A stretch of DNA of 62,494 bases, filler included, from Globobulimina sp. (lineage: Eukaryota): NCBI GenBank assembly GCA_003354225.1. It is 28 parts of 28 records of this genome, joined end to end, with 100 filler letters (N's around TTAATTAATTAA, not from the genome) between each part and the next. Parts side by side here need not be neighbours in the genome. Positions count along the whole stretch, not along the records: positions 49,189 to 51,323 come from PIVH01008728.1; 27 more parts are not named here. One strand, written 5' to 3'. The notes under the pieces are model-generated. The model saw nothing but the letters and a program-made list of their open reading frames with translations, made no database searches and had not been told where the DNA came from. Positions within the stretch are counted from its first letter, which is position 1. Each line of letters opens with the position of its first letter. A program made the position numbers and the translations under genes. Positions 1 to 62,494 of the stretch are shown in pieces.

Positions 1-869
1 GAAAAAACCTTAAGTAAATGTTCGTCTCATGTTCTCGTCTTGATTACAAACTGCAAATAATGATAGTAGGTATTATAAATATAAGGATTAGACGAACATT
101 TACTTAAGCTTTTTCACTATAAATTCACAAATCGTTAAGAAAAGTTGATCATGAGCAAAATCAAGGTTAAATAGGAAAACTCTATTAGGCTACATTTAGG
201 GGCACTGACCCGATCGCGCCCTAGTCGATCACAAAACAAGTGTTTAGAAGTGTGAACCTAAAAAGTGAATAGTGATTGCAGTACCAACGCCTGAAATATT
301 ACGAGTTTATCATTTTATTTTTACAATTGATGAAAAATGCACGTCAACCAAAAACGTGACTCAGTCATCATCCTTCTGGCTTTCCTGGTTCATTAAAAAA
401 GTGAACACGTTCCTTGTACTTTTGAAGTGATCGAGTCATTCATTTTCCTAGCGATTTTTGGTAAGAAAATAAATTAAAAGCAGCAAATTTAATAAATATC
501 ATTAATTAAAAGTTTATCATTTTATTTTTGCTGTTTAGAACAATTAACAATCATTAAAATATCATTCAAAACAATTTATGAAAAATAAAACATGATAAAT
601 TATTATTTAATCAGAGGATTTGCGTATTTTTTTCACGATGAATTAAATCAATGTGGTAATGACATACATTTTATCATCAAATAATTATAGAAAAAGCAAC
701 CAACAAAAGACATACCAATAATATCATTCCATTTCTTTCGAACTTTCTATATATTTATTAAAAATATAAGTTGATATGCAAAAATATTGCGGCATCAATA
801 TCAATATAAATATAAATCAGAATTTGTAGTTTTGTTAACATCATTTTTGTTGTTTTTGATTCAATTGTT

Positions 870-1740
870 AACAATCAGAGTGAGCTGGGAACTCAAATAT
901 ATCTCATCAGAAAATACACAAAATACACAACACACACACATACCAATAATATTAGTTATTATTTCTCCATTTGCTCATCGGGTACAAATACAGCCGCTGT
1001 AAAAAACATACCTCCATTCTTTCATTGCATTTTGGAAATATAATCGGGAATACGGGCAGCCTAAAAACAAAAAAAACACAACTAAAGTGAGTTTATGTAA
1101 TATGTGCATCCGCCATTAACGTAACAACAATGATAACATATTGCAATTCCATTGAAATGGATGGAAATAATGTATTATAGCACCGTGTGTATGGAGGCTT
1201 AAAATGTATTTAATAAATTAAACATTTACCTCATGCTTGGTTCGATGCAGATATCGATATAATAAAAACGTACCATTGGTGGCTATATATAGAAACCAAA
1301 TGTAGTAAAGCATTGACATTATGCTGCTTCATATAGGGCATTGGCATCGGAACAGTATTCATCAATGAATATCAATCAATGTATCCAATATCCATCGTTT
1401 CGTGAACAACAACCATTTAGAAACATATTGCCATTCCTTAGTTATTGGTGGAAATAATGCATTTAATAAAAACGTACCATTCCAATTCCTCATCTTCTTC
1501 CATTGTCTCAGCCTCACTGTAAAAACATCACAACACATTTTTTTTTTAATTTGATGCTCCGAAATAAAACTTACAAAGAGAGCAAAAGCTAAATCAGGAG
1601 AAGGAGCATTTATATTTTATACGTATCATATCGATAATAATAGATCAAAAATATATAAGTCATCATTGAAATGTAGATAGTATCAAATATATTACTTAAC
1701 ATCATCTGCTTCGTCCATAATCAAGTCATTCTCATTAAAT
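870..1740 (-). CDS. Putative multi-exon gene of unknown function (several very short exons)
   Basis: The minus strand shows repeated ag|short acidic exon|gt patterns, e.g. ttacag|...FNENDLIMDEADDV|gtaat near 1697-1740 and ttacag|...EAETMEEDEELE|gtacgt near 1478-1516. Full exon structure and boundaries are not resolved. Confidence 0.3.
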
Positions 1741-2137
1741 CTGTAATAAAAACGAATAAAATAATGGTGAGGCCATGTATGTTGTGAATGGATGCAAAAC
1801 ATTTTGTTGTTGTAAGTGTAAATTGTAATCACTATTCATAACGTTTCATTTTATTGCATCAGCAAAAAGACACAGATATTTCTGGAAATTAATGATTGAT
1901 AAAACTAAACTGTTTAACCACTAATATCACATTTAATTCATTGCTCCCATTAATAAGCCACACATTCCATATCGTAATTCGTTGCCAATTTAATTAATTC
2001 TGTTTATTATTCAAAACAAAAAAAATGTGTGCTGTGCAAAGATAATTTATAATCAAAATAAATTATTATTTTGATACAAATCAGAAGTATTTTTCTGGTG
2101 TTTAAAGTGTGTCAATAATCATTAAAATCATACTTTG

Positions 2138-2237
2138 NNNNNNNNNNNNNNNNNNNNNNNNNNNNNNNNNNNNNNNNNNNNTTAATTAATTAANNNNNNN
2201 NNNNNNNNNNNNNNNNNNNNNNNNNNNNNNNNNNNNN
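2138..2237. other. Artificial contig linker N44-TTAATTAATTAA-N44 (first of 27)
   Basis: The identical 100-nt block, with stops in all six frames, recurs starting at 2138, 4375, 6612, 8849, 11085, 13321, 15557, 17793, 20029, 22265, 24501, 26737, 28973, 31209, 33444, 35679, 37914, 40149, 42384, 44619, 46854, 49089, 51324, 53559, 55793, 58027 and 60261. Intervening contig lengths fall monotonically from 2137 to 2134. Confidence 0.99.
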
Positions 2238-3727
2238 TTTGCGATTTTACAGGTGCCCAAGCGTTGGATGGATACTTCATCCCCACCCTTTTTACTACGA
2301 AGCAAGGCTTGCGACACTGCCTTACTCGCTAACAATTCGCCGCCATAGGCCACGAGACAGAGGTTCTTGGCCAATTCCACCGCACTGCCTTGATAATGTG
2401 CGTCGAATATCACTGTTTTGACGGTCAGGGTTTCCTTCCCACCGTCGTATCTATTGATATCACCGTGGCTGTCTACGGTGGCGGTGTGTAGTCCCATGCC
2501 GACACGCAAGCCGTTAAAGGCGCCTCTGTTGCCTTTGCCGACATATTGCATGCGACTGGATTGGCTCTCCAGTTGGTAGAAAAACGAGGGCCACGTATAA
2601 GCATTCAATTCCTTTTGCACGTTGATCGCGTACCGCATGGCATCGTATACGTCGTTGAATACGGTCAATACATCATAGATATGTCCGTTGTTGGATTCTA
2701 TGCAATGTCCATGGAAATGTTTCAACCGATCGAGCATGATGGCATTATGAATCTGCATCAGTTGCAAGAAGTTGCTGTCGGATAAGCCGTCTTGTAGTAT
2801 GGTGCGGTTTTCTATGCGCATGCACACAAAAGTTAAATCTGGGCCCAATGGCGGACCTGACATCTGATCACCGCTCCAATCCACCGATGACTATGTGTGG
2901 TATATGTGATACATTGCGAATTTGCGTACAGCAGTACGAGTAATGGAGGAAGTAACTGATTTGTGCTGATGTCGTTTATTGTGTCGCTGTTTGAGTTGTG
3001 GTTGCATGATTTGGTTATTATGATAGCCAGAGGCAGTGACTAGTGTTTGTGAGCGAGAATGCTTACTCCCAGCACGCGTATGCCGCTGCTGTAAGTGTTT
3101 AGGATGTAATACATTTTCTGGGGTGTATGGGTTCTGCGGTGGTGGCATGGCGTGCATCTGTTGTATTTGCTGCTGTTTGGCCCGTTGTATTTGCTGTAGT
3201 CTCTGTTGTTGATGGTGTATGCGAGAGATTAGCGGTGGTAATGCGACGGATTGCTGTTTTTGGCCGAGTCTAGCAAAGGGATCCTCGTCTTCTTCTGCTT
3301 GTGCTTGTATTTGGGATTGGCTGTGTTGCTCCGTATCGTCGCGTTGATTGATGGGTTGGTAATGTTGTCTTTCATTGATTTCATTTAGATCGCTCAGGGA
3401 AGGGTCGCCATCATGGTGGATGTTTTCATTTGTGGCGGAAAAGACGTCATCAATGGCGTCGTGTTCACTGTCTTCTTCTTGATCGTCGCCGTGTTCCTCG
3501 TCGGTGGAGGATTGGTCGTTTGGGGAGGAATCCGTGGAGATGGCTGGGTCACGGTATTGTATACTGTTTGGATTTGCGACGGATGAACGACGCTTCGCTG
3601 TGGTTTGAGCCATTTCAGGGTTGTCGCGTATAGGTGGTATATCGCGCAGTTCTGGGGTTTCGTCAATGGATTGAAATGATAGCTCTTCTTTCAAAGTTAA
3701 ATCGAGTATATTGTTGGGAGATTGCAT
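2238..3727 (-). CDS. Class III nucleotide cyclase-domain protein, catalytically degenerate domain, 3' partial
   Basis: ORFs 2891..3727 and 2186..2884 are in the same frame and are joined by a 39-nt GT-AG intron (2891..2929), giving RTA|SSVDW. Motifs DAMRYAINVQKEL, FNGLRVGMGLH and AYGGELLAS match the fungal/trypanosomatid-type cyclase fold. The N-terminus is low-complexity (D/Q/H-rich). Confidence 0.75.
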
Positions 3728-4254
3728 TGCCAGATCTATGCGTTGTATTTTGAAAGTTTATAACTGTGAATGGATTGTTTTGTTTGTGGATTGTATGATA
3801 CCTTGTGCCATTAATATAACTCTTTTTTCGAAAAATTAAGTGGTTTTTTCGAAAAATTAAGAATTTTACCCACTTCAGTTGTACACACATTTCCAGAGGA
3901 TCAGTTTATGAATCATGAGGTGATATCATTGATTTAAAGATTTCCTTGAAGTGACCCTTGGTCAATGTGGCATTCAAATGGGTGATATTATTTTATTTTG
4001 TTATCGGGCAAAATACATCAAATATTCTGCTACAATTGGACGATTGTAGTTATTTTAATTTTATATTTGGATCATTATCACAAAAGTTAATACAATCATA
4101 TCCATGCATCGATATCATCGAACATACAACGAATCACATTTACTTCTTTCGTGATTATAAATATGTGTGTTGGTTCAGTGCGATTTGGTGAGTATATATA
4201 TACTTGTTGGTTATCAAAATGTTCACAAGAAAAGGGATATATAATCTCAGCAGC

Positions 4255-4326
4255 GGGTCAGTGGTCTAGTGGTATGATTCTCGTTTCGGGTGCGAGAGGC
4301 CGCGAGTTCGATTCTCGCCTGACCCC
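4255..4326 (+). tRNA. trnP(CGG): tRNA-Pro, anticodon CGG (eukaryotic type, no intron, no encoded CCA)
   Basis: Cloverleaf: acceptor GGGTCAG/CTGACCC, D-arm GTCTAGTGGTATGAT, anticodon arm CTCGT-TTCGGGT-GCGAG, T-arm GCGAG-TTCGATT-CTCGC, discriminator C. Confidence 0.96.
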
Positions 4327-4474
4327 TTCATAATTTATGTTTTGTACGTTCAAATATAAACCCATCAATTTGACNNNNNNNNNNNNNNNNNNNNNNNNNN
4401 NNNNNNNNNNNNNNNNNNTTAATTAATTAANNNNNNNNNNNNNNNNNNNNNNNNNNNNNNNNNNNNNNNNNNNN

Positions 4475-6490
4475 TACGCTATCTTGGGGCTATGCTGTGC
4501 AGCTATGACACCACCAACTTAGTATCGACCGAGTTTACAAATAAAGTATTCCTCAAAAAACTTGACTCCAAAGCCAACTTACTGGCAACTTTGGATTTCA
4601 ATCATAATTACATATCCCTCGATAACAAAATACGTATCCTGAAAACGTTTTATTTGGTCTACACTGAAATATTTGCCCAAGTATTGGACAGTGATAAAAT
4701 AAAATTGAAGGAAGCAGCCGACAAACAACTAAAAACAATCCATATACAAACACAAATCAAGCACTTTGTTCCAGAACAACTCTATCTTTGGGCGGGAATA
4801 CCTACGCCTTATGATAGATGGGTTACTTTAAAACTCGCATTTTATTGGAAATTGAGAAAAGGAGGTAATATCTCCTTAATGCATAAATGTGCCAAGCTAC
4901 CATATATTCATCACCATAAATTGTACAAACAATACATCGAATTAAAAAACCACTGGCTGCCGAAACAAAAACAAGAGACCAAAGGTAAAACCATATGGAT
5001 TGACCCCTTTGACACAGTAGCAAACTCCCATGAATTACGACCAATAATTGTTCTACACCAACATAGACGAATTGTCAATCAATTAAATAACTACCACCCC
5101 ATAAAAATATTGAACCACATTACGAATGACTATAAACCAATGAATATGTATGAAACCAATGAATTAGCAGATTATATCAATGATAAAATGGTCGAAGGAT
5201 ACCGACAATTATTTTATAATTTTAATGTCAATATCAATTACTGCAATCTATGTCATTCCAATACTCATAACCCCATTGAATTCCATCTTGCCGTCAACTG
5301 CCCGATGCTCAACAAATTAAGACATGAATATTGGAATCATGCATCATACACCTTTTCAAAAAGTGGGGCAGCCATAGATCATATCCACCACCACCTATAC
5401 ATGCAGCGGTTAATTGAACACTGTGTAAATATAAATCATCATAGAATAAACCTTTGGAAAATAATTTGTGGAGCCAATTATTACGATACAGATACCAACA
5501 AATTCGCCTACAAACACAGGAAAATAAACATAAACAAAACCAAATACAGCCTGTACAACGATGTAATCTCTCAGTCTCACCGTTGGATGCACCATGTCAT
5601 GCAAATAAATCATAAAAATACCACAATAAGAAAAATAGGCTCCAAACATAACTTGGTCCCGTCAAAAAGGATAATGTTTCATATTCGAAATGATACATTC
5701 AATGAATGGATAAGTTACAAACACAAAATAAATCCTACTGACATTGTAATTGCGACTGATTCTTCGCACGATTACCAAACAAATACAACATGAATCGGGA
5801 TATGCATCGTTGAAGGAAACAATGTTCACTGCTTCGCACAGCCTATAGGCTCCCAATCAAATCATTACGGCGAACTTTATGCCATACTTAAATCAGAATT
5901 CCTAATAAATCACTGCAATATAAACATATCTAACAGAAGGATACTAATTTTCACTGATTCCTTATTTAATTTCTTGCCATTAATAATTACACCAAAAAAC
6001 ATACATAAAAACCCAATATCCATCCTATTCAAGAATACACAAAATTACATAAAAAGAAACAAAATCATCCTTTGGAAGGTGAAATCACATACCAAACCTA
6101 AACAACAGCCATTTAATCAAATTGCAGATATGCTCGCAGAAATAGGCAGGTCCCATCCATACAACTCCAGCTTCATAATAACCAACTTCAATTCAGTCAG
6201 ATATGCCAAATGCAAATCAGTTCACTTCTCAAGGGGTATTAGACCCCACCACCTTTTTAATCTCACCAGGATGCTTAAGCAATTGGTGAGCATGGAGCCA
6301 GACTTAGATACTGGCTGAATGTTCCCCCACTACTACTGCATGCATGAACTATTAAATTCGGAACATCATTCGCTTCGGACAACTAGTTTAATATTAATAT
6401 ATTGTGTACATAGTGATTGCAACAGATCAGTAACATTGGTGGTGTTGAAAAACACCTGGTAAAAAATAAAATAATTATATACAAAAAAAT
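4475..6490 (+). mobile_element. Non-LTR retrotransposon 3' half (ORF2 C-terminus: Zn-knuckle then RNase H), one in-frame stop
   Basis: ORFs 4492..5793 and 5974..6318 share a frame, and the only interruption is TGA at 5791-5793. Reading through gives an RNase HI set: IATDSS, NHYGELYAI, IFTDS, WKVKSH, NQIADMLA. An upstream CNLC-x10-H-x4-C knuckle is present, the ORF is intronless with an A/C-rich coding strand, and the 3' end has AATAAA and short A runs. The RT domain is not on the contig. Confidence 0.75.
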
Positions 6491-7411
6491 GCTGATTTTA
6501 GTTTTTCTTTTTTCCTTTTTTTGCTGGCAATAATGCGGCATTAATATTTGGTAAGACACCGCCTGAGGCAATAATAGCATTTCCAAAGAATTGATTTAAT
6601 TCATCATCATTNNNNNNNNNNNNNNNNNNNNNNNNNNNNNNNNNNNNNNNNNNNNTTAATTAATTAANNNNNNNNNNNNNNNNNNNNNNNNNNNNNNNNN
6701 NNNNNNNNNNNAATGCATTCCTTCCATTGCCAACTATTTAGTTGCTATTCCAATCTAAAAACGAAAATGAGCAACTATTTAGGAAACCTAGGCTCATCTC
6801 ATTAAATAACTAAAAATAATAACATAAAGCAAATATTTTACAAACAAACAAATCACAACACAAATATGACAGTCTTCATCAATAAATGCCCGCTATGCTG
6901 GCTGGATACAAACTTCTCTGAATTAACTTTTTTCGCTTAGTTTCGTTAACGATATATTAGAAAAGATAACCTCTTTGTATACAGAAAATTCAATTATAAA
7001 TTTGTTCTGACTTTGTTCTGGATTTGCAAAGCATTTCTGGATCTGAAAAGCGTTTCTCAGATAATTGAATAAAATGTATACAACTTATCGACCAAAGTGG
7101 GGGGGGTGGGTTATCTTTTGGAATATATCGTTCAACGATATCGATTAGCAAAGTTTTTGGGCCGGTTAGCTAGATTGGTTTTCAACCTAGTATTCGAAGG
7201 AAAATATAGGAAAAAAAAATATAGAAAATGTTCTAAAAACGTTTCTCAAAATGTTCTTCAAACGTTTCTGGAAATGTTTCTGAAAAACGTTTCTCGTATT
7301 TCATGTACAAAACGTTTCTATAATTATCCTTTAGGAAAATATTCGATAAAAATATAACGCAAGTTGTGCTTTCAAGTTTTTGTATCACAGAAAATAAACT
7401 TTTTGCACACC

Positions 7412-8287
7412 ATGGGAGCCTGTGCAGGAATTGAGATTGAACTCTGTTCATCAAACGCAGTTGAACCGGATCCAACATCAAAGAAAAAACGATCAGTCAA
7501 ACCGCAACATGCCCAATACGACTCGTATGAAGGTAATTTGAGGGACATTTTGTATGACGAATTTATTGAAGCAGTAATTAATGAAACAATGAGCACATAT
7601 TATCCCCAACAAAGTGGTGAAGGAACTACAAAAAGTACAAAAACGACAAAAAACAGATATACCACACGTGCTAATACTGTACCTATCGTACCTATGGCAC
7701 CTCCCATTATCAAAAAAAGAGAAAAACCACGAAAACCACACATAACACCGACCAGCACCAAAAGAAGAGTTTTACATTCACCCTCTAATTCTTTTTCAGG
7801 TTCAAGACATAAACGTTTCGGTACAAATTCATTGAATAATATTGCCGATGATATATTTAACGACATCCAACGCACAGTCAAGGCCAATTCAGTCAGTTTA
7901 AGACAGCCATTACGAGGATGGCTATCGCACAAACAGTCTTCCTCTAAAATCTTAAGCAAATATGTCAAGCGATGGGTGGTGGTCCAGGACGGATATATGT
8001 TATGGAGTGATCGGCAAATGACTGTGAGAAAAGGTGTGAGTGCCCAAGAGAAGAAGCGGTGGAATAAATGTATTCCTTTAAGGAAGATCAAGGCGGTGTC
8101 ATTAGTGTTTGCGGAGAGCGACGCGCCATGGAAATTTAAATTGACTCTGAAAAACAGGGAATATATTTGGAGAGCCGACTCTTTGCAAATGAAAAATCGA
8201 TGGGTGGATGGACTAAAACAGCGTATGGCCCACGCAAAGTTAGCATCCGTTTGTTCTAATTCAGACTTATTCAGTCTCCTCGAATAA
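7412..8287 (+). CDS. PH-domain protein with N-terminal dual-acylation motif
   Basis: Starts MGACAG (Gly2, Cys4). C-terminal PH signature LRGWLSHK...KRWVVV...YIWRADS...RWVDGLK. Single exon. Confidence 0.8.
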   Translation: MGACAGIEIELCSSNAVEPDPTSKKKRSVKPQHAQYDSYEGNLRDILYDEFIEAVINETMSTYYPQQSGEGTTKSTKTTKNRYTTRANTVPIVPMAPPIIKKREKPRKPHITPTSTKRRVLHSPSNSFSGSRHKRFGTNSLNNIADDIFNDIQRTVKANSVSLRQPLRGWLSHKQSSSKILSKYVKRWVVVQDGYMLWSDRQMTVRKGVSAQEKKRWNKCIPLRKIKAVSLVFAESDAPWKFKLTLKNREYIWRADSLQMKNRWVDGLKQRMAHAKLASVCSNSDLFSLLE

Positions 8288-8948
8288 GTTGCATTGTTAT
8301 ACATTAATTATAAAATTAACTGTTTAATTGGCAATTTTTGCTTTATCCAACAAAATATAACCAATTTTCAACGGAAAAATGCAAAAATTCCTATTTTTTC
8401 TTTATCTTTTATTAATTTTAGTATTTTTAATTTATAATATTGACTTGAAAAATGTTTTAATAGTCATCATCTTCCTTGTTTTAATATATGTATTTGTGTA
8501 GTCATCATCTTCCTTGTATTGTGCGCGAGGATATACACTACGTATACTAAAAACGGTGTTAGCAAATATTGAGAATTCTTGGTTTTGTGGAAATATGCAA
8601 GTTTGTACTATTTGCAGAAAATAATTGCCACTCCGTTTCAAAACTAGTAGCCTGTATACCGAATATCTCTTACGTTTCCAACAAACATGAACTGAGGGGG
8701 TTATCTTTTTAATATCATCGTTAATCGACGAGACGACAAAATTTTTACTACTTGGCTATTTTTGCATCGTCGCAATATTTATCATGGTTGATTGTACAGA
8801 GAAAGTATTCCAATTTATCAAACGTTATAAAATCTATATTATGGTATTNNNNNNNNNNNNNNNNNNNNNNNNNNNNNNNNNNNNNNNNNNNNTTAATTAA
8901 TTAANNNNNNNNNNNNNNNNNNNNNNNNNNNNNNNNNNNNNNNNNNNN

Positions 8949-10675
8949 TTGACAAAATACCAACATTTTGCGCACAAATCAGGCGTAAATGCACCATCAT
9001 TTTCATCGCAGTCTTGCAAACCAAAAAGCTTCGAAGGAATGGCCACATTCGGCACTTGTTCATTAATGGTCCATGCATCATATTCGTCGACATGCAAAAA
9101 AAACCAACTTCCATCTAATCGTTGGTTTTTATAAACAAATCTCCCATCAAAAGTGGCATTATCTAACACATAAACACCATGGTAGCCCTCATAAAATGAT
9201 GCTGCATTCGAGGCATCACTCATACATAATATCGGCGGGTAATATTCTGTCACATTTGTCGCATTTGCGTGCGCACATTGATCCACATCGAAGTATGGTG
9301 TTACATACAAATAAGGATAATCATAGGCCCATACTGGACAGCTCCAGGGAGATAATGCCAGTTTTGTATCTAATGTGGTGCTCCATGCTTGAAAAGGACA
9401 TACTGCAATAACGTCAATTGAGAGCTCTCCAGTGCCAAATACAAAAGCATAGCCATCTGGACCGTAGGTCAGATTCGCAGTGATGAATAGATATACATTT
9501 TTATCTCCATTCTCATGAATCCAATACGGAAAGTTCCTATGTATTTGTCTGTATCGTCCGTTTGCCACTAAAGCGGAGGTAATGGGAGTATCAACGCAGA
9601 TGAATGTGTCTCCCAAATTGCATATCCCGCCATGTGAGCTCACATTATATTCCCTCGCATCTCTATACCAATGGTTTCCGCATAGCGTCGGATCATCGAT
9701 GTAATCCGTTGTGTTTAATATGCATTCAATGTCAATGCTGTTGTCGTTTAAATAATTTGTTCCAATCACCCATCGCCATGGATTTTGCTCATTATTTGCT
9801 GAATGATTGACAGTTAACCAAATGTAAAAATCATTCACCAAAAGTAGTCCATGATGACCGTTTTTCTTCCATATCGGATGGTCGTTTATCATTATATTCG
9901 CTGTGTATTATGTAAATAGTGTCTGTATTAACAATGAGCATAATGACAGACCTTGTTCTTGAAACTCGCCATCCAACGCAAAATTTTGTGTGATTTCGGC
10001 ATTGTTATCAGTGATACATATGGTGGTTGGATGGGTGGTGTCGTTGAAACAATCGATAGATGCAAATATATCTTGCAATTGGGTGGTATTTGTGATTATA
10101 TTTACAATTTGTTGCGCTGTGTCTTTTGTTATCATTCGGGTTGGAATGGTGGGATTCGATAATTTCGTATCGCCTGATAATGGTTATACTTTTAACGGCA
10201 TATTGTTTGCAATTAGCACTGCTTTTATGTTTGCATAATTTTCTAGATTTAAGGTCCATTGTTGAGGGCTACATAATGTATCATAGTATTCATTGTATGT
10301 TAGTAATACAATGGTGTTGTCATAATATGATATTGGCGTATTCCATGTGGATATATTGCAGGGATTATTATGTGTATTGCTTATATTTTCAGCATTTGCG
10401 TATAACACTATTTTTTTGTTTCTGATGGTTGTGCCGTAACCGTATGGCGGATAATTCACTCTTTCAGATAATACGGTCTCTGATAATGTTTGTAATGATG
10501 ACTCAATGTAAACGAAGGCATAATTAGAACTGCAGCCTGTTTCGGTGGTAAAAAAGGCTGTGGTGCTAATTTGTGCTGGTAATGTTGTTGTCGTTAGGTT
10601 AGGTGCAATTGTTTGAGACTTTGTAACATTTATTATGAACAATAATGGTGTTAGAAGCAAGTACAACGGCGACAT
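8949..10675 (-). CDS. Secreted or surface Cys-containing protein with PA-like domain, probably multi-exon, 3' partial
   Basis: Signal peptide MSPLYLLLTPLLFIINVTKS, Thr-rich linker and PA-like segment (IVLL...CSPQQW...KAVLIANN). It continues through minus-strand ORFs 9908..10135 and 8897..9892; the joins are not fully resolved. Confidence 0.55.
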
Positions 10676-11203
10676 GGTTGTATTTGACTTTTTGCTGGAA
10701 AACAAATAGTAGTGGGGCAAAATTCAATCAGGCCTTAGGTCTGATTCCAGGCTCACAGATTGCTGGAACAACCCTGCGAGGGAGTAAATAAACCCGAAAC
10801 TCGGTTCCGGGGGAAGGGTAAAGCATTTATATTTGGCGTGGGTTATTGAATGCATTGATGGTATGAGGAGATTGCTATTTTTCGGGTGATTGCGGCCAAT
10901 GAACGCTAGTCTGTCTGCAACACAAAATGCAACGACATGGTTTTTAATGCATTATTGACTGTATTCTAATTTGAATGATGTTGACCAAACAATCGAAATC
11001 GTTTAATCTAAAAACAGTCCTTTAAATAAACATTAACTCATTCAATTTTAAATGAATAAAACCTGTCAAGTTTGATACATTTTANNNNNNNNNNNNNNNN
11101 NNNNNNNNNNNNNNNNNNNNNNNNNNNNTTAATTAATTAANNNNNNNNNNNNNNNNNNNNNNNNNNNNNNNNNNNNNNNNNNNNGCTATGTTTTATGGAA
11201 CAA

Positions 11204-11590
11204 TCATTGCGGAAATGTCAACGTGAGATGTAGTGAGTTTATGGAACAGTTTTTAGAAGTGCGGAAACGCAAAGCGGATAATATATACAGCTCCGCAAAA
11301 TGACTTTTCGAGTTAGCTTTAATAAAATAATTAAATAAAACAATCGCAAACAAAAAACAAACACTCTTGCTTTGCAATTGCTTTTCATCATTCTTTGCCT
11401 TCTGCTGCTGCTGCTGTCGTTGGCGAGACAGTTTCGCTTTTGTTCTTTGTCCTTTTGCCGTTGGTGACCCAGTTCCTTTTGCGTTGGTAAGTATAACATT
11501 GTGTTGAATCGTGGTATTGGCACCAAATTGCGGAACCGATGTTGGCACCATGCTCGACATTGAGACAATAATGTTTTTAATGTCGGGCAT
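11204..11590 (-). CDS. Hypothetical protein, first exon (Q/K-rich)
   Basis: ATG-initiated ORF with poly-Gln that runs into an AT-rich intron-like stretch. No domain recognised. Confidence 0.3.
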   Translation of the reverse strand: MPDIKNIIVSMSSMVPTSVPQFGANTTIQHNVILTNAKGTGSPTAKGQRTKAKLSRQRQQQQQKAKNDEKQLQSKSVCFLFAIVLFNYFIKANSKSHFAELYILSALRFRTSKNCSINSLHLTLTFPQ

Positions 11591-12172
11591 TTAATGTTGA
11601 CATGAAAAAAGCTTTGTGGATTTATTTTTTTTGCCCGAAATATTTATGTTTGAAACCAAATGATCAACTCTAGGAACCCCCATACAGGTTTCAAGAATAT
11701 ATCCTTGCTTTCACATTGCGATCAACATATGCAAAATTTAGATATGGTAATATTATACCCCATAAGTTTAGCAATGATATAAAGAAGCAGTATTTATACA
11801 TCTTCGATTGTATGATTATGTCATAATAATATGTATAAATAATATTGTTTGCAAGTATGCTGTTTACTTCGAGTATAGATCCATTTTTTGCAGCTTCTTT
11901 TTCAGACTCGGTATACAATAAAAAAATCATGATTGGTGCATTGAGTTTACAGACGTTGCTATATGGCCATCATTATTATAATTACCATAATTTCCATAAT
12001 TTTAATTTATCTTTATTGTTTGTTTTAGTTTGTTGATCTGACAGTTAACTGTCAGATATCTCTCCTTGAACAAGTGCTACGACAGAAACAGAAACACACA
12101 AACAAAAAATAGTACTTGTGTATAAACCCTACCCTACCCTAGTCTGTCTAGTCTAGTCTAGCTTTGAATTAA

Positions 12173-13320
12173 ATGGGCAACTTTGTCTCAGACACAATCG
12201 ATGACAAATGTTTTCGCCAGAAATACGAATTAGGCGACCACATTGCCACAGGAACATTTGCCACGGTCCGATATTGTAAAAGGAGAGCAGATGAAAAAGA
12301 ATTTGCTGTTAAAATTGTAAAAAAAAGCTTTTGCACCAATAATGAACTGCATCTCCTTCAGGATGAGATTCAAATTTATTCCACCATCAAACATCCGAAT
12401 ATTATTAATATTTATGATGTATTTCAAAATGATAACAATGTAAAAATGGTACTTGAACTGTGTAACAAGCAAACTCTCTGCGACCGCATGTATTATGCGC
12501 CCAATTTCAGATTAACAGAACATGAATGTGCATATATTGCGTTTGTGATTGGCAACACATTGAAATATTTACATTCTCTGCAAATTGTGCACAGAGACAT
12601 TAAGCCTGAAAATATTCTCTTTACGAAAAGTGGTGTTTTGAAATTAACAGATTTCGGCTCTGCCTTTACCAAAATTAACAGAAAAGTCACATTAACAGAT
12701 AATAAGGAGGAGAACGATGAGAACGTTAACGATGAGAGTGATGATTCAGATTTACTTTATATGCGAACAGTGATTGGCACTCCGAATTATGCGGCGCCCG
12801 AAATATTAAAACAAGAGAAATATTGCAGCCAAGTGGATGTGTGGTCGTTAGGTGTCATATTATTTCAATGTTTGAGTGGCTATCATCCGTTTTTAACGCG
12901 GAGGACGATGAAATCGATTGGCACATTGTATGCGACCATCATTGCTGGCAAATATAAATTTGAGTGCATTTGGCAAGATATCGATGGCGAAGCCGTGGAT
13001 TTAGTGAAAAAACTAATTGTTGTCCATCCTAAACAGCGTCTTTCCACTCAACAACTCTTAAACCATCCATTTGTGCACAAATACCAAAGTAAAAAGAATC
13101 CATTTGCTGCGACGTCGACTGATAACAATAATAATAATAACAAAAATAATAATATTTTCAACAAGCTACGAACAGTGTCTTTAGCGCCAGTTTTTAGTCC
13201 GAAACCCAAACCAATCACATTGAAATCCGGCATTTTATACAAAAAAAGTGTGAAACTAAACACTTATAAACAACGCTTGTTTGAATTAAAAATGAATGGA
13301 CATTTAATTTATTTTGAGCT
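12173..13320 (+). CDS. CAMK-group Ser/Thr kinase with start of a C-terminal PH domain, 3' partial
   Basis: ATGTFA glycine loop, FAVK, HRDIKPEN, DFG, GTPNYAAPE, DVWSLGV. After a poly-Asn linker comes LKSGILYKK...YKQRLFEL (PH beta1-2). Starts MGN. Confidence 0.92.
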
Positions 13321-13420
13321 NNNNNNNNNNNNNNNNNNNNNNNNNNNNNNNNNNNNNNNNNNNNTTAATTAATTAANNNNNNNNNNNNNNNNNNNNNNNN
13401 NNNNNNNNNNNNNNNNNNNN

Positions 13421-14735
13421 CAAATATTTTTTATTCACTCACAATTTTAACCATGATAACCAGAGCAAAAGACGTCTGCACACAAACAACAATGACAACA
13501 AAGCCCCATTATATCCGCAAATATCGCGTTGTAAACGTCAACTTAAAATGGTACATCATAACCCAAACGTATTCACAATCGACAACTTCTTGACAGAAAA
13601 CGAAATCAACCATTTACTGTCCATAGTTCAAAACAACAGCAGCAAATTCGAGACATCCTATACCCAGGCAACTGAAAATGATCAGGTATATATATATAAC
13701 AATAGACAATAAACAATATATATCCATACATGTACATACAATCAGATATATTCGACGGAGAGGACATCGACCTTCATATTTCTGCAAAAATACATGGATA
13801 AAATCAGCAGAACCATTGAGTGCAGAGCTGCCGACATCGTCTCCATATCCATCGAGAATGTGGAGCCATTGCAAGTGGTGCGATACACTCAAGGCCAGGA
13901 ATTCAAATTGCATCATGATGCCGGCACTTTGATCGATACTTCAAAAGCATCCTCATCTTCGTTATGGAGTCTCGCCAGCAACCAAAGCAATAACAGCAAC
14001 GTATCAAATGTATCACAGTCGAACCACTCGCTTGGTGGTTACAGTGTGGACTATATACGCAATCCACAAATATATCAAAATGCAAATATGTATAACAGCA
14101 ATACCAACAACAAACTGCCTGCACAGCAATTGACCTCTGCGCAGTATGTCATATTATTCCAACAATGGCAACAACGCTTGCAACAACAAGCTACGATCGC
14201 GCAGCAACAGTTGCAATTACTCAATAATTGCAATAAAAACAACAATCAAAGACCCCGGCGACCACAAAGCTGTCCGCCACCGGCCGTCATTCCGCTGTCG
14301 AGAGCGCAGGGAAATGCGTATGAATTTGACACCGTTATGTTTTTTATATGTTTGTTTGCGTTTTTTCGTATATATACGTATGATCTGTATATATTATATG
14401 TGTTTTTGTAGAAAGAAGAGGCGAAGAAAGAGAAAGAAGAGAAATATGAGTCCTACAACGTGCAGATTGTGGCGCCGGTGCGGTTATTTTCATTTTTTGT
14501 GTACCTGACCACATTGCCGGAAGACTGTGGCGGAGAGACTTATTTTCCAAAGTTGGGATTGAAAGTGCGACCTGAAAGAGGAAAAGCAGTGTTGTGGAGT
14601 AACGTTGACGTGAATAATACATTGAAAGCGGATCCTGAGCTTATTCATAGTGCTATGCCGGTGAAAGGGAAGCATTTGAAAATTGGAATGAATATTTGGA
14701 TCGATAATGCTAAGGTTGATGCCAACTATCGTTAA
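13421..14735 (+). CDS. Prolyl 4-hydroxylase (2OG-Fe(II) dioxygenase), 3 exons, likely 5' partial
   Basis: PNVFTIDNFLTENE, RTS, EPLQVVRYTQGQEFKLHHD, FFVYL...GGETYFP, HSAMPV...KIGMNIW. GT-AG introns 13686..13745 and 14334..14411 join the frames. Confidence 0.88.
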
Positions 14736-15656
14736 TAACATGTGATTTATTTAATATTTTATACAGAATGACTTAGGATCGAGTGTCTGTGCATTTGTCT
14801 GATAGTTTTAATACAGTATTGTAAGAGCAAGAGAAATTAGCTCCTTTTTTTGTAATTAGATGATACGTCCGAGCAATAGTCAATAGATCGGTGCCTAGTC
14901 AGATCGGATATTGCCATTTGCAGTCGGTATACAATTGACTTTTTTATTTATCAAAAAGCCGTAAATTTTTAAAGATGATAAAGATTTCCAATTGCGACTG
15001 ATTTGTAGTTATCAGATCACCCTCTCAACAGTTAATGTTTTCCTATTCAATATCCATGTAAACCACAACTGTCCGAAAAAATGGGCCGTAGTTAGCATTC
15101 AGTGAAGTAAAACTGCGCTTTAAAAAAATTTTAAAATATTAAACATATAAAATGTACATAATAAATAGCAAAAAAACGATCTAAAAAAGCTCATGCAACA
15201 AAATTCCAAAAATTATTTAAAAAAAAGACACAAACAAACCATTCAAAAAGACACAAACACAACAAAAAGTATAAAATTGCAAAAATAAAATCAAAATACC
15301 GAATAAAAAATTGATAAATGCACAAAAAATGTAATAAAATCACATTCAATCACACACAGTCAAACATTAATAAATCATTTCTCCGACGATAACTATCTTT
15401 TGTTTGTTGCATTGATATTTTAATTTTTGGATATTTCATATTTAATGATGATGAGATTGATGAATATACAAAATATAGCCAACTTCGTCTATTTCCACTC
15501 CCTTCATTTCTATCCTTCCATACGCCATATAATGAACATTTTATTTTATTTCTTTTNNNNNNNNNNNNNNNNNNNNNNNNNNNNNNNNNNNNNNNNNNNN
15601 TTAATTAATTAANNNNNNNNNNNNNNNNNNNNNNNNNNNNNNNNNNNNNNNNNNNN

Positions 15657-16144
15657 ATGTCATGTGGAATTGGTGAATTTTGTTTCCGCTGTTTTATAAC
15701 ACGTCGTGGTTGTGGCGGTTGTTTCGGTTGTTTTTGTTGCTGTTGTTGGGCATATTGCTGTTGCTGAAATTGTTGGAATTGCGCGTATTGATTGGGTGGA
15801 TTAGGTACATTGTTATAATATTGTCGTTGTTTTGGCTGTCTATAGGCGCTGTTGTTGTTGTTGTTGTTGTTATTGTTGTTATTATTGTTATTGTGTTGGT
15901 TATGATGGTTGAGATTGCGGTTTTTATTCGAATTCATTGCTTGTTGATCTGTAGAATAGACTTCTTTTTGTCCCTTATATTTTTGATTTGGTGGTCCTTT
16001 TTGATAATGCTGGGCTTGTTGTTGAGCGTATTGTGGACCAAAATGATGTTTACCAAATCCTGGCGATTGCTGGTATTTTTGGTTACTATTTCCCACTGAA
16101 CCACGACCACCATAACCATTGGTTCCATTGCTATAGGGGTCCAT
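15657..16144 (-). CDS. Q/N/Y/G-rich low-complexity protein N-terminus, 3' partial
   Basis: ORF from MDPYSNG with poly-Asn and QQY repeats, open to the contig end. Confidence 0.6.
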
Positions 16145-16651
16145 GGTCAAAAAAAATGTTTAATGATTGGTGTTTTTGGTGAGCGGATTTCAACTTTTAG
16201 TTGCTCTAAAAAAAACAAAAACTTTTACTGCATTTTTCATAATACCATCTGGTCGTTGGTAACGCACATTTATTACGAAATCAATCAATAAATAATAACA
16301 GTAAACAAAGGAAGGGAATGATACCATTGTCTGACTTAGAAATGCAAGCATTTCTCCCAACAACACAGCTCATAACACCACCATTATCGCACACAAACAG
16401 ACAATGTCCCAATTGAGGCTTCAACATTCTTACACCAGTCATTTTGCGTCTGTTTAGCAAAGATACCCAAAAATATGAGCGATATTGAAAAGCATCGATC
16501 AATTTGCAGATTTTCATGTGTGTAATATAATGTTTGTTACAATAAAAATAGAACTTTTTCGAGAAATTTCTGATATCTAATCCGAATTATCTGATATTTA
16601 GTTGTTGTTTGCAAATACTGTTATTCAATATTTTTATCACGAAAAGAATTA

Positions 16652-17164
16652 TTGCATCATTTGCAGCAAAGAAGACGAGAAGAAGGTGCTGAATGCATTG
16701 AATCTGAAACATTTAAATGCGATTTTATTGGATGTCATAAAATATTTTATGCACAATGGCAATTAAACAAACATCAAAAAAAACATGGAAAAAAACATAA
16801 ACGAATATTGAAATGTGGATATCCGCACTGTCAGCAATCATTTGGTAGCAAGTGGCGTTTACAAAAACACATAACAAAAATACATAAAGATATACAATTT
16901 AAATGTTCATTTTGTAATCAACATTTTTCTGACGGAGCTGTATTAAAAAAACATATTGCTTTTCATCATTCAAATATTGAAAAACAATATTTATGCAAAA
17001 AATGTCATAAGAAATTTAGAACCAAAGGCAATTTAAAAGAGCATTTGCTATGTCATTTAAAAAGAGTCGATAGGAAATTATATCAATGTCACAATTGTTG
17101 TGATGTTTCATTTACGTTGAAAACAAGTTATACCAGACACGTTAGCAAATTTCATTCGCATTAA
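16652..17164 (+). CDS. C2H2 zinc-finger protein (five fingers), start codon unresolved
   Basis: Five C-x2/4-C...F...L..H-x3/4-H units. No ATG near the ORF start. Confidence 0.8.
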   Translation: MHHLQQRRREEGAECIESETFKCDFIGCHKIFYAQWQLNKHQKKHGKKHKRILKCGYPHCQQSFGSKWRLQKHITKIHKDIQFKCSFCNQHFSDGAVLKKHIAFHHSNIEKQYLCKKCHKKFRTKGNLKEHLLCHLKRVDRKLYQCHNCCDVSFTLKTSYTRHVSKFHSH

Positions 17165-17469
17165 AATTAGTAAAATTGTTTTTAAATTATATTAAGTTTG
17201 TGTGTTGTTAGTGTTTCTTTTATAATCGCAATCAACGTTTTTTGTTTGTGCAATTGTTTAGGAGCTAATAATTTAATCTTCATTCTAAAACAATTTAAAA
17301 CATAAATTAAAAACAATTCCATATGATGAAGGTTGCGGATTTGCGGTTTTAATGACATTAGAAACGAGGACAAAGTCAAAGGTGTTTGAAATTCTCAACG
17401 ATTGAAAATAAAACCACGACAAACACATTCATTTCAAACAAAGTCAGTTTGTAGCAACAATAGAATGAG

Positions 17470-17792
17470 TTATGTATAATAATTTAGATCCGATTTTTTC
17501 TTGGATTGAACAAGAGTAATACCCTCCATAAAATCTTCGTGCATTAATATTTTGCCATCTCTTCGTAATGCAATCATACCAGCTTCGACCGCAATTGCTT
17601 TCAATTGTGCACCATTAAAATCCTCACAACATCTCGCCAACTCTTTAAAATTAACATCTTGATGATAATTCATTTTGGTTGCATGTATTTTTATTATCCG
17701 TTCCCTGGCCAACTCATTTGGTAATGGACACTCTATTTTCCTGTCAATACGACCAGATCTTAATAATGCCGGATCCAAAATATCTGGCCGGT
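17470..17792 (-). CDS. RPT5: 26S proteasome AAA-ATPase Rpt5/PSMC3, C-terminal part
   Basis: [34 protein letters not shown] and the C-terminus [10 protein letters not shown] are characteristic of Rpt5. Confidence 0.9.
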
Positions 17793-17892
17793 NNNNNNNN
17801 NNNNNNNNNNNNNNNNNNNNNNNNNNNNNNNNNNNNTTAATTAATTAANNNNNNNNNNNNNNNNNNNNNNNNNNNNNNNNNNNNNNNNNNNN

Positions 17893-20028
17893 GATGGTGT
17901 GATGGCTGGTTGTTTATTAAATATATTTGGTGTGATAATGTTTTTGCGCCTTGGCTGGATCATTGGGTATCGTTTCTTTCTTACTTTACGTATTTATTTT
18001 ACATTGTTATTAAACTTTATATTAAACAAAAAACAACAGACAATGTGGCATGTTGCTGTGTTTACTGATAATTGGCTTATCGACAGTCATTACATTGTTA
18101 ACAACATTATCAATGTCTGCAATTTGTACAAACGGCACAATAAAAGCAGGCGGTGCCTATTATATAATATCGCGAACATTGGGACCCGCATTTGGTGGAA
18201 GTGTGGGGATGTTACTGTCCTTTGGTAACATGATCGCGGTGGCTTTATATTTAATTGGTTTCTCCGAAACATTGGTTGATAATCTCTTATCTGATGCTAA
18301 TTTTAGCATAACTGGTCATTATGTAAATGATGTTCGGATTTGGGCGAATATTCTCTTAGTTTTTGTGTTAATTTTAGCTGTGGTTGGCTTAAAATATGTA
18401 ATTAAAATGCAAATTGGCTTATTAGTATTCATTTGTTTTGCTATATTCACATTGGTCTTAGGCTCATTTTATCAAACAAAAGATGACGCATTGTATGGTT
18501 ATAAAGGTTGGTCCAATGGCAATTTTGTGGATAATTTATCTGCAGATTACGAGGAGAATTGGAATTTTTGGGCAGTATTAGCAATATTCTTCCCCGCGGT
18601 GACTGGTATCATGGCTGGGGCCAATATCTCCGGTGACTTAAGGTCTGTTTATTATTTATAACCATACACAAAAAGGTGTATACGTTCAGATTAATACCCA
18701 AAAACAAACTTGTTTTCTCATGATTTATGCGTGAAAAACATGTGTTTTTGTGTGTTTTCCAGGAACCCATCATCTGATATCCCGCAAGGAACATTAGCGG
18801 CCATCGCAGTGTCATCCACAGTGTATATGATCCTGGCAATGATTGTTGGCGCAGTGACCTCACGGCAGGAATTGCTCGACAATACATTGGTGATGGCAGA
18901 GATTTGTGTGTGGGACTATATAGTTTTAATGGGCATTTATGCAGCAACCTTATCCTCGGCAATAGCGAGTTTAGTGGGCGCCCCCCGTATTTTGATGGCC
19001 ATTGCAAATGATGATATCATACGCATTCCGGGCTTATCATTCTTTGCTAAAACAGATGAATATGGCAATCCCATTCGAGGCTACTTCTTATCTTTTTTAA
19101 TTGCATTTTGTTTCAATTGCGTTGGTGAATTGAACCTGATCGCACCATTAATCTCTCAATTTTTCATCATTGTTTATTTGCTGATAAATTTCTCTTGTTT
19201 TATAATGGAAATCTCGCGCTGTCCCGGCTGGAGACCAGGCTTCAAATACTTTAATAAATACAGCTCGTTGTTAGGTTCAGTTTTGTGCATTTCCGTGATG
19301 TTTTTATTGGATCACTGGTATGCCACTGGCACATTGGCCATTGCGTTTGCTTTGTATTTGTTAATCACATGGAGTGACCCCATCTGTTCATGGGGCGGCT
19401 CGTTTTATTCATATTCTGTGTACAAAGTGTACCGCAATTTGCTAGGATTGGCGTTGGATGACAACAAACAAAACAGTCAAATTGTGTGGAGGCCCTCATT
19501 TTTGTTGGTCACATTTGGCGATACTTCCTCTTCATTGATATCCTTCATTGAAACATTGCGGAAAGACCACAGTTTGATATTTTGCATTAAGATATTAGTG
19601 GGTGATTATAGGAGCAATTTAAAATATAAATGCAATGGGAATCTGCGCCGCAATGAAGAAAGAGGACAGAAATCAATTATGGGTTATTTGCCAATTAAAC
19701 AATACAAACAGAGACGGACCAAATTAACCGGAAAACGCGTGTTGGGATTTAATAATATTATCACATCGGATTCGTACAGAAATGGCTTCCAATCTACGTT
19801 GCAATTGTGTGGTTTAGGCGTATTGCGACCAAATACACTCATTATAAAGTTATTGGACAGCGAGGATAGTGTGGATATTGACGAATATGTGGATTGTTTA
19901 CGGGATGCGTTGTTAAGTGAGTTGTGTGTAATTATTTGTTGTGGTTTTTACGAGAAAATAAATTTTTCATTCCGCAAATTTGCACTAAATAATGGTAATA
20001 ATATCTTGGATGTGTGGTGGATGACAGA
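17893..20028 (+). CDS. SLC12 cation-chloride cotransporter, internal fragment
   Basis: NIFGVIMFLRLGW, SMSAICTNG..AGGAYYIISRTLG, FFPAVTGIMAGANISGDL, PGWRPGFKY, GLGVLRPNTL. Introns 17967..18039 and 18643..18762. Confidence 0.93.
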
Positions 20029-20128
20029 NNNNNNNNNNNNNNNNNNNNNNNNNNNNNNNNNNNNNNNNNNNNTTAATTAATTAANNNNNNNNNNNNNNNN
20101 NNNNNNNNNNNNNNNNNNNNNNNNNNNN

Positions 20129-21233
20129 CCATCATCTTTGGATTGGTGGATTGCCCGCTTTTGTCTCTGGTTTGCGCCGGTTTCATATTTGTGTGATAAG
20201 CCCCTGGCACATATATGCCACCCCATTTATGTGTATGTTTACCAATTGGCGCTAAAGCACAATAAAGTGTGTTCCTACTGCCTTCTTCCGCATTCCTTTA
20301 AGCAATATTAATTTGAGTACACTCATCAATATTACATATATAGATATAATACCTTAATCCCATTAACCAGGCAGGATACATACAAAATAATGCTAATTTC
20401 ATATGCCATTTCCATTTACTTGTATTAAATATACTCGTTCTAACTCCACCGGGATGTATTGAACAAATCGAGATTGGAATATTGAACTTTGAAAATACCT
20501 CCGTTTGCAAATAGGTTGTATGTAATATCTGTGCCAATTTTGAGGTACCATATTGACTGCGGGAGCCTTTGCTGTTATGTTGTTTAATCTGTGTTGCTTT
20601 GTCACTGCGCAATGTCTCAATATCTATATAACCTTTGTCATGCCAAATGGAGGAGGTATTCACAATCCGACAATCAAATTCTTTATTTATGCGAGCCGAA
20701 TGAATCATAATTGGCAACAATGAGTAAGTAATCCAAAAATGTGATAAATAATTAATCTGCCAAATCATATTGATGCCATCCTGCGAAAATGTCATTTTAT
20801 AACGTCCACTCAAACCCGCATTGTTGATTAATAAATGTAACGGATATTTCTTCTCTTTGTAATTGCAAATAAACGATTTGGTTGAATCTAATTTTGATAG
20901 ATCACAGTTCATATATTCTGCGACACCGCCTGCGTAAACTGCGTTTCTTTTAATTTGATTATTAATTGATTTTGCTGCGTCAGAGCCTCGTTGGTAGTGA
21001 CGACACGCTAATATCACATGCGCACCATGGTTGACCAAATACTTTGCCACTTGATAACCTATTCCCTGATTTGAACCAGTAACAATGGCATAATATTGCG
21101 TCAAATTTTTCTTGGATAGAATTTGTGGAGTAATCAATACTCCATTTGCTCGATAGCTCAGATAACATCCAGCTATGAATTGTAGTGCGAGATACGCAAT
21201 TACACCATACATGACAAACGTTAAAAAGACCAT
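20129..21233 (-). CDS. Short-chain dehydrogenase/reductase (retinol dehydrogenase/WWOX-like), 3' partial
   Basis: N-terminal hydrophobic anchor, TGSNQGIG, LINNAG, catalytic YGTSK, HPGGV. Intron 20296..20352 continues into NAEEGSRNTLYCA. Confidence 0.9.
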
Positions 21234-21303
21234 TATGTGGCTGAAAAGAAAAACTTGTGTGGGTCTGAAGTACATCAGAAAAGCAGCATCAGAATCAACA
21301 TCA

Positions 21304-22128
21304 ATGTGTGATTCGACATCGCGTACAGGGAATAATCCATCTCCAGCCAGCATTGGCATTGGTAGTAGAATATCAGTATTCAGTGCTGATTATAGCAGTT
21401 ATGAACCAACAGAATCACCCATACCACTCATCAATCATCCACATGTACATTACAATAATTGTGATAATTTAATAAAAGACGATAGAAGACTCATAAAACA
21501 ATTAACATTCTCTGTATATGACTCAGCAACAATAGGCAGACAGTATTGGCTTCAGATCCAAAACAACTTATCATCGCAATACATTTGTCATCAACTGCCA
21601 GCCAATAATATCAATGCAACGCGCAATCAATTACTATTAAATATAAATGAAATTACCTCATTTCATGAATTCGAGCATGAAATTGATGCAACAATGACTA
21701 TGCCGATAATAAACGAAGAATTAAATAATAAATCAAAACGAAATTTGTATAATAACAATGATGATGATAATGATATAGAATGTAACACAACAGATGTTAT
21801 AACGGAGACTGATGGGAGGAAAAAAAAAGAATATGAAGTACAGAGAATAAGTGGCAAAATTGTAATGGATGATGGGCGCAAATACTATTTAGCTGAATGG
21901 AAAGATTATGATTTATCCGAGTCTTCATGGGAACCGGTGGCCAATTTACGGAAAGCAAGGCATAGCGTTGATATATTTGATGAGAAAAATAAAAAAAATA
22001 AAAATGTAATGTGCAATAAACATAATGGATATGCAATTGTGCCGTGTTGGTCGCATGGGACAAAACGTACAAATAATCGTACAGATTTAACAGATTTGAG
22101 GAGTCATGGCATTGAGTATAAAATATGA
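21304..22128 (+). CDS. Chromodomain-containing protein (start uncertain)
   Basis: EYEVQRI...YYLAEWKDYDLSESSWEPVANL, with the aromatic-cage positions (Y, W, Y) present. Confidence 0.7.
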   Translation: MCDSTSRTGNNPSPASIGIGSRISVFSADYSSYEPTESPIPLINHPHVHYNNCDNLIKDDRRLIKQLTFSVYDSATIGRQYWLQIQNNLSSQYICHQLPANNINATRNQLLLNINEITSFHEFEHEIDATMTMPIINEELNNKSKRNLYNNNDDDNDIECNTTDVITETDGRKKKEYEVQRISGKIVMDDGRKYYLAEWKDYDLSESSWEPVANLRKARHSVDIFDEKNKKNKNVMCNKHNGYAIVPCWSHGTKRTNNRTDLTDLRSHGIEYKI

Positions 22129-22799
22129 CACTGAATATATGACCAATTATTTTATTATTATTAATTATTTTTTTTAAAGTTTTCAACCAATTATTTTTTC
22201 GAACTTTGCACTAAAGTTTTCAACAACTATATTCAGGTGCAATATCACAAAGTTTAATAAACAGNNNNNNNNNNNNNNNNNNNNNNNNNNNNNNNNNNNN
22301 NNNNNNNNTTAATTAATTAANNNNNNNNNNNNNNNNNNNNNNNNNNNNNNNNNNNNNNNNNNNNTTTTTTCAGCAATTATTGGTGCTGTTTTGTGTTGGA
22401 TGGTTTTGGTTGTTGTGCGTTCTGCCATTGTTACATTATTTGGTATGTGTGTTGATATGCATTTATATTATATGATTTAATATGACAATTAAAATTAATA
22501 TTATAAGAAGAACCTGTAATTTTATATGCAAATCGTAGAGAGGATTTTGGTGTGGCGAACGTTAAACAATACACACAAACCACTCCATATCATTTAAACT
22601 ATTTTCTAATGCATTAAAAATACCATATCCATATCCATTCCATGAATCTTTTAGTATTTGTTTCTGTTGACTATGATATCGTTTGTGTTGACTGTGTTTG
22701 CTTGTTCGTTCCTTTTTGTTTACAAAAGGACAAAATCGTACCGTTTCTGTGGAAAGAGCCACATTATGTTTCAAGGTTCTTCAAAAAACTTACCGCAGA

Positions 22800-23780
22800 A
22801 TGCCACACATTTTTGAAGGCCATATTCCGGAAACAAACATAATTGTCGATAAATGTAATACGAAACATGTTGGTTGTTATTTTTTAATCACGCACCCTCA
22901 TACGGACCATACCCAAGGATTAACAGAGAATTTTAATAAAGGTGCCATTCATTGCAGTAAATTATGCAAAGAATTATTATTAATGAGATTTCCATTAATT
23001 CAACAGCATAATCCCATTATTGGCCATTCAGTCGGTTCAACATTCACTTTAAGTCATCTTCAATCGCCAGAAAGAAGAGGCTTAAAAAGGAAAAAAAGAG
23101 TTCATAACAGTAATGATACAGATATTGACATTGACAGCGAAGATGAATGGAGAGATATGCAATCGAACGGTGTACAAATTACTCTCATTGATGCCAATCA
23201 TTGCCCGTTAATTAATTCTTTACTTTTTTTATAGATTTGTTTAGATATTATACGTTGATAAATCATAAACAAACAGTGGATCGGTCATGTTTTTAATAAA
23301 AAATTCCAATGGAAAAGTATATTTACATACCGGTGATTATAGAACATGCTCAGAGATGCTTTGTAATGAGTTACTAACCAATGTCTGGATCGATATTTGT
23401 TATATGGATGTTACTTTTTGTCATCCGTCCTTCAGATTTCCTACAAAAAAGGAAATTGCGCTGCAAACCACTGAATATATTCAAAATAGAAAAAAAGATC
23501 GAAAATGGATGAAAAAACATAACATCTCTTTCAAATTTATCTATATCGAAGCAAAACAGTTAGGCGTTGAACCATTTTTGGTTGAAATGTGCAAAGGATT
23601 TAATACCAAAATATGGGCAAATTCGCGAAGTTGGCAATATAAAAACTTGAATCATTTTGAACGTACGAAAGAATATCTAACTTTGGATCAAAGTGAGGCA
23701 ATGTTCCATATTCCATTTATTCGCCGAGAGGATAAATTTGCTGATTTTGTGGCTAAAGATAGAAAAATGAGACAAGCAAA
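22800..23780 (+). CDS. SNM1/Artemis/Apollo-family metallo-beta-lactamase beta-CASP nuclease, truncated at a junction with bacterial-like DNA
   Basis: THPHTDH, DANHCP|GSVMFL across intron 23207..23276, LHTGDYR, YMDVTF. The C-terminal beta-CASP motifs are absent. Confidence 0.85.
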
Positions 23781-24331
23781 TAATTTATGTTATGGGGCAT
23801 ATGGGTAATTTTGAATATGGCGGCCCTGACATGGAATTTAATACACCTTATCATCTGAATGTTATATATAAGCCACAGGCGAACGAATATTTTAACAGGC
23901 TGGTTAATAAAAAACGGACTCGTTTTGGCCCGTCACTTATTCCAATGGCAACAGTATTCAGGGATATGGTAAAAATGAAAAATAGTTCAGTGCTCAATGC
24001 AACTGCTTTTATCGCCGACCAAACCCCTTCACCTAATAGTGCCTATTGGACCATATTTCTAAACCAGGATACGCCCATATTCTGGGGTACTGAAACCATT
24101 GCCAGGAAACTGAATTTTCCGGTGGTATTTCTCAGTACAAAACGAACAAAGCGGGGCTTTTATGAAATGACTCCAGAATTAATGTGCGAAAATCCAAAGG
24201 ATACTGCTAAGGGTGAATTATCGGAAATGCATACCAGGCGTTTAGAAAAAGATATTATTGATCAACCCGAAATATGGTTATGGTCACACCGAAGGTGGAA
24301 ACACAAGCGTCCGGTTGAAACCCCAAAATAG
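23771..24331 (+). CDS. Bacterial lipid A late acyltransferase (LpxL/HtrB family), C-terminal part only
   Basis: Catalytic H-x4-E (GHMGNFE), IYKP, RTRFG, FIADQTP, GTETIARK, LEKDI..QPEIWLWSHRRWK. The frame is closed upstream by TGA at 23768. The sequence style resembles Bacteroidota homologues (inference). Confidence 0.88.
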   Translation, partial: DKQIIYVMGHMGNFEYGGPDMEFNTPYHLNVIYKPQANEYFNRLVNKKRTRFGPSLIPMATVFRDMVKMKNSSVLNATAFIADQTPSPNSAYWTIFLNQDTPIFWGTETIARKLNFPVVFLSTKRTKRGFYEMTPELMCENPKDTAKGELSEMHTRRLEKDIIDQPEIWLWSHRRWKHKRPVETPK

Positions 24332-24600
24332 AAAATGAAAATGCTTGTCAGTCAAAGTCAGACGAAACATCAATCTTGAAATTTGTCCATTTGAAAATAC
24401 TTTTAAGTATATGATAAAAGAAAATCCAGGTATCGTTAAGTCCGAAGACGAAATACAGCCCATGCGGCCCGAACCAATTATTTCCAATTTGGAAGTAGTT
24501 NNNNNNNNNNNNNNNNNNNNNNNNNNNNNNNNNNNNNNNNNNNNTTAATTAATTAANNNNNNNNNNNNNNNNNNNNNNNNNNNNNNNNNNNNNNNNNNNN

Positions 24601-26736
24601 CCCGTCCCCAGAAACAGCTATGAGGCCTTGTCACATCCTTTCTTATCAGAAAATTGGGATCATTGTCAATTCATTCATTCTATCCGCTTTTATGGTTATC
24701 GACCCGAAGTGGTTTTTCCCTTGGCGGGTATCACACAGACCCGTCATGTCTGTGGCAAATGAAGCAGCCACGGCCGGGAAAAAAGACAAAAAAGACAAGA
24801 AGAAATCGAAAATACCCATCTATAATCCATTAATCAGTGACGGTCGATTCCTATATGCCATCATCCCTGAAAAGCCCATCAAAACCGAACAAGAGGCAAA
24901 GTTGAACCAATCCAACAAAGACGACGATGAAGAAGACGACAGCCCGCATATTTATATCCGACTCAACGCCTTCGATCCAATGTGCCAATTAGAGCATTGT
25001 AACAGTATCCTATTAAAACGCCCGTTGCCCTCTGAAAACCATGAAGTTGTGTTAGATTTCAACCCCTCCGATGAAACTAAACGCAAATTGAACAAATCCC
25101 AATCCACATCCAATCCGTACACGTATGACCCGTACGGCGGTGGTCGCCGCAGCCGATATTCGAGCAAATACGGCAACGTCAACTCCTCTTCCATCGACTT
25201 GGGCTGTCCGCCACAATTAAATTTCAACGGCTCATTGACCATGGAATGCTATTTTAAGTTCGAAAACGACGAAATGAAGCGCATACCACAGGAGATATTC
25301 TACCACGGCGATGGCAATTATTGGACCTTTCTGTACATTCAAAACAACACTATTTACGCCGGCTGCAATACGCCGTTGGGCTCCACCAAAGGCCATTGCG
25401 CCATAACCAGTGCAGTCAATGTATTGGAATGGACCCATTTGGCCGCCAGTTACGACGCCTCGGACGCGATTTGGCGCATTTATATCAACGGACAGCTGTC
25501 TAATCCAAACGCGCGGACCGGTAACATCCGGGCGGGTCCGAAAGCGTCCACAGCGGCGTGGATCATCGGCAGTGTCCCTACAAAACCGTTTTTCGGCAAG
25601 TTGTGCGAAGTGCGCCTATGGTCCTGTGCCAGGCCGGAGGAGCAGATCAAAAAGTGCATGAAAGTGGGAAATATCAATGTGTTGAACGACATTCTGAACG
25701 ATACTGCTTTGCGAGGGTACTGGCCGTGTCATGACGGAGTGGGGTTGTTAGTGTCTGACATCTCCAAATATAAACACTATGGTTTTGTCAAGGACTGTTC
25801 ATGGAAGCTGGGCGAAGCGCGTCCGTTTAAGTGCAATTATCATAAACCCGACGTGTTGGCTATGGACAAAATCAACGACTCCGCGTCGACGGATGGCAAA
25901 GACGCTGCGGATAAGGATAAGTTGAGCGACATTGAGAAGAAATCGGTGAAGTCGACGGATAATAACCGCATCAGTAAGACCGAGGGCGTCATTAATAACA
26001 AAAAATATGTATTGCAGTCGTTTGAGAAATCTACGTGTTCGAAGGCTGTGTTCTATACAAATGGCGAGATTTTGGTGATCGCCTATCCGTCGTTTACGTT
26101 TTGGAACAAGTCGTACCGCGGCGTGGCGCAGAAATTTGAGCTGACCAACAATTCCGGTTTGTTGACGGACGAGATCGAATATGAGGATTTCAGCCAGATA
26201 CTGTGTGCGACGTTTGTCAACGACTGGAAGTCGATGTGGGTGTACACCAAAGCGGCGCCGCACGCGTCCTGCCATACCATGGCGGCGCCCACTACGATAT
26301 CGCGATGGCGGCGGCAGCGGATGAAGTATAAACAGGATACGAGTCAGAAAAGGAAAACATTGACCACCAAACAGTTGGCTACAAAGCAGTATTATGGCCT
26401 GCGGAATATCGATTATTTTGATGACGAGAAGGAAGTGGAAGAGGAACAGTGTTCGAGTGGAGCTGATGTGATATCGATGGAGGAGCAAGGTTCCATTACG
26501 AACATTAAAGCTTTGGCCAACATATTGATCAAATTGGACGAGGATACGGAGTCGCTGCGCAGTGTGGACACGAATGAGGCCATGCCGTTATCGCTGAGTC
26601 TGCCGTTTGGTGTGGATTTGAATAAAAACACATTCGAGACTTTGTTGGAGATTGCGGAGAAATTAGCGGATGAATTTTATGCTGTGACTGACGAGAACAC
26701 GGATATTAAAATCACGCAAGTTCGGATGTTGACGTT
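24601..26736 (+). CDS. Fragment of a large protein with a LamG/concanavalin A-like domain (possibly a HECT E3 ligase-type giant protein)
   Basis: Long ORF running off the contig 3' end. LamG-like motifs LTMECYFK, WTHLAASYD, IYING, FFGKLCEVRLWS, LRGYWP. The E3 assignment is a guess from the SDGRFLY and FYTNG segments. Confidence 0.65.
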
Positions 26737-26836
26737 NNNNNNNNNNNNNNNNNNNNNNNNNNNNNNNNNNNNNNNNNNNNTTAATTAATTAANNNNNNNN
26801 NNNNNNNNNNNNNNNNNNNNNNNNNNNNNNNNNNNN

Positions 26837-27742
26837 ATCTGTGTCGTTGTGAGTTTAATTGAGTATAAGGAGATATTGATATGTTTGTGGTTTATTTTAG
26901 CAGATTGTATTAGCATTTTATCGTCAATTTTTGTAGTATCACATGGCTATATGGATAAAACTAACATATTAATTATTGCATTTCAAATTATTGTCGCTGG
27001 GCATAAAATATATTCATTAGGTTCGCATCTTTTATATATTCATAATACAGTGCCTGGCCATACCCTTGGTTTGTTTGCTAAATATATTAAAATTAATTAT
27101 AATCAATATTAGTATTAATGTGTTTTTTGTTTCTCAGTTGGATGGTATTGGATTGTTCAAATATGTTTAATAAAATGTTACTTGGCACAATTTATACTTC
27201 GGTCAAAATTAGAATATATTACAGACATTTTATATGATAATTTATTGATTGTACATGCGAAATATAGAATATTTGAGATATTATTTCCGGTTTTATTAGT
27301 TTTTGTATTTGGGATTAGTTCTTTTTATATGGCAACAAATACAAATGATTGGGACGAAGGATATATTTCTGTTGGTACATTTCTTGAATTTGCATTTATG
27401 TTTAATTGGCCATCTACAATATATGTATTATTATGGTTATGCTGTAAACAATGTCAAACTTCAAAAAAACATCAATCACTTTATAACCAATCATTAAAAA
27501 GGGTGTTTTCTGTCGGGGAAAATTCTCCTCGCTCTCCTGGTACCGGTACCGGTGTTGATAAGGTTGGGATCGATGCAGTTGATAAAATTGAGACGAATAT
27601 TGATGAAAATAGGAACGATTCAGTAGAGATAAAATATAAAGAGGATGAACACGAAACAAATGCACAAACAGTACCACTTGAAAATAATCCAATAAATATT
27701 GAAATGCAATCTATGAATCATACTACAAACGAATCAACTTAA
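26837..27742 (+). CDS. Multi-pass membrane protein, 5' partial, with intron(s)
   Basis: Hydrophobic helices in ORFs 26849..27112 and 27182..27742, followed by an acidic tail. Confidence 0.55.
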
Positions 27743-28021
27743 TTAAATTTTTTTGTAATTGTTTATATAAATATACAACTTTTCACCAAGTGATAACTGA
27801 TGAAAATTGTTTTAGTGTACCTAATTAATTTAGATTAACTTTCGTGTTCGCATTCGCAACTGTACAGTCTGTAATATAGTGTTCATGCAGTAAGAAACGC
27901 TGACATGTTTAAAGTTCACTAAAGTGCATGCTCAAGTGCTGAATGAAATCTGCCAGGAAGCTATTGGTGGTGATTACAAAACATACAACAATCCACACAG
28001 TGACTGCTGTTAATCGTACAA

Positions 28022-28972
28022 TTAAAAACCAATATACCCAAAGCAAGCAGTCATATTATTTGAATATGGTTCACATTTACCATTCCAGCATTCATTAGAA
28101 TACATCCAAAAATCACATAAATTATCATTGGAATTCACATCAAATAAATTACATCGAACGCCATCAACATAACTATCAGCTCCAGAAATTGCATCATTTC
28201 CTCCAAAACAATGAACATTATATTTATCATCAACATCAAAATGATAAGATCTAAACCATAATGCACCATCTTTCTCCCAATCTGTGTCTTGCAAATAGTT
28301 TTTCCGTTGACATTCATTGTCATTGACACAAAATCCAACTTGAAGATGTTTATAACCCTCGGCATTGCCAGTTGGATTTGAATACATCGCGAGAGGGAAT
28401 ATGGGAGCACACGAAGGCATCAACCCAAAAAACAAAAATATCATACCATACAAAACATAGCAACACCGATTGCAATTTTCCTTTTCATAACATATATATT
28501 TGGTTATTTATTTCACAAAAAGCAAAAACATACGTAGCAATAGTTGAGTGTGGGGCATTTATTGTTTATTTCACTTCGAATAAATAAGATTCCCGAGAAT
28601 GCAAAACTTGCGCAGCTGCTATAATATGCTAACCACCATTCGATATCGGTTACGATTCCAATTTCATTGATTGCAACAATTAAGAGCAATAAAATGGAGG
28701 TACAGTCTTCAATGAATGCTTTGCCAAAGACAAAGAAATTCACATTTCCCTGATTCAGATTGCTCAGTGATTGGTAGGACAGTCTTTTATTTGGACAATA
28801 GGATGCATAGAGAAAATAAATATGACCAATCACTCCAAATAAAAAGCCAGTAGATGAACATATGAGTAATGCATATGCGTAGGATTCTAATTTTATTAAA
28901 CAGGTATTTTCGCTGCCTCCAGTTCTCAATCCATAGAAGCCATTGATCCAAAGAACTGCCAAATTAACGTCC
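28022..28972 (-). CDS. Multi-pass membrane protein with Cys-rich C-terminal domain, 5' partial
   Basis: ORFs 28513..28962 and 28022..28453 join through a 53-nt GT-AG intron (28481..28533), giving NYCY|ENCNRCCY. Confidence 0.6.
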
Positions 28973-29072
28973 NNNNNNNNNNNNNNNNNNNNNNNNNNNN
29001 NNNNNNNNNNNNNNNNTTAATTAATTAANNNNNNNNNNNNNNNNNNNNNNNNNNNNNNNNNNNNNNNNNNNN

Positions 29073-31208
29073 GATAGTAAACCTTCCTTTTCTGGTTTAT
29101 CACAAGATTTGCACGGAATTAATATCAAAACACCAACAAAAAAACATGCACAACCAATATCGGTACAATTAAAGGACGATAATAAACAAGAAAAAGAAAG
29201 CATAGACGTAATAGATGCAAATGATGATTTAAGTCGTGTAATAGATGTGATATGGTGTTATTTCCCTCATTTCCCCTCCAATGAGCCACAGCGTTGTTTG
29301 TGTCTGTTACAAAATGAGATTATTACAGTTGTATCCTCCTCCGGTGATATATATTACATACCATTGCCTTGCGAGATGCAATCTATTTGGTCATTGCCCG
29401 AAGGATTGATGATTCAAGCAAAAATACCCAAAAATCTAAAGAATTATCATCACGACGACTATCCCATATTGTTCTCGTTATTAAATCCATTGGAAGAGCT
29501 AAGGCCAATCTCATTACATTTATTAAACGTACAAAGCAAAAGCTTATTTTTTGATCAATATTATCACAAAGTTGCGCTCAAATTCAAAGCACAGTCTTCC
29601 TCAGACTCAGACACAAATAATAATAATTTAAGCACTAATGTATGTTAATATGTTTCCTATGCACTATATACACAAATATTAATATGTAAATTGTAAAACA
29701 AACAGAAACGTAATAAAACCTGCTTTGAATCACCAAAAAAGCGAATGCTAAAATTTGGTCACAAAGCGCAATTATCCGCATCCACAATATTAACACCAAA
29801 AAATGATAAGAATCAATATTTAGATAATGGACAATCAGTGTCATTTAATCATGGTGATTTTTTTGAGAATAGCAATGAAATTGTGATATTTTCATCACTT
29901 ACTCAACCAATAATTGTTACTTTTAATACACAGTCATATTATCACACAATTTGGGTCATTCGGCATGACAAAAAAGAAATAAATAAGAGACTAAATACAA
30001 ACGAACACAGCAACAATCACAACAATCACAATCATAATAGTCATAAAACAAAAGTGAGTATGATTGAAGATGAGACATTATTGCATTTAAGTGATAGTGA
30101 TGAAGATAATAAAATGTTACATCATTCATTATTACATACAGCAAATGATGAAAATCAATTAAATCATAACCAACAACAAGATACATCCACTCATATGAAT
30201 CAAGTTACATTTTGTTTTTATGTTCCATGTATATATTTTTCTATTGTTTATAAACCGCAATGACAGACATCAATATCGAGTATTCGTGAATTATTAGCCG
30301 GTGATGGCCACAATAACTCGAGACAAAGAAATAAGAAAAAATGGACAATGCACAAGAAAGATTCACCAAATCCATTTAACATATCCGGCGTCACCAATGA
30401 GCACTTCCCGTCGCCCATCAATCCCATCCACAATGTAAATACCCCCACACCCAAAGCCTCCATGGCCACTTTCAAAGGGTCGACCAATTTGTATCCACAT
30501 ACTAACAATGCATCCATTGCTATTCATGACAGTGACAGTGAAGATGAGGAGAGGATCTTTTCTGAATTATTTGTAGAATGTTGCTGGAAGGAAAAGATCG
30601 GTGTATTATATAACAAAGTAAAATCTATTTATGGTGCCACCCTGGCAAACTCCATTGATTTCAATGAAAAAGCCACTGTATTTTTCGCGTGTGATATCTA
30701 TAATGATCCCTTAATTTGTATCTTCCGCTCTAAATCTAAACTGATTGCATCCTATCGATTGAAATGCAAAAGTTTAGATGAGACATTTAGTGGTCGCTGT
30801 GGTGTTGGCGTAAATGAGATGATATCTTCGAATGGATCAACCTCGTTAAATATCGAATTATTATTTGTGTGGATGGGTATAAATGATATTAAACCAATCC
30901 GTTCGTTGCGGAGTTTAAGTCATTGTGACGACGATGATTATCATTATTATCAATTTTATTCATTACATCAAAATAATAATGGAATAAATAAGGGTGCGAA
31001 TAGCATGAATAATGAGAATAATACAGATTTTGAATCATTATTGAATGGCAATGGTAATGGCTGTCAAACTCAGTCTTTATTGCAGCAAATGCAAGAAATG
31101 AGTTCATTTGATTATGATTTATTAGTTTTGAATGGTTTTACAAAAACATTAAGTATTTATAGTGCAAATTATAAATTATGTGATATTGTATTACCAAATT
31201 GTTTAAAT
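29073..31208 (+). CDS. APC1: Anaphase-promoting complex subunit 1, N-terminal region fragment
   Basis: VIWCYF...CLCLL...GDIYYIPLP..SIWSLPEGLMIQ...PILFSLLNPLEELRPI matches the APC1 N-terminus. Introns 29640..29705 and 30204..30266. Confidence 0.8.
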
Positions 31209-31874
31209 NNNNNNNNNNNNNNNNNNNNNNNNNNNNNNNNNNNNNNNNNNNNTTAATTAATTAANNNNNNNNNNNNNNNNNNNNNNNNNNNNNNNNNNNN
31301 NNNNNNNNTTTCCATGTTCTGTCTCCTTTTTAGAGCCCTTTCTTCTTTGCGTTTCCTTTTTGAATTTTGTTTTTGTATTTTTTTGTTAACTGAGTCATCA
31401 ATCATTGCAGGTGTTTGTGTGTCTGGTTGGGAATCATCAAAGTTTGAGTCATTTGGGAATATTGCAAATTTGTTTTCGTCGACGTCCATTCTGTTTAACG
31501 TTTGTGATTAGAAATTTTGAGAATAATAGTTTTTTGAGCAAGTTGTTAGTTGATAATGGCACAAACCTATTCACGCTATATCACCAAAGATATCAAGAAA
31601 AAATCAATTCTGAAAGTTGGGTGGATGGCAGACTGGAATATTGCACTGAAACGGCAAGAATAAGAATCAAAAATGAATCTGGTTCTTGCGTTGCTGAAAG
31701 GTTTGATGATTTGGTATTTAATAATTTCATGAAGAATGATACCATAAAAGTTGGTTCATTTGAAGTTAATTGAATTATAATTTATTGCAATATATTCAAA
31801 TTGTAAACAAAATAAAGCAACACAGCAAAATTACAAATAAGACACACAACACAAACAATTGCAAAACACGTATA

Positions 31875-33254
31875 TTATAATATTATATGTTTTGGTAATT
31901 TTTTGTGATTAAATTGTCTTAATTGTTTTATTGAATTTAGTTGTTTTCTATCAGCAAATCCTTGAGATATTAACACATCAAAACACACATCGACTGTCAA
32001 TGCACCACCATTATAATTATCATATTTCTCCTCTGTTTCTGTAATAAATTGTGGTATTTCAGCCGTCAAATCTGTTGGCAATGGGCACGTTAAAAATCTT
32101 TCTAATTTTGGTGTACTCTCATTTTTAGGACGCCTGAAATCATAACAATTTGGTGCAATGGGATCAGAATAACTTTGTTGTAATAAAATTCGTTTTGAAT
32201 ATGGTACAATTGGATTGGATGAGTTATCATCATAAAATACAATATTTTCCTCAAATTCATAATCATTCCCAATTTGTGGACATTTTGATTTCCTTTTTTC
32301 TTTCAAATATTCATCAGAATTATGCGAGTTTGGTGATGTTGGTGCAGAGTCTGACAATATTTTAGCTGTTTTGTATGTATTTGGTATTGTTATTTTTGAC
32401 ACCGAGTATGAAAAAGTTTGATTTTCGAGTGGTGATAATATCATTGGTTCGGACTTTGTGTCTGACAATTTTATTTTTGCTAATTTCAATTGTATTTCTG
32501 TGTTTTTATTATCTGCCTTTTTCAAATTATTTTGTGTTTTTATGGGAGATCGGAGTTTAAATTTACAGGTTTGATAAATCCTAAATAATGAATGACAAAT
32601 ACACTGCCGATTTCGTACGAAATTGGAGGTTAATAAAAGAGCAGAAATAGTCCATGATATTGGTAAATAAATTATGATTTTTGTGTTGTACGCAAATAAA
32701 AACAGAGCCATAGAAAGTGTTGACATTATGCAAGAAATCAATTGTATCTTTCGCATAAAACACACATCATTCAACATTTTATTATTAAGTTTCCGAATGT
32801 TTTCAGAAACAAAAGTATCGGCCGAATGTCTATAAGATTCAAGTAAAATATCTGAATGTTTATATGTACAGAAACAGTTAAAATACAAATGGATGACAAT
32901 TATAATTGGATATAAATAATAATAGCAATGTATGCAAATCATAAATAATACACAGAATGGAATTGCATAATACATAAATTTGCAGATAACAATATGTGTT
33001 CGGACAGGGCAGAATTGTGTCGATATAAAGAATGTGCTGTAATATCTATAAAAGGAATATAATGAATCCCAAACATAAAATATCAAAATGCAATAAATTG
33101 ATATCCAATCTGTATATGTCTCATTATATGTATTTATATGTGACCATGAATGAAATGTATACGTTTGCAAAATGAGGTGTTTATTATTATTATTATTATT
33201 ATTTTGGTTTTGCAGAATTGCATTAATTAATATTAACAATGTTAGCAATGTCAA
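31875..33254 (-). CDS. Multi-pass membrane protein with long cytoplasmic tail (start unresolved)
   Basis: About six hydrophobic segments followed by a 240-aa S/P/K-rich tail. The frame stays open for a short distance upstream. Confidence 0.55.
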   Translation of the reverse strand: MTLLTLLILINAILQNQNNNNNNNKHLILQTYTFHSWSHINTYNETYTDWISIYCILIFYVWDSLYSFYRYYSTFFISTQFCPVRTHIVICKFMYYAIPFCVLFMICIHCYYYLYPIIIVIHLYFNCFCTYKHSDILLESYRHSADTFVSENIRKLNNKMLNDVCFMRKIQLISCIMSTLSMALFLFAYNTKIIIYLPISWTISALLLTSNFVRNRQCICHSLFRIYQTCKFKLRSPIKTQNNLKKADNKNTEIQLKLAKIKLSDTKSEPMILSPLENQTFSYSVSKITIPNTYKTAKILSDSAPTSPNSHNSDEYLKEKRKSKCPQIGNDYEFEENIVFYDDNSSNPIVPYSKRILLQQSYSDPIAPNCYDFRRPKNESTPKLERFLTCPLPTDLTAEIPQFITETEEKYDNYNGGALTVDVCFDVLISQGFADRKQLNSIKQLRQFNHKKLPKHIIL

Positions 33255-33703
33255 ATATGATAAATAGAAAATAAATGATTTGGGGAAAAAATTAAATACT
33301 TCGTCATCAACGGGAAGAAATAATTTTGGGCATTTCTTTTTTTTTTATGGAAAACAAATGTTATATTTTGGATGTGGAATATTATTACATTTTCAGTTTT
33401 TATAACAACATGCAAGTTGTACGAAATTTCATATACAATTCTANNNNNNNNNNNNNNNNNNNNNNNNNNNNNNNNNNNNNNNNNNNNTTAATTAATTAAN
33501 NNNNNNNNNNNNNNNNNNNNNNNNNNNNNNNNNNNNNNNNNNNAATGTTATAATATAAATAATTACAGATATTCCAGCACATATAAATGATGATAGTAGC
33601 AGCATATCACTCGATGGGGTAACCGTCATTTATTTAAAAAAACGTTTTTTTAATTTAAACAATGAAAAACGTTTTTTTAATCCGATCAAAAAACATATTT
33701 AAA

Positions 33704-35678
33704 TTAAGACATTCGTATTAAATCTTGAATGTCAACAGGTTTCCATTCATTGCCTTGTTTTGCAAATATTGATTTATCATAAAAACAAATCGATAATTTA
33801 CCAAATTTATATACTTTTTTGCCTTCATTTTGTTTTTGAAAATCTAAATAAAATTCAATACCTAAATTTTGTGCTTTTATTTCAACCAATTCAACAATTC
33901 CAATTGAGACATTCTGCATATTCTTCATCTCATTTTTATATTCATTAATCCATTCATTTTCATTTTCATTTCTTTTGTTTTTTTTATCCTTTTTCTTCTT
34001 TTTTTTTAATTTTTTTTTATCCTTTTTGGACATAATCGATTCCATCAAAATATTTTTTATAATTCCAAATGATGGCAATGATTTTTTTCTTCTTTCTATC
34101 TTAAAATGAATTATATCCAAACAACAATTTAAATATTTTTCAATCAGTTCACAATTTAATAAATTATTTATTTTTTCAGGCTGCTGTTTCCCAAATAACT
34201 CATTCTTAACTATCGCAAACAAATTATTCCAAATAAATTCTATATTATCCAATGCCGAATCATCAGTTAACGTTTCATGCATTAAAAACAACCATTTATC
34301 AAAAAACCCATTTTTCAGCAATTTTAAATATCTCTGCTTTGAAAATATATCATTCAAATACCACAAATGTATAAAATTAAACTTTATTTTCAAAGCTAAA
34401 CATTCGTTTTTATTCTCATCCATTTTACTCACACAATTTGTTAAAATGTTGCCTAATTTCCCCAAAACAATCGTTTCTATAATAACATTATAAATATTAT
34501 CCATAGTTTTCGTATCCACCACATTTAACAGCACACATTCCCATTCTTTCAATGTAGAAATATATAAAAGATGTTCAGTCTCTGTTTTCCCAACAAATTT
34601 CCTCCAAAAACGCTTCATTTTTTTACAGATATTCCTACCCAAAACATCATCAATATCCTCAATATCAAATATAAAGTTCCATGAAATAATACATTGCCTC
34701 ATCACAACATCATTAATCTCTCTTTCTTCAAACATATGATTCAACCGAGGCACAATGTAAATATTTAACAATGTCTTATAACATTCCATCGATAACACAT
34801 CTTTTAAAGGTTTAAAAAACCGCACAAATGCGTTATTCACCTCCATCTCCAACGGATACCATTCATATAATTCCCTCCGTATTTTAGGAATAATCACATC
34901 CGCAATCAATACGTTATAAACATCTCTCTTATTATAATTATTTGACAATAATCCTTTCCATTTCATCAACATTGCAATCAATTCCTTACCGTCCACCACC
35001 TTCCATGTCATTAATTCCTTTTTAATTTGAGGAAAGACAATATTTGCAACCAATTTCCATAGCTTATACTGCAAATATTCCACATAGAACTTCTGCTGTA
35101 TCTCTTTAAAAACAGCATACATAAAATCACTGGATACCTCATCACCGTTCAATCCATCCAATAACGTTTTTAATTGACACAATTTAGATCCCCTTTGCTT
35201 GTCAATTGATTTCTGTTTCGTTAACACATCCAATTGCAACTTAATAGAATGTTTATCCTGTTCTAAATTGGCCCTTTCCCGTCGTAGCAACACTAGTTTC
35301 TCTTCAATAATATCGCATATTTTATCCACATTATGTTTAAACACACCACACATCACATTCTCACTGCCATTGCCTATCTTGTCGCTGCTCGTAATAACCA
35401 CGCCATTATCGCCGGTATAGTCATATATCTCCATCACATTTGTTCGTGCATCATTCTTCAAATAATTACTGGCTGTCTCATAACTTATTTTCCTTTTTTT
35501 GACTGGCTGTATATAAATATCGTTGTTGTTATCATTATTCTCAATAATTTTCCACATTTTCTGCTGTTGGGCAATATTTTGCTTTTCTTGGTCAGTCCTT
35601 TTTTTTATTTCTTGTAATTCCTGTTCTACGTTTTTTGGCTGTGACTGTGTTTGTTGTGCGTCAATTCCATTAAATCCC
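33704..35678 (-). CDS. TFIP11: TFIP11/Ntr1-like spliceosome disassembly factor (GCFC domain), 5' partial
   Basis: Coiled coil, repeated I(V/I)PKI...W helices, and the C-terminal motif ELVEIKAQNLGIEF...EGKKVYKFG...WKPVDIQDLI. Confidence 0.78.
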
Positions 35679-35778
35679 NNNNNNNNNNNNNNNNNNNNNN
35701 NNNNNNNNNNNNNNNNNNNNNNTTAATTAATTAANNNNNNNNNNNNNNNNNNNNNNNNNNNNNNNNNNNNNNNNNNNN

Positions 35779-36621
35779 ATATTGTTGAGGGTTTTTAATG
35801 CATTGCGGATTGCAGGCGATCGCTGAACATATTTGTTTTTGCGCATCGCCAAATCTGCCCTCTTCCAACAACAACACGGCATAGTTATTCATTATGATAT
35901 CGCAGGATGGGTCGATGGCTGCTGCGATGGAGAAATATTTCTCAGAGAGCGCATAATCTTTCATGAAATATTTGACCACAGCCATTAGATTGGTGGTGGA
36001 CGCATCCTCCATATTGGTGGATAGCAAGTATTCAATTATTTGGTCTGCAAATAGATACTCTTCGTTCTCGGTGGCTTCCCAGGAGATTGTGTACAATTCG
36101 TCGCAGCTTTTGCTGTCTATCAAGGAGGCCGTGTCGCAGTGTTGATAGAATTTGAAACATAAATTTATTAAATCGTTTGGGATGATGTAGGAATAGGCAG
36201 AGCCAGCATAGACATCAAGCTCTCGAATGAAACCAGCCACCAACACTTTAGGCAACGTTTCATATTTATGTAATATGGATATCATCTTATTTTGTCGTGA
36301 TTGGTATGATGGTAAGTCGAGATCTTGCATGTTATCCCTGGCCGTCACATTTGTGTTTGGTGTATCTGGCTCAGTTTGTATGGTTTTGTGTTGGTAAACT
36401 GATGATACACTCATTTGTCGTCGGTTTGGAGTTGGAATATGGTGGTTTGCCATATAATTTGTGTATACTGAGGTGGCCATGGATAGATTTATTAAATTGT
36501 TGGAGTCGTGACAACATTGACATTGACACTCAGATGAATTGTTATTGTTATTTATGTTTATGTTGCTCTCGTTGTTATTTTGCAAAAACTGGCCATATTG
36601 AGTTTGTACGTACTGTTTCAA
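35779..36621 (-). CDS. TPR-containing protein, 3' partial, start unresolved
   Basis: TPR-like helices (SEKYFSIAAAIDP...NNYAVLL...AIACNP), preceded by LVAGFIRE...IPNDLINLCFKFY. Confidence 0.65.
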
Positions 36622-36879
36622 ATTTGCATTTTTTTTGTCGTTGTTCTGTGATTTCTAGAAGCATAAACAATATGTGTACGTAACCTGATGGCAATGGAGA
36701 GGCAATGTCATTGATTTGTACAATTTAAGATTGATTCACTCTAAATAGAAGCAGTTATTGTTCAATCGAGATTTTCCAAGTTTTCTAGGCTTTTTTTAAA
36801 GATTATCATCAAAAAGATCTCGGTTAACGTTTGTTGGGACGTAAGAGATATATACGGTACAGTGTGGAATACATTGCAA

Positions 36880-37913
36880 ATGGTTTCAACAAAATGTAAA
36901 ACAGGATACATTGCAAAATTTGCAATAATCACATTTTGCATCCTCAGTATAGCATTCAGTGAAACAGTACAAATTGCAGACAAACATTTTGATCATCCGT
37001 ATGCTCTTTATTACTTAAACACGGTGATAGCCTCATTAATGTGCTTGTTTATACTACCAATATGGAGATATTATAGATGGAAATTTAATTTATCTGCCAA
37101 TCTAATTAAACCACAAACAGATTATCATTACAATCCATATACTCGGTTTGCAACTGGTATCATTTCGATGTGTATTTTTTATGGAATATCTGGTATATTA
37201 CTAACTAAATCATTGAACGGCAATACAATCACTGTGCCAACAAGTAATGCCATCTCTGGCATGAAACCTATTCCTACTTTTATTTTATCAGTTTTGTTTC
37301 TCAAACAAAGAGTAACTTTATCGAGTATTTTAGCAATATTTATGGCAATTACTGGCATTTTACTTTTCGTTTTTGAATTGTCATCACCTTCACCTGCACA
37401 ACAAACGGATCATGAAACATATGACACATATTATGGTATTATATTAACCATAACATGGACTGTTGGCTTTTCTGTGGGTGATATCATACTTAAAAAAACA
37501 TTTCAATATATCGAATTCGAAAAAGACCAGTTTATAATTGGTGGCATATTTATTTATGTAATTCAAGCCATTGTTGTGACAATTTTATTTTGGTGGACCT
37601 TGCTTTATCCAGAAACAGTTACTGTTAATTCATTTACATACAGCGGATTGTTATGGATCATTATTAGCGGATTGACATACTTTGCATTGTTTCTATCTTC
37701 TTATGTTGCCATTGCATTGACATCACCATTTTATTTGGGAATAGTGTCCCAATTAGCGATTCCATTATCGTTTCCTGTTGATGTATTTGTTCATAATTAC
37801 AAATTCAATATATATGCGATATTTGGAGCCTTGTTTATCATCTCTTCTTTTTTAATCTTGGAAATTAAACCAAAATGTAATAAGATTTGCTCATTTTTTG
37901 GATATTATAAGGA
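36880..37913 (+). CDS. DMT/EamA superfamily (SLC35F-like) transporter
   Basis: About 10 TM helices, PTFILSVLFLKQRVT, ALTSPFYLGIVSQLAIPLSFPVD. Confidence 0.8.
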
Positions 37914-38013
37914 NNNNNNNNNNNNNNNNNNNNNNNNNNNNNNNNNNNNNNNNNNNNTTAATTAATTAANNNNNNNNNNNNNNNNNNNNNNNNNNNNNNN
38001 NNNNNNNNNNNNN

Positions 38014-38694
38014 TAAAGCTTTTTTGTTCATGCTTTGATGATCACATATATATTCACCACTACTTTTAATCGATTCCAACATTTTATATAACTCAGTTAC
38101 TGAGCTGTCATGAAATATTTTATATATTGCTTGTGCTTCTTGTCGAGTGTCTATGTACAAACCAATCAGCAAATAAAAGAGGCAAAGACAGTAAATTGTT
38201 TGATCTGTTTTTGGTAAACGCTCTCGTAAATTGTATAAATGCATATATGTCCATATAATAAACGTTTTTGATTTTTTTTTCACCTTTTCAGAGATTATGA
38301 CTGTCGTCAATTTACTTTGTTGTTGTGATTTATTATTTGGTTCATCGAAGTGCTGTGGCTGCAGCTGTGTTAACTTCATTTTGTATTTTTTTAACTGTTG
38401 AATAATTTTTTGGATACCAAAATGATTGAGCATGAATGCAATCTCCTCTTCTTCCAAATATTCTAATAACTCATCTTTGGTTGCAATGGTTTGCACGATT
38501 TCCTTTAATTTTTGACAAAATTGTTTCCGTAGTTCGAAGAAATTATTGGCTAATAATTGAGGATGGATATGAAATTTTGGGGCATGTTGAGAATCAATAT
38601 TGTATATGACACAGTTGTCATTACCAATATATTTGTGGAACTCTTGACAGACACGGACCATTTGGAGTAATTCTGGTGTCTGTTTAGCCATCAA
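38014..38694 (-). CDS. Hypothetical protein, 3' partial
   Basis: Long ORF, probably reading through an in-frame intron. No domain recognised. Confidence 0.4.
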
Positions 38695-38902
38695 TTAAAA
38701 AAAAGCGTTTTTCAAGTGTACCCTAAACATAAACTATCTGAAATCTAAAAAAAAACCAACCTATCACTCCAAACCAATCGACAGGGAAAGTATACATAAA
38801 TATGTCATATACGTGAAATTAAATAATACTGTATGTGTTTCTGATTTATTTGATAGTATATACATTATTAGAATTAGTTCATAATTATATGATCGATTTT
38901 AT

Positions 38903-40039
38903 TCATGGCCCAAAGTTAGCTGCTTTGTGTTTGATGTACAGGTATGTTCCAATGGAAACAATGAGAAATCCACAAACTCGAAACAAATCCCACAAACTAT
39001 GCCATTCCTCACCATAATAATAACTTGGATTATCAGTAACCCCTAAAACAATATAATGCAAAGATAAACTTAATATCCATGTGATACTTGGCACAATCTG
39101 CATAAATAAATTCCGCGTCACAGCCGATGACATTTTGATGACCTCCATCTGAGATAAATTCTTGCCAAATATAGCCAATAAAAAGAATCCAAACCATAGT
39201 ATAAAATACGGATAATTAGCAATAAAGTGTAATGTATTTGGAATTTGTGGTATTAAATATAAAATTATCCCGATAAAGCCAGTAACAATTAGCGATGCCA
39301 GAGAGCGTACACCGACAACGAAAACAGATTTAAATTTCATTCGAACAAAAGTTTGTTCGTATTGGTTCCTGAGCGCACCCACAAAACCAACAGATAACAA
39401 CAACAATACGCCAACAACATGTGCCACAACCGATGCTTCTGTGCCATTGACATAAACTGGGACTACCACAAAACACAGACCCAAGCAAGTCAAAGTTATC
39501 CCAAATTGTTGCGCTTGGTTTAATTGTTTATGTTCAAACAGATATCTGAGTAATGCAGAAAAGAGAAGTTGCGATCCAGATTTTAGTATTGTGACAACCG
39601 GTGCTGGCAAGAATAATAAGGCAGTGTATCGACAGCCATTCATCCAAACATGACAGCAACCTGCGATAAAAAACGAGCTATAAATCTTACGATCAGCACT
39701 TTTCAATTTCATCCATTCTTTGCCCCCGCTCCATCCGATTAATATTCCAACTGAACAAATAGCAAAAGTGCCAAAGGATAATAACCATGCAATCCACAAC
39801 ATTTCTAAAAAGCCACTGGTTGGTAATGATTGATATGTTAATTTGCCCAGGAAATCGTTGTTTGCCGCACAGAATATCATTACACAAATTGTGATGTAAA
39901 ATACTATTCGCTTTCTGCCATCATTTAAAGGTCCATATGTCGACCGTCTGTGTTGAAATGCAGGCACTGTGTAATTAACAGAGGCTGCTTGGTTGATAGG
40001 GAGAACCTCTGTATATGGCTCTGCTTCTTTGGGCTTCAT
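38903..40039 (-). CDS. SLC35/nucleotide-sugar transporter-like (DMT) membrane protein
   Basis: About 10 TM helices, ILKSGSQLLFSALL, MSSAVTR, YGEEW, GFLIVSIGTYLY. Confidence 0.78.
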   Translation of the reverse strand: MKPKEAEPYTEVLPINQAASVNYTVPAFQHRRSTYGPLNDGRKRIVFYITICVMIFCAANNDFLGKLTYQSLPTSGFLEMLWIAWLLSFGTFAICSVGILIGWSGGKEWMKLKSADRKIYSSFFIAGCCHVWMNGCRYTALLFLPAPVVTILKSGSQLLFSALLRYLFEHKQLNQAQQFGITLTCLGLCFVVVPVYVNGTEASVVAHVVGVLLLLSVGFVGALRNQYEQTFVRMKFKSVFVVGVRSLASLIVTGFIGIILYLIPQIPNTLHFIANYPYFILWFGFFLLAIFGKNLSQMEVIKMSSAVTRNLFMQIVPSITWILSLSLHYIVLGVTDNPSYYYGEEWHSLWDLFRVCGFLIVSIGTYLYIKHKAANFGP

Positions 40040-40248
40040 GTTTTTAGAAAACGTTTCTTTGATGATATAATTAAACAATTAGTCAATTACAATAAGAGCA
40101 GTCAACACTGCGAATTCAAACAGACTGTACACTATACTTTGATAAACANNNNNNNNNNNNNNNNNNNNNNNNNNNNNNNNNNNNNNNNNNNNTTAATTAA
40201 TTAANNNNNNNNNNNNNNNNNNNNNNNNNNNNNNNNNNNNNNNNNNNN

Positions 40249-42383
40249 AATCGTATCAGACGTTTGCGGCAAACTGATGATAATGGAAGGTTTGTTCAAT
40301 TTGTGCATTGTCAGTGTATTGCAATCGTCCTCTTCCAACTTACACACTTTGTCCACCCATTTCTGGCTCGAGCTCCATTGCACAAATTGTTTATCCACCA
40401 ATTCTTTGCGAGTCGTTATGTACAGACATTTGCCATTTGGATAATCGCGCAACATTTTCATAATTGCAATTTCCGCCATGCTCGTTTTGCCGCAAAAGGA
40501 AGGTCCGCATAACAATATATTTGCGTTGGTATTGTACAAATGATTGAATATTTGCGTTTGAATGGGATTATAAAACGGAAACGAATCCGCATGGATACTT
40601 ATGTGCGGATTGTTGGTTGGCAGTGGTTGCAAATCCAAAATGTGCGTTTTCTGTTTGTATTTCTTGGGTAATATTAAGTGTCGAAAGGAGATCGGCAAAA
40701 TAGTGGTGGAACCCAACCATTTGTCCGACACAATTCGCACAAAATACTGCGGGATATTGATCTGTAAATGGTTGGAAATCGGAATGGTAAATGACAAATT
40801 ATGCGTGTTTTGGCAGTATTTCTTATACAAAATAAAGTATTCGTAATGTAATATGTATTCGCCATCGACATCTTCGACAATGATCCAAAATTGTTGCGAC
40901 GAGCCATGGTAAAAATCGTTCCATTCGAAGTCTATGTCGATAATGAGCTCAATTTTGATAATCGACGGGGTCAAAGGCTGGATCTGTCCGCATAATAATA
41001 GCTTTGGTACACAATGTATCAATTTATAAATATCTTTGCCCACTGCCGGCATTCCAATCAGTTCGCCGATTTCCGCTGAACTTAAATACAAAAAGCGGTC
41101 AAATGAAAACTCGCATTTCTCGATGCGCCGAATGATGGAATACGTCAATTTATTATTTACAGATTGAATGCCAAACTGTCGCAGCGGCGACTCGATGCTC
41201 CACTGTTTATTTAATATCATTTTGCAAATCGTCAGACATCGATAAGCCACATAGGCCCATCGTCGATGTAAACAAATCTCGAACAAAGCCCGCATTAATC
41301 GGGACGCAGACTGTTGAATGTAACACATATCCGATTTCAAAGCAAAGCCATCCAATGCTAAGCGGCTGATATATGCCTGTAATAAGACATTGATTTTACA
41401 GCTGCTCGACTCCACCGATTCCTTCATGGGAATGGCGACGCGGTCCAACAACTTCAACAACTCCGACTTCTCCCCTTCGCGCACCGAAATATACTTAAAT
41501 TCCAGACTCACACTAAAGATCTTAAACAATTCAATGTCGTTTATGATATTCACCGACAGCATCTCGCTGTACTCAAACATGCTGAGATACGACACATAAT
41601 AATACGAAGCGATGCGGCCCAAATCAGTGCTGCCAATTATTCCGCCACCAACCGCATCGTACATAATTAAGCCGCATTTCTGCAATTTCAACAACGCGGA
41701 ATGCACCAAATCGATCAACCGCTGTTGGATCGCATCCGCATTGTTTTCCACATTGTAGGTTTGCGGCGATTTCCTCATTCGAATGTTCAAATAGCTGTAA
41801 CTTAGCCATTCCACCGCCTCCTTCATCGACGAGATTGTTCCTAACACAATCTCCGCATTCAGACAATCCGGTAACTTCTGAATTAGCTGCGACTCGATCG
41901 GCAGCTGATCGTTTAACAGCGGCATATAATACGCCAATTCGCGGTGCGTTGTAATTAAGTACGCCTCGCCATATTTGTCGCCGGTGTCGGGCCGCCCCGC
42001 TCTGCCAAACATTTGCAAGATGTCCAACATGGACAATTCGCACCATTTCCCACGTTGACTGTTATAAATCTGCGTACCTCGAATGATTACGCAGTGTGCC
42101 GGCATATTGACGCCCCACGCCAACGTAGCTGTGGATACCAAGACTTTCAATACGCGCGCTTTGAACAAGTCTTCCACCAACATGCGGTCACTGCGACTCA
42201 TGCCTGCATTGTGGATACCAAATCCATAAATGAGTAGATCGCGCAGACTCTCATTCTCCGCGTCGCCTTGTTCCTGTTCTAAGATCTCTCGATCTGCGCC
42301 ATCCGCCGCCAAAACCAGTGATAATTTAGAATCGGTTTTGAATTTTTCTAATAGCATTTTAGCAGTGTTTCCGGTCTCTTTGC
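40249..42383 (-). CDS. BRR2: U5 snRNP helicase Brr2/SNRNP200 (Ski2-like), internal fragment
   Basis: GIHNAGM, STATLAWGVNMPAH, QMFGRAGRP, QLPIESQ, Sec63 domain (KINVLLQAYISRL), PQYFVRIVSDKWLG, then the start of a second helicase cassette. Confidence 0.88.
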
Positions 42384-42590
42384 NNNNNNNNNNNNNNNNN
42401 NNNNNNNNNNNNNNNNNNNNNNNNNNNTTAATTAATTAANNNNNNNNNNNNNNNNNNNNNNNNNNNNNNNNNNNNNNNNNNNNTTTTTGGAAAAAATTAC
42501 TGACTCACGGATGAGAATGAGGTTTTTCAGTGAGAAGGAGGTTTTTTTCATACACATCAAAAAAAACTTTATATCTTCTTACATCGCTAC

Positions 42591-44618
42591 ATGTCAACAC
42601 CGCAAGCATCACGTATCACTAAATTAAGTGAGGATGTAATTAATCGGATAGCAGCAGGCGAAGTTATTCAGAGACCGTCGAATGCATTGAAAGAATTGTT
42701 AGAGAACGCGTTAGATGCCGGTTCCACGCAAATTAGAATATTTTTGCGTGACGGCGGTATAACTGAACTCCGAATAGAAGACAATGGCGGTGGCATATTA
42801 GCCGAGGATTTCCCATTACTCTGTGAAAGATTCGCCACCTCCAAACTTGCTAAATTCGAAGATTTATACAGCATCGCCACCTATGGTATGTGTGCGCAAT
42901 TCCATTGTACTAAACATCCGCATTACCATCACTTCCATCACTGATTAGGGTTTCGAGGGGAAGCATTAGCATCAATTTCATTTTGCGCCCAACTATGCAT
43001 AACCTCCAAAACGCAAAATCAATCCTGTGCCTATCGCGCACATTTTATTAACGGACATATGTACGATCCGAACCAGCCCGATCTCGATCACAAACAAATA
43101 AAAGCCAGCATGGTCGCAGGTATGCCTGGCACGCAAATCACAGTGAAAAAGTTATTTTATAATATGAGTTTGCGACAGAAAGCGCTGAAATCGAGATGGA
43201 GTCAACAGTACAATCTGTGTTTACGTGTGGTTTCATGCTACGCCATACATAATGTACATTGTTCATTCGCTGTGCAAAAGTTGAGCGACAATGCGCCGCC
43301 TTCATTGGACTTGAACTGCAAAGCCAGGCTCAATAAAAACTGCAAAGCTGTGATAAAATGTATCTACGGCGGCGATATAGCGTCGTATTTGATAGATATT
43401 CATAAACAACATGACAAGATCAGGGATTTGGTGCTTGATGGCGTGATATCTAATTGTGACTTTGCGATGAATGTAGCGAGTTCTGCGCATAATAAAAGTC
43501 GGAATAAAGCGAAAAAACGCATATTTAATACGAATAATAAAATGGAATTGGTTTTGTTTATCAACCATCGCTTGGTGGAATCGCAGATGATTAAGAAAAG
43601 CATAATGAGTGTGTATGAGGATTATTTGGCGAAAAACCATCATCCCTTTGTCTATTTGTCGCTGCTTATCCCGGCCAATCTGGTCGATGTCAATGTGCAT
43701 CCAACTAAGAAAGAAGTGCGGTTTTTACATAAAGACCAAGTGCTGCAATTGATCCAGGATGCGATTAATGAGAAGTTGAAGGTTGAGAATGATTCGAGAA
43801 CATTCCATGCCCAGTCACTGCAACATTTTATGAGTCAATCGAATGTGAATACGGTCATTACGATGGGCAATGGCAATGACAGAGAGATACAGGAAACAAA
43901 GGGAAAGGAGGAGAGAGCGAATGTTGTGCTTAAAGAGGAAGAGGAAGCGTTTAATAATAGTAACAATGGCAAAGTAGGGACGCTTTTAAATTTGGATGAT
44001 TCTGATGAAGAGACGCAACCTTCGGATGATGATATGGTTGATATTGATGAAGGTGATGGTGATAATAATAATAATTCAATATCACCGCATGCGCCGTTAC
44101 GAAGATCGAGAAGACGCAAAAAAGCATTGATTTCAAATGTGAGTTATACGAATTTATCCGATATTAATATTAGTGAAATAAATATGGATGACAGCAGTCA
44201 TATAAATCATAACAACAATAATAACAATAATAATAGCAATCGAGTCAGAAAACGAAAGAGAAGTTATTCAGAGTTAATCAGTACTTCTGACGATGAAGAA
44301 ATTGAGCAACATATTGAACATAATCATTCGTTGAATATTAATTGTACTCAGTTTAGTTTTTCCGATTCCAATTGGATAATATTTTTGCTTTTTTGCTTTT
44401 TTTGAATGGTTAAGACCGATGGCACCAAATATTATCACTGTCGATTTAAACGAGAAAAAGAAATCAAAGAAAACCAGAAAATCAACCCGTGTTCGTACAG
44501 ATGCACAGCAATCCTCTTTGGACTATTATTGGAATAAGAATAAAAATGTCAGTAAACGCAGTAAACGAAGAAAAGTAACTGAAACAGTGGAGAAAAAGGA
44601 AGAGAAAATGACAGAATC
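42591..44618 (+). CDS. MLH1: DNA mismatch repair protein MLH1, 3' partial
   Basis: [44 protein letters not shown] across intron 42886..42948, [20 protein letters not shown]. Confidence 0.95.
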
Positions 44619-45405
44619 NNNNNNNNNNNNNNNNNNNNNNNNNNNNNNNNNNNNNNNNNNNNTTAATTAATTAANNNNNNNNNNNNNNNNNNNNNNNNNN
44701 NNNNNNNNNNNNNNNNNNCATTCTATTCGAGTCAAACAGAAACTAACCATTCTGTTTCTTTTTATCTTAATGTTATAGAATGTATATCTTTCTCATCAAT
44801 GAGAATGAGCACATTCCATGCTTTGTAAATAGAAAAAAAGTTCCTTTAAACTTCTTTATATTTTTACATAAAGTACTTCACTAAAATACATTGATGGAAT
44901 TAGCCATTCAATTTTGAAGTTTTTAAGTTAGTACTTACTTTCAGAGTTTTTCCTTAAGTTTCATTCCACGAAAAAAGATTTATTTAATCTTAATTTTATA
45001 TTCCAAAAATACGACAAAATTAATTCAAACAAAAATACCACAAAATATCTGACTTTTATTAAAAAATAAAAAAAAAAAAATAAGCAGAGCTTCATTTTTG
45101 TTTATAAAAGAAAAAAGAAACGCAACCTCTTCGTAAATAATAAATATTAATCCGAGACAATACCAAAACATATATTTGTTGAAATCATTAATTTGGCAGA
45201 ACGACATATATCGCATTCAATGCTACAGGAACTTGGAGAGTGACTGTATTAGAAAATAATTTATATTTAGTATTTATATTTACAGATAAAAATCAGACGC
45301 TTTATAACTTTTATCTCTTTCTGCAAACACCGAAAACCATAAAAAATTAAAAAATAAAAACTAAAAATGGTATTTAATAGTAATGAATTTTATAAATATG
45401 ATGGA

Positions 45406-46743
45406 TCATATTAAATATTGAATACCTGTCGGTGTTTGTGTTGGTGTTGCGGTTTTTTGTGCATTATTAGTAGCATCACTTTCTTTTTTCGAGGGGAAAT
45501 AAAACATTGTCCCATTTGGAGGATCATATATTCCATAATCACCATCACCATCACCACCACCATTGGCATGGCTTAACTGTGAGTGTATAGCGGGCGGTAT
45601 CATCATTGGCGAAGGAACTGCGCTATTTTGTTGCCGAATAATTGTGTCAATCCGCAATGTATTCTGCTGCACCCATGCTTGCAATGTATTTTCTCGTTTA
45701 TCCGACAGTTCTTTTCTAATTTCAGCTAACTCTGCTCTTAATTGCTTATTTTCCATACTTAACCGACTCAATTCAAATGATTCATTCTTATTACATGATG
45801 GCGATGGCGATGGCGATGGCAACGATGCAATGGGAGAATATCTTTGTGACACTGACACTGACACTGCATTGGGACCAGGACCTGGACCACGACGAGGACC
45901 ATAACCATAACCATTGCAATTATTATTATTATTATTCATATTCATATGATTCATATTCATATGATTCATATTCAAGGAGTTAAGACTGGTTTGATAAATA
46001 TTGGTGGCATGTTTTAAACATTTCTCATTTAATAAGGTAGCAATATTTGATCTTTTTTTGTTTGCTTCTTTTTTGTTTGCATTTGCTTTGTGTTTTTGTG
46101 TCGCATTTTGTTTCCATAGCAATAAGGTGTAGCCGTTGTTGATTGTAAATAGTTTCTGTTGCAATGCTTTGCTTTGCGTCAATACTCTGACGGGCAATAA
46201 CGGCGTCTCGCGGGTTCGCTCGAATTTGACGCTGCCTTTTAATATGGAAAGGATGCACTTATTATATAGACATTGTTGGATTTGGTGTACACGCTCTAGA
46301 TCTTTTAATTTGATTTTGCATTTGGATGAAATATTGCTTGTGAATTGCTTTAATTCATCGAATATTAAACACCAAAACTGTCCTAATGGTTTGTGTTGGT
46401 TTTGGTCTTGCCAACATTTGGCTTTTTTAAACCATTTACTCCAACAATCACAAATATTTTTGTCATTAAACCTCCGCCATCGCAGTCCTTTCCATTCATC
46501 TATTTGTTTATTAATCAATTCATGAGTTATTCTCATCACATTCTCAGCTGAAATGGCATACGCATACAATTCATTGTTTATTCCTGCCATTCCATACTTG
46601 TTTAATTCTTCTTCAATTACTTTTGGTATTAATTCTTGTGTAGCATCTCGACGTTTATCTACGGCGTCATACAATCGTTCCTTTAATTCTCTTCTCGATC
46701 GCTTATCCCATTCGGAATATCGTGGATCGGGTGGATTTGACAT
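45406..46743 (-). CDS. Hypothetical protein with coiled coil and dipeptide/tripeptide repeats
   Basis: 445-aa ATG ORF with NHM, GY, GP, SV, PS and GD micro-repeats. Confidence 0.65.
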   Translation of the reverse strand: MSNPPDPRYSEWDKRSRRELKERLYDAVDKRRDATQELIPKVIEEELNKYGMAGINNELYAYAISAENVMRITHELINKQIDEWKGLRWRRFNDKNICDCWSKWFKKAKCWQDQNQHKPLGQFWCLIFDELKQFTSNISSKCKIKLKDLERVHQIQQCLYNKCILSILKGSVKFERTRETPLLPVRVLTQSKALQQKLFTINNGYTLLLWKQNATQKHKANANKKEANKKRSNIATLLNEKCLKHATNIYQTSLNSLNMNHMNMNHMNMNNNNNNCNGYGYGPRRGPGPGPNAVSVSVSQRYSPIASLPSPSPSPSCNKNESFELSRLSMENKQLRAELAEIRKELSDKRENTLQAWVQQNTLRIDTIIRQQNSAVPSPMMIPPAIHSQLSHANGGGDGDGDYGIYDPPNGTMFYFPSKKESDATNNAQKTATPTQTPTGIQYLI

Positions 46744-46821
46744 GTTGTTTCTGACTCTGACTCAAGTCAACTAGTATTGTTTTCGAAAAGTGTTAAGTTA
46801 AGTATAGGGAACAAAGAATAA

Positions 46822-46853
<32 letters not shown>
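46822..46853 (+). repeat. (ATT)n microsatellite at contig end
   Basis: About ten ATT units directly before the linker. Confidence 0.9.
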
Positions 46854-46953
46854 NNNNNNNNNNNNNNNNNNNNNNNNNNNNNNNNNNNNNNNNNNNNTTA
46901 ATTAATTAANNNNNNNNNNNNNNNNNNNNNNNNNNNNNNNNNNNNNNNNNNNN

Positions 46954-48157
46954 AATAGCTGTTGAATGGAATACAATGCGGTTATTTCTGACGAGATATT
47001 ATGAAAATATACATACGGAAATACATTCAGTGTATATAAATCAAACACATTTATTTTATGTATTAAACATTAATATTATAAATGGAACAATTTTTGATAT
47101 AAAATTGAATAATATTCAATATATATTATTTAATGATGATAACATATTTGCACAAAGTGATTTTTCCGGATTTATTGGGCTACAAAATTATAATTTATTT
47201 ATTCATTCAAAGTCGTTGTATGTCTCAGGTTCTCCATTATCTATTTTTGATTCAACAGATATTATTTCTAAATTTGGCGAATGTCCATTATCGACAACAT
47301 TACAGCCAACATCTGATCCAACAATTCTTTCACATAAAATATGTATTAATATTATGTTTGAATATGATTCAATCATAAAAACGGATACAAGTAATATTAC
47401 ACAACATATTTTACACATTATTAATGATACAAATTGTGTACAATTACAAACCGCTGTTAACGTTTCTGCAATGGATAAACAAATAAGAATTACATCCGAT
47501 GAGTTATTTGTTTGTAGAAATAATACAAAGCAAATATTAACACATTACATACAAAATATTGATGGTGTATCAAAGTTGGAGATATCACAACATTGTTCGT
47601 TATTATTATTTCAAAGAACAACAGAAAATACAAAACCAGTGATATTATCATATAAATTTACAAATTTATACGTTACGATTGTTGTTTTTATATTTATCTG
47701 TTGTTTATTTGCATTTTGTGTAATATACGGATCAAATAAATCGCAAAACATTAAGAATGAAGATGAAAGAAAAATGATGACAGCGAATTTATCACACACA
47801 GCCACAGGGAACCAAGATTCATTTACAATGAGTGTCAATACATTAGCGTACATTGACAGCAATGATAAAGAGAAGCATGTACGTGATGTATCTGATGATT
47901 CTGATCATGTACATTGCAATTCATGCTTGCAAGATATAAGCAAACAATACATATTAACAACAATTAAGAGAAATGTAGTAATTACGCGCCATGTGGATTA
48001 TATAAATCAACATTCAGCATTAAATAGTGATGATGATAATACTAGTTATTCTGATTCTAATTCTGATTTTAGGCTGGATAAATTGAATGATAGTCCCACT
48101 GTTAGTGATATTGTTGATGATAAATGTGTATACGAAGACAGTTCATTTGAGTTATGA
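46954..48157 (+). CDS. Single-pass membrane protein, likely 5' partial
   Basis: PTSDPT linker, one TM (YVTIVVFIFICCLFAFCVIY) and an acidic tail. Confidence 0.55.
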
Positions 48158-48465
48158 TTAATTTTACTGTCAGATGACTCATGACTAGCTATATAGGGCA
48201 GAGGGGTTCAAATTAATTTGTATATTGTTAAATCATTTTGGGTGAGATTTTTTCAATTGGTACGATGTGCCTATCAAACTCTTGTATATCCGCTGTGTGC
48301 TACATTCTCTTGCATCTTCCCCGTACACCTGCAGTTTGTTCTAATTTTTGAATTTTCCTTCGTGACTTATGCATTTTACATCTACGTAAAGCGTAATCTA
48401 AGAATAGTTGAGTTTGATGAAAAAAAAAACACAGCTGCGAACCAAAATATTTATTTAAGCTGCTA

Positions 48466-49088
48466 ATGGGGAATGAACAAAGCTCTGTTGATTTGGATGT
48501 ATCTGGATTTACATTTCCTGGTGTTGCAGTTGACAATATTGGTAAATCCAAAGAGTCTGAATTTGAATTCTCTCAAAATGCAGTGACTGATGTAAATTTA
48601 ATTGAATGCGGAAATTATTATTTAATTCCATCAAATCTGGATCCAAATAAGGATAAAACTGTTATCAAAATTGTGGCGATCTCAGATACACATGGCGATC
48701 ATAGTGAACTTGACAATACCTATAAAATGCCAGCGGCAGATATATTGATACATTGTGGTGATTTCTCAAATAACGGCAGACTTAAAAGTATTAAAGAATA
48801 TAACCAATGGATTGGAGATTTGATACACAAATATAAAAAATATAAATATGCAATTTTGATTGCTGGCAATCATGACGTTACATTGGATAAAGCTTTTTAT
48901 GATAAAACAGCACATAAATGGGGCAAAATACAGGATTTATCTGAATGTAATAAGTATGCAATGAATGGAAATAGTGTATATTTACAAAATGAAACAGTAA
49001 CACTTTGTGGAATAACTTTTTATGGTTCGCCATATCAGCCAGAATTTTGTGATTGGGCATTTCAATTAAAACGTGGCAGTGAATTAAG
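48466..49088 (+). CDS. Metallophosphoesterase (MPPED1/2-like), 3' partial
   Basis: ISDTH, HCGDFS, IAGNHD, YLQ, FYGSPYQP..WAF. Starts MGNEQS (myristoylation-like). Confidence 0.9.
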
Positions 49089-49188
49089 NNNNNNNNNNNN
49101 NNNNNNNNNNNNNNNNNNNNNNNNNNNNNNNNTTAATTAATTAANNNNNNNNNNNNNNNNNNNNNNNNNNNNNNNNNNNNNNNNNNNN

Positions 49189-51323
49189 CATTAACCAGAG
49201 AACGGCCATTAAAGGCCCGGGAAAAACATTAAAAATGAAGGCTTTAGCTGATGTTGTGGAATTTTTGAAGCGAAAAAATGGTCTGGCAGATCCACAAAAA
49301 CTCGAACTCGGGGGTAATCAGCTAGAGTCGTGTTTTATTATTTCTTTGGCAATGTGCCTTTATGCAGAAGAATGTAAACTCTATCAAATGAAATTTTACA
49401 GACATGGAAAGTTTCCTATAGGACTTGAAAAACTGGTGTGCAAAATTTATTCTGGTATCGGAGTTGAGATCGATACGCCTATTTCCGTTGAACATTATAC
49501 AATTATAAATAACTATCTACAGCGAGAGCACAAACGGAATCTGATTGTATACAACATTCCCAATGAATCATCTAAAATCCACCTGATCTATAAAGGTATG
49601 CCATGTCAACCTAATCCAATTCCTGTTCTCACGGCGCAGGGTCACTGTTGGCTCATTACGAATATGAATTTGTTCTTCTCTTCAAAAGGATATTGCTCAA
49701 TATGCTACACACTACTGGAAAGCAAAGCCAAATACCGTCACCAATGTATAAAGAAATGCTCGAAATGCCTGACCAAAATGTGTGCAACATACAGGAGAGA
49801 AAAAGCAAATATAGCCAGTCATCATTGTAAAGATTGTAATGGCTTCTTTGCGGATGTCTTCTGTCTGAACCAGCATCGGCTCCAGGATTCTGATGGTACA
49901 AGTTGTTGCGACAAATTCAAAAGGTGTAGAACTTGTGGAAAAAGAGTGAAAGCGATTAATATACTTCCACATGATCACTATTGTTTGAAGTCAAAGTGTT
50001 TTAACTGTAACCAATGGGAAGATGTCAATCACCAGTGTTATCTTCGAGCACCTGCCGAACGCATGTGCATCAATAACAAAACCCGTCTACTTTATTTTGA
50101 TTTGGAAACACGACAAACTGCAGAAGGTTACCTGGTCCCATTTATATTTTGTTTGATACAAACATGTAACAAGTGTGCCGATGATGTGGATGGGGATCTT
50201 TTTTCATATCGCGACTGTTGTGAGGCTGAACGGACAAAAATATGGATTGGTGACAATTGCATGAAAGATGCTTGTCGGTACATATTCTACAATCAAAAAC
50301 TAGCAGGGTCTGTTCTTATTGCGCACAATCTCAGTGGTTTTGATGGGTTTTTCATCTATGAAACATTGGTTACAATGGGAAAGCAACCAACTATTTTAAC
50401 CAGATCGAACAGAATACTTAGTCTCCAATGTGGTCTCAATGTGAAATGTATATGCAGTTTAAGCTTTTTCCACTGCAAACTTGAAAAACTACCAAAGATT
50501 TTTGGGCTTCATTGTGAAAAACAGTTTCTTCCTCTGAAACTCCTAGAGAACCTAGATCCAGGAAAAAACATAAAAGGCTGGGTGCCACCTCCGGATGTAT
50601 GGCAACCAGAATTGATGAGCGCAGAAAGAAGAGCGCAATTTGAGGTCTATTATGCAGATCTGAAATCTTCACCTGAAAAATTTAATTTTTTCAATTTGAT
50701 GATGGGTTATTGCGCTATGGATACAAAAATTCTATATCAATCGTGTCAAATTTTTCGTGTAATGCTAATCAGGTCAGTAACTTTAAATTTGTCACCACAC
50801 TTCACCCCCATATGCGCCGCCTTAGAGGCGGCGCATCCCCCTCCCAGACCGGGCAACCTTAGAGGTTGCCCGGGGCAGGGTTGGCCCAGGGCAGCTGCTG
50901 CCCTGGGAGGGGGCAGCCACTCATAACAAATATGCATTCTCTTTAATTTATACACATTGTCGTTTGTTTCAGAGAGACAAACATTTGTCCATTTACTTCA
51001 GGCTGTGTTACATTAACAGGTCTTACAACAAAGGTAAGATTACCTAATGCACCATAAATGGTGTTATGTTCGAACATACGAGATTTGTGTACTCTGTAAC
51101 TATGCTTGTTATTTTTGTTCCATTTTCGGTGTGGAGAAAGAATTTTCTAAGTTATGATAGACAAACACGGCTCACAACAGTTGCCTTAATTCCAGACATG
51201 GACCTCAGAGAGAAGCTTCAAGTATGTATAACTAACATATGTGTCATTTGAATTGTGATAATTTCCATTTTTTTATTTCAGGACAAGCAGTCGCTTCTTG
51301 CCCGTTGTTATATTAGCTGGTTG
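49189..51323 (+). mobile_element. Polinton/Maverick-type protein-primed family B DNA polymerase gene fragment with three predicted introns
   Basis: Cys/His-rich N-terminal region, ExoI YFDLET, ExoII IAHNLSGFDGFFI, LEKLPKIFGL, ExoIII YCAMDTKIL. Removing 50773..50972, 51034..51128 and 51222..51281 restores IRETNICPFTSGCVTLTGLTTK-VWRKNFL...VALIP...DKQSLLARCYISWL, the segment expected after the exonuclease domain. Confidence 0.85.
50812..50913. repeat. GC-rich nested inverted-repeat (multi-hairpin) element in polB intron 1
   Basis: Perfect 11-bp stems 50812-22/50826-36, 50849-59/50863-73 and 50837-47/50903-13, plus the 11-nt-arm inverted repeat 50885-95/50897-907. Confidence 0.95.
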
Positions 51324-51578
51324 NNNNNNNNNNNNNNNNNNNNNNNNNNNNNNNNNNNNNNNNNNNNTTAATTAATTAANNNNNNNNNNNNNNNNNNNNN
51401 NNNNNNNNNNNNNNNNNNNNNNNTTTTACTTTTTCTTTTTTTTAAATTGGTTTTTTTTCTTTTTGTGGTTGTTTTTTATTATAAGTGTTGCATATTTTGC
51501 ATTAGTTTTAAACACTGGCAGACAAAAAGATTAATCAAAAACATTATCTTCAAAACTCCATAATTTGCAGCTAGAATC

Positions 51579-52686
51579 ATGGGCTCTTGTATCTCAAAAC
51601 CGAACTACGAAATGATAATTAAAAAAAAAGCTATGCCCAAGAAAATCGATGTTGATATTGATGAAATAACTAATTTAAATGCACCGCAACAAACATCACC
51701 TAACATAACGAAACAGCGTATGAGTGCATCTCAAGAAGAATTACAAATGGTTCTCAATCACTATAAAATAGCACAAAATAAAAATATCGAGCAGATATTA
51801 TTTGAAAATGAATGCCATGTTTTACGGTTTAGAGATAAAATATATTCAGAAGCCAAACGTAATGGAATTACCGCCAAATCAAATGACAATCTGCGATTAG
51901 AAGTATTAGAAGCTGTCATTGAATATGCTTTCATGAACATTGAACCACCAAATCAATATACAAAGGTATGCAATTAATGCAAACTACAAATGTACGTATT
52001 AGTTAACGTTGTTTTATGTTTTTCATTCAGCAAACCGATAGAAAACATTTCAAAGATGTTGCTACATTTTCTGCTAAATTCTGTGAGACTAAAAATATCA
52101 AAGTGCCCTTTACCTTGATTTGTGCCGCATGGTATCATGATATTGAACGATTTATACCCTCCATCAAATGCAAATATCTCCCTCAAGTATGTAGTACGTG
52201 CCTTTGTTTTTACTTTTTACTTTTACTCACTTTGGACAGTCAGTAGATAAGTATCGCAAACAAGTGATTCATCCAATAACCTCTGCAAAAGTAGCGCGGG
52301 TATTGTTGAATGGTGGCCCTATAACACCGCAAGAGATTGATCGTATTTATGAGTTGATTGTGCGCCATGACCTTCCCAATCCGCAAAAAGATATTATTAT
52401 TTTGGATCAATTATTAATACAGAAAGCAGAGGAAGATTTATTGTGGGAATTGGAATGTTTGCGGGATGGGGACGCCTTGGCATTCTTCGAGTGTACGATT
52501 TCATTGTTTATCACATTTAAAAGTTATACCAATTCGCCAGATTGGATATGGCAACGCGTCACAAGTAATGTGAAGCGGTTGCGACCACATTTACAACCAA
52601 AGGCTGCACGGTGTATCAGGAATTTATCCAAAGATATATTATCAAAAATGAGTGTAAATTATGATGAATTGAAACAAATTAATTAA
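51579..52686 (+). CDS. Hypothetical protein, 3 exons, N-terminal dual-acylation motif
   Basis: Starts MGSCIS. Introns 51966..52030 and 52187..52239 join three ORFs in frame. Confidence 0.7.
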
Positions 52687-53131
52687 TTAGAACTAAAAAA
52701 AAATAAATAACGAATGAGCTGCTTTAATGAATATATTAATTTCATTTAAAGCAATGTCATCACTATTTTCGATGTTTTTGCCTGTTTTTGCCTGTTTTGT
52801 AGAAAAGTGTATACAATTGTTTTTGTATAAAAGTTAATTTAAAAGTATAAAAGTTGAAGTGATTTTATATCCAATTACAAACTGGCGAGTGTTATCAATA
52901 AATATTTTGATGTGTTTGTTCTTTTTTTATTATATATTCTATTTCCCAATTATTGGTTTTTCGGTTTATTACTGGTGTTTCTTCTGTTTATTATTAATTA
53001 TATAGTTTTAATAAATTTAATTTTGAAAAACGAACGTTTGAATTATCCTCGCACACACGGGAGATGTGAAAAGGTTTTGTAGTAATGTTTTGTCGTCACA
53101 TTTGGAATTAAGTTGGAACAACTTTTGACTG

Positions 53132-53558
53132 ATGCTGCCAGGGACAAACGCAATGTCAAAGACGTTGCCAGAAATGATAACTTGTGAATGTGGCCAAATG
53201 TTAAACAAAATAAGTATTCAACAAAATAAGGACGGCAAACCTGTACAATGTGATAATTGTGAAAGACTTTTAAAAACATCAACATTAGCATATGATTGCA
53301 TCAATCGACATTGTTATTGTTTAAAATGTTCTGCATCTCTACTCGTCAATGTCCACAACAAAGGATTAGTGAATCCAATCCATTGCGCCTGTCAAGAAAT
53401 AATGATATTAAGCCAACCCTTTGAAGCGTATGGAAGTTCAGCTGCTTATTGTAATAATACAACATGTACAGCAAAAATTGGTAGAATAGAATATGTATGT
53501 CTTTGCATTATAGTATCTACTAAAATATATACAATATACATATACAATGTAAGTGCTA
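53132..53558 (+). CDS. Cys-rich putative Zn-binding protein, 3' partial
   Basis: Repeated CxCG..L / CD.C / YDC..HCYCLKC units. Confidence 0.5.
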
Positions 53559-53915
53559 NNNNNNNNNNNNNNNNNNNNNNNNNNNNNNNNNNNNNNNNNN
53601 NNTTAATTAATTAANNNNNNNNNNNNNNNNNNNNNNNNNNNNNNNNNNNNNNNNNNNNTCGCAACAAAGAGCTGGTGATTTGACAAACTCAAGAATGATA
53701 GATAATGATGATATTTTTGATTAATAAAATAGATTTTGTTTTTTTTAGATGGTTTCTTATTCTATTTAAATATTACAATCCACAAATTATCAAATGCAAC
53801 ATCGCCAGCTGTCGTTAGCAAAAACAGTTTTTGAAAAAGCTTAAGGTTAGCAAATGTTACAGACATTGACATCTCCTTCATTTAATGAATGGAAATCAAG
53901 CACGAGTTTGTCAAA

Positions 53916-54479
53916 TCACCAGCTCTTTGTTGCGATGAACATTACACCCATTGACATTAAATAACTAATCCATTTATATGGGGATGGCAATGTATTACCA
54001 TATTTATCGTCCATTTCATCATTTATTATTCCATAATATTGCAATAAATTAAAATAAAAGTATTTAATGGAATTATTGCTATGGTTCGCCATCCAATGAT
54101 TTATTAACATATTATCATAAAATGGCAATCCAGAACAAGCATTTCCATGTTTAGAAGATGGATAATCTGCGATAATAATCACTCTCCATTGCGATGGATA
54201 CAAATTATTATCGATATCTAAACACCGAAATATTACCGATCTGCGAGGTATAATATTTTGCGAGCGATATTTTTCAGGACCGAGGAATTCTTTTGAATCA
54301 TAATTTGCTTTGATTGTGGATGCTAATGCTTTGAACCAAGTTTCGTTTAAAATTTCTTTTAATTTACATTCGTTATCTTCACTGTTATTTTGAGGTAATG
54401 CTCGTTTTGTGCATATTGGGTTTTCATCAATAAAATCATATTGATCCCAATAACTTGATTGACGCGAATAAAAACTCAT
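53916..54479 (-). CDS. Divergent uracil-DNA glycosylase-like protein, apparently truncated
   Basis: ETWFKAL...IIPRRSVIFRCL...P..WRVIIIADYP...SGLPF...NSIK...GVMF follows the family-1 UDG motif order. The ORF ends inside an inverted-repeat arm. Confidence 0.6.
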   Translation of the reverse strand: MSFYSRQSSYWDQYDFIDENPICTKRALPQNNSEDNECKLKEILNETWFKALASTIKANYDSKEFLGPEKYRSQNIIPRRSVIFRCLDIDNNLYPSQWRVIIIADYPSSKHGNACSGLPFYDNMLINHWMANHSNNSIKYFYFNLLQYYGIINDEMDDKYGNTLPSPYKWISYLMSMGVMFIATKSW

Positions 54480-54556
54480 TCACCCATTCAAGGCTGAACT
54501 CAGATTAAAAATTTCAAAAAACATTTTAAATAGCTACAGCCTTAATTTATATAACC

Positions 54557-55062
54557 ATGGAGCAGTTAATTAGATTCAGGAAACTCGCTGATTTATTAAC
54601 CCAAAATGAGTTTGGTTTATTCGTCAAAACCTCCAATGCAGACATAAGAGGCATTATTTTAAAAGGGTTGTTCTCTTTATTAATGAACAAATTCAAAATG
54701 ATCGAAACAGCTCCGATTTGACAGAAACAATACAAACTATCTCAAAAATAATTGAATCAAGAAATGCAAAACAATTAAAAGACATTGAATCAAAAAAAGA
54801 GCCAACTGAATTATCATTAAATGATTTACCATCTGTACTTATTGGTGAATGTGGATCTTTTTTACCATTTATTGATTATAAATCATTACAAAATGTATCA
54901 AGATCTGTATTTATTGGATGTAATAATCCAAATACAGTGACAACAATTGACATGGGAATATTTGACAGAAATTATCATTCAAGACAGCATCTAAAATTAG
55001 TGAAATATAAAAAAGTAATTAATTTTGAGATTGATATGGATTATTTTTCGGTGTTATATTAA
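54557..55062 (+). pseudogene. Frameshifted gene with F-box-like motif
   Basis: The frame from ATG 54557 stops near 54720, while the overlapping frame carries LNDLPSVLIGECGSFL...LQNVSRSVF. No obvious intron reconciles the two. Confidence 0.45.
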
Positions 55063-55460
55063 ATTAATTGGATTCCATTGGATTTGGATTTAATATGAAT
55101 TTAATGAATTTAATAATCCAATATAGATTTAATAATCTAATGTCAATTTAATAATCTAATGCGGTTTTTTCAAGGATGAAAAGAAAGAACCATTGCTGTC
55201 TTTAAAAAAAGAGTCTTCAAAAAAACTTTGATTGTTTGTCACTGGGCTTGGTCTTGGATAACTTCATCCAATTTCTTTTCATAATTTCTTACCAAATCTC
55301 CAATTAAACCCAATGCTTTCATATTTAAAAAATCACCACAACCTCTACCAAATTTATCCCAATCTACACCTTTATGATTATCCCATTCACATCGCACCTT
55401 TGCATATATACCAGATTTGGTATTATTATCCACAATCTTTGCAAAGGTGGGCTTCATTTA

Positions 55461-55792
55461 ATGGCTGGATTTAAAACTGAGGATGTTGGTTTTGTTCCGG
55501 TGGTTGTGCCTTGTGCTACAATGCTGTACAAATACGCCAAACCGGATCAACATACATATGAGCTTGGATTAAAAGAATTAATTAAACAATGTTTAAATAA
55601 ATATAACATAAATATTATTAATGATGATATTGTGGTTCATGCAATGTGTGATATGGAAAAACAATTGCGATACGCAATTAAATCGACATGGACTAAAAGC
55701 ATAATGAAAATATGTCACTTTCATTATTCGCAAGCGCTAACAACAAACATTGGAGCAAAGGGATTGAAAACATATTATCAATCCAATGGTAA
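55461..55792 (+). mobile_element. MULE (Mutator-like) transposase domain fragment
   Basis: VPCATMLY...TY...MCDMEKQLRYAI...ICHFHYSQAL...GLKTYY matches the MULE D(F/M)E..L..A...CxFH..Q signature. Confidence 0.75.
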
Positions 55793-56166
55793 NNNNNNNN
55801 NNNNNNNNNNNNNNNNNNNNNNNNNNNNNNNNNNNNTTAATTAATTAANNNNNNNNNNNNNNNNNNNNNNNNNNNNNNNNNNNNNNNNNNNNTGTTTCCA
55901 ACACTGCTGTCAAGAATAGTAACAGCGCAAAGAAATCAAAGTTAATAATTTATAATAATTACACAAATGAACCGTAGCATATATAATAATCAATTTAATC
56001 AATAAATATTGCAACACTGGGAAGTATGTATCAGAGGCAAAAAAAACCCTATTAATTATACAACACAAAACAATAAAAAGACAACACAAAACAAAAGGAA
56101 AATTAAAAAGAATGGACAAATATATCATAAAATAAGATACAAATCAAACGCGATGTATCCGTATCT

Positions 56167-58026
56167 TCACAACAAGTCGTCATCAAGACCAAAATTGCTA
56201 GGTTTTTGTTGCGAAATATACGTCACCGCAGCATTGATTAAGCTAAAACAGAACCCAGTTTGTCCAAATGATAATATCTTTTCTGTATAGAACTTTTTCA
56301 TCATAAAAAGCCATCTATTCCAATAGTCCACATTCGACTGAATCAAACAATAAACCACGATGGGAAACAATGAGTCGCCCGACAGCACCACCTCGCTGCC
56401 GTCAGTTTGTTTGAGTTTAGAATATCTCGTGGCGCACTTCTGTATATCATGAATGGTGTCGATCACTAACACGATGCTGTCCTGCGGCACAATAATATGC
56501 GACAAGTCTTTCAATTTACTGATCGGTTTATAGTACGCGATGCGTTCTTCATTCTGCATCTCTGCGTTGACAAACACCGTCTTCTGCTTATTTTGCCGCA
56601 TTTTCTTCTTGGACCCACTCATAAATCCATACGACTTTGACGGTTTACTCAATGTCTGCTTCAATGCTTTGACCCCTTTCACATAATAATAGCAAAACTG
56701 CTCCTCAATGCCGATCCGATTCTGCGTCATTGTGCTCATCCAAACCAACTGTTTCTTGTACTTAAGGTCCGCATTCGTAGCCTCCTCATCCTTATCAATC
56801 ACATAACTGATCACCGCATTGCATTTGGGGAAAATGCTGCGTCCAATCATCAAATTGGTGCAGTCCCAGAACAACTTCTGGAAAAACGGTGAGTTCGCAT
56901 TCAATTCACACGAGTCCAAAAAAGGATTAGTTAGTTTGTAGATAAACGTCGAGATCTTAGTCAGTGACAGGTTCTCCTTATCAATGACCTTGTGATTAAC
57001 GTCATCGTTGTTGATGTATTTGGCCAGGAACGCATCGATGCATTTTTTCTGCGCAAAGCGCGGATCGTACAACAACTGCTGGAACGGGACCTGATAGCCA
57101 TTGTCTTTGGGATGGAAATACGGCAAACCATCGCTGACGTTTTTGGTCATGGTGGTTTTGTTCGACGTGTCGATGATTTGCACCAACATCGTGAGGATAT
57201 GCTTGGTGCGGTCCTGGGCGCTCATTGGCTGTACGATGTCTTCGTACTTCTTCTCATTGTACTTCTTCTTCAGTTCATGGATGACTTCTTTTAACGACTT
57301 CTCGTTCTCTCGCTTTATATTTATATCGGGCGGTAAGCGGATATTGGAAGCAGTCATCATGGCGGCCTCCACCGTTAATACCAAGTCATCCAAACTGAAC
57401 TTCTTGGCATCTTTTTTGATGCGATCGCGCGTCTTCTTTAATTGCCGGTATTTGTCACGAAAACACTCGCAATATTTGGTGGCGATTTCGATGCGGATTT
57501 GGATCAACAATGCAAAGTTGCTGTAATAGCTCCGACAGAGGTTGGTCAGGCTGAAATTGTTGATATTTTCCCATTTTTCCAGCTCTTTCTTCATTTCGTT
57601 GTGGCATTTCGTCAGTTCGTCCTGCAGCGACACTAGGTTTCGGACATATATCTTCAATTTCTCTTCGACTTTGCCTATGCGATACAAATGGGTTAAACTC
57701 CGACGATATAAATATACAAAAACATACCGATGCTGATGTCTAATTTGCTCATCACATCTTTTTTGTTCTTGCCCCTCGACAGTCGATGCAACACAGTCCG
57801 TCTGTTTTGGTACAATTTCTCCGACAAACTCAACTCGTCGACGTTCCTGGCACTGAATGCTCGTTGGTGACTGCGTCGAAATTGCTTCGCTTTGCTATAT
57901 GAATCGGTCATATCTACGGATTTCGTGATTCTTTTCTTGTCGTTCTCATCCACACTGGACGTGGCACTCCGCGATTTGGCTAATAACGGCGCATTTGGCG
58001 GTCGCTTGGGTTTGGTTTTGCATTTG
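56167..58026 (-). CDS. VPS9-domain (Rab5-family GEF) protein, 5' partial
   Basis: LSGDSLFPIVVYCLIQSN...GQTGFCFSLINAAVTYI. Intron 57675..57727 links ORF 57693..57953. Confidence 0.8.
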
Positions 58027-58126
58027 NNNNNNNNNNNNNNNNNNNNNNNNNNNNNNNNNNNNNNNNNNNNTTAATTAATTAANNNNNNNNNNNNNNNNNN
58101 NNNNNNNNNNNNNNNNNNNNNNNNNN

Positions 58127-59075
58127 AAAAATATTCATATTTAATTTAATACCATTTGGTATTTGTGCAGGACGAGTGATTTCAATTAAACTTGAATTTA
58201 TCCCTAACACTGCAGATAGCTCATATCGTATTTTCTTTGTACGATTTTTGCATCTTTTGATGTTTTCAATGATGCATTTTCCTGTAACATCAAATTCAAT
58301 GCTAACGGAGTCTTGCGAATATGCAATTTTCTTTTGTGTAGCCATGGAAATAACCGCAATTACTATGGATATAACGGAAAAGAGCATCGATATTCCAACA
58401 ATAGCACTAAATGCAACACTTGAGCTATTATGGAATATATACCATGTTTGAATGAATAATTGTGGAATGTTCTAAGTTGGTGATGTGTGTATCATATTTA
58501 ATTGTTTGATATTAAACTCATTGTAAATTTTACTTAACTTCCAATAACACACTGCTGTACACCCGTTTATATTTAAACGACAACAATTGATGCTTTGTAA
58601 GAGCCATATCAAAATATGGAAGATTAAACATATTTGATGTGCATAAATCTGTGGCAGAAAAAGTGCTGCCACACAAAATAGACAAAGCATATAACAATTT
58701 AATATTTTCTGCAATCCATATTCGTGTTCGGTCGTTTTTCATCCAATGTTTACCAATTTCATGATGTAGCTGAAATAAAGAAACAAGCAAAGGAATCACA
58801 ATAAATGCGATAGACAGTGCATACATAATAAATAATGGATTGTCACTAATTTCAACCACAAACAATACGTCGGAGAACATGTCCATTGTTTGCAAACTCG
58901 CCGTGACCACTGCCGCGACTTTGTAATAATCGTTGCATGAGATACAATGCGAATATATATATGATGTGATCACCAACACAAAGCATATACCTCCAATAAC
59001 ACATAAAATAATCTCATTTGTTTGAAAAACAATATTCTTAACCTGTTCTTCCATGCTGTTTACAGTTTGTTCCAT
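58127..59075 (-). CDS. Multi-pass membrane protein, 3' partial
   Basis: Several TM helices. Intron 58472..58538 gives SVLLE|NIPQLFIQ. Confidence 0.6.
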
Positions 59076-59208
59076 AGTTACATTGATTCCTGTGGCTATT
59101 TGTTATGTTTGGTTTTTGATCGGTAAATATCAATAAAACAACAAAATTACTCAACTCGTGATAGCACCCGAAAATCCTTGACAATGTTAGCAATTTTATT
59201 TTAAGTAT

Positions 59209-60185
59209 TCAACAAATAATATACATACCAGTTGGAGAGGATGTATTTGGTTTTGATGATGTTGGAATCAATGTGGTTGCCGCCGGAGCGGTGGTGCTTG
59301 GAACTGCGGTGCTGGGAACTGTGGTGCTTGGAATTGTGGTGCTTGGAACTGCGGTGCTTGGAACTGCGGTGCTGGGAACTGCGGTGCTGGGAATTGCGGT
59401 GCTTGGAACTGCGGTGATCGGTGCTGGCGTAGTTTGCGTGGCTGATCCTGGCTTACAAGTTACAGATAAATCATAATGTCCAGAATCAGAAGTCCCGCCA
59501 ACTTCTGCTGTCGAATAAAAAGATACTCTGATATACGCGGCAGACATTGCAGAAGATTGCTGTGCAGGCACAGTATATATATCTTGCTCTGTGGATCCCG
59601 GACAGTTACCACAATCACTATAACCCCAAGCATTTATTGCACAGAACGGACCGGATATTATTGTTCCTGTGGAATTATACAAAGTTAATGAAGTGTCAAA
59701 GTCACTATTCCCAGTGGAGCAGGTGCTAAATGTTATATTATTCACTTTTGTTTCGACATTTGTTAATTGCCAGTAATGCTTTGATGCGAAATCAATCCAA
59801 ACTGATTTAGTTTTATTGCATGATATACTTCCAACCAAAGGGCTTACTGTGCCATTAAGCACTGGATCTTGTTCTGTATTAAAAGTGAAGACAACACTAG
59901 TTTGGAAATATACGCTTATTATTTCATTGTAAGGCTTACTAAACTGCAACAAATCCCGTTCGTTCCCAACTGACCACCAAATTGTGAATTAGAACATTGT
60001 ATTGGTGCTGAAGTTTCTTGATATGCATAGACTGCATCATTATCGTTACTATAACTTACTATGCTGAGCGCGTTTACATTACAATATGCATTATAAATGG
60101 AGCATTGAGTATAACCTATTGGACAGCCCTCATAAACTCTAAATATTGCACATAATAATGTGAATAAGGTGTAACGAAGTGACAT
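59209..60185 (-). CDS. Secreted Cys-containing protein with mucin-like PST repeats (exon structure uncertain)
   Basis: Signal peptide MSLRYTLFTLLCAIFRVYEG, TFSTC...SDFDTSLTL domain and (PSTAV)n stalk. Confidence 0.6.
59291..59416. repeat. 15-bp coding minisatellite, about 8.4 copies
   Basis: Unit G(C/T)GGTGCT(T/G)GGAA(C/T)T, encoding PST(A/T)(V/I) on the minus strand. Confidence 0.95.
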
Positions 60186-60360
60186 GTTTACCAAAACAGA
60201 AAAATCAAAATCTTAAAAACAGCAAAAACCTCAAAGGCACGAAACAATGAAACCAAACAGNNNNNNNNNNNNNNNNNNNNNNNNNNNNNNNNNNNNNNNN
60301 NNNNTTAATTAATTAANNNNNNNNNNNNNNNNNNNNNNNNNNNNNNNNNNNNNNNNNNNN

Positions 60361-61259
60361 ATATGGAGGACCGAAGAATTGCGATATCCGACTTATCAGC
60401 AAAATTAAACCACCCCTTCCTCGCTCAAAACAAGTTTAGTGCCTATCCTTGCACTCAAATTAAAATATCAATCAATAAAACTTGCACTCAATTAAGCTGT
60501 CGTTTATTTTGTATCATCGATGGCCACGGCGGCTCTGCGGTGTCCTCCAATTGCCAGACCCATCTCCCTTCGCTATTTATCGATAACCTTCAAAAATATG
60601 TGGTTTGCAATGCAACAAAACCGGAAAACGAGCCTGCAAATATCCAACGTGCATTGCATGCAACCTTCAAATTATTCGATGAGAAAATATTAAAAATGAT
60701 GGGCTCGATATCGATGAAAAGCGAAGGTGCGACGTGCACGTTGGTGTACTTTCAAAATGATGCGGTGTTCACGGCCAATATTGGCGACTCCAAAGCTGTG
60801 TTGGCGAGGATCGCCAAATCGAGTGTGGATGCCATGGATTATACGGAACAGAAGGTACAGGCTTTGGTGTTGACGAAGGACCATACGATATTGCAGTTGA
60901 GTGAGGTGAAACGGATCGAATCTTGCAATGGATTTATTGCCAATGGCCGCGTGAATGGCATATTAGCGGTGACGCGTTGTTTTGGCGACGGTGAGATGAA
61001 GAAAATCGGTGTGAGTGCGGCGCCGAATATATCTAAATTTAAGGTGTGCGCACGGGATAAGTTTCTGATCATTGCTTGTGATGGATTATGGTCTGTGTTT
61101 TCGGTGTGCGATGCGGTGGAATTTGTGTATGCGAAATTGAATCATGTGTCGAGGCCGTCGGTGGAAGAGGTAACGAGGCAGTTGTTGGCCGATGCGATAT
61201 TGAACAAGCAAGCTAAAGATAATGTGTCTGCCATTATTGTTTGTTTTAATAATGACTGA
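60361..61259 (+). CDS. Protein phosphatase 2C (PPM family), probably 5' partial
   Basis: MED, DGHGG, ANIGDS, TKDH, LAVTRCFGD, IACDGLW, DNVS. Confidence 0.93.
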
Positions 61260-61372
61260 ATTTTTTAATTTAATGTTTTACGGATTTATTGTCGGCTTTC
61301 ACAGATTTTTCACTGGAATCAGTAACTATTTTTTACTTCACTCAAACAAATTAATCAGACCAACTTAAAGAA

Positions 61373-62450
61373 TGACTGAGAATGCTGATACTTTTTGTCC
61401 TCCATCACCAAAAAGACAAAGATGTTCTCCAAATGAAAGCAAAAATATTAAAAGATGTTACATTGAACGAGATTGAAACCTTGAAAAGAAAGCAGTTACA
61501 ATCACTTTGCAAATCACCTAAAATAAAAGCAAATTCCAAGAATGTTATATTAGTTCAGAAATTAAAGGAAAAATGGAATGGAATGAAATCAACGAAATGG
61601 CAGAACTGACAGAACAAGAATCAAATCGAATGGATATCGATGATATTATTTGTGATGATCTCATCCAATACATTTTCTCATTTTGTCCTTTATCTTCGAT
61701 GAATTTAATTTGTTCGAAATGGAATAAATTATCGATACGTAATTCGAATCAATATTTAAATGAGAAATATAATGCAATCCAATTACAACATGAACATATA
61801 AATAATAAAGCAAATAAAGCGAGGGTTTAATGCCCAATCAATGATTTCGGAGAAGCGTGGAAAAAATCCAAATCAGGCGATATTTGGTTGATCCATGATG
61901 CACAATATGTGGCTGATAAAAATATCGGAGGAGAGGCTGAGGCTCCTTGGTTTTTGGGCAAATGGTGGGATAAAAATTTATCATTAATCGGAGTTGGAAG
62001 CAATGTAAATATTGTTTACGAGCAATCCATTTTCTTCAGAAATACTTTGTATTTCGAGAATATAACGTTTTCAATCGATGTGATTGCGGCAAATGAATCT
62101 ATTTTATCTCTGAAAATTGTAAATTTCCAAAAGCATATATTATGATTCAAAATGGAGCCACTGCACAGATTGAACATTGTTCATTTATAGCACAAAAAGG
62201 GAGTGATCCAGCAATTATTAATAAGGTTCATCCCAAAGCAAAAAATGTGCAAATTATGAATTGTCATTTTGAAAATTTTGGAAAATCGGGAATTAACTAT
62301 ATATTACAATGAAAGTATGATAATTGAAGGAGAATTTAGTTGTATTATAATTATTATGATGATCAACCGGAATATATTTTAAATGAATTGGTTCAACTTA
62401 AAATCGTTGATAATGTATTCAAATTAAGAATAATTTCTGTTGTCCGATAG
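61373..62450 (+). pseudogene. Disrupted gene: SAP-like + F-box-like + beta-helix-like segments
   Basis: LKRKQLQSLCK..KIKANSKN..LVQKL, then ICDDLIQYIFSF...LICSKW, then SGDIWLIH...LSLIGVG, spread over several frames with stops. Confidence 0.45.
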
Positions 62451-62494
62451 TTGAACGGCATCCGGTCACAGATCATATTGAACCTAAAAAATAT

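Follow-up and report, generated by a model that had tools for sequence, protein, structure and literature searches.

Repeats that form GC-rich hairpins are a textbook case of selfish DNA in organelles and bacteria. In prokaryotes, REP/BIME elements and REPINs are intergenic; they are clustered, imperfect GC-rich palindromes whose caps are conserved and whose hairpins are believed to be the substrate of a dedicated enzyme. MITEs, the non-autonomous DNA transposons, are small, non-coding, multi-copy, foldable and often intronic. The 3' end of a Helitron carries a GC hairpin 10-12 nt before CTRR, and insertion takes place between A and T. Parvoviral (AAV-type) T-shaped terminal hairpins consist of two small GC-rich arms with 3-nt loops and an enclosing stem. 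Double-hairpin elements were reportedly described by Paquin and colleagues in 2000 from the mitochondrial DNA of Allomyces and chytrids.

Repetitive hairpin-forming elements have also been described for sponge mitochondrial DNA (PMC2800124), and palindromic repeats of the Volvox carteri organelle genomes have copies in the nucleus (Smith and Lee, 2009; PMC2670323). The GC clusters of yeast mitochondria (e.g. GC42) are, in the account of Wu and Hao (2015; PMC4478555), organellar and mostly intergenic, with a proposed AG target duplication; that account treats their mechanism as unresolved, both DNA- and RNA-mediated routes having been proposed. A clean nuclear example would make a tractable system in which to ask what recognises and copies such hairpins. 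Here we compare with these systems a block of GC-rich hairpins in a polB intron of Globobulimina sp.

Results

The block and its host gene

The stretch that we analysed (62,494 nt, hereafter the window) consists of 28 separate contigs of ~2.1 kb each with N/TTAATTAATTAA linkers between them, so that only one contig is relevant here (Table 1). It carries part of a polB gene of the protein-primed type, the kind typical of self-replicating elements. That the block lies in an intron of this gene, as a preliminary description of the locus had proposed, is borne out by a family search (PF03175, E = 2e-9), by the GT and AG ends of the intron, by the continuation of the protein in exon 2 and by three homologues (P0001-P0003; 82, 64 and 49% identity to the large exon), all of whose ORFs stop at the exon boundary. 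The spliced reading frame is open in the standard code, and nuclear-type genes are found on contigs neighbouring the block contig in the window. Because intron 2 ends in CG and not AG, the window's polB copy may be defective. As a separate observation, ORF calls run into the block in P0001, in P0004 and in the window's own 593-aa ORF; such blocks extend ORF calls into introns, which is a warning for annotation.

Table 1. Coordinates of the polB contig and of the parts of the hairpin block within the window
Feature	Position	Strand	Remarks
Contig with partial polB gene	49189..51323	+	2135 nt; N/TTAATTAATTAA linkers on both sides
polB large exon	49190..50772	+	Cys-rich region and DNA_pol_B_2 3'-5' exonuclease part; ends ...AATCAG
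Block-hosting intron	50773..50972	+	Spliceosomal-type; GT at 50773, AG at 50971-72; 200 nt
Left edge	50803..50811	+	CAC and C-run (CACCCCCAT); common to all full copies (alignments)
Hairpin A	50812..50836	+	ATGCGCCGCCT-TAG-AGGCGGCGCAT; 11-bp stem, TAG loop
Spacer 1	50837..50848	+	C-rich, varies among copies; holds the 5' half of the proposed outer stem
Hairpin B	50849..50873	+	CCGGGCAACCT-TAG-AGGTTGCCCGG; 11-bp stem; identical in window, L092 and L093
Spacer 2	50874..50884	+	GGCAGGGTTGG; L092 and L093 have 3 nt fewer
Hairpin C	50885..50907	+	CCCAGGGCAGC-T-GCTGCCCTGGG; 11-bp stem, 1-nt loop, CAGCTG centre
Right edge	50908..50918	+	G-run and CAGCC; G-run can pair with C-runs
AT-rich tail	50919..50935	+	May belong to the insertion
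polB exon 2	50973..51033	+	61 nt; ETNICPFTSGCVTLTGLTTK; continues the protein; also 61 nt in L092 and L093
Intron 2	51034..51128	+	Terminal CG in place of AG
polB exon 3	51129..51221	+	93 nt
polB exon 4 start	51282..51323	+	Contig stops before the intron that bears the block in L092 and L093

The GC content of the block (50803-50918) is 72.4%, against 29.8% in the other 84 nt of the intron, 39.3% in the contig and 35% in the window. A scan of the whole window for perfect hairpins (stem of at least 9, loop of at most 8) returned nine loci, and only hairpins A, B and C have a stem GC above 0.5, the remaining six reaching at most 0.44. The three perfect 11-bp stems are thus as first described, and they are the only GC-rich hairpins of the window. 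The motif CCTTAGAGG occurs twice against 0.05 expected, a count reached in none of 100 shuffles. As single-stranded DNA, 50800-50945 folds at -49.8 kcal/mol (shuffles -27.1 +/- 3.0; z = -7.55; 0 of 200 as good). The outer stem of the preliminary description, CCCCCTCCCAG (50837-47) with CTGGGAGGGGG (50903-13), is present in the window copy as 11 bp and does compete with the base of hairpin C in the minimum-energy fold; it is not conserved, since only a C5/G5-6 run is left in L092 and L093 and the consensus fold of the alignment lacks it.

The block has no coding capacity. An ORF in the reverse frame across it had no protein match, the L092 ORF reading into the block (P0004) retrieved only itself in a protein search, and an exhaustive HMMER search with the block translation returned P0004 and an unrelated tandem-repeat protein (P0005) only. 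No Rfam family matched: the best score of the window block was 18.2 bits against a gathering threshold of 70 (mir-343), and that of the copy L115 (see below) 25.5 against 43. Four scans of viral contigs returned nothing related to the block. The two-cap pattern gave 91 loci there, all of them coding or tandem repeats except L086, a locus with three copies of one unrelated hairpin; the 21-mer of hairpin B and hairpin C gave no match, and a degenerate hairpin pattern gave one chance match. A plasmid collection yielded one chance match of 27 nt.

Other copies and their positions

A metagenome scan gave two matches, both to the whole block, in polB paralogs on public contigs (L092 and L093). Among 185,579 prokaryote genomes there were 21 matches, one of which (L108, here L115) has the whole block, with four hairpins; the other 20 are isolated single hairpins, where a hand estimate puts about 17 as expected by chance. 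L115 is on a contig of eukaryotic origin that was wrongly binned into a bacterial MAG (G001). This genome has a second block copy (L116), a truncated copy (L117) and a polB family as well, its PF03175 match being on one contig only (C799). The block copies of G001 adjoin an abundant unrelated repeat and lie outside any recognisable polB; polB exons 5-6 of L092 found no match in G001, and neither the downstream repeat of G001 nor its segment next to the block occurs in the window. Searches of G001 and of the window's 27 remaining contigs with a covariance model (R1) gave no more copies. The comparisons below are of five full or partial copies only.

The intron that hosts the block is the first one seen in the window and the fourth one seen in L092 and L093. 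Without the block, the first intron is 52 nt long in L092, 47 nt in L093 and about 50 nt in a third paralog (L123), and 47-52 nt is the range of the paralogs at this position. The introns of L092 and L093 are of a 45-54-nt GT..AG type, except the one that holds the block; this one measures 154 and 159 nt and would be ~46-51 nt without the block. In these two paralogs the block sits at the same place within the same intron, which requires inheritance under very strong constraint, gene conversion confined to the block or insertion at a specific site. Each of the three copies from the window's organism lies in a polB intron in sense orientation, an arrangement equally compatible with a polB-specific function and with a generic repeat; the apparent association with polB introns may be genuine or may reflect ascertainment. 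The block lies 20-39 nt after the GT donor in the three polB copies, and L115 has GTGAG 23 nt upstream. The protein P0001 ends in a read-through tail, ...CPHVPP*, and L093 in ...TPHAPP*, whose stop codon is the loop TAG of hairpin A; the P0001 tail matches the window only from ~50936 onward. These protein tails suggest that P0001 may represent a fourth polB-intron copy, located in the same intron but shifted 25 nt towards its 3' end.

At the edges of the block, a CAC/TATACAC junction was seen at four block junctions, one of them inferred. The hexamer ATATGC at 50810-15 and 50930-35, which had been put forward as a target duplication, does not stand: its left copy has its ATGC inside hairpin A, and the hexamer is absent from the other copies. 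The longest flank words shared across the block in four copies are 6, 6, 5 and 4 nt, lengths reached by 871, 688, 1412 and 1972 of 2000 shuffles, the first figure being that of the window; ATATGC is thus at chance level.

Conservation of the stems and age of the block

Across the copies, 98.8% of 165 stem cells are paired, against 35-50% with slid partners. Two pairs carry compensatory changes: pair 4 of hairpin A is C:G in the window and A:T in L115, and pair 4 of hairpin C is A:T in the window and G:C in L115 and L116. One further change turns G:C into G:T. Moreover, hairpins A, B and D, the last being an additional hairpin ahead of the conserved GGGTTGG of spacer 2 in L115 and L116, differ pairwise at 3-5 stem positions, all compensated. 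There are three hairpins in the window, L092 and L093 and four in L115 and L116, the variation being located in the spacers. The preliminary description had staked its reading on further occurrences or covarying homologues, and both were found. Inverted (flip/flop) arms, which it had proposed to look for, were seen in none of the five aligned copies.

Between L092 and L093 the exons are identical at 593 of 774 positions (76.6%) and the non-block intron sequence at 169 of 332 (50.9%), against 102 of 106 (96.2%) in the block. Four-fold sites agree at 23 of 61 (38%), and at that rate the probability of at least 102 identities in 106 is 5e-38. The window block is identical to L092 at 100 of 105 and to L093 at 101 of 106 positions (~95%), though its intron is a different one. 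Judged from these alignments, the block is probably young relative to its hosts, being near-identical amid saturated flanks.

Block variants in run X1

Of three listed runs, X1 is the one that contains the contig (share 0.54); X2 and X3, from the same sample, yielded no contig aligned to it, which is no evidence of absence. Three distinct X1 contigs that overlap the block show 8, 5 and 1 differences, at word depths of 40.8, 206.5 and 82.4, against 4.45-5.7 for the three contigs with an exact match to the flanking exon. Within spacer 1 the X1 contigs have indels at 50841, 50842 and 50848 and changes at 50844. There are hence at least three variants of the block in this run, where distinct variants are distinct copies and depth is not copy number. 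An 855-nt X1 contig (record 5), whose match to the window begins at 50803, passes from unique flank into the block; the left junction of the window itself is not independently confirmed, because no X1 contig covers 50650-50789. Several other bins of the contig likewise had no X1 cover. No strand-switch joints were seen within the block in X1 contigs.

Discussion

The block is probably one copy of a young, dispersed, non-autonomous repeat made of several GC-rich hairpins, the counterpart in nuclear introns of the GC clusters and double-hairpin elements of organelles. We base this on its repetition at non-homologous positions, its near-identity against saturated flanks, its kept stems and its variable number of modules. 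Among the options raised in the preliminary description, that of a small mobile double-hairpin element is the one that fares well, with a repeated unit at non-homologous sites and stems kept by compensatory changes. The family would be non-coding and GC-rich, about 110-140 nt long, with three or four perfect 11-bp hairpin modules per copy: modules of the type NNNNGCNNCCT-WAG-AGGNNGCNNNN and one CAGCTG-centred hairpin, spaced by short C- or G-rich stretches and bracketed by a C-run and a G-run. It would have entered, at two or more positions, pre-existing spliceosomal introns of ~50 nt in an old, multi-copy polB family; a related organism has it beside other repeats as well. Its behaviour would resemble that of the selfish GC clusters and double-hairpin elements in organelles, with nuclear-type introns as its location. 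Since no transposase, terminal inverted repeat or target duplication can be defined, mobility is inferred from distribution only; spread could take place at the DNA level, or via an RNA copy, with a structure-recognising enzyme supplied in trans.

Food for thought is how an organism whose introns are held near 50 nt tolerates an intron of triple length. The insert might persist since splicing removes it and since, compactly folded, it draws its own ends together, which would bring the effective intron length back near the ~50 nt of this organism. A self-folding insert of this kind is a testable answer to the tolerance of intron length. The system has few copies and very short spliceosomal introns, and paralogs can supply filled and empty sites of the first intron.

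A bolder version, which we hold to be unlikely, is that of a new kind of nuclear mobile element: a hairpin cassette, defined by its structure and selective for its site, perhaps inserting beside (T)ATACAC/CAC motifs in introns of a self-replicating gene family that encodes polB. It might be moved by the nuclease-like or zinc-finger domains of the polB family, or by way of single-stranded DNA that the protein-primed polymerase makes. It could then be the parasite of a parasite, with ~95% identity kept among paralogs and species in spite of saturation at neutral sites.

Functional constraint would offer a different account, in which the block is a cis-element tied to polB and under purifying selection, either a structured intronic RNA (one that controls splicing, persists as a stable RNA or is a precursor of small RNAs) or a DNA site bound by proteins of the polB-encoding mobile element, such as its zinc-finger or nuclease-like domain. 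The confinement of the three window-organism copies to polB introns in sense orientation, with a fourth suggested by the P0001 tail, agrees with this account, as do conservation far above neutral, the presence of a polB family in the block-bearing G001 and the single non-Watson-Crick change, a sense-strand G:T that RNA allows. Nevertheless, we find it doubtful: the position varies between the first intron seen and the fourth, three paralogs have a block-free first intron, the G001 copies lie beside an abundant unrelated repeat with no recognisable polB, the acceptor of intron 2 is broken in the polB copy of the window, and near-identity in primary sequence with few compensated changes points to recent common origin and not to long-term structural selection. 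Passive transfer seems quite improbable, that is, that the hairpin family is native to a high-copy replicon such as the mitochondrial genome and the intron copies are inert fragments. Published accounts do describe GC-rich hairpin repeats as a typical feature of organelle genomes rich in AT (PMC2670323; PMC4478555), and the commonest block variant of run X1 has a depth of 206.5 against ~5 at the locus. Yet L092, with clearly nuclear-type polB exons, itself has a depth of ~41, so that high depth need not mean an organelle; no block-bearing organelle contig was seen, and the three, perhaps four, polB-intron copies are intact with perfect stems, where the nuclear copies of Volvox are given as often degenerate (PMC2670323).

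An introner-like origin, in which the insertion itself made the intron, would agree with the sense orientation of the block in short introns, with its place 20-39 nt past the GT donor and with the GTGAG of L115. It is very unlikely, since the first intron exists block-free in L092, L093 and L123, the fourth minus its block is a normal intron of 46-51 nt, and the splice sites lie in AT-rich flanks outside the conserved block. A replication origin, a resolution site or the parvovirus-like terminal hairpin of a linear element, all suggested earlier, could draw on the window copy, in which an outer stem surrounds two small arms, and on the host gene, a protein-primed-type polB typical of self-replicating elements. 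We consider these functions extremely unlikely: for an origin or a resolution site there is no positive evidence, the block is internal to an intron, its position differs between paralogs, its outer stem is not conserved and none of the five copies has inverted arms; strand-switch joints within the block and relatives in the viral-contig scans were likewise looked for and not seen. Finally, an artefact of assembly or amplification, the other outcome foreseen in the preliminary description, is scarcely credible. The locus depth is low (~5) and no X1 contig bridges the block junctions of the window itself; against this, the same block lies within AT-rich flanks in two other public records and in the genome of a third project, and the 855-nt X1 contig joins unique flank to block.

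Comparison with known systems

REP/BIME elements and the block are both clusters of GC-rich capped hairpins. A bacterial family of this type would be expected to have many prokaryote copies; the single true match in the prokaryote set is a eukaryote-like contig, the other 20 of the 21 being single hairpins. For a Helitron, no CTRR was seen at the expected distance past hairpin C, or past hairpin A on the other strand, when the window, L092 and L093 were inspected by eye. With MITEs the block shares small size, lack of coding and several copies at non-homologous sites; it differs in consisting of several short independent hairpins where a MITE is one long foldback, its end complementarity is a C-run/G-run of 5-6 nt in place of terminal inverted repeats, and the flank words given above show no target duplication of fixed length. 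The likeness to parvoviral hairpins is limited to the two small GC-rich arms that a stem encloses in the window copy. That stem is short (11 bp), rivals hairpin C and is confined to this copy, there is no long A-A' stem, and viral context and a terminal site with flip-flop are equally lacking.

The organellar systems come closer. As in organellar GC clusters and double-hairpin elements, the block has GC-rich hairpins in AT-rich DNA, spared stems and a variable, composite number of units; its residence is in introns of nuclear-type hosts among nuclear-type genes and not in an organelle. Like the double-hairpin and sponge elements, which we compare by description only, it has at least two adjacent GC-rich hairpins as a mobile-looking unit in introns or spacers; those elements are mitochondrial and the block is not. 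With the yeast GC clusters, as portrayed by Wu and Hao (PMC4478555), it has in common short GC-rich hairpin units in AT-rich DNA that are many-copy and non-coding, substitutions that spare the stems, and units that merge or shuffle into composites. Unlike those clusters, it resides in GT..AG spliceosomal-type introns of nuclear-type genes and has no definable duplication. The Volvox repeats, in the description of Smith and Lee (PMC2670323), are again a hairpin family with conserved short loops, a preference for the non-ORF parts of introns and nuclear copies. Their nuclear copies are read there as inert, often degenerate transfers from the organelle (PMC2670323), whereas the copies of the block have perfect stems and are 95-96% identical.

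Results

The hairpin block and its host gene

The GC-rich hairpin block lies in an intron of a DNA_pol_B_2 polymerase gene (polB; PF03175, E = 2e-9), and its three perfect 11-bp hairpins (A, B and C) are exactly as given in the preliminary description. Nine perfect hairpin loci were found in the whole window (stem ≥9, loop ≤8), with GC-rich stems only in hairpins A, B and C, and CCTTAGAGG occurs twice versus an expectation of 0.05. The block has a GC content of 72%, compared with 30% for the remainder of the intron; the window mean is 35%. The DNA fold of this region is 7.5 SD better than dinucleotide shuffles, none of 200 equalling it.

The window, 62,494 bases in all, is not one chromosomal stretch but 28 contigs, each 2134-2137 bases long, ordered by size and joined by N linkers (~100 nt) around TTAATTAATTAA, so adjacent genes need not be genomic neighbours. 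On the remaining contigs are ordinary eukaryotic genes, such as those for a protein kinase, an SNRNP200-type helicase, GCFC, SLC12, PP2C and VPS9, and one tRNA. One contig of 47.5% GC with a 711-aa intron-free ORF (Laminin_G_3) is unlike the AT-rich remainder, and may be another organism's DNA or a transferred gene.

Coordinates of the features discussed in the text
Feature	Sequence	Position	Remark
Contig with Laminin_G_3 ORF	window	24601-26736	
Prokaryote-style ORF call	window	49145-50926	
Contig bearing the block	window	49189-51323	
Block-bearing polB intron	window	50773-50972	200 nt, GT..AG
Match to FCHHT of P0001 tail	window	50787-50801	
Hairpin block	window	50803-50918	
Downstream polB exons	window	50973-51033, 51129-51221, 51282 onward	in register with paralogs
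End of polB intron 2	window	51127-51128	CG
Nuclease-like insert	L092	353-757	same exons in L093
Fused polB exons 2 and 3	L123	372-520	intron 2 absent
Abundant modular repeat	L116, L115, L138, among others	1-1075, 423-882, 1998-2435	
Three 9-bp hairpins	L086	23803-24449	

The ORF calls of three database homologues (82, 64 and 49% identical) all terminate at the exon boundary of the block-bearing intron, and the window protein continues in the downstream exons. Prokaryote-style ORF calls in the window, in the homologue P0001 and in P0004 (the L092 ORF running into the block) extend past the exon and across the GC block, which has few stops; the database 'proteins' of this family therefore end in translated hairpin sequence. 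The other two homologues, P0002 and P0003, have C2H2-like zinc fingers at the N-terminus. Where intron 2 of the window gene ends in CG, the paralogs L092 and L093 have AG; the window copy may be a pseudogene, or CG a base error at low depth.

Further copies of the block

Public metagenome contigs were scanned for hairpin B followed after 5-14 nt by the beginning of hairpin C, with both hairpins required exact; the two matches, L092 (PJEL010020513.1) and L093 (PJEL010051687.1), are both paralogs of the window polB. The intron that is filled in the window is empty in L092 (52 nt) and L093 (47 nt), and their block lies three introns further on, after ...LEVHG. Given that their introns measure 52, 50, 50, 154, 48, 48 and 54 nt, and 47, 50, 48, 159, 45, 47 and 54 nt, respectively, the block-bearing intron is a normal ~50-nt intron plus ~108 nt. 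The spliced frames, standing on our own intron boundaries, are open across ~260 codons. In both paralogs, a nuclease-like insert (GREHRIGNKR...LEVHGCFWHAH) separates the exonuclease motifs from the polymerase motif DLNSLYP; Pfam gives only a weak hint for this insert (SfsA RE domain, E = 0.05).

Among prokaryotes (one genome per species, degenerate A/B hairpin pattern) there were 21 matches, 20 of them isolated single hairpins in unrelated genomes, close to a chance expectation estimated by hand. The remaining one is a whole block on L115 (also L108), an 882-nt contig of a "Gammaproteobacteria" MAG; the stem-loop pattern of the preliminary description thus recurs in L092, L093 and L115. This MAG also contains six fragments of the window's polB family and two further block copies, L116 at a contig end and L117 truncated inside hairpin C. 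Its contigs C409, C264, C232, C233, C686, C292, C62, C799 and C746 are eukaryote-like, with intron-bearing polB fragments, tRNA and AT-rich repeats. Evidently, its block and polB contigs are mis-binned or contaminating eukaryotic DNA from a related organism. Two exons are fused in its polB paralog L123; members of the family therefore differ in the introns they contain.

After the block, the three MAG contigs that carry it have ~145 nt confined to them and then modules of a very abundant repeat (...TTTCAGCTCCRACCGATTATTATTGRCCGAGTTATGG...; 46 matches in the MAG), which is also found on C746 close to a decayed polB N-terminal ORF and is absent from the window. Here the block may be the end of a longer element or may have landed beside other repeats. 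The viral contig L086 (IMGVR_UViG_3300025669_000020) holds three copies of one hairpin capped by CCT-CTA-AGG (GTGATCCCTCTAAGGGATCAC), whose sequence has no relation to that of the block.

The only listed sequencing run with the window's polB contig may be the assembly's source, and is thus not independent. Word depth is 4.45-5.7 in those of its contigs that are exact matches to the flanking exon. Three others overlap the block with 8, 5 and 1 differences at depths of 40.8, 206.5 and 82.4; being distinct variants, they imply at least three further block copies in the sample, depth itself not being copy number. The commonest variant matches the window only up to hairpin B (50874), with no contig of similar depth beyond. 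One of these three, 855 nt long, passes from a unique flank into the block and so rules out an assembler artefact for the block family. The suspicion of an assembly or amplification artefact, tested as far as possible, is not supported. A loose end is identical to L092:230-259, so L092-type sequence is present in the same run.

Conservation of block and stems

L092 and L093 are 76.6% identical in exons, 50.9% in other intron sequence and 96.2% in the block. Their amino-acid identity is 210/257, with 81%, 93% and 56% identity at codon positions 1, 2 and 3 and 23 of 61 four-fold sites shared. They are old paralogs whose silent sites are saturated and which have been under purifying selection. 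The block is far too similar for a neutral passenger of that age (P ~5e-38 at the four-fold rate). The window block, in a different intron, is just as close to them, at 100/105 and 101/106 positions.

In an alignment of five copies, 98.8% of stem cells are paired versus 35-50% with partners slid. Two stem pairs changed on both sides (pair 4 of hairpin A, C:G to A:T; pair 4 of hairpin C, A:T to G:C), and one further change is G:C to G:T. Coming from five related sequences, this covariation is suggestive and not statistically strong; 9 of 500 column shuffles reach its score. Inside a single element, hairpins A and B and the additional hairpin D found in L115 have the frame NNNNGCNNCCT-WAG-AGGNNGCNNNN in common and differ at 3-5 stem positions, all compensated. 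The copies in the window, L092 and L093 have three hairpins each, and those in L115 and L116 have four. It is the spacers that vary in length and sequence. The common sequence begins with CAC and a C-run just 5' of hairpin A and ends with a G-run and C-GCC 3' of hairpin C.

Discussion

We consider the block probably to be a GC-rich multi-hairpin repeat that is young, dispersed and non-autonomous, and that would correspond, in nuclear introns, to the GC clusters of yeast mitochondria. Of the earlier proposals, that of a small mobile hairpin element survives. The outer stem thought to enclose hairpins B and C is present, and in the minimum-energy fold it competes with hairpin C, but only its C-run and G-run are left in L092 and L093, and the consensus fold retains the three hairpins without it. 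Hairpin order and loop orientation are identical in all copies, with no flip/flop inversion; a parvovirus-like terminus thus finds no support. A replication origin and introner, Helitron and bacterial REP readings, each tested as far as possible, were not supported either. ATATGC can be discarded as a target duplication: on the left it runs into hairpin A, no such repeat accompanies the remaining block copies, and a shared 6-mer turns up in 871 of 2000 shuffles. Mobility is only inferred, as neither an enzyme nor an inverted repeat nor a duplication came to light.

The main rival is that the block is genuinely tied to the polB family. Indeed, all copies from the window's organism lie in polB introns in sense orientation, L092 and L093 at the same spot. 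This distribution may be an ascertainment effect, because the scan required exact hairpins B and C, which the commonest variant of the run may not match; we regard a true tie as unlikely. Further insertions may be read from P0001, whose ORF tail in its first intron is SVFCHHTLFSLHIYTCPHVPP*. Its FCHHT matches the window's left flank, FSL-IYT-C the translated right flank (...YAFSLIYTHC...), and PHVPP* resembles the L093 tail TPHAPP*, which stops at the hairpin A loop TAG. Judging from these tails, P0001 would lack a block at the site filled in the window and would carry one of its own ~25 nt further 3', at a site unoccupied in the window. If true, two separate insertions would have occurred in one intron of two paralogs.

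As a dispersed repeat, the block could persist in introns by being removed with splicing, and folding of the pre-mRNA would bring its ends together. In yeast, splicing efficiency has been linked to secondary structure within introns that makes the effective branch-point distance shorter (PMC2536676); a similar effect may apply to block-bearing introns. The block is of value for being so extremely conserved beside flanks that are saturated, and for a possible specificity for polB introns. In yeast mitochondrial GC clusters, substitutions spare stems, units merge and shuffle, and the mechanism is described as unresolved (PMC4478555). The block also parallels the double-hairpin and hairpin-forming elements of other mitochondria (PMC2800124). 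On the probable reading it would be a variation on known selfish hairpin repeats. A further parallel is with Volvox organelle palindromic repeats, which favour introns and appear in nuclear DNA too (PMC2670323).
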